A stretch of 64,000 nucleotides of DNA, from the NCBI GenBank assembly GCA_964106645.2, contig OZ067044.1, one strand, 5' to 3'. Origin of the DNA: Podarcis pityusensis (lineage: Eukaryota). Below, one piece after another: positions 1-64,000 of the stretch (its first letter is position 1; every line of letters begins with the position of its first letter). Position numbers and translations under genes: made by a program. The notes below the pieces were generated by a model. It worked only from the letters and a program-made list of their open reading frames with translations, was not told where the DNA came from and did no database searches.

Positions 1-337
1 CTAGTGTGACTTCACTGGATTCTGATATATGACACTCTGCAATGAGATCAATCAAACCTTGCGTCCACTGACAAAAGGTGCTTTTTTCCTTAGTAAAGCT
101 ATCCTATATCTCTATAATAATTTTCACCCTCCCCACCACTCTGTCACACAAACTCTCTGTTGTCTGCAGCTTGTGATACGACAAAAATGGGTGCTACTTC
201 TGCTCTTTTCTGCAAATGGAAGCTTACGATGTTGTTAAGTAAAAACACATCTCTAAAAGAAAAAACATGGAAACATGGAAACTTTCACCTAAAAGGGGGG
301 GGGGAGAATCCCCTTTGATGATACCTTCTTTTCCAAA

Positions 338-395
338 TAGGTAGGTAGGTAGGTAGGTAGGTAGGTAAATAAATAGATAGATGATAGATAGATAG
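338..395 (+). repeat. Compound microsatellite (TAGG)n/(TAGA)n
   Basis: Direct reading. Confidence 0.95.
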
Positions 396-1461
396 AAAAT
401 TTGGTTAAAAATCCCAAGATCCTAGGTGCTTTTTTCTTTTCTTTTTAAGGAACCGAAATACATACTTGGGAAATGGGTCAGGCACTATTCTTAAAGATGC
501 TGCATTTATGTTGTTGTTTTTTGCATTTGGGATTTAGGAGTGTTTGGCTAAAACAATCACTGTGATATGATGCAATATGTTATAAATGGCTTGCATATCA
601 GGTATAGAATACAGAAACATTTTAGAACTGGTATTTATGAAAAACGTATGGTCTAGGGGGAAATGCATATGGGTTGTTGTTGTTTTACTAATCACAAATA
701 TTTCCTTGTTGTATCTATGCAACAATGTAATCCACACACACATACAAAAGGGAAGGGGGCAGAACTGAAATTGGTGTCCTAGACTAACAAAGATCCCATT
801 CTACCTACACCACATGGCTGTCATCCTCCAGATCAGTCACAGGAGGTGATTTAACATAGGAGGGAGGGTTTTGTGCCCCTGTACAACTCAACTGGAAGAA
901 AACGGAGTGAATTAGGGTGAAAATCTTAACTGCACACAACATATTACACAACAAGGCTCATTTGGGAGTGTGTCATGAGGCTTGCTAAACTGAAAACAAA
1001 ACACACCGAACTATGGGAATAAATAGCATCATATTAGATGTTTGCTGTAGGGCATTAGCTTACAGGAAATATATCCAGAAAGCATTTCTCATTAATTTAT
1101 AAGGAACCTGTGTGTGGCTTCATTTTATACAAACAAAGAGGTATTTTGAGAAAATGAGTTGAATGGATTTGTGCATGACAAAACAGGTACTCTATATGTT
1201 CACATGTGAATGCACATGTGTTTTCTACATGATTTTTACCCTGTGCAGCAAAGAAACCCTTAACTCACAAATGAACCCACCTTTAGAATACCCCATCAAG
1301 CTGCCTGACAGGGCAAACGTATTCTCAGAAGCAACCCCCCCTTGAATTCAATGGCATTTACTCACAAGCAATGGCATTGTAAATGTGAGTTGAGCTCCAA
1401 ACTGAGCTTATGGTAAAGTACAGTAATTACTCCATTTCTTCACCAAGTCCCAAACTTAGTC

Positions 1462-1600
1462 CAAGGTGTGGGGAGCCTTTCTCCCTCCAGATGTTGCTGA
1501 ACTACAGCTCCCATCATCCCAAGCCATTGGTCATGCTTGCTAGGACTGGTAGGAGTTGTAGGTCAGCAACATCTGGAGGGAGAAAGGCTCCCCACACTTG
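1462..1600. mobile_element. Short palindromic hAT-like MITE
   Basis: About 40-bp near-perfect inverted arms GTGTGGGGAGCCTTTCTCCCTCCAGATGTTGCTGA / TCAGCAACATCTGGAGGGAGAAAGGCTCCCCACAC. Confidence 0.8.
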
Positions 1601-2414
1601 CTCAGTACAGATCAATCCAAATCAATCTAAGCTTATAAATTCACTGACATTTCTTTAAAGTTGCTACTTCAGGATATTAGGGGGTGCATTCAACATGGTG
1701 GTAAAAACAACATTACATCAGCACAAGGATTTTCATCATGCTAAACTTCATGTAAGATGTTCCTTAGATGAGTCTTCATCTTTCCTACCTGTATTATCTG
1801 CAGTCTATGGTATGGGCTGTCTGGAGTGTAAGGGGAGGGATAGTACCACTGGTGGGGGATACGTCGTGTTCTTTTTGGGGTACTTTGTCTACCTTTGGTC
1901 CCCACCCTGCACTCCACTCTCACCTGTGGCTCCTAGAAGCTGTCAGCATGTGACAGTGCTCTGCTTTCTTTTGGAACACATAAGCAAGGCTAAGAGGGGG
2001 GACTTGCCGTCTGGGCAGCTCATAACCTCCATATATACTGCCCAGGCCTGTGCACCAGAGCAGTCACTTCAGTGCTGCTAACACAGCCAAAACAATACAG
2101 GAGGCAGCAGTTACGAGTTCCTGGTCTCTGTTCTGTAATTCTCCAGCAGTTTGACTTCACCTCCAGAAGCACACTCCATTGCCTCTCAAGACAGAAGGAT
2201 GCCAACAACAGTGGCATGTATTTCATACCTGACCATAGCACAGCTACACTATATCTGGTGACCAAGGAAGTTGTTGCATAGCAGCATCAACAACATATAC
2301 TGTGCTGAGATCAAAATCCCAATATGGTGGGCGAGTCATGAGGACGTGCCCAGCACAGCACTCATTGTACTTCAAGGTGAGCACTGCAACTAAGATCAGG
2401 CTTTCAGTCTATAT

Positions 2415-2940
2415 TAGGGATGGATCATAGAATTGCAGAATTATAGAGTGGGAAGGAAACACTAGGGTCATCTAGTTCAATCTCCTGCAATGCAAGAATC
2501 TTTTGCCCAACATGGGATTTGAACCCACGAGCCTGAGATTAGAGTCTAATGCTCTACCAACTGAGCTATCATCTACCCTTTAAAATGAATCTGCTCATTT
2601 CAGTGTCTACCAGTTCAATTTGCCACATTTCTGTATCACTCTGCAATTAAAAAAAAAAATCCTCACAAAAATGTGTGTTTTAGTACAGCTTCTCCTAATA
2701 TACACAGATTGGTAATGTGGTTAAACAAATTTCCCAGAAATTCCTCTAATGTTCATAACACTAATATGTGCATGCTTATGCAGACTTTAATATGAACAGT
2801 TTTGTACTCATTTATAGTGGGAGAAAGGCATTGTGAAATTCATGCAATTTCAAAGGATAGTTGTATTTTGGTTTACATATTTTGGAGAAATTGGATTCGA
2901 ATTAAAATGTGAACCAAACCAAATTTATCCCCCATCCCTA
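2415..2940. mobile_element. hAT-like non-autonomous element with a nested SINE
   Basis: TIR TAGGGATGG...CCATCCCTA; flanks GTCTATAT / GCTATAT resemble a decayed 8-bp TSD. Confidence 0.6.
2425..2570 (-). mobile_element. SINE with tRNA(Lys)-like head and CR1-type 3' tail
   Basis: Minus strand GATAGCTCAGTTGGTAGAGCATTAGACTCTAATCTCAGGCTCGTGGGTTCAAATCCCATGTTGGGCA, then ...ACTAGATGACCC...ATTCTATGA CR1 terminus. Confidence 0.8.
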
Positions 2941-4081
2941 GCTATATGCACAAGTGTAACGTTTATCACCCTGTTCAGTATTATTGAATTTTCAAGCTAG
3001 CTTGAATCTCCATTTTACTCTTCACCCTTACCATTGTCTCTGAGCACTTATCACTGAAGAACATGCCTGTTTTGACACAGAAATATCCAAAGGTATAACT
3101 GATGTAAAAACACCAGTGCAATGTTTTACAGCCTGAAACTTCTTTTACAATCCATATACAATGTCAAATGTGTCAGGTCAGTGATACTTTTAAATGGATA
3201 TTTGACAGGATGTTTTAAAACCATTATGATGTTTCGTGTTAATCTAGGAAGGTCTGGAGAGCAAAGTTGTTCTAATATTAACAACTCTAATGACTGTATA
3301 ATAATTTAGATGGTTCCTTTAGACATTCAAGAGCATTTATATTCATGGCTTTACTTTTATTTTACCATTCATAATGGAAGCAAGATTCTGATATGAGTTT
3401 TTGGAACCAAGGAGATGCCAAGTAGGTCTATATTGAGCTAATTCTCAATTCTACTCAGAAAAAATATTAAGTGTCTCTGCCTGCTGCATTCTAAAACTGA
3501 GCCTTTCCAAGATAGTCCTTTCTGTGTGCAGAAGACGACCAGACTTGTACTTCCAGTACTGGCATTGCTACATTGTCCACCATCACACCAAGGCTAGAAT
3601 TGCACCCTTGGCTCTGTCCTCCTCCGCCTAGCTGCTGCTTGCTCACCACTCAGCCTGGCTGATGCTCAAATAAATGTTTAAGTGCAACCTGTGTGATGCT
3701 TGTCCTGGCCTAGCTGCTTCTCTGCCTTCTTGCTTGGTGAGGATCTTTTCCTAACACTGCTGTCATGAGACAGGAGAAGGTCTGACAGATTTGCAGTCAA
3801 ATCTAACAATGCATATTCTTGTGAGTTAACATGTGAAGGGCTGAGACCACAGAGCCACATTGCTGATAGGCTGACCATATAAATGTAATTGGTTGAGAAA
3901 GCTCTGTGTGATGTCATTTCCCCTCTTCTCTTGGGCGGAAAGAATCAAAGAAATATTTCCTGCTCCTTCCCTCCCTCTCTCCCTCTCTTCATTAGCAATG
4001 TCAGCAGATGTATATTCAACTGCTCCAGGATCAGGCACATGCCCAAGGCTGTTTCCTTTATTTATTTATTCATTTATGTCA

Positions 4082-4416
4082 CTGTGGGTTAACCACAAAA
4101 CCTAGGGCTTGCCGATCAGAAGGTCAGTGGTTCGAATCCCCGCAACGGGGTGAGCTCCCATTGCTCAGTCCCAGCTCCTGCCAACCTAGCAGTTCGAAAG
4201 CACATCAAAGTGCAAGTAGATAAATAGGTACTGCTCCTACGGGAAGGTAAACAGCATTTCCGTGCGCTGTTCTGGTTTGCCAGAAGCGGCTTAGTCATGC
4301 TGGCCACATGACCCGGAAGCTGTACGCCAGCTCCCTCGGCCAATAAAGCGAGATGAGCGCCGCAACCCCAGAGTCGTCTGCGACTGGACCTAACGGTCGG
4401 GGGTCCCTTTACCTTT
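4082..4416 (+). mobile_element. Sauria SINE (slightly 5'-truncated)
   Basis: B box GGTTCGAATCCC, core CCAACCTAGCAGTTCGAAAGCA...GTAGATAAATAGGTAC...CATGCTGGCCACATGACCCGGAAG, ACCTTT tail; close match to the copy at 14606. Confidence 0.92.
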
Positions 4417-7261
4417 TTTATTTTACTGCTGAGAATGAATGCATGACTATGAGTAAGCAAATCATATTTTAAACTTACTTCTCAGTCTGTTGTCTGATTC
4501 TGTGTTAAGTGGAGTAAGAAAGAAAGCCAGCTTGCTTCGCAGCAGGACTTATTAAAAGAAGCCTTCATAGTCTATTCCTTTGCTTTCCACTTTTCTGCTA
4601 AGGATGGGACTTTGAACTCTGCTCGGCCATGTGCTTTAAATACAGTGGTAAGCTGACCTCTTTGTGTGTTCAGCGCACAAACATGGGTGCCTGGAGGGAT
4701 AAATTGCTATTAATATATCCTCTCCTACCTATTAATATCCATCTGGGACTTTTGTTTAATAGGAATGGCTGAATTGGGGGTTAGAGGAACAGCCTCCAGG
4801 ATCCCCTGTCCCACAGCATCTGAAGCCTGAAACAGTAGCTTCGCCTGAGATTGTGGCTTCACCCTGCTTAATGGTAATGCCAGACATTGACTTTTCTTTG
4901 ACTGTTAGTGTATTTCTACTTCCAAAGCCATATATTTGATTACAACGTGCATTCATTTACAGATCTTGTCTTGCAAAACAACCCCCACTAAACTCATGTG
5001 CTTATACTGACACAACATTTCCATTGCCTGCTTCAAGTATATATTGTATACAAAAACTCACACAACCATCAAATTGTTAGGATGGGATTCACCCAATAAA
5101 ATATATCAGTGGAAATTCTGTGCTAGGGCTTTTGCTTCTACATTGGGGCTTTCCCCCTCTCTCCTTCTCCTGTGCACCTCTGCAGCCCCAAAATTGGATC
5201 TGCGAGGGTCGGGAGCACCCCCAGAACAGCATGGGGAGAGGGTCATTTCATCTGGCAGGCTGATATGCTTGCACAGACAGAACATTTGCAACAGTAGGGT
5301 GTTGAATTCCACCCTGTATCTTTTAGTAACTACAAGGTTGCTTGTTGGTTTTGCTATAATATGTAACATGGTTAAGCTTCTAAACAAAATTCCATAGTCA
5401 CACCTCACTCACCTTCTCTGTGGAAATCTACCATGCCTCACATTAAAAGTGGCATAGTGAAAGAAAGCTTGGGGCATATCCAGCTAATATCTGCTAAATC
5501 TGAATCCCCAGATCCCAAACCTAAATTTCAATCCAGTCTCAAACGCACATCCTAATTCTAAATGTACTGTAAACAAGGTTTTAGAAATACTGATCTTTAA
5601 TTGCAGCCTAATTGTGTTAGTACATATGTTCTCCAATACCATCATACGCCATGGAAGGCCACTCATAACTTTAGCAGTCCATTCTTTTAAGGTGAAAGTG
5701 TTTATTTCCACACCACAATTAGGATTGAAGCATAAATGTACTTCACTGCATAATAACTGTGGGTGACAATCCCTTCAGCCCCCTTTTAACCAAAAGAACT
5801 TGTCAAACAGAGTAAAAGTGTGGAAGTCAGCAGCTAGTAGAGTTAGGCAACTGAGGCCTAAATTGTGCCTTCACCACTAGACTGGACTTCCTCTAATGAT
5901 ACATATTAATACCACAACAAAGAAGCCCCTTTAAGAATCATGAGGCCTGTTCATACACTGCATTTTTCTGTCCACAGAGACAGTCCCATTCTTCCCCCAG
6001 ATACTCAGAGAACTAGATATAATATATGGAGCAGGTGATCACAACACTGTGTTTTCGAGCCACTGAAACTGGCAGATTTGTTGCCATCTATATCCCTGAT
6101 TGTCTGACCCCCACATTATGTTGAACTGCATATCCAAGGAAGGTCAGGACTACCTGGGGAACAAATAAGGTATTGTGTGAGCCAGTCCTTAGGATGATGC
6201 AGAATAATTAAATCGCTCCCATATTGTACGAGAAAGATAAATATTCATAAAAATGTTGGTGTGCTAACACAGCACCAGTAATTCAGATGTATCTGTGTGG
6301 AATTAGTTTATAATACATTCCGTGCTCCCTTTCCCTTTCCTGCTTCCTCTTCCTTTTAAATCTTTTTAACTCCTCGCTTTTTACTGCTAATCATTTTTCC
6401 TCTTTGCTAATGATGCTAACCTTACAGCCTTCTGCAGGCTGACTTGTTTCATGTCACCCTTCAGTTTAGTTCTCTCTCCCTTCCACTTCACTCCTCTTCT
6501 TCACGTTGCCCACTTTTGTTAAGTCACAAAGCAAGATTCAGTCTATTGCATGCCAACTTCCCCCACTCTTATGCCACCCCACCCCGTCTTGAATATTATT
6601 TCAAAGGCATTTTCAAGTTTGATGGTATTCTGGCATAGCTGCTTCCATTATTTTCTTATCATCATCACATTGTATTTTCCTCCTCTCTCCCCCTACCTAC
6701 CTCCCTCTCTTCTGCATCCCAGTTTATATGTGCTCTAATAGCTCTCTTGAGTCCAAGAAAAGCTGCCCTACTGAGGTTGACACAGTTTAAAGGATGGACT
6801 TCCTGTACTAACATCTGTCCATCCTTAAGGAGCAGGTAGATAACAAAACGGGGGGGGGGGGGGACACCTCAGCAAAACAGAATAGGTTTTCCCCCTCAAA
6901 AGTGCTTGGGATACAGAAAATTCTCCTTCATGATAGCTTAAGATGCAGTGGACATGAATTGACTTTATCTGAAACAGAATCAGATAATCTTGCCCATGGT
7001 GATCTATTCTGATTTGATACGTAGTCCCAGGACAATGCCCTCTTCAGCCATTGCAATTTGTTGCCCTTTAGTTGGTCGTGATTGACCTTAAACATGCAGA
7101 GCACGTGCTCTAAGATATGTACTCCCACCTAACCTCAGAAGAAGAAAAATGATTCATTGGAACATTTATTATTAGTAAAAACAATTTAATTCACAGCAGA
7201 CAAATGTTCCCATATCATAACTTTCCAAATCCCAGTTTAGTCCACTTCTCAAGTATGAGGG

Positions 7262-7392
7262 TGCAGGACTAGCCAACATGGTGCCTTCCAAAAGCTGTGG
7301 GCCTACAACCACCATTACCCCGGATGCTGGCCATGCTAGCTGGGGCTGATGGGACTTGTAGCCTAATAACACCTGGAGAGAACCACATCAAC
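7262..7392. mobile_element. Short palindromic hAT-like MITE (decayed)
   Basis: TGGCCATGCTAGCTGGGGCTGATGGGACTTGTAG family motif; boundaries approximate. Confidence 0.55.
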
Positions 7393-8510
7393 TACTACTA
7401 CTCCAGCACATATTGGTGCTGGTTCACCACAACAAAATAATTGAAAACATCACATGTTAACTGGCCCCTATTTACCAATTTGATAAATAAGATGTATAAG
7501 AATTCCTGTGCTATGAGAAAATTCATCAGGATTCTTTACATTCTAGAGACAGTCCCTCAAAATCTGCTCTAGAGCAGGTTTGGGGAGTGGGGGTGCTGTA
7601 GAGGGAAGGAGTGGAAGGGGAAGTCCCATTGTATAAGCAGAATCCCATTTGCACAGGGTTGGAGCCAATCCTCTGTGTTTCCATCACCATGTGACTGTAC
7701 TAATGTGGGCCCTGTTTGGTTGTATAACCTGATTTTTTTGGGAAATGTAACTGTCTGGATACAGCTCCATATGGCAAGCTCTTCATGTGAACCAGCTTCC
7801 CATGTTGTTTCGATGATTTCAGCACCTCTCTCTCTTGCGGATTGTCCTGGCATGGTGAAAATTGCCAGAACTACACAGGAAGCTATTAAAATGAACTGTT
7901 TGCCAATGCAGAATACCTTCTATGTAATTGCATTTTTAAGTGGCTATCATGTCACCAGCTAAGTTTTGTGAATTGGGCCTTTGGGGAGCAGCTAAACATT
8001 AGCTGAGCAAACATGGCTCCTCAAACTTGCGTTTGCAAAGTAAGCTGGGAGGAAGGGGTGTCATGCTTAGCCCTCCTCGTCGTCATTCACCCCCCTTCAC
8101 CCCTTACATCCCTCTTGGCCAGGCTTACTTCCAGCCACTGAGCCTCACCAGGGAAACAATAGGCTAGGAAAGAGGAATTTCTGAAGGGCAAACGCACCTG
8201 GATGTGTACCCCATTCTGTACTAGCACTACAAAGCAAATGTGGGTTTGGGTTGCCTTCTAACGTTGCATCCCACCTTTAGAGGGTGCAATATGCTCTTGA
8301 ACTAGAAAAAGGCACATAATGTACACAGTTGTACCCTTTTTCTCACCCTTTCTTGGTTGCCAAAGGCACAGGCCTTCTTCAGTATGCATTAATTCACACG
8401 TGGCATCAGGAAGTTGCAAATTAAGATCAAGCACTTGAGGAACAACTTTTGATATTTGCAGCCATGTCCACACTAGCAAAATATGTTGTGTTGTTGCTGG
8501 GTGGGGTTTC

Positions 8511-8512
<2 letters not shown>

Positions 8513-8543
<31 letters not shown>
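8513..8543 (+). repeat. (TG)n microsatellite
   Basis: Direct reading. Confidence 0.95.
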
Positions 8544-8545
<2 letters not shown>

Positions 8546-11436
8546 AAAGAAAGCATTTGTTTTGAAGCCTGTAACATTTCCCTTTGGTGTGCCCTACACC
8601 TGATCCCCATTTATTTTAAATTTCCCTTCCCTGCGCATTTTACAGACATAAAATAATGAAATAACCCTGACATAGGGTTTTCTGCAAGGCTGCCTTCGGA
8701 AGTTTGCTTAAGTGGCCTTAAGTAAGGTAATAAGCAAGGAGTGTGAAAAGAGGCGACTTTGTCTTTTCACATTAGCGGCAGCCCTGCTCAAGTGGCAGCA
8801 TCTATGAAAATGCTGTTCAGCCTTTAATGAGACTACAGTGTGTTAGTGTACCGGTCTAATTAATCCCATATTTTCACACAGCATAATTACTGAGCCGGGG
8901 CTGAATTATTTGGCTACTGGAGGTGGAGCAGCGCCTGCACTCTCCTCTGTCTGTGCTCCTGACAATTTATTACACTACACAACTCGACGCCATTGAAACC
9001 TCCTAGTATAGAACTATCTGTCATCTCTTACATTATCAGTAAAATACACCACCTTCCATACTGTGCTACAAGGGTTTAGCAAATTGCTCTTTTTATGGGA
9101 TATGATCAAGGAAATGCTACCTTATGTTCAAATTTTTAACTGTCTGCTGCGTGGAATATACAGTCTGGCTTTATACGTGCACTTTCAGCAAAGGCTCATT
9201 TGCATAGCTAATTTCAGCATTTCTTTCCCAGCATCACTCCCCATATAGATCTATTCCTCAAACCAACATAAGGAAATAATGAAAAGGTGGTAGTGGCACG
9301 TTCTCGATGTGCAGGGCTATGTGCATGCATTATTGTGGGAATTATTATTATTACTATTATTATTCTTAAATAAATCCTGCCCTGGCCCACTGGTTCATCT
9401 TTATACTCTCAGAAATCCCTGTTATGATTTCCCTCTCCCAAATCTTTCCCCTCTTTTTTCCTTTTTAGTTTGTGTTTTTTACTGCAACGTATTTTTGCAC
9501 ATTATTACTCATTTCTGATATATGATCTTGCCATTTTGGCACTGGTAGAACCCTCCTTCCCACAGGAGTTCAGGGAGATTTGTGGTTTAAACATTTACTC
9601 ACTTGCTAGTGTTTCTGGACCTGGTTTAATGGTATCTTTTATTTTTTTTAATGGAAGGTCAAACACTACATTAACTGTTTTAAAATGTGTCTTTTCAACA
9701 GAAAAAAGGGAAAGGAAAAAGAAAAGAAAGTGTTATACTCAATACATTTTAAATCCAGCCATAACAGGACAAAAAGTATATTTTGATATATGTGCATGGT
9801 TTCTAAATACACCATGGTAGATATATGAACAGGGAGGCCAAGTGAGATCTTTAGACTAAAGAAAACCACATGCTTAATGGCACAAGGTAGAAAATTACTA
9901 CTGGTGCTTTTTAACCAAATAATAGCATAAATACTAAAGACCTGTCTTGAAATGTAGCATATTCAAAGAGCCAAAAAATGAATTTCATTAAATCTTTCTT
10001 GAGATGTCAATGGAGTATTGCATCTGACACTTTGAAGCTCTGCCATATGTGTAAATGGGAAACCAAAGAGCTTGTAATGCCCCTAAGATTAGAGATGCGG
10101 CCCTGGGTCTTTTATTAGTCATTTTGGGGGCAGCAGAAAGTAACTAAAGGTCAAAGGTTAAGCAAGGTTAAATGCTAACAAACTCCAGCTTGTCAGACTT
10201 GGCAAACCTGGCCCAGCTAGCAAGTTGCCAGGTGTCATCAATTCTCCAATATTGTATCTCAGGCTGAACTCTTCAGTTTGGGTGGGGGTAGGGGTGGGGA
10301 GGAACAGCATATGAAAGAGCAAGACAGAGATAGGTTTGTGCACAATGATAATTCATATGTGTAGAGAAGAATTTCTGAGCAGATATGCATACATTTATAT
10401 ATATTTTTATATATATGTCAAATTGCTCGTACTGCAGTCCTATCTGTTTCTACTTGGAGGGCAGCCCCACTAGGTTTAATGGGGCCCTGCCCCTTAGTAA
10501 GCATATTTAGGATTGTAGCCACAGCAACCCTCAAAAATATTTCCCTGGAAGTTGCACTAGGATTAATTAGCACTGTGCCTATAAAAGCAAATCCTGTGAA
10601 AGAAATTTCAAACCGGTGTTGGAAGAGAATGAAAACCAAAAAGCCTAACAATGCAGTGAGCACCACAAACGTCCAACATTTCCTAGAGTTTTTGCTTTTT
10701 TAAAAACAACAACAAAAAACCCCCTGCCCTGGGCATCTTCCAAGCAAGGCCTGTAACATTTCCCCTACTGGGGTAAATAGCAGTTTCATTTGTTTGTGAC
10801 TGTGAAATTTACATCCAGAAAATGATGGAGAAGGAAAACAACTAAGAAATGGCAACAGCAGCAGCAGCAACAACACCAACACTGTAGTTTTAATTTTGTA
10901 CTCACCCTTCACCATAAACTCTCAGGGCAGGTTACAGCTCCCAGGCCGTTGCCACCTCAGACTTCTAAGTGGACTGGATTCCCCTCAGCTGATCTTAACA
11001 CCTGAGAGTGATGGTAGGGAAGGAATCAGTCTCTCAGCTGTTTGGGGCCAAGCTGCTGAGTCCCTTCCTCTCTCAGCACTACAATCCTACTTTGCTCCCC
11101 CTAGTGGCTCCTTTGTGCAGATTAAGAGAGCCAATTACCTCAGAGCTCATCAGAAAAGGTACCCCCCCAATATTTTCAGTTCCTGGAACCCGCAGCAAAC
11201 ATTGCAGTGTGGGATGCTCCTGCTCCATGGTGCCCTAGGATTGCTTGTTTAAGGTTTGAGGCAGTAGATTTCACCTCTGGCATAAGTGGGTTAAGAGGAA
11301 GGAGGGTTAGCCTGATTACAAATGGGCCATGTGAGCTGTATGGGGGAAGTCAGTGCTCACTGCAGGCAAAGGTGTGTGATTGTGATGTATGCAAAAGGCA
11401 GGTGAGGGAGCCCAGCACATGAGCTATTGTTTTACA

Positions 11437-11765
11437 AAGGGGGTCGCCAACCCAGTGCCCATGGGCACCAGTGCACCTGCTATGACACCTGTGGAAGTTC
11501 TTGGGAAATATCCCCTCAACACCCCTCCAATGGCATACCCACACCATGCTGCATGCCTGCCTCTTTATTTGCTGCTCTTTTAGATGTGACAGCTGTTTTG
11601 TGATGCACCACACCCTCACAACAGCCATTTTGTATTATGAGTCTCTCCCCCCCCCCCCGCCATTTTGTATTACATCCTACAGCGGTCAGTTTGTGACTAG
11701 CACCTATGGTACTTCCTCAAAATTCCCGGTGTTCTCACTGGGGCCCAAAAGCTTAGTGTCCTCTG
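11437..11765. mobile_element. Decayed hAT/Charlie-like non-autonomous element
   Basis: GGGGTCGCCAAC left end and TTAGTGTCCTCTG right end resemble Charlie TIRs; boundaries approximate. Confidence 0.4.
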
Positions 11766-14605
11766 TGTCATGTAGGGGAAGTGTGTTTACTGTAGTAGCT
11801 TTTGGGCAAAGCCTGCTAGACAATACATTAAATGCATTCAACATGTCTGCCCAGAGGTTTCCACAGCTCACTCTTTCTTCACTCTGATTACTTGCTCTGC
11901 CGTTTCACTTCCCTGCGCTTCATTGCTTAATACGAGGTTGCTGCTGCAATTCTATTCATCTAAGCATGTGCACCTCTAAAGTCAGGACAGTGGCTTGTGG
12001 CTAAAGTGCTATTGTAAAGGACGTGCAGTTAATTTTTAAATGCCACCTTTTCACTTCCTGTCTTTCTGTTGTCCTTTGACTGCTCTGCTTCTTCTTTGTC
12101 TTCTTCACTGTTTTCACTTCTGCAGTGTAGTCAAAGCCAGTTGAGCAACAATGGGAAATAGGAGCAGAAGCCGGCATTTATAACAGTAAGTGGATGCAAA
12201 AGCAAGGAAGGTGTGTTGCAAAAATATGGGTTAAAAAAATATATATGAAAAAAATGGGGGGGGGGAGAGAAATAAAGATTCTGGAACTCATCTTCTCTGA
12301 TTAGGCTTGGCTGATTAACCATTCCAAGCAATGTCCTCTGAGTGGTTCAGTGATTGTTGGTTTCTGATGAGGTGTCAGAGAAAGGTGTTAATTATGAGGG
12401 TTGTTTAGCGATGTGGACACTTTCCCTCTAGGATCAAAGGAGAAGCTTCTGGTTCATTTCCTTATCATAGAGGCCGCCAAGCTGTCATCAGATGGTCATT
12501 TCAACTGGTGTCCCTCAAGGTGAAAGCAATGACTGGTATAATTAAATTTTCAAGGAAGCCAAATAAAAAAAGGCAATTTTTAAAGAGGATTTTATTAAAA
12601 TCTCATCCTTCATGCCAACAGAATTTCCACACACCCCATACTTAGTTATTGTCTATGGAACTGTGGTAATTTTATTTCCAGATTGAGCCTAACTTGGCAT
12701 TGGGTTGTATTTTTTTTTCGTTAAAAAAGAAGGAAATTCCTCTACGTCCGAAATAAGAGACCCTCAGTTCTTCATGAAGCTAGATCCATTTGAGGCTGGT
12801 CCATCAGGACAAATGGGGCACTGCCCCACCAATGTCAGCCAGCCCCCAATGCCTGCCTATCTGCTTACAATCAGTCCAGAGAGTGTCACTGCCTGTCAAA
12901 TTCCTCCTACTTAGTCTCAGTGTTGTCCTAGCAATTTAGCAGGAAGGAGGATGGGATGAAAACAGAATTAGATGTCTGTCTATCATTGCCTCTGGTTCAA
13001 CCTACTGTTGGCATCTCTTCCTTCCGCCTTACAGGTCCCAGTGGGCACCTATGGCTTTTCCATGATCTCAGGACCAGATTCCAATTTGTAAAGGATTTAG
13101 GAAATTAATACTTTGGGGGTGGTGAACAGGGTACCGTAATCTCCCACCACCACATTGTAGCATATAGTTACATAGTACATAATCTCAACCTCATTATTTA
13201 CCTTATTTCTCTCCCCCCCCCCTTTACTTCCCCTCTGGAATAGTATATATTTGAGTGATGCCTTGAAAGCTCTTTGCTCCTCTTACAGAGCTTTTAGTGT
13301 CATTAAAGCATGATCCCACAGATTCTGTGATCTCATTAAAAGTGCTTTAGAATTAATTGACCAGCTTTAAAGTGTACTGAAGTGTAGACTATGTTGTCAT
13401 TGCAGCAGCTGCAGGTGGAGCCAGCAGCTTATTTATGATGCCATGGGGATGAGAAATCTGTCTGATTGTTCCTAAACTGTCTACTTCTTGTTGTCCATCA
13501 GTAGCATGGGTGTCTTTAACAGACCGCAAAGTCCCCCCCTGTCCCCCCTGAACCTCTCTCTTTGGATGGATCACCTAAAGCATGTATATGATACCAGCAA
13601 AGGGAGGCCAGTGTGCCTCTGCAGAAATTTAAATCTGTTGTTTCAAAACAACAGTTCTGCGTGCTGGAGACAGAAAGAATGGGAGATGGAGGTGTGCTGA
13701 GGTGAAGAGCAAATCAAAAGAGCTGACCTAACTGTGGTACCTGCTAGAATGAACTTCAAGAGCGTAGCTGGGAGGCTGAATGTTAGCATGTCAGGGAGAA
13801 GTCTTTGTGGGCTGACACCAGGAAGAGTGGTACCATATGATATCTTTATTTCAATAGGTTCTTAAAAACAGTCAAGAAAGGGTGCAGGAAAGAGAATATG
13901 GAATAGGTGGCCATCTGTAATGTTGATATTCCTGAACAGTTCATTGTGTAACTTTTCAGGCACAAGTACTATCTGGGACCTGAACCCATTCAAAGCACTC
14001 ATATAATATATGCAGAACTGAGCCAGGCCCTGATTTCATACAGGCTACATGTACTGTCCAACTGAATCCATTGCCATTCTACACCTGTCCTCTCTTTACA
14101 GACCTGGCCTAAGTGGTTTTTTTTTTTTTAAGATACTAGGGCCCCCAACAAAATCAAAATGAACATTTAGTTTTTAATATCAGCCCCATCAAACTTATCA
14201 TGACATATTCAACCTTTTAAACAAAATGAATGATTTCTTTAAAAGGTTGGATGTCTCATTTGAGCATCTAAACCAGCAATTGGAGTAGGGGGTGGGCAGA
14301 ATCAGAGATCACAGAGGCAAAGAAATGAAGAGAGAAATGAGGAACAACAGCTGAGTGTTAAAATAGTGAGGAGAAAATCAGTCATTGGAAAACATGCTAT
14401 AAATAAGGCATTACACTATAGCCTTGTGAACGCTGAAAGGATGGAAGCATTTTGGAATGCTGAAATATTTTTCAGATGTTTTCTGTCTTTGTCATTTACC
14501 TGGGTTCCATTTGTTTGTTTGTTTGTTTATCCATCCATCCAACTCTCCAAAATCTTGAATGCCCCCAATACTCAACTTAATCCAGATAACCTTCCTATTC
14601 ATTCA

Positions 14606-14933
14606 TAAACTACAGAGCCTAGTACTTGCCGATCGGAAGGTCGGTGGTTCGAATCCCCGCGATGGGGTGAGCTCCCGTTGCTCAGTCCCTGCTCCTGCCA
14701 ACCTAGCAGTTCGAAAGCACATCAAAGTGCAAGTAGATAAATAGGTACCGCTCCGGCGGGAAGGTAAATGGCGTTTCCGTGTGCTGCTCTGGTTTGCCAG
14801 AAGCAGCTTAGTCATGCTGGCCACATGACCCGGAAGCTGTACGCCGGCTCCCTCCGCCAATAAAGCGAGATGAGCGCCGCAACCCCAGAGTCGGTCATGA
14901 CTGGATCTAATGGTCAGGGGTCCCTTTACCTTT
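14606..14933 (+). mobile_element. Sauria SINE (5'-truncated)
   Basis: Same diagnostic blocks as 4082-4416, with ACCTTT tail. Confidence 0.92.
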
Positions 14934-16186
14934 TTAAGGTGCTACTGGAAGGAATTTTTTAATTTTTTATTTTATTTTGTTTTGTTTTCTCTGTAAAATA
15001 ATTCATTTCTATGTAACTTGAAAAAGAGAGAGAAGGTGGAAGAGCAGAACTACCCACCATTCCTGTCAATTTTTATTTATTCAGAACTTGGTTCTCAGAG
15101 TAGGGTCTGAAGGCACATGAGGCCACCATCTTATCCTGGGAGGAGGTAGAGAAGCAGGTATAAAGGAATCAGCAGTTAAGGCTGGAGCCATCTTCAGGTG
15201 CTGAAAACGAGACACCCATGCTATGCATATCCCCTCCATCTCCAACCTTCCCATGTTGAGTGGAAAAGTCTGAAGAGGGCTCCTAGAGTTATTTGGCTGG
15301 ATGTACTTAGAAACCACCTTACAACCAAGAAACCAATCACGAACACTCCCTCATCATTCTTCTGAACTGGAGCCCTGACATGTTCTTTGTAAACTCTCTT
15401 GAAGAGGGCAAGTATCTACCCCTCAAGTCTATGGCTAAGAACAGTTTAAGGTATGGAATATGTGTGTGTCATCTGGTGGGGGGATGGAAAATGAAGGGCA
15501 GCGGAAGACAGGTTATAATAAATGTGGAGGGAGGAATTAGGGTGGTCTACTTTGTCTGCAAACCCTCTTTAGGCACAGCTAAATGTATTCCTTTATTTCA
15601 TTCCCAAGCCTGAAGCTCCCTGCTACTGTCAAAGGGACTGAACAGAAGTCCAAGGTTCCTGATCTAGGCTGAATGGAGTGCTGGAAAGTAGCACCCTTCC
15701 TACAGTGTAGAGAAAGCACAGAAATGTTTGTGGCTGGTCCCACTTGTTCTGTATAATGTAAAAAGTCAATGATGTTTGTCACGGCATCTGTAAGGCACAC
15801 AACAAGCTGCCTTTACTCAATAAAATCAGCAGTCCATCTACTCTGATTATGTATTGAAAGCATTTATATTGTGTGTTTTCGGCATAGATCCCTCAACAGT
15901 AAAAACAATGCATAAAATGTACAAACTGCTTGATAAGAAGGAAAGATAAACCGGCAATAAAACCATTTTCACACAATACTTTGCAGCAGCACAGGAAAGC
16001 CAGGAGCTTGCTGAACTTCAGAGATGCTCCTCAGCGAAATAAAACTAGCATAATATGGCACTGAAAAGCCAACAAAGAGGGGGCAGAGTGGATTTTCCCA
16101 GCAAGTAATTCCAAAGCCTTGGGGCCAAGGCTAAAAATGTCTTGTAAAAAATAGACACCCCCACTGCTGTGTCTCAGGTGTTTGTT

Positions 16187-16320
16187 GTGCTTCTCAAACT
16201 TGGGTCCTCAGCTGTTGTTGGACAATACCTCCCATCATCCCTAGCTAGCAGGACCGGTGGTCAGGGATGATGGGAGTTGTAGTCCAACAACAGCTGGGGA
16301 TCCAAGTTTGAGAAACACTG
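16187..16320. mobile_element. Short palindromic hAT-like MITE
   Basis: TTCTCAAACTTGG...CAGCTGTTGTTGGAC...CTCCCATCATCCCT mirrored by AGGGATGATGGGAG...GTCCAACAACAGCTG...CCAAGTTTGAGAA. Confidence 0.8.
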
Positions 16321-18859
16321 GTATCCAAGGCAGAGCCTTTGATGGGGAGTGTTAACTATAGATAGGTGGATCTGCAGATATCCTAGATGGTTCAGTGCTT
16401 TCAAGTTTAATGTCACTATGCCACCACCTTGAATTGAGCCTAGAAACCATATAGTGAGCTAGTGCAACTGTCTGCAAATGGATGTTCCTGTTACCTATCT
16501 GGTCAAATAATCTGGCAGCTGAATTGTGAACCAGTTGTAATTTCTGAATACTTTTCCAAGATAGCTCACACTGTCATCTGGAAGCAGACAGAGGTCTTTG
16601 CTAGCCAGGCTACTACTCAGATCCTATTAACCAGAGATGCTGGTCAGTAAATGTGGGGCGTGCACATGCAGATCATGTGGTCTATGGTAAGATAAGTGGC
16701 TCCTCCCAAGTGGCAAATGAAATTAACATTTACATATAAAATGTCATGCCATCTGAAATAGAAAGACTATTATTTTTCCGTTTGTGTGTATAAATGGGTA
16801 CTCACCGAGCTTCTGTTGCATCTCATAGTGCTCTGTCTTCATTCTGTGATTAATATGCATCACTGATGTGTGCTAATCCAATACGCTGTGCTGTCTAATT
16901 ACTCTATTATGCACAGGAAAGATAAAATATTTATTTTGTTATGTAATGACATTAAAAATACAGCTCTCACTGTTTGTCTGTGGCGCTATGAGATATTCTT
17001 TAAAGCAAGCAGATTGCAATGTGTATGTGCAGGATTATGAGGGGGGAAACAAATTCCACAGCATGTGGTGTTAAAATAATAAAAAAGGCCTTTGCGCATC
17101 TCCATTTTACTTCCTTTCATTCTTAAGGTGAGGACAAACTAAGAACCCTTGGGAGTAAACCCCATGGAATTCAGAAGAATTTGCATAGGTACATGGTTGC
17201 TTGCGAGTCAGCCTTAACTAAAATTAATGTGACTTCCTTCCAAGATAGTGGAAGGACTGATAAGGAGCACTATGGAAATCCTTCACGGCACTGTAAATAG
17301 TCTGTGTCTGCACTGATTATATATTTCCAGGGAATTATCATTTTGGTTCATGGATCTATATGCATGTTCAAAAAAGCATGATAGTGTGGAGATTGAATTT
17401 GGCACAAGTCTTGAGAATTTGCACTCAGCTAGGGTGCAAAAGGGAAGGTGTACAATATCCTTTTCAGACAGGAACATAGGAAGCTGCCTTACACCAAGTC
17501 GGACCATTTGTCCTTTTAGCGCTATACTGTCCGCACTGATTGGCGGTGGTTTGCCAGGATTTCAGGTGGGTGGCATTTCTGGTCCTACCAGGAGATGTCA
17601 GGACTTGAACCTGAGACGTTTTGCATGCAAAACAGATACCGTACTCTGTTACTGAAACTTCCTGAAAAACAATTCTGTTCATTTGTAGTGCTGCAGTTTT
17701 TCATGCAGTTTGCATTTACAAAATCTCTCTGTGTTTAAACTCTGATGTGTTTCTGATCAACTGTGGAAACACTTCCTAAACTGAAATTTAAAGCGGCAAA
17801 GGCCCACCTTCTAAAAATCAGCATAAACCATCAATATGTCTTTACTGCATATTGAAATTTGAAAACTAGAGCCAGTGTAGCATTTGCCTTGCTACCAGCT
17901 TGTTGAATATAGAAACAGTTAGAAAGGGTGAAATTAAATCTGCTTCTGGGTTCAGCTGGAATCAATCAACAGAGCTCTGTGTGAGTTAGCACCCATTTGC
18001 CTTGGCTTAGAGCTTATTAGCCATCTTATTGTGCTTGTGGAAAGTAGGAGTCAATGCAGCCTGTGGAGGATAAGTTTAATGGGTCAGCTATAGCTGACGC
18101 TCAACAATAACAAAACATCCACATTCTGCACCTCGTGAAGTTTCCAGGGGGTTCTAAGAGTGCACCCACGTTACAGTGGTCCATTGGGAGGTTATAAAGT
18201 AATACTGTAGACAACTCCAGTGAGATCTGTACTTTATTAATCTAAGAGAGAAAATGTGCTTTATAATTTGAATAAAATATCAATTTTTCAGAATTCCTGT
18301 GTGGATGTGTGTGTGTGCATTTATGTGTATGTATACAAGCCCACAGACATTTTACCAGATGTGTACTAACAATTCATACAATGGTCTGATATACATTCAG
18401 TTTTTCTCTGAGCTTTCAAAGTGTCATTGCATTTTCTACCAAGGCTGTTTAGTTTTGCTGATTTCAGATGGGTCCAAGGACAGAAATGCATGTAGCTGTG
18501 GAAGATCCATAATCAGGTGTCCCACAGTTTTTGTGAGTTGCATTAGCAGGAGGGAGAAAATATCAGGACTGTGGCATTGGGGAAGAGGTATAATACCCTT
18601 CCCCACTTCCTCTGCAAAACAGACTCACAACTACTATTTGACCTTTGCAGAAAAAAACACTAGTACCTATATGTTTTGTGCTGTTTATTTATTTATTTCA
18701 TAAAATGTATACACCACTTGATTGTAAAAGAAAAACCTCAAAGCAGTTTACAAATTGGGCAAATATTTTCAGAAGGAGATGACACAAGGACATATTTAAA
18801 CCCACTCCCCTACCACTTCATTTCAACGGAACCCCCAATGTAAGGCAACCATTACTTTT

Positions 18860-18886
18860 AAAACAAAACAAAACAAAACAAAACAA
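18860..18886 (+). repeat. (AAAAC)n microsatellite
   Basis: Direct reading. Confidence 0.9.
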
Positions 18887-19445
18887 TGGAAAATCATATC
18901 ACAGATTTCCCATCATGTACTTAGCCCATGGTAGACAGGATAACAGCTTCAGATTGTATACATTGAGGGGAGTGACCATTATTTGTGTTTAAAATCTGTA
19001 TGACTACATGACCCTTTTCAGCATGCCCCCCAAAGTAGCATCTAATTACTAAAACACAATAAGGCCACATCATGGATCTGTGCTGTGCTATTGCAGATTG
19101 TGTATATAACAGTATTTTCCTTGTGCCAGCTGCTTTACAGTCTCTGTCTTGTAGTCATTAAACATAAAATCCTGGGAGACCATTCACTGTTCTCCCATAG
19201 GAGAAGCACTGTTTGTTCTTTGGGTTTTTAAGTGTCCCCAATGCCAACCAGTAGTTTAATATTGCCCATTGGGATTGTTATTTTTGGATGGGGATTTTGT
19301 GTTTTTTTAGACTTTTGCTCCAAGTGGGAGTCTTGCCTTAGGTGTTTCTTTCACAGTGTTTAATTAATGTATATTAAACATTAGTACTTGTAGCACTGTA
19401 TGTGTAGTTTTAATTGTTAAATTGCCTACAGTTGTGTTGGGTAAC

Positions 19446-19483
<38 letters not shown>
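19446..19483 (+). repeat. (TTA)n microsatellite
   Basis: Direct reading. Confidence 0.95.
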
Positions 19484-20828
19484 TCACAGACAAGAAACTA
19501 TATAAAAATGTATGTGGGTGTGTTTCTGCTTGAATGCCTGTTCTTTGGGTCCAATATCACAATGTGAAGTCTGTGAGGCCCACAATAATCCTAATATTAC
19601 CTTCCTCTGCCATTCAATACAGGTGTGGTGATGGTGGTGGATGGGCTTGATTACCAATCAGGATGCCAGTGGCACAAAGCAATTTGATAGGCTGAAAGCA
19701 AAGTATTTGCTCAAAGCTACCCTGCAAGTCCAAGACTAGGAAGAACTCAGTTACTCAAACCAGCCCCTACACTGCTTTGTGGACCACGTTGGCTCTTAAC
19801 ATCATGAATTCCTCTAAACCTTGCTTTGTTTTCACTCTTACTTTTGTAACGAGCTGGTTTATGTCATGTCATATTTTTTAAAAAATTGAGGGTGGCTCCT
19901 GTGGTGAGATTATTAGCAGAACTGCCTTTGCCGGGCACCTACTTTAGCTATGCCTAGCCGCACCAAGGCATTCAACGTCCGAGCAAAGCTTGGAAGGTAT
20001 TTGAAATGGCAGGCTGTAGTTTCACTTTGCTCCACAACTGTGCAGCAAAACGGACCTTGTGCAGCAGGGATAAGTCAGAAGTGGTGCAGGGTCTAATGTA
20101 TTCCAAAGCTCTGGTTAACTGCAGACACCCGTTCACACTTGTCTGGAGAGTGGAGACAAAAGTGGAAAGGGGCAGGGTAGCACTAGAGTAGTTTCCATCA
20201 AATCTCCCAAAACAGCACTTAAAAAAAAAATTCTTAGTAATTTTCTGCCGTTTAAATAATCTACACAGACATCTTGGTAGCTTAATCAATGACTAGCATA
20301 CTGTATTCTGATAAAAGTCAAAATGTGTAGAGGGAAAGAGAGTGAGCTTTGATTTATAAACATCATTTGCCGATGCTCTTCTTTGGTCCTGTGTTACCTT
20401 TTGATGGACAGTTTTAAGACAAAATATTGCTCCACCCTCATTGCTATTTTTCCCCCTTAAGTGAATCTCTCATTTAAATCAGACGGCTTCTCCCAGCAAG
20501 ATAGAAGGGGTGTTATCCACTGAAACAAATTAGGAGAAACAGATGCTTGAATGAAAACAATAGAAATGATAAAGTGGCTGAAAAATTGGTTATTTAATTC
20601 AGACTTTGTACTACAGACCCATATTAAATGACCTCGTATTAAGGCAAGCAGGTTGCTAATTAAAGCTAACGCCGGAGAGGTAGGTGACTTCCCCCCTTCT
20701 CTCCCCCCACCCCAACATGGATCCATGTTAGAACTTGGATATTTTCCCTCCCTCCCTTCAATCTATCTAGCCGGAGACTTCACCTCAGTTGACAGCTACG
20801 GCAAGCCTAAACTGACAGCTTTTCAAAA

Positions 20829-21024
20829 NNNNNNNNNNNNNNNNNNNNNNNNNNNNNNNNNNNNNNNNNNNNNNNNNNNNNNNNNNNNNNNNNNNNNNNN
20901 NNNNNNNNNNNNNNNNNNNNNNNNNNNNNNNNNNNNNNNNNNNNNNNNNNNNNNNNNNNNNNNNNNNNNNNNNNNNNNNNNNNNNNNNNNNNNNNNNNNN
21001 NNNNNNNNNNNNNNNNNNNNNNNN
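20829..21024. other. Assembly gap (196 N)
   Basis: Run of n. Confidence 1.
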
Positions 21025-24000
21025 GACTCATTCTGTGGATTCCCCCCCCCCCCCACTCCATGAAAGTAGGCGCAATGGGTTTGCCTCCCCCCCCCTTTTA
21101 AAATCAACATTCTCCACATGACCTCTTCCTCCCCCCCCCCTTTACAGATAGCGAAGAAGAAGAAAAAAATATTCACCCTCTACTTTGAAATCAAACATTT
21201 AAAGATTTCATTCAAGACATTAGTCAGGGTTCATAGACAGAAAGAGAGAAGAAAGGGGAGGGGGATTTGAGGGGCTTATTTATACAGATCTCACACATGC
21301 TTAAATAGATCATAGCAGCGTTCATGTCTAATATTGCCCCAGGGTGCTCCCGGACACATTTATTCCAAAAGGTTTCTGATGAAAGCAGCCATTTAGGAGC
21401 CAAGGGGCAGCTCTGGCCTTCCCCTCAGGGGCTATGAGAGTTTTCTGTTCTACAAGGAGAGCAGCTGAGGGGGAGAGGGTTGTCTCTTGCACACAGCGCA
21501 AGGCCTTTCTCTCCAGAGATGGGGAGGGGGCTTGAGATAAGCTGTGCCTGCCTTTTCTCATCTGTCCTGAAAGGGAGAATTCTGAAGAGGTCTCTCTGTA
21601 GGGAGAAACTGCAGAGTTGGCAAAGAAGGGGGGCTGTGCCATCCTGGATGCCTTATTAAGAGGCAGGGGATTAAGCATTTCTCTCTACATGAAACATGTG
21701 TTTTCTCTCCTGCCAGTATATAAGGCTATCAGTATTTTACCTCCCATTCTGCCACACATTTTACTACACACCCACACCCATATGCCATGCATGGCAAGTT
21801 CCTGATTGTTTCCCATGGGGTAGATTGATCAAATCATTCACCCAGTTTGGCCAATTGTGAGGGTTCATAATGAAATCTGAAACTCGGGCGTGAAGATGAA
21901 ATGACGTATCCATCAACTGCCCTGATAAAATTGGAGCATCCCGATTTGGGGAGCTGTTCTCTCAGCACGGCACCCAAAAATGTAATATCACGGAGGCTCA
22001 GAGGCATTTGGGGGCAAAGCACGTGGGATCACGAACACATGCTATCGTGTGAGGTCACGACCCCACACATTTTGCCCCTGAATGCACATTTTGAGGTTTC
22101 ATGATTTCACTTGGGTCACAGGACTCTCCGGGAACGCAGCCATGTTCTGGATTCTAATGTAAAATGTTGGAGGATACTAAATGACTTCTGTCAGACTACA
22201 GAGAGTAATTGGTGTCAGAAATAAAAAAATGAAATGAAACAAGCCTTTTCATTCCAATGCATTCATTAAAGAATGCTGCCTGTCATAGGCATTTGGTTTG
22301 CTGAGGCCTGAACTAGGCTCTAGATGCACTCAGTAGCTGTGCCCTTAAGTGTACCCTTTTTCAAACTCAGATTGCCAGAAAGGCGAGGTGAGGGAGAAGA
22401 GAGAGAGAGAGAGAGAATAATCAGGATCAGTACACAAGCATGTGGGTAGGGGGTTTTGCCCTTTGCCTCCACTATGGTCCCAGTTCAGACTGGGGGCTTT
22501 GTACTATAGTCCCAATCGCCTCAGTAGGAGCTCCCCCTGCCCCCACATGCAGATTGCTGACATGAGCCCTGAATCTGAATAGGCACCACAGCAGGGGGCA
22601 AAGGTTTAAAGCCCCCCACCTCCATGCTAGGGTTTGATTCAGATTGTGTCTCCCCCAAATAGCCTGCACTGAAAGAGAAGAGATGTGGAGCAAATGTGTT
22701 GTTTACACTGGCTCTCAAACTGAAATTAGGTTCTTCTTTAGGTCATATGTAGATTTATTTATTTATGAAGCTGCTAGTAAGGATAGCAATGAATGTGATG
22801 GTAGAGGACCTTGAGAATTCTTTCCAGAAGGTACTTTGCCATTCTGCATGTCTTGGTGCTTTCGGAAAGCAAATTAAGTCCTGATTAATCTGCAGACCTT
22901 TCTGTGTGTGTTCTGATTAATTTTAGTTGGTTTGCAGTGAAAAAGAGCAGGAATTTCAATTGCACTGATCCCTGTGCATACTCACATGACCAATGCGCCC
23001 CTGGACATTTGTTTTTTCCTGTGGAAACTTGTGTGTTTCCTGCTGTGCGTTGGGATACCCATTTGAGAATGTGGGACACAATAGAAGTAATGCATGGTTT
23101 GGCCCTGAATTTGCTGCTTGTTCCATTACTATATGTCTGTTAGGAGTCCAACTCGAGGAAGTCATGGTGAGGGAAGCAAGCCAGTTGTTGCAAAGCTTCA
23201 GAAAAAAAGTGGAATCACTTCAGCTCAGCATCAAAAATTGTCTTCATATCTCAGTTCATCTGACTCATGTATGTTGCAATGAAAAAGTGCAGCAGCAGAG
23301 CAGTTTCCAGCTATTACAAAACACACAGCTGAATACCTTTTTCACAACTTGAAGACTTGGGTGTATGAAAATGTAGTGCAATGAATTGGCCAGGGGGCTA
23401 TTTTCCCCTTTATCTAAAAGGCTTTTACCAATAGTGGGAATGTGTTCTGAAAGTCAACCAGTGAAATGAAATAAGACACTCTAATATTTGAGTTCACTTA
23501 GGTCACTTTCCTAAAGGTATGTTAAAAGCAAAATAATTAAGACAATGCATATTTTAAAGCTAAAAACTAGACTGAAGTATTCATCAGTTCTGCTCTGTTT
23601 GTAAGTGCTAATAAGTTTGCAAAGCTTATCTCATGTTAATTAACTCATGTTAATTATGTCATGTTAATAAATCTGCAGAAGAATCAAGTTCTTGCAAGCA
23701 GCTTTCTTTGTATTCTATTTGTACCATGAGCTCAGAGAGTCGTTGTGTTTTGCATTTTGAGCACATGAAAGATATAGAAGATGTATACAGATTAAAATAC
23801 TGCAGAGACTGCTGAAATAAAACTATCACCAGCCAAATAAACCTTTTTACATCCCCTCCACAAAGAGACATTCATGCTCAGCCTTTGTAGCCCTCCAGTG
23901 GCCCAAAGCTTGTGAGCAGCCACCAATAATATTCCTTTTGTGTGAGTTTGCCATTCATACCTGATACATAGAGGGCATTGCACACTAACGGGGATCTAAA

Positions 24001-24045
24001 CTGGTAGTAGGTGACCAGCAAAGGAATCACTGATAACACAGACAC

Positions 24046-24275
24046 AATGTGCAGATGCTGTCTTAAAGGTGAATTCCATGCTAGATATCATTAGGAACGC
24101 GACTGGAAATAAAACTACCCATATAATAATTTCTCTACACAAATCTATGATGCAACCACATTGGAATACTGTACATGTTTCTCTCCATCTCATCTCAAAA
24201 TGGATGTTGTGCAGCTAAAAAAGATGCAGAAAAAGGCGACCAAAATATGAGGGGACTGAAGCAACTCTTCTATGA
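24046..24275 (+). mobile_element. CR1 LINE ORF2 fragment
   Basis: Decayed CADAVLKVNSMLDIIR...LHKSMMQPH-LEYC...KKMQKKATK, typical of the CR1 C-terminal region. Confidence 0.8.
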
Positions 24276-24559
24276 GTTCTTGGAGTAAGAGAATGATAGT
24301 ATCACATCCTTGGACTGGAGTGGGCCGGGGGCACTGACCCCACAGGTTCATCTAGTAGCAGCCCCTTTGGGGGATGACTGTGCATGCCCTTCAGCTTCAG
24401 AGTCTGACCTGATGAAGAGGAATCCAACTCCTGGCTCGTTGACACGACCACGGTGGGAAACAGGGTGTCAGGCCAGATAGGCCTTCTTCTGTTCTTATGT
24501 TCATAGGAAGAAGACCCTTCTGTGTTGTGTCATTTGTTTCTCATGCATACAGAGCGTTA

Positions 24560-24700
24560 GGAAGATACTGTTGTGAGTTTGGTAAAGGGAGGTGCCTGGT
24601 ACCTAAAGATGTATAAGGTGCCAGCCAAACCTCCCTAGGGAGAGCATCCCACAAACGAGGAGCTACAGCAGTAAAGGCCCATCCTCATGTTGCCACCCTC
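24560..24700 (-). mobile_element. Probable L2 LINE 3' fragment
   Basis: GGTGCCAGCCAAACCTCCCTAGGGAGAGCATCCCACAA resembles the antisense of the L2 LWNALPRE...LAP motif. Confidence 0.5.
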
Positions 24701-24710
24701 AACAATCTAC

Positions 24711-24994
24711 GAACATTCAGCTTCACTGGGTGTTCATTAGTTCAATATTATGAGAGAGAGAGAGAGAGAACTTTTTGTATCCACTTTCTCCGTGTTATGC
24801 GTAATTTTATAAACTTCTGTCATGTCACCTCTTACTTGCCTTTTCTCTAAACTAAGATGCCCCAGACCCTGCAATCTTTCCTCATAGGGGAGTTGCTCCA
24901 CCTATTTTGGTTGTCTTTTTCTGAACCTTTTCCAATTCAAGAATCTCCCTTTAGAGACGAGTGACCAGAACTGTACACGGGATTCCAAATTTGG
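24711..24994 (-). mobile_element. CR1 LINE ORF2 fragment
   Basis: Minus strand encodes VQFWSL...LEKVQKKTTK...PYEERLQGLGHLSLEKRQVRGDMTEVYKI-like sequence. Confidence 0.8.
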
Positions 24995-27152
24995 GGACAC
25001 TTCCTGTCCTAGGGCAGGGATATCCAGATCCAGTGGTTCCTTAGGCCCACTGGCATTGTGGAGATCTGCTGGATATTCATTCTCCTTTTACTCCTCATCT
25101 AAGGAGACCTCAGGTTTGAGGTTCTCATCTGTCTGCTTATAAGAGAAGGATGTATGAATTTACCTTATCTTACTGGACTCAAGCTGGAAATGAACATTGG
25201 TTATTTGGGCAGACCTCCCACTTTTAAGCCTTTGCCTTCCAGGCTTGCTGCTAAAATGCCTACAGAATTGTGGGAGAATTATTCCAGACCAAAAAAAAAG
25301 GGTCTGCGCTGTAAGCGGAATAAGGTAAATGAGGGGTGGGGGAAGACTGGCAAATTGGCTATTAATTTTACTTTTCATGTTTACTTACCAGTCACTCATG
25401 ATCTAATCACAGTCATGCTTAATGTATAAAAATAAATCTGAATATTTACTGTTGAGACATGTAATGCCCTATTTATATTAAAAAGGTAAACCAGTGATAT
25501 ATCTTTATGGGTGCCAATGTAACGGCTATTAGATTTATAATATAGAGAATAAACATAATTTTATTAGGAAGAGCAATAGTTCACAATCCTATTATTGTTT
25601 ATTGCTGACGTCAGGACTGAACTAATAATAAGAGTCATGTAACAACTGCATATAATAAAAATAAATGTTGATTGCATTTGCAGGCAAAGGGATCTTTTGA
25701 AAGGAAAATGCTGATTTGAAAAGCCCATTCTCTCTTGCTTCCAGATATTGGGCAGGGCCCTTTCTCCCAGACCTCATGAAAGTAGTATTGGTGGCCATGC
25801 TGTGGGTTTAGAGCAAGGAGCAGTGACAGGCAATTAGATGCATATGAAGAACTTTACATTGTTAAGTTGCTGAAGTAATAATGATTCTTTGAGAAAGGAG
25901 GGGGGATTTGGAGTTAGGGGTGCTTTGGTTCATTTCAACAACAGATGCTTCAAGTCTCGGGGATATTGTTCTTGGCATCAGGGTGAAGTCTTTTAAAGTG
26001 AAGAATAGGTTTTCCCTATATGGTCCTCGGGGCTTTCCTAGGGTTTAAAAATATCTAAAAAGCCTAAGAGAATAAAAAAGGTTTATACTGGGTACAAAAA
26101 AAAAAAAAAAATAGCAGTGCAGGTGCAAGGCACACTTCCCTGGAGAGTCTTCCACAGGCTCTTCATCCAGTTGCCACCAACAGGACCTCAGAAGGTGGGA
26201 GCACTGCAAGAATGCCTCAGGTGAAGAAGACCTTGGCTATCAGGTGACTGGTGCTGGGGAAGATGGTCAACAAGTGCTTGGGTCTTAGGCATTGGAGGGA
26301 TAAAGAGGTAAGCACCAGCACTTAGAACTGAACTTGAAAACTTAGGCTGTTGTTTTAGCACAGGAGAGATATGGGAGTTTTTCTGCACTTATTATTTATA
26401 GTGGAGCAGATGGTATTTGATTTGATGTTCATAAGAGTGAATTTGGAGCTGGTTGTCTGCACCTTTGGTCACTGTTCTTACAGAGTGAGTGTGGTTTTCT
26501 GTCTCACACTAATGGTAGGCTGTGCCCAATCTGAGAAAAAGGTCTGTTGCTGTATTCACATCCCTTGTGTACCCTCATGTTTCTCCGTAAGAACCTGCTG
26601 GATGAGACCAAAGAACTGCCATAACTCCATCCTTTGAACTGAATAGATCACAAACTTCCCTTCAGAGGGAAGTGGTGTGAAACAGACATCTCCAAAATCA
26701 CATCCATCCTTACCCCCTCCAGAAAGAAGGCAGGATGTTACTGAGCCACATGCCACACAAATGAAAATATTGAGAATCGATTCCAGGTCTTGCACAAGTG
26801 TTGAAAAAGGATTCCCTCCCTTAGTATATTTAGGGTTGCCATATTTCAAAAAGTAAAAACCAGGACACTCTGAAAGTTGTGATGATGTCATGTGGCAGCA
26901 TGCCACAAAGTCTGGGTAGGGGAAAGGACAGCAGTCATACAGCTATAAAAGGTAAGAGCCCATGATTATCTCATTGCTCAGCACCAGTTATAGTTCTTAA
27001 CTAACTTCAGTTTTAAAGTTGTAGTCAAAGACTATAGCACACACAGAGTGCTGTAGTAATCCAACCTTGAAGTTAACCAGGGCATGGATAACTGGGCTGA
27101 TCTGTTTAGGAACTCATTGCCAGGGCAGACTGAAGTGATATTGAGCTTTTCC

Positions 27153-27256
27153 AACTGGAAGGACGGCATAGATTATTTATTAACGGATTAGGTGAGAATG
27201 TGTAACTGGAAGGATGGTGAGGATTATTAATGAATGGATTAAGTGAGAATATGTAA
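27153..27256 (+). repeat. Diverged 51-bp tandem duplication
   Basis: AACTGGAAGGA...GGATTA.GTGAGAAT.TGT units at 27153 and 27204. Confidence 0.85.
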
Positions 27257-28599
27257 TCATCAGCACTTACTAAAAGCTCTAGATAAGCACTTGAACATGT
27301 GATCATATGAAAAAGGTAAAGCATATGTACAATGTTAAATTGGCACAGGGGCACAGAATAGCTGAAATCTAAGCCATGGTGAAAACTATACAGAACAAGT
27401 TTATTATTACTAACACGGCCAATGAAAGCTCATTAAGTTTTACCTATTACTCTCAAGATCTAAAGATAGATCTTTTTAAAAATGAAGTATCTAATACCTA
27501 TATTGTTCTTTGGTTAGCAACAGGCAAGGGGGCCAGAGTTTTGTTTTGTTTTTAAAAAAGAATGAAATCCCATAGAAAAGCGATTCAATTCTATTTCCAT
27601 TTAGACTTAAAAAAAAAATCCCAGCCTTAATCAGCATGGTTGTTTATGGTACATCTTTCCAAATAAGATTGCTGTCTTGCAAGCACTGTAGATGCCACTT
27701 TGTTACATCTAAACTGCTTACGAGACAGCACTCCTATCTGATAAGGAGAAGCACAGCCATACATATTTATTTATATTTGAACTCTTGCCCTCCGTACTGC
27801 ACTGCGGGTCATGTATCTGCTCCAAAACCACCTTATTAATTTTCTACTAGTATTCTAGGTATGATGGTTAGGCTGAGTCTCATAGTGATCCAAGCCTGAA
27901 AGGCCCTTTTTCTTTCTTTAACTCTTAAGCCACTAGAATGTATAATAAAAAGGTGTTTGTGGGGAGCCAAGCAATTTGTTAGGTGCTGGGAGAATGACTG
28001 AAATCAAAACATATATATATATATATATTAGCCAGAGATATACATACATGCACACACCTCAAGTTAAATTAGATCAATGGATAATGATGTCATTTGATTA
28101 ATAAAGAAATTACAGAAGGCAGTTAGCTGGAGAGAGTATGATCTATTAAAATAAGTTTCATTTCAGCATTCTCCTGGCATATCTGAGCTCCCTTATATCA
28201 GCTGTTTCAGAAACATTCCTAGAGTTCGGTGCATGATGCAATCCAGTGATCTGCTGCAGGGCTCTTATCCACACACAGAGTTACTTTGCTCCAACAGCTT
28301 TTCACTCACTTCAGTGGATTGGTCAGTTTTGAGCTCTAAACCAGGGCGGCTTTCATCCCAAGTGAAAGTACAAAAGTACTTCAACATAGAACCATGGTGG
28401 GCCACTCACTGCCTTGTTGTGTGTGGTGAAGGGGGAACGAAGCAATTGTGTGTGTGTGTGTCAGAATTATTTTACTGATCTACTTATTCAAGTATAGCAA
28501 GTTTCAGAGTGAGTTCTCTTCTTTTCACTGATATGGCTTTAAAGGGAGGTTTAGTCCACATGCTAGTCCATTGGGTGGGGTTAATTTCATAGCCTATGC

Positions 28600-29290
28600 C
28601 ACCCACCCATTTTTTTTATTGCATCAAGGGGGTTTGTGGGGCTTTGGAGCAGTGTTTTGTATATTGTGGATACCATCCCCTTGCCATGTCCCATTGTCAT
28701 TAGAAGGTTTTTGAAGGTGGTCAAGGACCTAGAGGCTGTTGATTTTACTGCTGGATTGTTCTAAGAAGCCATGCCGTTGGTGGTGTGTTAGCCAGGGTAT
28801 TTGGGTGTCCCCTAGCTTGTTTTGTATTTATTGTGTCAATATGGGTTTCTTGTTTTTGTATAAGTCTGCTAGGAGATATAGGCCTTGGGCTTGCCAGGTT
28901 TTTATCTGACGATTTTGTGCTGCATGGTGGAATAGTGGGTGGTGAACCAGGAGGATTAGTGGGAATGGGGTTGGGGACAGTTTGCCTACTTCTTCCTTCC
29001 ATGCTTGAAACATGGTCTGTGTGAACCTGTTTAGTGTTGTGGGGATTTTCCTTAGTTTGTTTTGGAGGAAAGGATATACTGTGGTGGGAATGTTTTTGAT
29101 TATGTCTCTCCCCCAGTGTACCCATTGTTTGGTCTCGTCTTCTAGAATGTATGGGATTATGTGGTGGACTTGGTTGGCGATGTAGTGTAGGGATGTTGGG
29201 GATTCCTCAGCCCCCTTCTGAGGTGGGGAGATGCATGTGTTTGGGGCTTATTCTCGGCTTTTTGTGTGAGAACATAAAGAAGCGTAGTTT
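28600..29290 (-). mobile_element. Decayed L1-clade LINE ORF2 fragment
   Basis: Minus strand FFMFSHKKPRISPKHMHLPTSEGG*GIPNI...YIA (L1 KPRI...GGLGxPN..YY.A motif) and KGMVSTIYKTLL; A/C-rich strand skew; boundaries approximate. Confidence 0.7.
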
Positions 29291-29490
29291 GTTCTGCCAT
29301 CATCTACAGGCCTCATCATCCAGGTCTTGATGTGCTCCCGCTTCTGCCAAGCTCAGAAAATATGGCCAGTGGTTGAGGTGGTGGGTGTTGCAGGTCGTGG
29401 GTTATTCACACCTGCCATAAATGTTTAGGTGTACACCTGACAATGTAAAATGTGAATGTGCTCAAACTAGTTGGCATACATAAGCATTGT

Positions 29491-29611
29491 GGGTTGTATC
29501 CAACTCAGTTCTGCTCAGAGTTGAACAAATGAAATAAATGAACCTAAATTACTCATGCTAACTAGTTTCAACAAGTTTCCTCTGAGTAGGACTAACATTG
29601 GCTACAACGCC
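29491..29611. mobile_element. Palindromic MITE, same family as 47149-47245
   Basis: Ends GGGTTGTATCCAA...TTGGCTACAACGC; CTCAGAG/CTCTGAG arms. Confidence 0.55.
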
Positions 29612-29697
29612 ATATACTATACCACTTTGTTTTTTGGCAAGCAGCCCCGGGAAGGTTGGTGACAAGCGAATGTCATCCTCACACTGAGAAAGGTTCC

Positions 29698-29744
29698 CCA
29701 GGCCTGTCATATAGGAACACCAGGCCTGTCATATAGGAACACCA
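29698..29744 (+). repeat. Perfect 22-bp tandem duplication CCAGGCCTGTCATATAGGAACA
   Basis: Units start at 29698 and 29720. Confidence 0.95.
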
Positions 29745-32700
29745 ATCAGGTAATTGGATTTAGCTGCAGCTTTGTGACCAGATGAGTGACCAGTGGCTTG
29801 GGAACCCTATGCTGCAGAATGTGAAATTTGCGAGACAGAATAATCAGACTTAATACTGACTTTCTTTATTTATTACTGACCTTTTCTGTAATTCAGGGGA
29901 TTTCTTTCATGTGTTCCTTATTTATATTTTGTACATTTGCCTTTTACAGAATTAATAAAATTTAAATAAATAAGCAAACAAACTTCTGCTTGGTGTGATC
30001 TTCATGTGGGTGAACCCTTAACATGTTACAACCCCCTGGGATCAGTTTATCTTTTGTTAGATGTAGATGATATTGATGGCACTTTGGCTAAGGGAGAGCA
30101 CATGTTTCAGAGTCCCTTTGGTGCGCTAGCAAAGGTGGAGAAAACATGAGGTGATCTGCCTCCACAGGCAAGAACATACAGTGCAAAGACTGCCTAGTAC
30201 CCAGGTGAAAAGTGATTTGCTGCTCACATGTTGGGAATTGATAGCAGAAAAACACTGAAGAGCTCTTACTCAATGTGCGACATTACAAGCCTCCAGACTT
30301 TTTCCTTGACAGTCTCTAATAGCACAGCGGAAGGAGGCTGACATATCAGTACAGTCAAGCCAACTTCCCTTCCATACGTCATTCAGTCTAAAAGGTGAAA
30401 AAAATGCAGCTCTGCGCTATTAAATACCTAATCGCAGATGTTTTGTTCCTTAGGAAAGCAGACTATCAAACGGTGTCACATAAGGGCCTCCTTGACATCT
30501 GTTACTGTGTGTTCAACAACAAAAATACTACACTGCAGGATAGTTGTGCTAAATTTATTATTATTGTAGACTTGGGGACCACTGACAAAAACTTTTTAAA
30601 TAATCTAGGGTGGGAGGGGGAAGCAAAGCAAAGCAAAGTCTATATTTGTGCAGTCTTAGAACAAGCCCAACTGAAAGCTGCTTTGGGAGATATAACCCCA
30701 GTTCTCCCTTCAACTTAACGTCTGTATCTGATAAATGTACACATGTATTTTATGCAGCCCCCATGGTAAGTCTGAATACTTTGGGTTGCCTGCTGAGAAT
30801 AGGTCTAATATAAACCAGGGAGAGTAGACTGCTTTTCTCTTCACAGTTATGTCACTGCAAAAAAAGAGGAAAAGTGCACATACCACCCCCAACAAATAAC
30901 CTTGCAGTCAAAAAGATACACATTTGTATTTGTGCCTGAGTGCATGTGTATAATTCTCTCCTATTCCCTTTCATAAACTGTAATTGGAGAGGTCCAAAAC
31001 TGCACCTCAGAAATCAGAGCCACAATGAGGTTATTGCAGACCTTTTGTGTAGATACCTGCTCCCTTTGTTGTGGAATTTAGACCCTAAGAATGCATGTCG
31101 CTGATGATCATGGGACCTACTTTCTTGTTCTGTGAGAGGGAGTGGTGTTGCATTGAACCATTTGCCGCTGTTTGGGATGAATTCACCACAGTATGCCTGC
31201 TAGAACAGGAGGACTGCATTGCTTGCCCTTCCCTCTCCCATCCGAAGTGTGGCAACAGGATTCAAAAAAGGAAGCCATAGTGGACTTGGATTTATTATCG
31301 CTACACAGATCATCCTTCTGGATATTTACATTAAATGCAGTTGTTTCTTCTGGTTTGAATGAAAAATGACATTTAAAGCATCGTACGTGACGAACCATGT
31401 TAAATACATACAGGATTTTGTCCCTTGTCACTTTGACGCATCTAATTATTTGCAGTATTGTGATCTCGTTTGATCCTTTGTATAAATTTTAAGCCACTCC
31501 TTTCCTGTCATCGCCAAACTGCATTTCACTGGTATGAGTGTAGTAAATGTTGAGATAGCTGAGACAAGCCCTTTTAGAATTCATTCATTAACCTCGGGTA
31601 TTTTTAGGTACAATATGGTAGATTTATCTTTAAAGGCTTTAACTCACTGTGCAAAGATTTTATACTAAAACTGATTTTAATCCTATATGCACATTCTAAA
31701 ATGATAATATGTTATAGTATATCATTCAGTTAACCCTCATTTGAAGTTCCTCTGGGTTAAACTTTTTCTTTCTTTTTTGTCTTTTTGGTTACGTACATTA
31801 CTTTGCTTTTCTATTGCTCTATTTGTAACGTTACCAATCTACATGGATTAAACAGTCTCCTTCAAAATGGATTTGAGCGGACCAACCTTCCTGGGAGCTT
31901 TGTACCAGAGATTGCTTTGCAATTGGGAGTGAATACAGTGCTTACATGAGCAAGCATAAGCTCCGATTAATATTCGATTACTGACTTGTGGACCAAGCCC
32001 TGAACCTGGAACATATACTTCTAGATCTGGCTCTGACCAGTGATGATTGGACACTGACCATGTACAGTGTAATGCATCAGGAAGTCTGGTTTCTACCTGC
32101 CCAATGAAATATGCGCATCAGCAACAAACAAAGGAGTGTGTGTCTTTTCACCTATATTTAGGAATGTGTTGGAACTTGTGTGTCACTGTAGTCTACAGAC
32201 AAGAAGTGAAGATGAGAAAAGAAAGGAGTAGAAAGTTAGTTGCAAGCCAGTTAGTTGTGGTGCATGCATGATGAGCCTCCTTCTCAGCTGATCTGCACAA
32301 ATTGGCAGAGGAGGGGGAATGTGTGTCGTGTGTGTGCAAAAGGTGTACATGAGAGTTGTGGGGTGGTCACATCCACCATGCGCATATGGCCCCTGGTGAG
32401 TGGACAGAGTGAATGCCAACTTTTTTTTAGCTACCCCTGTGTTGCATGCATGTTTAGTGAATCATCCAGTTTTGCTCAACATTATACTTAGATTTGAAAG
32501 AACTAAACATGCCTAAGCAGTTACGAGACCTAGGATACAGAGGGCAGCCCTTGTTCTTTTGGAAGTTATATTCCTTCTTCCTAGTGTTTCCATCCCTCTG
32601 TCTGAAGTCTACATTTCTCCATCAGTAGACTGTGCAAGCTCCCAGTACTTCTGGCATTTCCCGACTTTAATCTCTCAAATATCTGTCCTGTACAACAGCT

Positions 32701-33620
32701 GTATGAAAGTGTGGACACTCTTCCCATGAAAGGATTTCCCTGAAGGAAACAAAAGCTGCTTCTCTGTGCCTCCCTGTCTGCAGTATCCACATTCTTATTC
32801 TTCTCATTAGGTCTGACCTGTCAGGCAGGCCCCTGCAATATCACAGCATAAGGTGACAGGTTTCAGTGAGTGACAAAGTCTCTTTACTTGCTACAGAACA
32901 GCCAGTCTGCCACTTTTGTACGACGAAAAAGGATCATATTCTCTTCCCCCCTCCCTTCCACTGCTTCTGCCCAGCTGAGCTTCTGGTAATCGTGTCTCTT
33001 TGCTTCCAATGCTGCTTTGCAGCACCGCTCACTGTTTGCTAGACAATGTGAAACAAGGCTAATTTTTCTGACATGATATATTAAGATTTTGAAAATGTAT
33101 GGTGAAGAAAAGTAAAGTGAATAGAACTGTGTGTGAGAGAGAAGCTCTCCAGATTATTATCATTTATAATGGCAACCGACAGCTGTCTACCAAAGGCAGG
33201 GCCGGGGTGTAAAAAATCTGAATCCTTGCTAAGGAAAAAAGAGTGTAGAGTAGATAAACATCTTGTCAGTACAAATGTCGCTGCTTGCCAGACAGAATGA
33301 TCCCCCCTCCAATGTGCCACTCTGGGGGTTCTGCCACATACACGCTAAGCCAATTTTGGGGGGCAAGGAAGAGGAGAAGCAGAACACCTTGCACAGGGCT
33401 TACACTGATGGGGCTCATAAGGTAAATCCTGCTCATAGCAACTAGAAGAAGGTATAAGATAAGCACTTTTAAACTCATTTATTAAAATGAGTGTAATTTA
33501 TAACTTTTAATATTCAGTACGTATTGCTATTCGTAGTTATTCACATCATCAGCATCATTACTATTGGAAACAGTATTATGTTATCTGCAACATGCCATTA
33601 ATTATGACATCTGTAACATC

Positions 33621-33735
33621 ATTCAGTTGAAGTTTAACTCAGAGTAGACCCATTGAAATTAAGGAACATGACAAATATAGGTGCATTAATCTCAGTAGGT
33701 CTATTCTCTGACGAAACCTTAGTTGTGTACCACTC
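33621..33735. mobile_element. Palindromic MITE, same family as 47149-47245
   Basis: ACTCAGAGTAGACCCATTGAAATTAA...TTAATCTCAGTAGGTCTATTCTGA. Confidence 0.6.
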
Positions 33736-34069
33736 AATATCCTTTATCTAATATGCTTATAGACGAATTCATAGGGTTCCGAAACGGTCCCATTGGCCAA
33801 AAATGGAAGCTGATTTTTGGAGCACATGAAACCAGTAGACACTAGGTTTAGTCCCTGAAACTTGGGCACTAGGCCAGACATGGAGCTGTCCATGACTCAT
33901 TTTCTGTCCTCTGAAAGTGTGGAGAATTCCTATTCAATGTGCCGTAGCAAAATATGGCGAGCCCCACTTGTCATTGTAGGGTTACATTAAATTCACCAAA
34001 CAAGCAATATATGAAAACAAGGTGGGGTGGGGAAACATTGCTAATAATTGGTGCATCAAAAACATAAGC

Positions 34070-34816
34070 TAGGTTGGGGGTGAGGGAGTCACTATCATCC
34101 AAGAATATTTTATATCTTTCACAGGGAGACCAGTCCAGTTCATGGGCAGGCAGATTGAAGAGCTCGTTTCTGGTGCTGGGTCAGAGAGACGCAGTGGGGA
34201 TTTGGCTGGTTATCATCCATCCCACTTCCCAGATGTCTCCCTCCCTGAACTGATAGAGGTGGCTTCAAGAGTAGTGCTGGAAAAACCCCAGACAGTGGTA
34301 AAAAGAGATTTCAACATCCACATCAGAGTCGTCTTGACTGAGCCAGCTCTGGGCTTCAAAACAACCACAGAACTGTCTCAGCACATCACTCAATATACCA
34401 CACACACAATCACTGACCCAACATGTATGGTAGGCCATAACTTCAACTTTAAGATCTACCATGGTGGTCCCTGTTATTCCATCGCCCAGCAAAGTCCATT
34501 GTTCAGTAGTCTGGAAGAGGATCTTCTTGGTGGCAGACTATATTTGTGGAATGCCCTCTTCACTGAGACACAGCTGGCACCAATACTATGTAGATTTTGT
34601 GTCATCTAAATTCTTGCCTTTTTGTCTGGGCTTTTGGTAGCTGGGGGCAGGGGAGACTGATGGTGAGGCCGGTTTTATATTTCTGGAGTAGTGGCAGAAT
34701 GAAGCTAAATTTTATTTCATGTTACATTAATGGATTTTTGTTGCATTGGTGTAACCTACCCTGGGATCAAAGATTGCTAAAAGGTGAGATAGAAATTAAA
34801 CAAGTAAACAAATAAT
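34070..34816 (+). mobile_element. Decayed L2-clade LINE: endonuclease segment joined to the 3' end
   Basis: ORF 34142..34609 has SLPELIEVAS...RDFNIH (APE GDFNIH) and ITDPTCMVGH, then LWNALFTETQLAP (L2 C-terminus); A-rich tail near 34800. Confidence 0.7.
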
Positions 34817-35736
34817 GTTCAGTTAAGCAAGTGAACACAAAATTAGTAGTGAAAAGATGGTATAACATGAAACAGGAAAATCCTAGAGCAACTGTGCTCT
34901 AGGATGAATTAGACATGCTAATTATTTAATTTAACTTCTAAAAGTTAAAGCTATATTGAAAATTACCATATTAAGACTTTGAGTAGGCATTTTATAATCC
35001 GACGGATCCTTCCCAGCCTTTATGGCTACAGTTTTTTAGATCATTTCTAGAAAAGAAAAGGCAGTATCTTGGCATACCTATGCATCTTCCATGAACAGTC
35101 TTGAAAAATTGTATCAACAAGGAACCCAACCAACCAGCATCAAATATAGTATATCCAAACACATGGAAGGCTTAGAGACCCATTAATTGCCTGAGTATTG
35201 ATTATTTTGGTACTTGCCAACTCCTCCAATCAATGTAACCTCCAGTTACAACCCTAGCTTTATATCTTATTGCTGTCCTTGAGTATGACTGCTCTGAAAA
35301 ATGTGAACCATTTCAGAACGACATTGAAGCATCTTGGGAAATGCATGAGAGGTGGGGATGTGATATAGAGGAATTCCAAAGAGCATGCTCTGTTAGAGGT
35401 ACTGGCTCCATCAGTGTGAGTTTAAAAAAATCTGTCTCTGAAGCAGCCTTATATGAAAGTTTGGCATCCATGGCATTGATCTTGGATACAAATAACTTCA
35501 ATATGAAAGAAAAATGGTTTTCTTTTGTTAAATTATTTGTTGTTTTAATGGCTTCCTGTAAAGGGATTTTTCAAATTTTCAGCTGAAGATTTGTGCACTG
35601 TGGCTGCAAGTCCAGAGAATATTATATTATATTTTACAGATAATCGTGACCAACCCTCCTTCCATCTATCAGAAGTCCCGTACAAAATGATTTAGCATAT
35701 GTTCTTGGTAGCAGACGCGATCCACTCAAATATCTG

Positions 35737-35765
<29 letters not shown>
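35737..35765 (+). repeat. (TAT)n microsatellite
   Basis: Direct reading. Confidence 0.95.
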
Positions 35766-35767
<2 letters not shown>

Positions 35768-36024
35768 GTATTTTTCGCTCTATAAGACGCACCAGACCAT
35801 AAGACGCACCTAGTTTTTGGAGGAGGAAAAGAAGAAAAAGAATATTCTGAATCTCCGAAGCCAGAACAACAAGAGGGATCGCTGCACAATGAAAGCAGTG
35901 ATCCCTTTTATTGTTCTGGCTTCTGGGATAGCTGCGCAGCCTGCATTCGCTCCATAAGACACACACACATTTCCCCTTACTTTTTAGGAGAGAAAAAGTG
36001 AGTCTTATAGAGCAAAAAGTACGG
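35766..36024. mobile_element. Tc1/mariner-superfamily MITE (CCGTA-ended, Tc2/pogo-like)
   Basis: TIRs CCGTATTTTTCGCTCTATAAGAC...GTCTTATAGAGCAAAAAGTACGG with TA TSD; sits at the end of a (TAT)n run. Confidence 0.88.
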
Positions 36025-39000
36025 TATTTGACCAACCAGATATCTCCAGGAAACAGGACAGGAAGGCAATAGCATTCTCCCATTTTGCTTCCCACCAGCT
36101 GGTACCCAGACATGCTTCCTCTAAACCTGAAGGTACCATATAGCCATATTTATTTATTTTACAAAACTTTTGTGCCTCTTATTAGGAGAGTTGCTGCTCA
36201 AAGTGGTGTGCAATCCATAAAAGTAATGACAATTAATATAATAAGAACCCATTACAATAAAACTGCTTAAAACCAGCCCTGGACAATAGCCCCAATCCCC
36301 ACCCCAATCCTCTTTTAAGAACATCTAAATTTATAGTTGTCACTACATTTTGTGGCAAATTATTTATTGTAATACCTCTCATGTATTATTATTATTATTT
36401 ACTTGAATAAAAAGTGATTGACATATCATGCAGCCTAATTCTTGGGTCTGATGCACTGGTGTACAAACATAAACTTCAAGAGCTACTACAGTGAGGTACC
36501 ATCACAGCCCATCGCATTGTGTCCTTTGTCAAAAGGGACCTTAGCTCATGCTACAAGGGGGTTACTTCTGCTATGTGAGAGTCAGCTACCATTACCATGA
36601 GCATCATTAACTCAATATGCAAGCTGTAATATAAGCAGAGCCGGCCCTACCATCAGGCAGAACAACAACTGTAGAACAATTTCTGTATGCTGACCATGCA
36701 AACAAAAAACCCCTCCCACCATTTTGAAAATAAGGGAATCATCTATGGAAGTCTTCAGTCAGTCTTTGAATTCGGGGTTGGGGTGGGGAGTCAACTATTG
36801 CAGTGAGGGAAAATGTGATCTGTTAGCAGATGGAGTATGCCTGACATCACATGCAATTCTTGGAGTTTATCTCTGAATAATAACCATGGAACAACATTTT
36901 CTGTGTCCTGAGTGTGTAGAAACAACAATCCTATATGAAGAAAGACTCCTTTAATCTTCAAATAAATGAATTAAACTTCCTGCAAGAATTTTGCAAAACA
37001 AAATTACCTACTTATCTTGAAGGGCAAGATGATCTATTTAAATCATTATGTTTCTGTTGTATATCTAAATATTGAAATTCATCTCTGGGAAATGTCTACC
37101 AGAAAGTGAACACAATCCTCCTTAATAGTTCTAATCTTTCACTGTAATATGTGCACCAGAGGGTGCTATGTTGTGAGTCTGTATGGGAAAATTAGAAATT
37201 CTAAAATGCATTTAGGATTTCATATAAAAAGGGTAGTAGTAAAAGGGCTAACTGTAGATACTGGTCTTCATGCAAAAGGAATAACAGCACAGTTTTCAAG
37301 CTGCAGTTGTTTTCCTCCTCAAATGAAATATGTGATGTGTGTTTTCACCAACTGTCTAAATAAAGGTTTAGTGAGTCACTGAGGGAAACAGAAAATCTTT
37401 ATTTTAAGAGCTGCAGAGCTGAAGCTTAAGAGTTTTCTGTGAAAAAGCTTCCCTTAGGTTTGTAATTTAAACATTACCCATCTGCTATTTCTTCCCAGGT
37501 CTGCATTTACAGCAAATCTGAGTTTTTCTTTTTAAGATGTACTGATTGGCCCATGCCGTCTACGGAGAAGGATAGAAACCTACTTTATTGATCTATTAAT
37601 GATACATTCCTTCCGGTCTAAATTGAAAGGGAAGTTTTTCCTAGTTAATGTCTGAATTCTTGAAAAAGGGTCACCACAGGTGGTCCAACAACAGAAGGGA
37701 AGATAAAAGCTGGAAATATAATGGAGATGCGCAAGCCATTTCCCAAAACCACACAGAAGCAAACTGAGAGAGCATGTCCAAATTCGATTTTCAACCATCT
37801 ACCACTGTGGACAATAGAAAGGGTCTCTCCAGATTGCTGAGGCATTCTGCAACATGTTCTGGCACAATAATAGTGTATTTGTGATTTAATCTGTTTGGTG
37901 GGTTGTTCTGCGATGTTTTTCCAATGCTACCACATGATTGCTGTCCGGAGGGGCTATAGAGCAACAAAAGCTTAAGACCATTGTGGTATTCAAAGTTATA
38001 GGATTTTAGCAGGAAGTTACAGGATATGGACTGATTGGACATGAAACACTGTGACCATCCCCAAGTGCTTGCAGGCACAAACAGTATTGAAAGTGGGATT
38101 GTGTATGACTACCCCGATAGCATCATCAGCACAAGTCATCATGCATGCATAATAATAACAATAATAATACCTGGAGGGCCCCCCAAAGTACTATGAAAGT
38201 CAGTAGTCATGGGACATGCCCCCACAAATGTGGCCAGATCTTTAAAGCAGTATGATACCATTAACATTTTGTTGATGACTACACCTAAGGCTGATTCACA
38301 CATGCAAGCCCCTCTTGCAGTCTTCATGTGAATCTATATACAATGTGTACAATGGTCGTGTGATGAAATGTTGACATGCATAGAGAATTAATTTCTTACA
38401 ATTCCTGATTTTGGAATTATACTGATAAAAATCCAGTCAAGGATAAGAATCAGCTTCTTTTAATATGTCTAGAAAATTAATTGCTTTTTAAAAATGGTGC
38501 ATCAAATATATTGTTATGATTATATTCTTGGTTTATAAACGATCCCCACTCAGACTGCTATTCTGAAACAACTGTGAATATTTGGAAACTGGACACCAGC
38601 TTCAGTAGAAGCTGAACTGTAGCCAGTTGTGTTTTTAGAAAGTACCTGTGAAAAAGAAAGAAAACAAGAAAGTACTTCTCCCAGCACCTAACTTGTATTT
38701 CTGTCTCCAGACTCCATTATTAATGAACTCATTCACTTTCATAAAAACAACCACACAAGGGCTTCTAACCATATCTATAAAACTATTTAATGCACTTTTC
38801 GAAACAAGGCATCTTACAGCCAAAGTAATTGCAGTTTTACTAGACCTTTAAATGAGAAGCAGCTACTTATTAAGTTTTGATATGGTGAGCTGATTAGACA
38901 AGTTAAACATAAAGGCACAATTTATGTGTGCTGTATAACCACATGCACATGTAATGCAGTTCTAACATTGAAGTTCAGCACCCACTGCATTTAGAAATCC

Positions 39001-42000
39001 TGTGTGGTACACAGTTTTATGCCACTTACAGGTTACAAACAGTAAAATGGGAAATGTTGGATTTTACAGGAAAATAATATTCATAAATCTCCAGCAGTGA
39101 ATTACAGTATAATTCAGAACTACCTTTCCTCTGCTGCTGCGGTGAATTCGGTGTGGTTGCCAGTGCAGAAATAAGCACATATAGACTGCAATGGATATTG
39201 CTCCTATTGCATTTGGCAAGCCTTTGTGGCCAATTTATAGACAGACTCTCCAAACAGTTTCTTAAGCAGCACCAACAGTACAATCTCCAAAACAATTTAT
39301 CCCCTTGTCCCCTGCCGCAAGTAAGCTGCATTGCGCTCAAACCAAATGGCCTTATCATTTCCTTAAGGGTGTTAAGGATTATACTTGGTTTATTTTTCCA
39401 TGTCAGCATGCGTCTTGAGCAATTGGGTACATGTACACGTCAATTCACACAGCACATGGGGCCACAGGGGAGCTAAGGTGTATTGCATAGGATCATTTGA
39501 ATGACGACATTCCAGTTAATAAAGGGCTGTGGGTTTGCAGCTGCGCCACAGTAAAAGTGGGTAGCCAGTCAATATGGCTATCAAGCATTACCTTCCCATG
39601 GCAAAATCTGCCCCCAGAGCAACTGGAGAAAAGGGGTAGCCAATTTTGTGCCATGGCTGTTCTGTAGAGAGTGATCAGATCATGAGTGTGGCAATTCCGA
39701 TTAGGCAAAAGGGCTCAGAATTCCCAAAAGCTCAAATAAATCCCTTGCCTGCTCTGATGGTGCATGAATGTGTAAGTACTTATGGAACAAATGTATACCT
39801 TTAGGCTGCAATCCTATGGTCCCCGGGAGCGCATCCCAGGGGGCTATAAAGTTAGTGCAGACCTCCCACTCTATGTGAAGAGGAAAAGATCCTAGAGTGG
39901 AGGAGAAGTTTCACTCACTGCAGAGGTGAAAACCTCTAAAAATCTTGCTGCTCTGTTTTGAATACTGTAATGGTGATAAGAGCTGACTGCAGTCATTCCA
40001 TGGATGTATCTGGGAGGCTTGTGGATTCTGTGATCCAAAGTTCACTCCTTCCTTGGATACACATCCAGAACAAGCATAGAAGGTGGGAGGATATTAGCCC
40101 TGAAGCTGGTGTATTTAAAATTTGAAAGGGGGAAATAACCCCCCCCCCAAAAAAAAAACACACTCAACATTTGAGCAAAGGAGAAGGAGGAAAGGCTCAG
40201 ATGTAGCCCCCTCACCTTCAGAAATGGCAATAGATCTGCCACTAATTATCCTTCCCTCCCTCACCCACTGAGGAGTGCTTTGCCCTTTTATATAAAACTT
40301 CTAACCCGTAAACTACCCCTCAAGGCAGCCTGAACGCATCTACAACTTTAAATCTGGCTACTAGATCAATTTGCTAAAATATTAAGTCCTAGAAATGAAT
40401 AAAAAAGAATAAAGAGCTTGTTCCATGGCCCATTATAGCGAGCGACTATTTTCTCAACAGTCACGTATGGAAGCGTTTTTGAACTGGAAGATTGTGTGCT
40501 GGACAGCTTCGTGCTAGTGCTAGAGAGCTATCATTTGGAGTAGAAAATGATTACACAGATTTGTGTCATCTTTATTTTAAATGTCTACAGGACCACATGG
40601 TGAAATATTAGGAGAAACATCTTGACAAAATGAAAGCAGAATATTTATTGTCATGAAAATACAGAGAGATATATGTTGAAAGAGATATATTTACTGCCAG
40701 GAGATTTGCCCGATTATGCATTCATGATTCCCCTTCTGCTGTCCCCTCCCCAGCTCTATTCTCTAGGAGTCCATGTCCAGGTGAAACGGGCATGCTGAGA
40801 ACATCAATACAAAACAGCTTTATCCATCTAAATTCTCTCCCTGGGAGCTCTGGCACGCTGGGCATGGGAGATGAGAAATGAAAGAGGTTTGCAGCACGGA
40901 GTCAGGCAGTTCTCAACACGATGAAAGTATCTCAAACAGCACAGGTGCAATGGGATTCAAAAGGGCTTGTCCAGATAAAGCAGAAACTGCTCTTTCTCCT
41001 TGGGTAACTGTCCAAACACTAATACAGTGCTTTGTCATTTGCATCTTGTGGGCCTGTGATGTGATGTGGCCAGTTTCCAGGTACCCATCAACCACTTCAA
41101 AACCACTGCCAAAATCAGACACAGGCCTAGTGTGATGATGCTTAGGCACCTACAGGACACATTATTTTTTGTTTAGGGAAGACTGCTTTTATATCTGACG
41201 AAATTGTTTCATTGTTTTTGGTGGGTGTTTTTTTTAGGGATGATTTCATTGTTTTTAGAGTTTTCTGTGCTTGCATTTGTGCATTTTATTGTTTTTATAT
41301 TGTACACTGCTTCAATGGCTTTATGCTGTGAAGCAGTCTATACATTGGGATAAAATATCATAGCATTTCAGAAAGCCTGGAAACAGGCAGGAAGTTCATT
41401 AGAGAGCAGAGATGATTTCCTTGAGTGAGAGAACTGGAAGATAGATAGCAAGCGGCATGGCAGAAATAAAAAGCCCTATGCCAAAGAACCAGTACCTTAG
41501 AAAGGGAAAAGGAGGAGGACTTTACAACTGGAACATTATTTGTATTAAGGGGGAAATAAAGGTAAGGAAGTTCAGGACAAACAAAGGAGAAGATAGATAA
41601 ATGAAGGGCTGACTTAAATACTTTGGTAAAGGAAGGTCCTTAGGTTAATGGAACAGAAAATATAAAAACAAAAATGAGAAACGAGAAAGAAAATGGAAAA
41701 TGGAATAAATATGAAAATGTAATAGGATTCTATTGTAATGCACAACAAACAGGAAAGTGATCCCCCCATTCCACTCATAGCTGATTGCTAAAAACCGACA
41801 ACCAATATGTTTTGTTTTGCATTGTTTCTGTCAAATGATTTATTCAGGAATGCAAGCTAATGACAATGGGCACTACATCAAACAAGTATCCAAAGCTCAT
41901 CCCAAACACACCTGGTGTCCTTTTTGAATTTTCATTTTGTTATTTTATCACTAGTCTTAGCCATCTCATATCCTGCTAGATTTAAAGTGTACTGGTACCT

Positions 42001-43413
42001 ATGTTCAAAGTCAGCACTTGGAAGATGCTCTTTGGAAGCAAGCGCAAATGTCATACTCAGTGACATTTTCAGCCACCTCGATTTGTTATGATTTTCCATT
42101 TTTATGGAAGCAAAACTCTTCTGGACTTGTAGTCATTTGTGAGCTGGGATATATTCACAGAATGGATATTGTAGGGCGTCACTTGCTTTTATCTCCCCAG
42201 GCTGTGTGCATTCTGGGTCTCACTGACGGTGCAACACAATGTTGTGGTGCATTTCAATATCCCTGCAGTATTAGCTACATTCAGCATCCATTTTTATGTG
42301 ACCTTTTGAATTCTTTGTTAGACACCCTTCACGTGGCAGTAACATTATTAATGTAGATATAATTTGAATGTAACCATACTGTTTAGACAAGCAAACAAAC
42401 ACTTGAAGATAGGTAGGACAGGGCAAGCAGAAAGGTCTCTATCATAACAGAAAGTGATAGCACCCGTTATTCTCCCTTATGATTTCCATTGGTTTTCTTG
42501 TGTAATTTTTAAAGGGGTCTAGCCAGTGTGGTTAAAAATAGAGTTTATTTAAAACCAAAATGCTATGCCAAACTTTACCTGCCTTTATGCCCTCTCCTGG
42601 TTTTTAATGTGTGTAGCCTAGCCATGGAATCTTTCCAAACAAATCAAACACATCTAAAGCCAAGCCACAGCACAGGTGGCTTTTATACATGGGGTGGCTT
42701 GCATTCCCGGACTAGGAGAATCCAGGAGAAGTTATCGGCAGATGGCACCCAGAGTAGATATTATAGCCCAGGAACCAACAAGATATGGACGGAGAAGCAT
42801 TTTTGTTAAGAATCCTATATGTTATAAAAGGGATGCCTGCTGCCATGCCTGAAAGTATGGCATTAATAATTAAGCCATACAATCATTTCTCCAGGATATT
42901 ATTTCTTAAAGATCTCTTGCAAAGGCAATATGATTACATATGAATTATTTCAATTTTCTACCAACAAAAAAAAATAAAAATCTTCAGAAGTAGGAATTGA
43001 ATTACGCTGTCCAATTTGCTGTAAAGTTCACACTACGTGAAGAAATTAATCAAGGCTACCACCGCCCATTTTTATGGGGACATAAAATGATGTGAACTTC
43101 CATTTTTAATAAAGATGCATAGCACTTTTATGAAGACTGACTAATAACACTGTAATGAACTGAAAAGCTTCTGCAAAACGAAGGAGGATTTTATTTTATT
43201 TTACTTTTGAGAGAGAGATTTACTGAATTTCTTGTTTTGAATCAAGGATGTGAAAAATCTATGTGCAAAATAGTCAGAGATCAATAGTCAGTGTTTGTAC
43301 ATGGCTTTTAACTTCACCTTCAATGATCTATGATTTTTGTGGATGTCTATGGGGGCATTTGGAAGATTCTGTTTCTTCCTTCCACCATTTCCTTCAATTT
43401 CAACCACTGAAAA

Positions 43414-43463
43414 GTGTGTGTGTGTGTCTGTGTGTGTGTCTGTGTGTGTGTGTGTGTGTGTGT
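43414..43463 (+). repeat. Interrupted (GT)n microsatellite
   Basis: Direct reading. Confidence 0.95.
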
Positions 43464-44049
43464 TAAACAAGGGCCATACCTCTAACAGAATTTTGCAGAT
43501 GTTACACAGCCTGCTTAAATGATCTCCTATATATGTCAAATGAATTCATTAGCATAAAGATTCACAATAGTTCTACACATTGCACTGGTCAGTTTAACAC
43601 TATCAGTGCACACCTCCCAGTTCAGGAGTGGGAGCAACAAAGGTAATGACAATGCACTATGCCTTACCTGGAATTCCCTGACCTATTTGTGTGAGGGACA
43701 AACTGCACTACTGTACAGCTCCTACCACACAGATTGTTTGTGAGAGAAGAGGATCTGCACAGCTCCTGTTTCCTGCATTCACTGGCTAAGCAGTCTCAGC
43801 TTTTAGGACATTTTTTGCCCATGACCTCTTCCCACAATTTTGAGAGATGTGCGATTAGCCTTTCAAATCCTCACATTTGCATTATCTCATTAGTACCTCA
43901 GCTGCACTAATCTCCTAATGTTATCTTCATCTCCAATTGATTCACTAAAGCAGCTCACTCTTGGTTCTTTTACCCACATCTCTCCCTGGTTATATTAGAC
44001 TGAGTAAGGCACCTTGACTAAGGTGGCAGATTTGGGAATATCATTTAGG

Positions 44050-44665
44050 TGTAACTGTCATGGTTTCAGACCAGGAATCCCTGGTTGCAGAGTCCTTCTG
44101 CAATTGTAGTCCATAGGGGGAGATGGACACACACACCCACACACCCACACACACACCCTGACCGGTCCTTCCTATGTGAATCCACTTGCACCAGAGCCTG
44201 CATATTGTCCCATGAATCCCATGAAGACTCTGCTGCCACCAGACTCGGATGACTGGGACAAACACTTCTAAAAGGATCAGGAAAGACCTGAGGGACTTTC
44301 TCCAAACAGTCTCCAAAAATCAAGATCCTGAAGCCTAGAAGCAGCCAACGGTTGGAGGAAATGAATCATCCCTTAAACGGGCCAGATGCAGCACTCATGG
44401 GGCAGGATGTACATCTTGACTCCTTAACCTAGAGTATAAAGCTCTACAGTTGCTGCAAGACACCTTTTTTCTGCCTTTGCTGAAGGACCGCTAACCATGG
44501 TTCTGAACCAGCACCATAGTCTTCTCTTCATTGCCTTGGCCTTTCCTTAGTTTCTCCCTGTATACCTGAGAAGGAGCATCTCCATCCCCATCGTTCAGCC
44601 TGGCCACCGAGATCCAGCTCTGAGGACCTTCTGTTGGTTCCCTCACTGTGAGAAGTGAAGTTACA
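44050..44665 (+). mobile_element. Possible old solo LTR
   Basis: TGTAACT...AGTTACA inverted ends 616 bp apart and internal GTATAAAG; no matching TSD and no AATAAA. Confidence 0.25.
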
Positions 44666-46085
44666 GGGAACCAGGCATTTCTTGTTTTCTGTTCCTGTAA
44701 ACAGAATATCTTGCTTGGTGTTCAATACAGTATCTTCTATATGGGTCTTATATGCCAAGGTTTTTCATGTTCCTTTATGTTGGAGTGATTTATTTTTTTT
44801 AAGGCATGTGTTGTAAACAGAAAATTCATGACTTGTATTAATGATTTATATCTTAAATGGCATGGTGAAATCTATCATTGACGTGATAAGCTGCACATTA
44901 TTCCCTATCTACATATAGCCTTGTAGCACTGCAATATCTGGCAGTGAATGTAAAAAATAAATTTTCCTTGGTTTTTAGGCATATCTCCCAAGTATGAGAC
45001 ATGCTTCACTTGTTTTTCAAATTTAGCTGCAAGTCATTTGAGGAATGCACTATGGTAAGTGTGTGTGAGAGAGAAAGAGGGTGAAGGGGGGAGAAAAAGA
45101 GATGCATATGTTTGTATGTATATATATTTACATATGGGGAAATGATGTATTGCCCAGGTGTGTGTGTGTTCTGTACAATTTGATTTTTACTGCACAAGTG
45201 CTGAATGTACTGTCTGGTGCAAAATTTTGCGTAGCTAGAAGCAATGTTTTCATTTTTTATTTGTTAAAAAAGGCACCTTTTGTGGTTGCAATTTAAAGTT
45301 TGAGAACAGATGGGAAAAATATGACAAAATCAGAGCAGTTAAAGATATTATTGGAGAAGATTTTCCAGGAGACAGAATAGCTATGCCTTGGTGCCTTGTA
45401 TCTTTGCTTTGCAATTTGTCCTTGGCTCTTCTTCTACAGCTTTCCTTTCCTAATCCCTAACCTTCCATTCTTCCAAGGGGAATAGTCTTCTTGTATCAGA
45501 TCAACTCAGTGTGAATGCAGTCTTTTCATTTGTTGACCACAAACCACATATTACTGGCAGCTCATTATATAAGAATTATCTACAAGATTCTAATCCATAT
45601 CCTCATTTTGATATTTATATTGTAATTAAAAACTTTTCGTGCACTGTATCTCTGTTGACCATGAACATTTATGCCTGGACTGAGTGCTTGCTTCTTAGTC
45701 TCACCTCCAACCAGCGCCTCCAACTAGCAGAGGAAGTTCAGGTCATTTCACCCCATTTATCATGAGTCCACCATGAATGGCATCCTGCACAAACAGGGAT
45801 AAGGACCATTAAGCAATAATAGTTTGTGGTGTAGGTAGCATGAGCACTAGATGTGGATCTGCAATCTAAGCCTAAAGCCAAAAACTGAAGGTTCTGAGCC
45901 AGCATCTCCAGAGACTTCGATCTACCAAGAGACCTATTTCTCCCTACCTCCAAGGAAAAACATTCCTCAAAGTCTATAGACTAATGCAGGTTATGAATAG
46001 CAGAGACCACTGAAGTACTAGGCTCCAGGCCAGAGGAGTCTTCCTGCAAGATATCCCCCTTCCACTTCTGAAATGGTGGTCCAAT

Positions 46086-46213
46086 GATGGGAAAACTGTG
46101 GCTCTCCAGATATTGTTGGCCTCTGTTTCCATCAGTCCTGCACCAGCATGGCCAATGATTGGGGATGCGGGGAGCTGTAGTCTAGCAACATCAATAGAAC
46201 CACATATTCTCTA
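46086..46213. mobile_element. Short palindromic hAT-like MITE (decayed)
   Basis: CTCCAGATATTGTTGG...CAGCATGGCCAATG...GGAGCTGTAGTC family motifs. Confidence 0.6.
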
Positions 46214-46511
46214 CCAAACACACACACCCAGACACAGGAAACCAAGCACTCTTCGGAACAATGCGTTTGTTCACTCTGACCTGTCCAGGGTACTGAAAGA
46301 CCTCTTTCTGACCATTCTTATCTTTGATCTGGGATTGGACTCTGCCTGCCAGTTAGTTTTCAGCTCTCCCTAACAGCTGCAGACTGCTGGCCTTAACTGA
46401 ATACTACCCCTAACAAAAGAGTGAAATGCTGTGAGAGCAAGGTGCTAGTTGTAACTGTTCAAAAGCCCTCTCTCCAAGTATTGTAATTTGAGAGTATTGG
46501 GTGAGAGTTTA

Positions 46512-47150
46512 GCTTGTTTACAAAGCTATTGTACTACCAAATTTACTGTACGTTTGTGAAACACAGACCACTTATAAACACCATCTCCAGCTCCTCAAAA
46601 TATTCCATCAAAGGTGTCTCCGAATTCTTTTTCGTATCACTTGGGAAGACAGGCGAACTAACGTCAGTATACTAGAAGAAGCAAAGATCACCGGTGTTGA
46701 AGCAATGACTCTTCAACATCAACTTCATTGGATTGGTCGGGTGTCTGATTATTGTCTTCCAAAGCAACTCCTCTGTTCCCAACTTAAGAATGGAAAGCAT
46801 AATTGCTGGACATAAAAAGACATAAAGACACTCTCAATGTGTATAAACACTGACAACTGGGAAACACTGGCCTGCGAGCGCTCCAGTTGGAGAATAAATA
46901 GCCTCTACTAAAGGCGTCATGGAATTTGAAGAAGCATGAACTCGGGACGAAAGGAAGAAATGAGCTAAGAGGAAGGCATGTTTGGCAAATCCTCACCATG
47001 ATCAACTCCCACCTGGAAACCTATGCCCCCTATGTGGAAGGATGTGCAGATCCAGAATTGGCCTCCACAGTCACCTATGGACATGCTGTTAAGACCATAT
47101 TCATGGAAGACAATCTTACTCGGCTACAAGTGATCACCAAAGAAGAAGAA
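46512..47150 (+). mobile_element. RTE-clade LINE 3' fragment (decayed ORF end and (GAA)n tail)
   Basis: Translates as VYKAIVLPNLLYVCET...FHQRCLR, LPKQLL, WETLACERSSWR and CPLCGRMCRSRIGLHSHL; ends AAGAAGAAGAA. Confidence 0.85.
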
Positions 47151-47245
47151 CTCAGAGTGGCCAATTGAAATTAATGAACACAACTAAGTTAGGTTCATTA
47201 ATTTCAATGGGTCTACTCTGAGTAAAACTGAGTTGTATACCACCC
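47149..47245. mobile_element. Palindromic MITE (possibly PIF/Harbinger-like), left arm truncated
   Basis: ACTCAGAGT...ATTGAAATTAATGAAC / GTTCATTAATTTCAAT...ACTCTGAGT hairpin; related copies at 33621-33735 and 29491-29611. Confidence 0.65.
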
Positions 47246-47374
47246 AAGTTCTCTGAATGTTAGAAAGAGTTTGGTGGCCTTTGTTCAGTTTGCCTTCTGT
47301 TTATCCGTCAATACTTAGACCACCCTTATACATTTGTCCAATGTCTCCAAATTCTATGCACCTATGTGAAACCA

Positions 47375-47444
47375 CCTGCATATTCCTGGGGTTGGACTAG
47401 ATGACCCCTGGGTTCCTTTCCAACTCTACAATTCTATGATTCTA
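47375..47444 (+). mobile_element. CR1-type 3' end
   Basis: GGGGTTGGACTAGATGACCC...CCAACTCTACAATTCTATGATTCTA. Confidence 0.8.
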
Positions 47445-48550
47445 AGCAAGCCAGCCAAACAGAGCCACTAGCACAAGGCTTTTCACCTGTGCAATGGAAC
47501 TGATCCATGTACACCATGCACCCTTCCCAGATCTGCTCAATAGGGCTGGGGGGGGGGGGACCCAGAGCAGTTACGGTGTCCATATATATATATATGACAT
47601 CTGGTTTTTGGTTCATACAAACACTCGAGGGAGAGGAGAAACTCCTCCTCTTTGCAACACAACCGGCAACAGCAATAGCAGCAGAAATGAGTATACAGGT
47701 GAAATGGTTCACTTTATGTGGGAACTATTTAGTATACAATTACCACAAAAACAAGACTAGTAGAATGTTAGCAAGGAAAAAAATGATTTCTGTTGCCACA
47801 TTAACAAGGCCTCGAAAAGCATCTACACTAGTCATTCCCTGAGGCAGAGGGCATCTGCAGCTCTGCACAATTTTGGCTAAATCTGCAGCACAGATTTTTA
47901 AATGTTTTCCATTTATTTTATTACAACTTTTTGCAAAGCCTTATGTTTGATGAGGAAACAGTGGGTATGTTATTGTTCACAGTTTTGCTTGTTTAAAAAG
48001 GAAACACTCACTTTTCCAAATAGCTTCCCCTTGCCCCCACCTCCTGATGCCATGTGGAAATAGTCAGTCCATTTAAAAACTTAGAGCATGCAATGAGCTA
48101 GAGAGAGGCAAGGCAGCAGGATGGAAGCAAAAGGGTCCCTTTCCCCATCCATATGGTTCAGGTTTGCATCTTGTCTGGCATGATAATGTGATAGTTGGCA
48201 GAATTCATGTTTAGAGTCTCAAGCAAATAACAGCCAATAAGTTGTAGGTTTAATATGCACGTGGAGATGTTCATAGTATTCCAGACTGGCTGATTCTACA
48301 GCTGCAGTCAATCCAAAGTTGCTGCATGAATCCTTGTACAATGGAATCCCTGATGGTGAAAGTAAACTGGAGGCCCTACCCTGATGTAAGTATCCCCCAT
48401 CTGCTGCACAGGTGTAGCCTAAGTAGTCAATCAGGATATGTAACATGCATTTGTAAGGAAAGTGGAAAATTAAACTGTATGCATTTCCTTCCTTCCCTCT
48501 TCCTATCCACATTATTTCACAAAGAAATCAGGGAAATTCATAAGCACTGT

Positions 48551-49312
48551 TGTCAGAGCTGCTTCCAGATCCTAGCTCACAGAGGATCACGCTAGCCAGC
48601 GATCATTAAATAAAAGTCTTTATTGAGTTACAGTTTCCATTCTCAAGCTGCTGCGTGCAACTCTACGTCTCATGGTTAGATCGGCGAAGCTCCATCTGAG
48701 TCTCCGCCCCTTGTACACCAACTTAATATCCTAGCCTTGCTCCACCTTTTCCGCCTGACTGTTCTTCTCTGGGTCCCTCTGCCCCCCGGGGTCTCTTCCT
48801 TCCGGGATTCCTCTGACGCTGACGCTGACCCCCCTGACTCTTCTCCCTCCTTTCGGCGGGCTTTAGGACCTGGCTCCCTTTCCGGGCTGCCTACTGCGCC
48901 ACCTTCCTGTGCATTTGAACTTGGCACGCGTGCCCAACCTTCCACCTTCCGTCTGACCGTTTCTTCGCTCCCCGATGGAGGTGTGGCCACTCCTGACTCG
49001 TGCCCTCCCCCCTGTTGTGAGCTGCCAGCGCTTGATCCCTGGCGCCCTTCCTCTTCCCTGCTCTCTGGCGGTGACGCTGGTCCTGATTTCCAACTGCTCC
49101 CCTCTGAGTCCCCTCTGGCTCTATCTTCCTGGGGTGTCCCCCTAGGCTCCCCCCTTGCCCTGGCCACTGGTGCTCCTTTCTGTGAATCTTCTGATTCACT
49201 GGAAAGACTCGGAGATCTCGGGTCGTCGTCATCACTCATCTTTTCTTCTGCCTCCTCTCCCTCGCTCTCTGTTTCCTCCCTTGCCCTTGCCTCTGCTCCT
49301 GAACCCCTGACA
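48551..49312 (-). repeat. 3' LTR
   Basis: Direct repeat of 54362-55123; preceded on the minus strand by a polypurine tract. Confidence 0.97.
48619..48624 (-). terminator. Polyadenylation signal AATAAA in the R region of the 3' LTR (copy at 54430-54435)
   Basis: TTTATT on + strand, about 50 nt after the pol stop and about 70 nt before the LTR end. Confidence 0.75.
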
Positions 49313-50865
49313 TCCATCCCCCCCTCGAAGCCCCCTCTTCCCCCCTCCCCTCCTTCCGGTGCGGGATCTGGGTGCTGCCGTGTCAGGGGGACGAATGTCG
49401 GATACAGTTCGCTTCCCGTGGCGGGCCGCCATCCAAAGTCTTCCGGTTCTTCCTCCCTGCTCTCGTTGACGACGGTCACCTCCGCTTCCATCTCTGTGCC
49501 GCCGTGCTCGAAACCCGGGTCGTCCCCGAAAACGTCCATGTCCGTCTCTCCCTCGTTGCCTTCTGGAGACGTTGCTCGTCCTGGACCCTCCAGCCACCTT
49601 CTGCGGAACTGCTCCTCTGGTCGATCATCCCACCAATACGAGGGTTCTGAAGCAGATCCCGAGGGTGACCCCTCTGGGGAACGGGCGTCTCGTGTCGGTT
49701 CCTCGTCCGAGTCGAACCCCCGGAACGTGCTGGCTGAAAGCGTGGGCGTGAAAAGCCAGTCGTCGAAAAAGTCTGCTGGCATTGGCCTATGTGGGAAGAG
49801 GGCATGAAACTCTTCTTTGAGCAGAGGTTCGTCTAAAGCGTAGCCCGGCACCCAGCTGTTGGCACTGGCCGGGGTGCCCTCCTTGGCGAGAAGGTATTCT
49901 ACCCCCTCTTCCCCCCATCTGGAGTCCAAAATCTCCGTGACTTCGTTGATGCGCTCCTCCTGTGCCACTCCCCCTTGCCCGGTTCTCTCTCGGAGCGGAC
50001 CCGGTGCCGTTCCTGGTTCCTGAAACCTGTGAGGTGCCTTGTAGGGAGTGAGCACCGATCTGTGGAACACCGGATGCATTCTGGAACCCTCCGGAAGAGC
50101 CAGCCTGAAAGCCACCGGGTTGACCTGTTCGTCGACTTGGTAGGGCCCCAGTTGTTTATGCCCTAGTTTCTTCTTCGCCAACGACCTGGCCGGCACTGCG
50201 TGGGCTGCTAACCAGACCCAGTCTCCCACATGGATCTCTTCGCCAACCCTTCTGTGTTTGTCCGCTTGTACCTTGTATGCGTGTTTAGCCAGCTCCAGGT
50301 GCCGCCGCAGCTGATCGTGGACCTCCTGCAACTCCGACGCGAACGCATCTGCTGTCTGCGGCTCCCCCTCCCCCATTCTTTCCAGTCCCGGGAAGGTTCT
50401 AGGGTGCCTCCCGTTGTTGGCGAAGAACGGCGTGACCCCCGTGGACACGTGCTTCGTGTTGTTGTAGGCGAACTCGGCGAGAGGCAGGTAATCCACCCAC
50501 GTCGCAGGCTGTTGATTCGCATAACATCTCAGGTACTGCTGCATGATGGCATTGACCCGCTCCGCTTGCCCGTTGGTCTGCGGGTGTCTAGCCGACGCCA
50601 GGTTGATCTTGACGTTCAGGAAGCCCATCAGCCTCTGCCAGAAGTTTGAGATGAACTGTCGCCCTCGGTCGGACAGAATAGACCGCGGCAGACCGTGAAC
50701 CTTGAACACGTGGTCTATGAACAGTTTGGCGGTTTGTTCCGCCGTGGCCACCTTCGCACACGGAATGAAATGTGCCATCTTGGAGAACAAATCCACCACC
50801 ACCAGCACAGCCGTCTTGCCCCTCGAGCTGGGCAGATCCGTGACAAAGTCCAGGGCCACTCTCTC
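48676..50865 (-). pseudogene. pol: Pol part 2: integrase DDE core, GPY/F motif, degenerate chromodomain and ~370-aa acidic tail; in frame with part 1 but cut off by one stop
   Basis: Minus strand reads CCA TGA GAG AGA GTG GCC CTG GAC (P*ERVALD) where Gypsy IN has PW; LDFV, SDRG, NGQAERVN catalytic residues; LGPYQV...HPVFH; ORF 48676..50859 is 727 aa. Confidence 0.93.
49313..49326 (-). other. Polypurine tract GAGGGGGGGATGGA
   Basis: Immediately precedes TGTCAG of the 3' LTR on the minus strand. Confidence 0.9.
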
Positions 50866-53247
50866 TCATGGCTCGAACGGAGTTTGCAGCGGTTCCAGCA
50901 GTCCGGCCGGTGGTCTGTGCACTGGTTTGGACCTCTGGCAGGTGTCACACCTCGCCACGTAGTCCGCGACTTCCCCTCTCATTCCGGGCCACCAGAAGTC
51001 TCTGGCTACTAATTCCACCGTCTTCTCCTTGCCAAAGTGCCCGGCAGTGGGCGCGTCGTGCAGCTGCTGCAGTACCTTGGCGCGAAGTTCGTCTCCCGGC
51101 ACGTAGATGGCCCCTTTACAGATGAGCAAACCATCTCGCAGCTGGAACTCGTCGGTCGCTGCCGTGCCCCTGTGCACCTCTGCCATCTTTGCTTGCGTGA
51201 AGGAGTCATCCTGCAACGCTCGTCGCACCGCATCCAGGTCAACTGTTGCCGCCGCGCACGCCCACACTGTCGGTGCGAAGATGTGCATGGCGGCCGCTGG
51301 CGTTGCCTCCTCCAGATACTGTGGCTTACGGGAGAGAGCATCCGCCATGATGTTGGTGTCCCCCGGGACATACTCTATTCGGAAGTCGAAATTCGCAAAG
51401 AACTCAGCCCAACGTATCTGCCTCTGGTTCAGGAACTGTGCCGTGCGCCAGTGCTCTAGATTCTTGTGGTCCGTGCAGACCTGCACCGTGTGCTTGGCGC
51501 CGATCAGGAAGTGCCTCCACGCTTTGAACGCTGCATGAATGGCCAGCAACTCCCTGTCCCAGATGGTGTAGTTCTGTTCGGACTTGCTGAGCTTCCTTGA
51601 GTAAAACGCTCCCGGCCTCCAAACCCCCTGCGGGTCTTTCTGCAGCAGGACTGCTCCCACGGCTCTGTCCGAAGCGTCTGTCTCCACCCTCATCGGCCTG
51701 CTGGGGTTGACATGAAGCAGCTGCTCTTCCGACGCGAAGAGACGCTTGAGTGCCTGAAAGGACTGCTCCGCCTGCTCTGTCCAGATGAACTTCTTTTTCT
51801 TGGAGCTGAGCGTGTCCGTGATGGCCGCTGTCTGCATCGCAAAGCCTTTGATAAACTTGCGATAGAAGTTCGCGAAGCCGACAAACCGTTGGACCTCCTT
51901 CCGGTTGCGTGGGCTTTTCCAATCCAACACTGCTCGGACCTTGGCACTGTCCATGGCGAGCCCTTTATCAGACAACTTGTAGCCCAGGAAATCCACCTCG
52001 GTCACGTCGAATTGGCACTTCTCCAGCTTGGCGTAAAGCCTATGTTGCTGTAGCCTGCTCAGCACTTCCTTGACGTGTCTGTCATGCTCCTGCTGCGATT
52101 CCGAAAAGATCAGGATGTCATCCAAGAAACAGACGCACGTCTTGTAGAGGAGCCCCGCCAACACGTGATGCATGAAAGCTTGAAAAACGTGGGAGCCATT
52201 TTGCAATCCAAAAGGCATAACTCTATATTCGTAGGTGCCCAGGGGCGTGAACATGGCTGTCTTCCACTCATCTCCCTCCCGCATGCGAATGAGGTTGTAT
52301 GCCCCTCGCAGGTCCAACTTGGTGAATACTCTGCCCTTCCGTACCTTTGCGAGGAGGTCGTCGATTCGGGGCATGGGGAAGTCCGATGGCTTGGTCACAT
52401 TGTTCAAGATGCGAAAGTCCACTACAAGTCTTTTTTGGGGCGTGTCCCGCTTCTTAACAAAGAATACCGGACTGCCCCCCGCTGCCTTGGACTCTCGGAT
52501 GAAACCGCGCTCCAAATTATGATCTATGAACTCTTTGAGTTCCTGCAGTTCGTCCTCAGACATGGAATACAGCTTCCCTTTGGGCAGCGCCGCCCCCGGC
52601 AGCAGGTCAATTTTGCAGTCATATGGTCTGTGGGGGGGTAGCCTGTCTGCCTCTTTCTCGCAGAAAACCTCCAAAAATTCTGCGTACTTGTGGGGAACCG
52701 CTTGCAGCGTGCCTAGCTGCAGCTGTGACTCCTCTTCCCCTCCTTCCTGCCTGGGCACGATGCAGTGTTCAGCGCAAAAGGAAGAGCCGAAGGTCAGCTG
52801 CCTCTGGTACCAAGCCAGCGTCGGGCTGTGCTTGTCCAGCCAACTCATGCCCAATACAATGGGCGTGTCCGATAGTTGAGTGACATTGAAGCTGATGATT
52901 TCCCTGTGATTCCCAAGTCGCATCACCATTGGTGGCGTCTGCTTCACCACTTGCCCCCCTAGCAGCTCCCTGCCATCCACCGTGACAACCTGCAGGGGCA
53001 GCGTGGCAGGCAGCAACTGTATAGCGTGCCGGTCGACAAAGTCCTGCCCTATAAAGTCCGCATTGCTTCCGGAGTCAATGGTGATTGGCACGTCCATGGT
53101 GATTCCATTGGGCAGCTGGAGCGACGCGGTGAGCTTCACTACCGGTTTGGGCGGGAGGGGGTCCATGGGCTGTAAAATCTCTGGGGACTGCTTCACTGAC
53201 ACGTCTGGCTGGGCCCCAGTGCCTCTTCCTCCAACCAGACTCCTTCG
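50866..53247 (-). CDS. pol: Pol part 1: aspartic protease, reverse transcriptase, RNase H and integrase zinc-binding domain; expressed as Gag-Pol by -1 frameshift; ends at a premature TGA
   Basis: ORF 50866..53331: IDSGSNADFI (protease), KLDLRGAYNLIR / MPFGL / CFLDDILIF (RT), VETDASD...RELLAI...TDHKNL (RNase H), HDAPTAGH...CDTC (IN HHCC). Confidence 0.95.
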   Translation of the reverse strand, partial: RRSLVGGRGTGAQPDVSVKQSPEILQPMDPLPPKPVVKLTASLQLPNGITMDVPITIDSGSNADFIGQDFVDRHAIQLLPATLPLQVVTVDGRELLGGQVVKQTPPMVMRLGNHREIISFNVTQLSDTPIVLGMSWLDKHSPTLAWYQRQLTFGSSFCAEHCIVPRQEGGEEESQLQLGTLQAVPHKYAEFLEVFCEKEADRLPPHRPYDCKIDLLPGAALPKGKLYSMSEDELQELKEFIDHNLERGFIRESKAAGGSPVFFVKKRDTPQKRLVVDFRILNNVTKPSDFPMPRIDDLLAKVRKGRVFTKLDLRGAYNLIRMREGDEWKTAMFTPLGTYEYRVMPFGLQNGSHVFQAFMHHVLAGLLYKTCVCFLDDILIFSESQQEHDRHVKEVLSRLQQHRLYAKLEKCQFDVTEVDFLGYKLSDKGLAMDSAKVRAVLDWKSPRNRKEVQRFVGFANFYRKFIKGFAMQTAAITDTLSSKKKKFIWTEQAEQSFQALKRLFASEEQLLHVNPSRPMRVETDASDRAVGAVLLQKDPQGVWRPGAFYSRKLSKSEQNYTIWDRELLAIHAAFKAWRHFLIGAKHTVQVCTDHKNLEHWRTAQFLNQRQIRWAEFFANFDFRIEYVPGDTNIMADALSRKPQYLEEATPAAAMHIFAPTVWACAAATVDLDAVRRALQDDSFTQAKMAEVHRGTAATDEFQLRDGLLICKGAIYVPGDELRAKVLQQLHDAPTAGHFGKEKTVELVARDFWWPGMRGEVADYVARCDTCQRSKPVHRPPAGLLEPLQTPFEP

Positions 53248-54269
53248 TTTCCCTGCTGTGGTTGTCCTTGCTGCGTTGCTGCAGTTACCATTGCTGAGGC
53301 TGCAGTGTGCTTGTGGAGCCTCTGGGGACACTCTTTCGCCATATGCTGTGGATCATCGCAGATGTAACACTTCCTGTTCCCTCTAGGAGGCTTCGCTTTC
53401 ACTGCTGCCGGTGCTAGGGCTCTGGCTGCTGACTGAGCCCTTGCACCTCCAACCTCCATAGGTTCCGCTCCTCCTCCTGGCGGAGGCGTGGATTGCGCAC
53501 GCGCTGCTTCTCTGGGAAGGAAGGAGGAGCCCCTGGCTGGTTCGCGCCCTCCACGCCCTTCGTCCCTGCTCCACGGACGTCCTTCCAGCCGCACCCCCAC
53601 CGCCAGCGCCCTCTGAACGATCTCCTGCGTGGTCCGGGGTCTCTCCCCCCTCGCAATTTCATCTTTAACCGAGCCGTGCAATCCCTCCCAAAACAGGTCT
53701 CTTACAGGAGCCGAATCTCTGTCCCATTCCAGGGCACTGACCAAAGCGAAAAAGCGGGCATGGTACTGCCTTACGCTGGCCCTCCCTTGCTTCAGTCCAT
53801 GTATCTCCTGCCGAGCAAGATCCACGTCAATGCTTGATAAAAAGCACCCATCCATCGCTTTAATAAAGGCATCCGCATTTTGGAGCGCCGGATCCTTATC
53901 TCTCCACAAATTGCGCAGCCATGCTTTAGCATCTCCATGCAAATGGGACATGATGAATCCCACCTTCTCTTGCTCATCTCTAAAGTCTTTGTTCAGCAGT
54001 TGCAGTGCACACATTACATCTGCTCTAAAGTTGGGGTACTGTTGCAAATTCCCATCGAAGTGAGAGACCAGACCGCCTGTTCGTCTCCCCAACCCAATCC
54101 CCTCCGGTTTGGGTGTCAGTTGCCCTTGCTTCGTAAGCACTTCCAACCTGACCTGGAGATCCCTGTAGGCGGCAGCTGCGTCCTCCTCTCTCTTCCTGGA
54201 TGCAAGAGCCTCGGCATTCAGTCGTGTCACTGCTTCTCTGAGTTCCACTATCTGCTGTTCGGCCGTCAT
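53193..54269 (-). CDS. gag: Gag polyprotein (358 aa from ATG MTAEQQ...): N-terminal coiled coil, retrotransposon capsid, CCHC zinc knuckle
   Basis: Within ORF 53193..54341; first ATG at 54269 in AACATGA context; capsid-like LKQGRASVRQYHARF...FWEGL; knuckle CYICDDPQHMAKEC. Confidence 0.93.
   Translation of the reverse strand: MTAEQQIVELREAVTRLNAEALASRKREEDAAAAYRDLQVRLEVLTKQGQLTPKPEGIGLGRRTGGLVSHFDGNLQQYPNFRADVMCALQLLNKDFRDEQEKVGFIMSHLHGDAKAWLRNLWRDKDPALQNADAFIKAMDGCFLSSIDVDLARQEIHGLKQGRASVRQYHARFFALVSALEWDRDSAPVRDLFWEGLHGSVKDEIARGERPRTTQEIVQRALAVGVRLEGRPWSRDEGRGGREPARGSSFLPREAARAQSTPPPGGGAEPMEVGGARAQSAARALAPAAVKAKPPRGNRKCYICDDPQHMAKECPQRLHKHTAASAMVTAATQQGQPQQGNEGVWLEEEALGPSQTCQ
53194..53253 (-). 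other. Programmed -1 ribosomal frameshift signal: G GGA AAC heptamer plus downstream pseudoknot
   Basis: GGGAAAC at 53253-53247 is in XXXYYYZ phase of gag with pol in the -1 frame; 6-nt spacer; stem GUCUGGUUGG/CCAGCCAGAC; loop CACUGG can pair with downstream UCAGUG. Confidence 0.88.
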
Positions 54270-54348
54270 GTTGTCTGCCGTTCGTGAGCTCGCTAGTAGG
54301 CACCCGCTTTCTCTCCTCTCCGCGAGGACGTAGATGCCCACAATCTAG

Positions 54349-54359
54349 AGATGGAGCTT
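54349..54359 (-). promoter_or_regulatory. Self-priming primer-binding site (AAGCTCCATCT), not tRNA-type
   Basis: Starts 2 nt after the 5' LTR end; lacks the TGG start; exact reverse complement of AGATGGAGCTT at 54508-54498 in the LTR. Confidence 0.85.
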
Positions 54360-54361
54360 AC

Positions 54362-55123
54362 TGTCAGAGCTGCTTCCAGATCCTAGCTCACAGAGGATCA
54401 CGCTAGCCAGCGATCATTAAATAAAAGTCTTTATTGAGTTACAGTTTCCATTCTCAAGCTGCTGCGTGCAACTCTACGTCTCATGGTTAGATCGGCGAAG
54501 CTCCATCTGAGTCTCCGCCCCTTGTACACCAACTTAATATCCTAGCCTTGCTCCACCTTTTCCGCCTGACTGTTCTTCTCTGGGTCCCTCTGCCCCCCGG
54601 GGTCTCTTCCTTCCGGGATTCCTCTGACGCTGACGCTGACCCCCCTGACTCTTCTCCCTCCTTTCGGCGGGCTTTAGGACCTGGCTCCCTTTCCGGGCTG
54701 CCTACTGCGCCACCTTCCTGTGCATTTGAACTTGGCACGCGCGCCCAACCTTCCACCTTCCGTCTGACCGTTTCTTCGCTCCCCGATGGAGGTGTGGCCA
54801 CTCCTGACTCGTGCCCTCCCCCCTGTTGTGAGCTGCCAGCGCTTGATCCCTGGCGCCCTTCCTCTTCCCTGCTCTCTGGCAGTGACGCTGGTCCTGATTT
54901 CCAACTGCTCCCCTCTGAGTCCCCTCTGGCTCTATCTTCCTGGGGTGTCCCCCTAGGCTCCCCCCTTGCCCTGGCCACTGGTGCTCCTTTCTGTGAATCT
55001 TCTGATTCACTGGAAAGACTCGGAGATCTCGGGTCGTCGTCATCACTCATCTTTTCTTCTGCCTCCTCTCCCTCGCTCTCTGTTTCCTCCCTTGCCCTTG
55101 CCTCTGCTCCTGAACCCCTGACA
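54362..55123 (-). repeat. 5' LTR (U3 ~55123-54509, R/U5 ~54508-54362)
   Basis: Matches 48551-49312 at offset 5811; I found only two mismatches (48931/54742, 49070/54881); TG...CA termini. Confidence 0.97.
54503..54540 (-). promoter_or_regulatory. LTR core promoter: TATA-like TATTAA (54539-54534) and Inr-like TC-A(+1)GAT, predicted TSS 54508
   Basis: 31-nt spacing from TATA to the first base of the PBS-complementary 11-mer. Confidence 0.7.
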
Positions 55124-58100
55124 ACTGTTTTGTGCAGATTTCTTCTGTCCAAATGGCTTGAATGACAGGAAGCATGGATACATTAACAAATCCACACTAT
55201 CAATGTCTGAATGGCATTACCTGTAACCAGCAAGCAAGTGCGTACATTCAAACATTGGAAAGAAGTCTGTAGTACAAGAAGCTCTTCCTTTCCCTTCCAC
55301 AATGCCTTGGAGGAGTCTTTCCCCTTTCCTTTCTCATTATTCTTAGCTCCTTTGGCTAGGTAATATTACGAAGTGCACAAAGCATGGGTGCCAATTCCCT
55401 GGGGCCCTGGGTGTCAGAGCATCCACAAAATTCCCCTTGAAGGGGCGAGGCACCTACAAATTTTGGTGCCAGGGCCATGTAGTCTGCATGGCACTCACAG
55501 TTGTGGGGGCCAAGCTGGCACTCCTGCTACAAAGTCTACTGCAGGCTTCACGCCTACATGGTGCAGCACTAATTGGCATTTAGTGGATATACAGACATTC
55601 TTGTGATCAAGGACTGTGCATACTATAAACCAGTGGTGGACAATTAAATGGTCTATGGTTTGAGCATTGCCCAGTTGATCTAATACACAATGCCAGATGT
55701 CCATATATCTTGTGAGTCTGCTGTGAATCATACTATTTGTGCAGTTGTACAATTGTCTAGCAAACGAGTAGGGCAGTGAGGAATATAAAGCAAAAAAGAA
55801 ACAGACATACCTAGATACAGACATAATCTTCTGTACCACACTGTGTGTGTATGTGTGTAAGGCACATAAAGGATGTAATAATCTCTGACATGGATATAAT
55901 GAAGGTGCAGAAAGTTGAACAGATGGAAGGAGCACTGGATCATGATCAATTTCCTTTATGTCTTCTACATTTTCAACCTATGTGTAATAAACGTGTATGG
56001 CAGGCACATGTTTAATTAATAATGCGGTACATTTATAGGTAGACCAAATATATTTCATAAGATAGAAAACCGTCACAATGATGTGCAACAAAATGTATGT
56101 GATATCCTCTAGGCAGGTATTATTTAAGTGCTTTGAACTTACCAGCCAAGACCAGTTCAGAAGAAAGAAGTCAATGCAAAGGAAACCGTGGCTACAGCTG
56201 GACTTTGGCCACTCTACTGGGCTTCTCAATGGAACATGAGGTACCTGCAGACAAGGGAAAGGAACAGACTTGATTTTGCTGTCTCTGTCTCTGGCAGCAA
56301 CGTTGCCCTCTGCAATCGGAGAAAGGCAATGTTATGAAGAACTGTGGTCCAGCCCACTTCCCATTCCCTTTCTGTCCTTTAGTCCATACAGGGGCCACAA
56401 TGGTCATTGTAGGTCTCTCGTTTCTAGGGTTCCCCATCCCAAATGTACCTCTCAGTTATAGGATACATCTCCACCTAGTGGTACAATTTTCCCCTTACAA
56501 AGCACACAGTGCATGCTCATTCTGTGATGTGTGAAGCAGCCCACTGTTCAAAACTGGCAAGAGATATTCTTCATAGCAGAAGGCAGATAGATAGAGACAC
56601 ACATATATCTGATCTGTAGAATATTCCTTTTTGACCCCAAGATAGGAACTGTACGACATGACAGAAAGTGTCAGAATCTTTACAAAAAATAACTCCTTTA
56701 AAAACAAAATAAATAAAACTATCAACAAGAATAGCAACTGCTCAAATTTTATCTCAGAGCTGCCAAGATGTGAACATTCATGGGAGAATGTTCTGTTGTT
56801 TTCAATGTTCTGTTGTTCACAAGGTGGACACAAATGCATACAGTTGGATGCTGACAACTTGACACATGTCTAATGAATCTAAAGCATGTGCACACACGCA
56901 CAAACACACAAATTTACTAGGACTAAAAAAAACCCTTAAAAAAACAAAAGCCCTGCCAAACAAACCACTTCAAGAAGATTTAATAGCCATGTAGGTTTTT
57001 GTGTACCTTAAAATACCATAGATGCTTTGTTAAAAGTGACAGTTAACATCTGTGTTGAAGATGCTACATTCTAACAGAGTGAGCTGCCGTTTGTTGAGTC
57101 CAGTGAGCAGATGTTGGAGGCCTAATGCATTGGTGACAAAAGGCTACAGTGCTTTAACCTTCCGCATCGCTTCTGTCTAACACACAGCAGAAAAGGTTTT
57201 AATTTGACAGGTTGGCTGGGATATAGAGAATTCAGCTTTGGCCACCTACAGAAGGGCCAAATCTAGTCATGAGAACAGTAGTGTGGGGGGAATGAAGCAG
57301 CGGGTGAGAGTAGTTTGTCATCTTGCACTAAGTGGAGAGCTACATATACTGTTTATTTCTACAAAGATTTAAAAGGGTTCCTATTGGAAGTTAATTAAGC
57401 AATTAAGCCGATTTGTCCTTTAATGTGCAAGGAAATATTTGAGTAAGGTGAGCTGGAAAAGGAGTCAGCAGCTCCTAGCACATTTTGCCTGTGCAAAATG
57501 TTTTAAACGCCTTTTTCTCCCTGTGGTTGGGATGATGCAAGAGAGGAGAATTAAAATGAATGCACAGCCTAATGGCAATTCTCATACAAGCTGCATGTAA
57601 ACAGAAACATCAGCACAAAACTTATGAATCTTAATTTGTGCCACTGAGCTAAAATTTGTATCTTTCTGCATTAAAGGAATATAGACATACAGCACTGTGT
57701 AGTGTCTACTTGCAATACAGAAAGCTGACATGGTCTTTCCAATTTATGGGAAAATTGACATAATTTTGCAAAAAAGGGGGGTGGAGAGGGAGAGAGAAGC
57801 AAAACCACTTGTGAACTAGATTTTGCATAATGGGATTAATTTGGTTGACTGTCACATCAGCTATGCTGTAGAATGCAAGTTAATCACAACATCGATATGA
57901 TTTTTAAAGAAGAAAGAAAAATAGGGGGAAAGGGAGGAAGAAAAGGTATTTTCCTCCCTTGTCTGATTCTCCTTTCATTTTAAAATACTTCCCATTTCTA
58001 CTGTTATGTGGAGGTGCTATGACAAATAATGGAAGTCTGTTTTGCATTGGGCCCAAGAAGACTGAAATGAGCTAGAGCCGGCCTCACTCTGGTAAGAAAA

Positions 58101-59010
58101 TCATCAGCTTTTCCTGGATCATGTAAAATGGTTTTGCGGTAATGCTCTTAGCCACGCAATGGCTCGCTGTTTAATTTGATAACCAAGCTTTCTGCATTTG
58201 TCAAGAAGCATTGAAATGTCACCAATGCATGCTTATCTGAAACTTTGTGTTTCAGTTGTCACAGAATCCTGTCATTGCTAGGGCACTTACCTTGTCCTTT
58301 AGGTAGATGTGCCTGTACTGTGCCTGCACTGGCTGCAATCAGCAAGTAGGCCTAGCAAATGCAAGCAGGTGAAGGTGGCACCAAGAAGCCAATTCTAGGG
58401 TTAATTCAGTTCAAATGTTGTTTGTGTCAGACTCCTTTCAGGATCTGCATCTGGGACTACTGCCCTACATGTCCAATGGATACCCAACTTCATATTTCAA
58501 ATACAGCCACAACTGGTTCTCCCAATGTAAGATTACTCATATGAATTGTATGTGTACTTGTACCCATATCAATCTTTTCCTTTTTTACTGGGGTTGTGAG
58601 AGGTTATTCCAACAGCCCCTTGTTCGGCTATCGTAGTATCCCATTGCTACTGCAAGAGCAAATCATTTCTCTTTATTTTTGTCCTCACAGAGTTCAATTA
58701 TACTTTGACAGAATAATTTCTTTGCTTAAGTGTTTTTCAGGAGAAAGCTCACCAGGAAGAGAAACACTGCAAGGCGCAGTAATGCCTTAGGGTCATGTAG
58801 CAGGGGTTTGTGAAGTCATTAGAAGTTGTGATTACCTGCTAGGATATTTCCATGTATCCTTTGCTGAATTCACTTAGTGGAGGGAACTCTGGTATTTTAC
58901 ACAGGCTAGTTTAAAGGATAAAGTGATATGTTGTCACATACTGACTGTCTCTTACACAGGCACATATGGGAATAAGAGTAATAGCTGAATGCAAATGGAT
59001 CTCCCCATAC

Positions 59011-59141
59011 CAGGGATGGTCTGCAGCCCTCCAGATGTTGTTGCTCACCCATCAGCACCAACCAGCATGGCTAATGGTCAGTAATGATTGGAGCTATAGT
59101 CCAACAACAGCTGGAGGGACACAAGTCTCCCCACATCCCTA
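59011..59141. mobile_element. Short palindromic hAT-like MITE (decayed)
   Basis: CCCTCCAGATGTTG...CAACAGCTGGAGGG arms; same family as 1462-1600. Confidence 0.7.
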
Positions 59142-60295
59142 TGCTAGATAGGCAGAACAGTAGCATCAAGCTGTGGTCGTGAAAGAGAACTCAGTAGTCA
59201 GGTGTAAAGTTCATGCTTTTGCAGGTGGCCTTTCTAGCTATTTTTGTCACAGCTGGAACCATCAGTGAAGGAAGATGGGAGAATGTCAGGTGTGAGGAGG
59301 CGATCAGCAGAGGAGGCAGAGCAAGGCTCAGTGCACTACTGAGTGCAATTGAAGGCTAGAGACAGTATGACTCCGTAGCAAACGAGACCCACAAAATAAC
59401 AATGGATAGGGAACTAACTGGTTACAGGTGGGGATTTAGTTAACTAATGAGTGAAGTTAATTCATGAATAGAGGAACAGAATTATGAGGGGTTCTGTAAC
59501 TAAAAAGGAGTGGACATAATACTTGATAATTGTGGGTGCTCTTTGGTGAGAAAGGTCCTGGAGGAATAAGGGACTCATCCAAGCCATCCATCCATTCAGG
59601 ATTGGCACTGTTCATAGGAAATCCAGTGGCAGCAGACCTAACCTAAACTTATAAGAAGACTAAAACCTTAACACTAATTAATACCAGAAGGAAAGGAAGA
59701 CAGAAAGTAGAAAGTCAGGCTCCTTCTGGCCTATTATAGTCAGCATGACCTTGAGTGAAATAGATAACAGAACCAGTCCAAACAAGCTATTCAGCTTCTA
59801 CAAAGAAATAAGCCAAACATCAGGAACCTTCTGTCTGTTTTTTAGGCAGAATAGAAACTTGCTTGTCGGCTAGAAACCTCCAGTTTGCACTAGTTTGTAC
59901 CACACAGAGAAGCTTCCAGAACCCTCCTGAATCAATTAGAATAGGAAAGAGCTCTACATATCAGATCAATATTTTCTTCACCAAAAAATGCAAACTGACA
60001 TCTGAGGGGATGCTGACCCATAGCGAAACCCTTATACTGAGGAGAAAGTAGTGAAAAATCTTACACCAGGGATCAAGGAAGGGGGAAGGAATGAAATTAT
60101 GGGGTGGGAAGGAACGTACAGTTGAATTCCAAAAGACATTCAGGGAAAAGGAAATAAATTGCTTATGGAAATAGACAAAGAAAAGAAGAGAGGGTTTAGA
60201 GACAACCCCACTACAGAGTAGTGTTGAATAGGTGTGCTCTGGTTGTATTCTTCATAAATTTACCAGTTTGACTATAAATAAAGTTAAATCTTAAA

Positions 60296-60455
60296 AATGT
60301 AAGAGGAGACCTGCTGAACCAGGCCAAAGGCCTATCTTGCACAACAGCCTGTTCTCACAGTGGCCAACCAGATGCCCATTGGAAGCCCACAAGCAAGAAC
60401 TGAATACAGCAGCTCTCTCCCCACTTGTGACTCTTAGCAACTGGTGTTCAGAGAC
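60296..60455 (-). mobile_element. CR1 LINE 3' UTR fragment
   Basis: TAAGAGGAGACCTGCTGAACCAGGCCAAAGGCCTATCT...CTGTTCTCACAGTGGCCAACCAGATGCC matches the recalled antisense squamate CR1 3' end. Confidence 0.7.
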
Positions 60456-60942
60456 AGCTGTAAGAACAAGCCTGGTCTGCAATGCTCTGTATCTTTTCAG
60501 TTTGACTGGTTCTATAGGAACATAAGTACAGTATGTTAAAACAAAGCTATTTCTTGCCCATCCACTCTAAAATGGGAATCTAAAAATGGCTGGTAACTTG
60601 TTTCATTTTCACCAAGGTCCACAAAATGTTCAGGCATAACAGCTCCTTCAGAGTGGATTAAGCCTACCAAATATTACATAGATACACCCAATAGTTATCA
60701 TGCAGGAAACCCTAAAGCTTGACTTTTAAAACAAGGTGTTTTCATTTTCTGTCAGAATTGGATCCAAATTGCAGGCATGGTCACCTGTTCTGAGGGAATG
60801 AAGCCTGCTAAATTTTTGAAAAATAGCTGCAATGCTGGTCCTTCAAGGATAGACTTTCCTATTTTGGAGGAGTACAACAGGAACTCAGCTAGACTGGTAA
60901 AGAAAAAGCGATGTATAAGTTTTGTATATGCGATATAACATT

Positions 60943-60961
60943 ACGCCACCAGATGGCGATG
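60943..60961 (+). promoter_or_regulatory. Candidate CTCF-binding site
   Basis: ACGCCACCAGATGGCGATG fits the CTCF core CCASYAGRKGGCR; several CpGs retained nearby. Confidence 0.6.
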
Positions 60962-63292
60962 TGGAGTCCCATTCGTCCCTACCTATTTCCCCTGTTTAAA
61001 TTTACAACACCTTTAACTGAAATATTTATTTGATGTGTCTAAATCCAGCCTAGGAATCAATGTGGGTGAAGGTGGCAATATATGAAAAAAGAAGAAAAGT
61101 GCATGGCTCCTCAGGAAAGTCAGGGGTGGGGGAAAGATCACACACACAAACCCCCATGCAAGTAACCTGTTACCCCAACAATTGTTGGCGGGGGTGGGCT
61201 TCTGTCCTACCCCCATGGATTTTTGGTGATACAACGGAGATCTGTCAATAGACTTGAATAGAGGATGGCATTGTACCATCTGAAAAACAAACTCAGTTTT
61301 TAATTCCTCGACTGTGAAAGGATTGCCCTGGGGAGATAATTCACTGTGATTAAAAGCTAGGCCTGTCTGACAAAACAAAAGATTCTCTCCGTGTCTCCAC
61401 CCCCTTCACTTCTGAGCTCTGGGCATTTCCCCAGTCAACTTGGGCTCCCCCCACCCTTTCTCACCTCTAGGATATAGCATCCCCCCCACCTCTTACTTTC
61501 CATGGCTTCTTTGCTCTCTGTGGGCATCCTGAAGAGGAGATTATGCCATTGAGCACTTTGGTTATAATGGACTTGAAGAATGTGCTTAGGAAATTGATCA
61601 CATCATGACTGTGGTGACAGTGAAGAAGAAATAAAGGGCTGGTGGCATATCTGTGGGACTTGTGTTTGTAGTGTATCATGTCAGCGATGCTTTAAGAACC
61701 TCATATCACTGAAAGGCCTATTAACATTCGTTCATTTCTTTCTTGCATCTCTCTCCCTCTCTCCCCCCCCCCCACCCTCTCCACACTTTTCAAGGAGCAG
61801 CACATACTATCCAGTACAGGCTCACACTGACTAGGTTAAACAATTACACTACACTAATTGGCCTGTGTCGGTCTTGATGAGTAGGTAAACAAATGCTGCA
61901 CGGGAAAAGCTGAGACAAATTGTATCTAATTAAATTGATGAAAAAAAGTGACAATGACAACAAAGAAAGCAACATTCACAGTTGCAAATCACAATGCTTA
62001 TGTGAAAGCACACACCTCTTATCAAAATCTGCAATTCTGCCCTGGGTGCCGGAGAGAGGAAGGTTGATGAGCCATCCCTCCCCCACACATTCGAGAAATC
62101 CCTTAATTATAGCATATAAAAAGGATTGGCTACCATCTATGTTCAGCCATATGAGCTCCTGTGTGTGTGCTCCATGCATATACAATATGTGCAAGTGAAA
62201 ATAGTGGTGACTCGCCCACATTGCTAAAAGGAAAAGGTTTCTCATTTGTTCTTGCAAATTACCTCCTTCCTCCATTATATATTTACAGATGCTTCAGCTG
62301 TTCCAAAGAAGCAGCAAAAGAGGAAGCACAATTGTGTCGTGCTTCCTTTCCACCTGCTTCTGAACTTCATCAAAATAAGAACGACGTGCACTCTTGCCAC
62401 TACAACAGAAGAACATGCACCGTCCACTTCAGACGAGTGTCTCATATTTAATATTTCTTGGAACCATTGAATTGGCTTTAAGCATTAGGGCTAAGGTCAG
62501 AATGGTTAGCTTTCAATACACAAGGAAAAAAACCTTCTCATTTGCCGTTGCAGTTGCCCACCTTGCTCTATAATAAATGTGAACATTTAAAGTTCACAAT
62601 TGCTTTCAAATTTTAAGAATAAAAAAATATGCAAAATTAATTTAGCTTTCTGGTTTATTTTGAATTTGGAGAAGACTCAACTCAACCAGATTAGGACTGA
62701 TATGATACTTCCTTCAAGGAAGATATTTGTGTGTCTTCTCTGGACCAACAGCACCACGAACATGGCACATGGCACCAAATCAGACCCTGAGCTGATTTAG
62801 TCAGTAGCCGTATAACTCGCTCACTTATTTATTTACCAACCACTTTTCCAGAAAATGTCTCAAGGTGAAATATAATAAATCACATACCATTAAATACAAT
62901 AAAAACACAGTTTGGTAAAAACAAAAGCAAGCATCAGAGCACGAAAACAGATATCAAATCACAGCTCAAATACCACCCTAAAGAAGTTTTCAAGCAAGCA
63001 ATAATGGACTCATGTCTAGGGAATTAAAGTGGCTCTGTAGGTGCCTGTTTTCTAAATATTCACTGGAGGGGTTGGTAACTTACAGGCCAAAGATATCTGC
63101 TGGCTCCCTGCTCAGCTTCCGCCATCAGTCAGAGAAGGGAGTTACAAGCGGTTCCATCTAGGACATTGCGGATAATTCTTTAGTTTATGAAGTCATGTGC
63201 TGTTACCTGGTACCAATGGCAGCCATAAAATTTCCAGAGCTGCTGCCTGGTGAACCTGTCCCTGAAGAAGGCCATCAAGTTTCTCCTCCTAC

Positions 63293-63550
63293 CAGCCAGT
63301 TTGGTGTAGTGGTTAAGAGTGGTAGTCTCGTAATCTGGGGAACCGGGTTCGCATCTCCGCTCCTCCACATGCAGCTGCTGGGTGACCTTGGGCCAGTCAC
63401 ACTTCTTTGAAGTCTCTCAGCCCCACTCACCTCACAGAGTGTTTGTTGTGGGGGAGGAAGGGAAAGGAGAATGTTAGCCGCTATGAGACTCTTTAGGGTA
63501 GTGATAAAGCGGGATATCAAATCCAAACTCTTCTCTCCAAACTCTTCTCC
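63293..63550 (+). mobile_element. tRNA-derived SINE (Squam3-like)
   Basis: A box TGGTGTAGTGG, B box GGTTCGCATCTCC, GGGTGACCTTGGGCCAGTCAC body, L2-like 3' end with repeated CCAAACTCTTCT tail; family name from recall. Confidence 0.8.
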
Positions 63551-63669
63551 ATGTCACAAAACTACTGGTCTTCACCCTTATTTTAGTACCCTGCCAATCT
63601 GACTTTGGATCCCAGCCTTCAGCCTTTCTCTATGCCTACTTGCTGTGCATCTGCCTATCCTGTTCAATA

Positions 63670-63900
63670 CAGTGGTACCTCTGGTTACAGACGCTTCAGG
63701 TTACAGACGCTTCAGGTTACAGACTCTGCTAACCCAGAAATAGTACCTTGGGTTAAGAACTTTGCTTCAGGATGAGAACAGAAATCGTGCAGCGGCAGCG
63801 GGAGGCCCCATTAGCTAAAGTGGTACCTCAGGTTAAGAACAGTTTCAGGTTAAGAACGGACCTCCAGAATGAATTAAGTTCTTAACCTGAGGTACCACTG
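63670..63900. mobile_element. Tigger/pogo-type MITE (231 bp)
   Basis: TIRs CAGTGGTACCTC...GAGGTACCACTG with TA on both sides. Confidence 0.9.
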
Positions 63901-64000
63901 TACATTCACTCAGCTTATATAACCTGAATCCTTGCAAGAAAGATTCCAAGGTCCTTGGAGGAGGCAGTAACTGGTGTGCAAATCAGGAAAGCACTTGTAA

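Follow-up and report, generated by a model that had tools for sequence, protein, structure and literature searches.

HIV nef and MMTV sag have coding sequences that overlap the U3 region of the long terminal repeat (LTR), and both are separate genes carried on spliced RNAs. Among plant chromoviruses, the Pol frame has been described as running into the 3′ LTR in CRM group A and in some beet chromoviruses (PMC3059260; PMC3605345), and self-priming is given as a group trait of the Tf1/sushi group (V-clade, Tcn1) (PMC6317226). Ty1 and Ty5 are reported to target integration via short motifs in disordered integrase tails, Ty5 reaching heterochromatin through a phosphorylated motif (PMC9673352), and for Tal1 the integrase C-terminus was reported to decide centromere targeting, with tail swaps moving Tal1 into or out of centromeres (PMC11735389). 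On the host side, the TND-interacting motif has been defined as a helix, an acidic or phosphorylated linker of 8–16 residues and an FxGF, the last being present in every known partner of LEDGF and HRP2, which are described as readers of H3K36me2/3 in active genes (PMC9987994), and a D/ExExFxGF consensus has been given (PMC8022399; 10.1101/624023). Invasion of satellite arrays by gypsy elements has been presented as common across eukaryotes in a paper whose text mentions neither "lizard" nor "Podarcis" and whose supplements may cover lacertids (10.64898/2026.09.17.752431). For vertebrates, the homing of retroelements to centromeres and telomeres is an unsolved problem.

Here, we analysed a 64-kb stretch of Podarcis pityusensis DNA, referred to as the window, and compared its sole full LTR element with related copies in the same genome. 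This element (48551–55123, minus strand, as are all element features given below unless noted) is a self-priming Ty3/gypsy chromovirus with 762-bp LTRs, and its Pol frame continues for 371 codons beyond the chromodomain, of which 211 (212 with the stop) fall within the 3′ LTR.

Structure of the element and its open reading frame

The 5′ LTR (54362..55123, TG...CA) and the 3′ LTR (48551..49312) differ at 2 mismatches, and a 5-bp target-site duplication (55124..55128, partner 48546–48550) encloses the element. The self-priming primer binding site (PBS; 54349..54359) is the complement of the 11 nt at the start of R, and the PBS pairs over 10–11 nt with the element's own LTR in 20/23 copies, the pairing changing in step across families. 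Because the 11-nt self-primer at 48697–48687 pairs with the PBS (54359–54349), the transcript likely starts at about 48697, as a first-pass annotation of the window had predicted, and the same bases (48687..48697) double as codons of the tail. The gag region (53193..54269) encodes a capsid and a zinc knuckle, and pol comprises protease, RT, RNase H and the integrase zinc finger (50866..53352), the integrase core with an SH3-like domain (49945..50865; Pfam rve and SH3_Tf2-1) and a chromodomain (49792..49944). Pfam matches were obtained for gag, protease, RT, RNase H, integrase and the SH3-like domain, and the match to the chromodomain was weak (Chromo, E 0.018, at residues 308–354 of the ORF). 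The domain order PR-RT-RH-IN with a C-terminal chromodomain agrees with the criterion for Tf1/sushi-group chromoviruses. Within the gag/pol overlap, sequence reading predicted a frameshift site, a heptamer (53247..53253) of the XXXYYYZ pattern that we take to be of the −1 type; its phase is correct for a −1 shift, and tail output would then be limited to Pol levels. The family is young, very abundant and currently active: its near-identical copies number at least 1,150, the count of exact assembly matches to an internal 26-mer, and make up ~0.5% of the assembly. Compared with the window, 29 sister loci have 6–12 substitutions over 2,950 nt.

The stop-to-stop ORF of the window copy (48676–50865, 729 aa) extends past the chromodomain through the polypurine tract (PPT; 49313..49326), which is translated in frame, and the coding part of the 3′ LTR (49312–48676, 211 aa and stop) to a TAA at 48678–48676, located 22 nt into R; an AATAAA poly(A) signal stands at 48619..48624. 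These results agree with the first-pass annotation, which had described Pol as open for ~370 aa past the chromodomain through the PPT and U3, with ~212 codons in the 3′ LTR, an end ~20 nt into R and both remaining sense frames of U3 interrupted; the latter contain 3 and 7 stops in the LTR part. The sense strand of U3 has only 10% T, and the odds of such a frame on this T-poor strand were assessed by shuffling: the given frame stayed open over the whole tail in 2/5,000 dinucleotide shuffles and 8/5,000 shuffles of 150-nt blocks, and over the LTR part alone in 49/5,000. A chance frame, which the annotation had named as what would overturn its reading, is thus not expected for the whole tail.

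The window copy carries an in-frame TGA (50868–50866) between the integrase zinc finger and core, which is present in 0/29 sister loci; because it precedes the core, this private stop leaves the window copy unable to make the tail as part of Pol. The TATA box annotated under codons RILS does read TATTAA in this copy, whereas the position reads TCTTAA or TCTTGA in subfamilies B–E (see below), and a canonical TATA is therefore not conserved. An antisense frame (48680–49807, 375 aa) is also open in the window copy. It was rejected as a shadow frame that shares third positions with Pol, being open in subfamily A only and having 1–3 stops in 11/11 other copies; its dN/dS was 0.30.

Related families in the same genome

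Diverged homologs were used to search the same genome, and the search yielded subfamilies B, C, D and E beside subfamily A of the window, the LTRs of B and A having ~68% DNA identity. The A–E copies compared all have an equivalent stop, reached after 212, 218–219 or 225 LTR codons and followed by 125–126 nt. Among A-type ends sampled regardless of frame, 15/18 reach the same stop, one has a premature stop and two are interrupted. At one locus (L174:1547–1672), an upstream repeat matches just the final 126 nt of the 3′ LTR, i.e., the part after the stop.

Homologous proteins were found as Podarcis models at 87% and 51% identity and on one contig at 54%, and 10 proteins were obtained when 1.84 billion cluster representatives were searched; the ORF is already in UniRef, as automatic models. 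Through the distant proteins (41–47% identity), families F, H, I, J and K were identified in the same genome; they have LTRs of 370–440 bp, and their intact copies read ~70–111 codons into the LTR. In family F, 17 among the 20 best matches are open to the end; older copies frequently carry stops or are frameshifted close to the PPT. G runs upstream of the chromodomain (B copies; loci L031–L060) and the PPT (F copies; loci L136–L139) are frameshift hot spots, and these frameshifts are either true slippage or homopolymer errors of the assembly. Across the read-through families, the tail measures 163–384 aa and its motifs are conserved. In an integrase tree with one fish and four other sequences as outgroups, all 18 read-through rows formed one clade (100/99), with A–E as a long-stemmed subclade.

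Protein searches, whose limited coverage favours annotated genomes, returned no named non-lacertid protein with the tail. Ten non-lacertid matches had no FxGF in the compared stretch after the chromodomain, and nine of them were short-tailed. Two non-lacertid chromodomain elements (P0147 and P0148) read a near-identical peptide across the PPT and LTR start and ~35–40 codons beyond, which suggests that a short read-through is ancient. An ESM Atlas search gave a best score of 0.80 and no lead. No host exon was recognized among 127 flanking ORFs of at least 75 aa, with one match below the cut-off and short exons liable to escape. The flanks in the window also contain a dispersed two-copy repeat (4091–4390 and 14608–14907, 91% identical) and short inverted-repeat elements (1466–1597 and 16187–16318).

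Coding selection on the LTR part

Pairwise dN/dS was calculated with the NG86 method on six real copies, which had been picked for open frames. In the LTR part, dN/dS was 0.17–0.28 in 13/13 diverged pairs (dS 0.44–1.69), with bootstrap upper bounds of at most 0.41 in every one of them; two close pairs had values of 0.16 and 0.05. Between the chromodomain and the PPT, dN/dS was 0.19–0.44, whereas the integrase core gave 0.07–0.09 in diverged pairs, and the strongly conserved chromodomain 0.01–0.12. Three controls that need no protein alignment were consistent with these values. Subfamilies A and D, compared without indels, showed a dN/dS of 0.26 in the Pol frame; the two remaining sense frames gave 0.85 and 1.63. 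In a frame-blind DNA alignment, the mismatch at codon positions 1/2/3 was 0.19/0.22/0.41, third positions varying about twice as much as the others, and this pattern was absent downstream of the stop in the same DNA-only alignment. Moreover, the offsets between exact anchors were multiples of 3 in 22/22 cases in the coding LTR vs. 1/3 after the stop. The agreement of these controls with the NG86 values points to coding constraint on U3, as the annotation had proposed.

The coding part of the LTR measures 637–676 nt, with differences that are multiples of 3. For the indels, the expectation that their lengths keep the frame was borne out by the anchor offsets and not by raw DNA gap counts, of which 16/62 were multiples of 3 at one setting, in alignments that are noisy at ~68% identity. 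Blocks of the tail are unevenly kept, with 13–16/20 residues retained in motif blocks and 3–4/20 in poor blocks. Taken together, these sequence comparisons show that the LTR-encoded tail is under purifying selection at the protein level.

Motifs and predicted structure of the tail

In a fragment model, the chromodomain alone folded (pLDDT 81–91); the rest of the tail was modelled at low confidence, as would be expected if it is disordered. A profile search grouped the chromodomain with HP1 proteins. With the methyl-lysine cage residues defined according to PMC3605345, the chromodomain of the window lacks all three cage aromatics, and those of F and H retain the middle Trp.

Directly after the chromodomain, there is a short helix-like stretch, followed by a linker of 8–9 residues and FxGF (49714..49776 in the window, with an 8-residue linker), which forms a candidate TND-interacting motif of the LEDGF/HRP2 type. 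Three Phe and one Gly, namely the anchor Phe and those of FxGF, do not vary among 15/15 copies with 22–78% identity to the window; the helix element appears in the monomer model as a 3-residue helix at low confidence. The F, H and I copies match D/ExExFxGF exactly and have two motifs each, and the linker is acidic in F, H, I, J and K. Subfamilies A–E have one motif with a Ser/Thr-rich linker, and the window subfamily, in which the second motif has been lost, is off the strict D/ExExFxGF consensus. The motif pattern, fixed after the data had been viewed, occurred in 3/20,000 shuffles. A comparison of the motif profile with the PDB returned no solved TND ligand and one unrelated match (E 0.12). 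The genome has two LEDGF-domain genes, one being PSIP1 and the other likely HDGFL2. As a candidate only, the helix-linker-FxGF arrangement fits the TND motif that binds LEDGF/HRP2, and the Ser/Thr linker of the window subfamily would need phosphorylation for binding of the TND type.

The tails of every family end with a basic cluster and a hydrophobic-x-W motif (48715..48768 in the window), the W being present in 12/12 copies compared. Conservation of this end may be partly at the DNA level owing to its overlap with the core promoter. Pfam gave no match in the LTR-encoded part. A CENP-C-type motif, described as an Arg anchor 8–10 residues before a paired aromatic (WW) (10.1101/705699), was considered and rejected: an Arg is found 8–9 residues before the W, yet the aromatic is single.

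Genomic location of the copies

On C1, the sole chromosome listed in full, 24/64 A copies are located within 1 Mb of an end and 40/64 on the arm, the copy of the window likewise being on an arm. A 145-kb satellite block (C1:138,882,000–139,027,000; 505-bp monomer, 38% GC; loci L180–L183 and L202–L212) contains 12 A copies, that is, 83/Mb vs. 0.29/Mb on the arm, a ~285-fold difference. This block has sharp borders and is interrupted for the most part by A, D, E and C elements nested in it; it contains 19 element-satellite junctions at no fewer than 10 monomer positions and in both orientations, and shows nested insertions together with at least one ~7-kb duplication. Young, near-identical copies in the C1 satellite have distinct target duplications, and the excess ends abruptly at the satellite border. 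Genome-wide, 1,187 exact matches to the satellite motif were counted (~0.05% of the assembly); all those on C1 are confined to its last 0.8 Mb, and the satellite lies near an end of 11 chromosomes as well as inside C19. Since acrocentric chromosomes are described for most Lacertini (PMC10654178), the subterminal 505-bp satellite is a candidate centromere. Satellite-flanked loci numbered 4/30 for A, 7/30 for C, 2/30 for B, 1/32 for F and 0/12 for H.

Twenty chromosome ends (20 ends from 11 chromosomes, chosen mostly for known satellite) were sampled, and 12 of them had A–E sequence within the last 6 kb; among the telomere-capped ends sampled, including that of C1, 7/8 had an A–E element within 6 kb. 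Within 0.5 Mb of an end were found 7/33 A, 22/71 B, 3/13 C and 3/57 F copies, against an expected 1.2%, in counts that exclude C19 and unplaced contigs. Family F keeps two canonical motifs yet is less end-enriched; it is also older, and age is confounded with tail type. The clustering points to chromosome-end chromatin generally, beyond centromeres alone, and can be inflated by weak purging, nest duplication and assembly breaks at young repeats. A young short-tail family taken as a control had just 4 copies and was uninformative.

Several further observations were made at these places. Elements and solo LTRs occur a few hundred bases to 3 kb from telomere repeats (loci L242, L246, L248, L249, L251, L254 and L190), and a few insertions adjoin interstitial TTAGGG runs (L043, L078 and L227). 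At the end of C7 and the start of C12, a truncated B element adjoins the telomere array, possibly the trace of a break that was healed. C19 (38 Mb, 2.5% of the assembly) holds 32/90 F matches and 24/101 B matches but only 2/40 of the youngest A, and it may be the W chromosome.

Discussion

In the reading that we consider probable, the ORF is a C-terminal integrase tail of 371 residues that is under selection, is written over the PPT, U3 and the start site, and likely acts as a disordered tethering module that steers integration to chromosome-end chromatin. U3 is able to code because each genomic RNA carries one copy of it at its 3′ end. Pol would be produced via a −1 frameshift and the tail retained on integrase after processing, where its short motifs (helix-linker-FxGF, Ser/acidic patches of the CK2 type, and the basic cluster with W) may bind host chromatin proteins. 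They may thereby replace a chromodomain bereft of its methyl-lysine cage, and the tail would cause the choice of target site. The partner of FxGF would most likely be the TND of LEDGF or HRP2. HRP2 binds silent chromatin. Since the active-gene marks read by LEDGF/HRP2 mismatch the clustering at chromosome ends, FxGF and clustering may be separate functions; FxGF may serve insertions on the arms or general tethering, with the LTR-encoded part driving the clustering at ends. A wider reading is offered tentatively, as less likely than not: the LTR of this vertebrate clade would be a targeting gene, the integrase tail would mimic the host TND-interacting motif and so bind LEDGF/HRP2, a tether that lentiviruses reach by another fold, and the LTR-encoded part, expanded in A–E, would home new copies to telomere-adjacent and centromeric chromatin, so that the elements would now be building lizard centromere regions in convergence with CRM.

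A real integrase extension could instead serve nuclear import, particle assembly or solubility, the clustering then being due to the chromodomain or to copies having been lost unevenly. Such a role is unlikely but deserves serious weight, as the basic cluster at the tail end is kept in all families, the chromodomain folds and is conserved (dN/dS 0.01–0.12) and so retains some function, many copies are found on arms, and nested duplication occurs. However, the ~285-fold excess, the distinct target duplications and the sharp satellite border are hard to obtain by retention alone; the cage aromatics of the chromodomain are missing, and import needs no invariant helix-FxGF motif. The first-pass annotation had spoken of an integrase extension or an accessory protein and had likened the frame to the retroviral nef and sag. 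Pol continuity and selection favour the extension. The FxGF motif, the clustering at chromosome ends and the private stop of the window copy had escaped that annotation. A tail released or made separately as a nef/sag-like accessory protein, possibly from solo LTRs, is improbable: its length and composition do resemble those of disordered accessory proteins, and protease cleavage after the chromodomain is compatible with the sequence, but the frame runs on from Pol without a break in all families examined, and the nearest precedent is CRM rather than a retrovirus. The internal ATG proposed for a solo-LTR product, at KMSDDDD, encodes an unconserved Met, and the start site of the LTR itself is downstream of U3; a solo-LTR product is not supported. 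Furthermore, no splice joint was found in three raw RNA runs from a related species, which were shallow and mostly covered other subfamilies; RNA reads from a related species cover the element on both strands, mostly at 88–95% identity, and are weak evidence of expression.

Somewhat less probable again is a frame that stays open in order to give a short 3′ UTR and so evade nonsense-mediated decay, the amino acids being of minor importance. It would account for a stop 20–25 nt past the start of R in 18/23 copies tested, for a 3′ UTR of <100 nt and for tail blocks retaining 3–4/20 residues; mere openness, though, predicts a dN/dS near 1, whereas the value in the LTR is ~0.25 and motif blocks keep 13–16/20 residues. 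Escape from decay is largely refuted as the sole cause but may come as an added advantage. On a T-poor strand (U3 10% T), chance leaves the LTR part open in ~1% of shuffles, but the 2/5,000 obtained for the whole tail and the frame-specific selection across families leave this explanation with next to no probability, and the comparative results refute a chance origin.

The LTR is a clear example of a single sequence that acts simultaneously as protein code, primer, attachment end and promoter. The lizard element provides an active family with a defined candidate targeting tail and short motifs, together with older, shorter-tailed sister families for comparison. A literature search, with Repbase and most subscription journals and supplements outside its reach, found no report of the tail, of a TND motif in a retrotransposon or of the clustering in lacertids. 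Lentiviral integrases bind the same TND via a folded core. A TND-binding motif in a retrotransposon integrase, if true, would mean that LEDGF/HRP2 tethering arose twice and by different means.

Compared with known systems, the lizard U3 frame differs from nef and sag in being the end of Pol, with no separate conserved start. The candidate motif resembles those described for KMT2A, JPO2, IWS1 and JIL-1, with a short helix, an 8-residue acidic or Ser/Thr linker, FxGF, an acidic flank and a disordered setting (PMC9987994; PMC8022399; 10.1101/624023), although the latter are host proteins. With Ty1 and Ty5, as described in PMC9673352, the element shares an integrase tail that is long, probably disordered and equipped with short motifs, CK2-type sites and basic residues of NLS-like type; Ty1 and Ty5, however, belong to Ty1/copia, have their tails inside pol and not in the LTR, and use Pol III AC40 and Sir4 as partners. 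The domain order, the chromodomain, the 11-nt self-priming PBS and the 5-bp target duplication are those of the Tf1/sushi group (PMC6317226), from which the lizard families stand apart by a tail of 163–384 aa with conserved motifs, 9/10 non-lacertid matches being short-tailed. On the other side, the closest likeness in layout is to plant CRM group A, likewise described as chromoviruses whose Pol runs into a 3′ LTR that encodes a putative targeting region (PMC3059260; PMC3605345) and whose copies concentrate in satellite-rich chromatin. In contrast to CRM as described there, which is tRNA-Met primed, the lizard element has a vertebrate host, primes itself by pairing of the PBS with its own R, keeps its chromodomain upstream of the PPT and shows no likeness to the CR motif in its LTR by Pfam, and its frame spans all of U3 and crosses the start site. 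Whereas CRM is concentrated at centromeres, the lizard copies are dense in the subterminal 505-bp satellite, a candidate centromere, and cluster beside telomeres too. The lizard element is not a member of CRM, and its tail is likely convergent with that of CRM.
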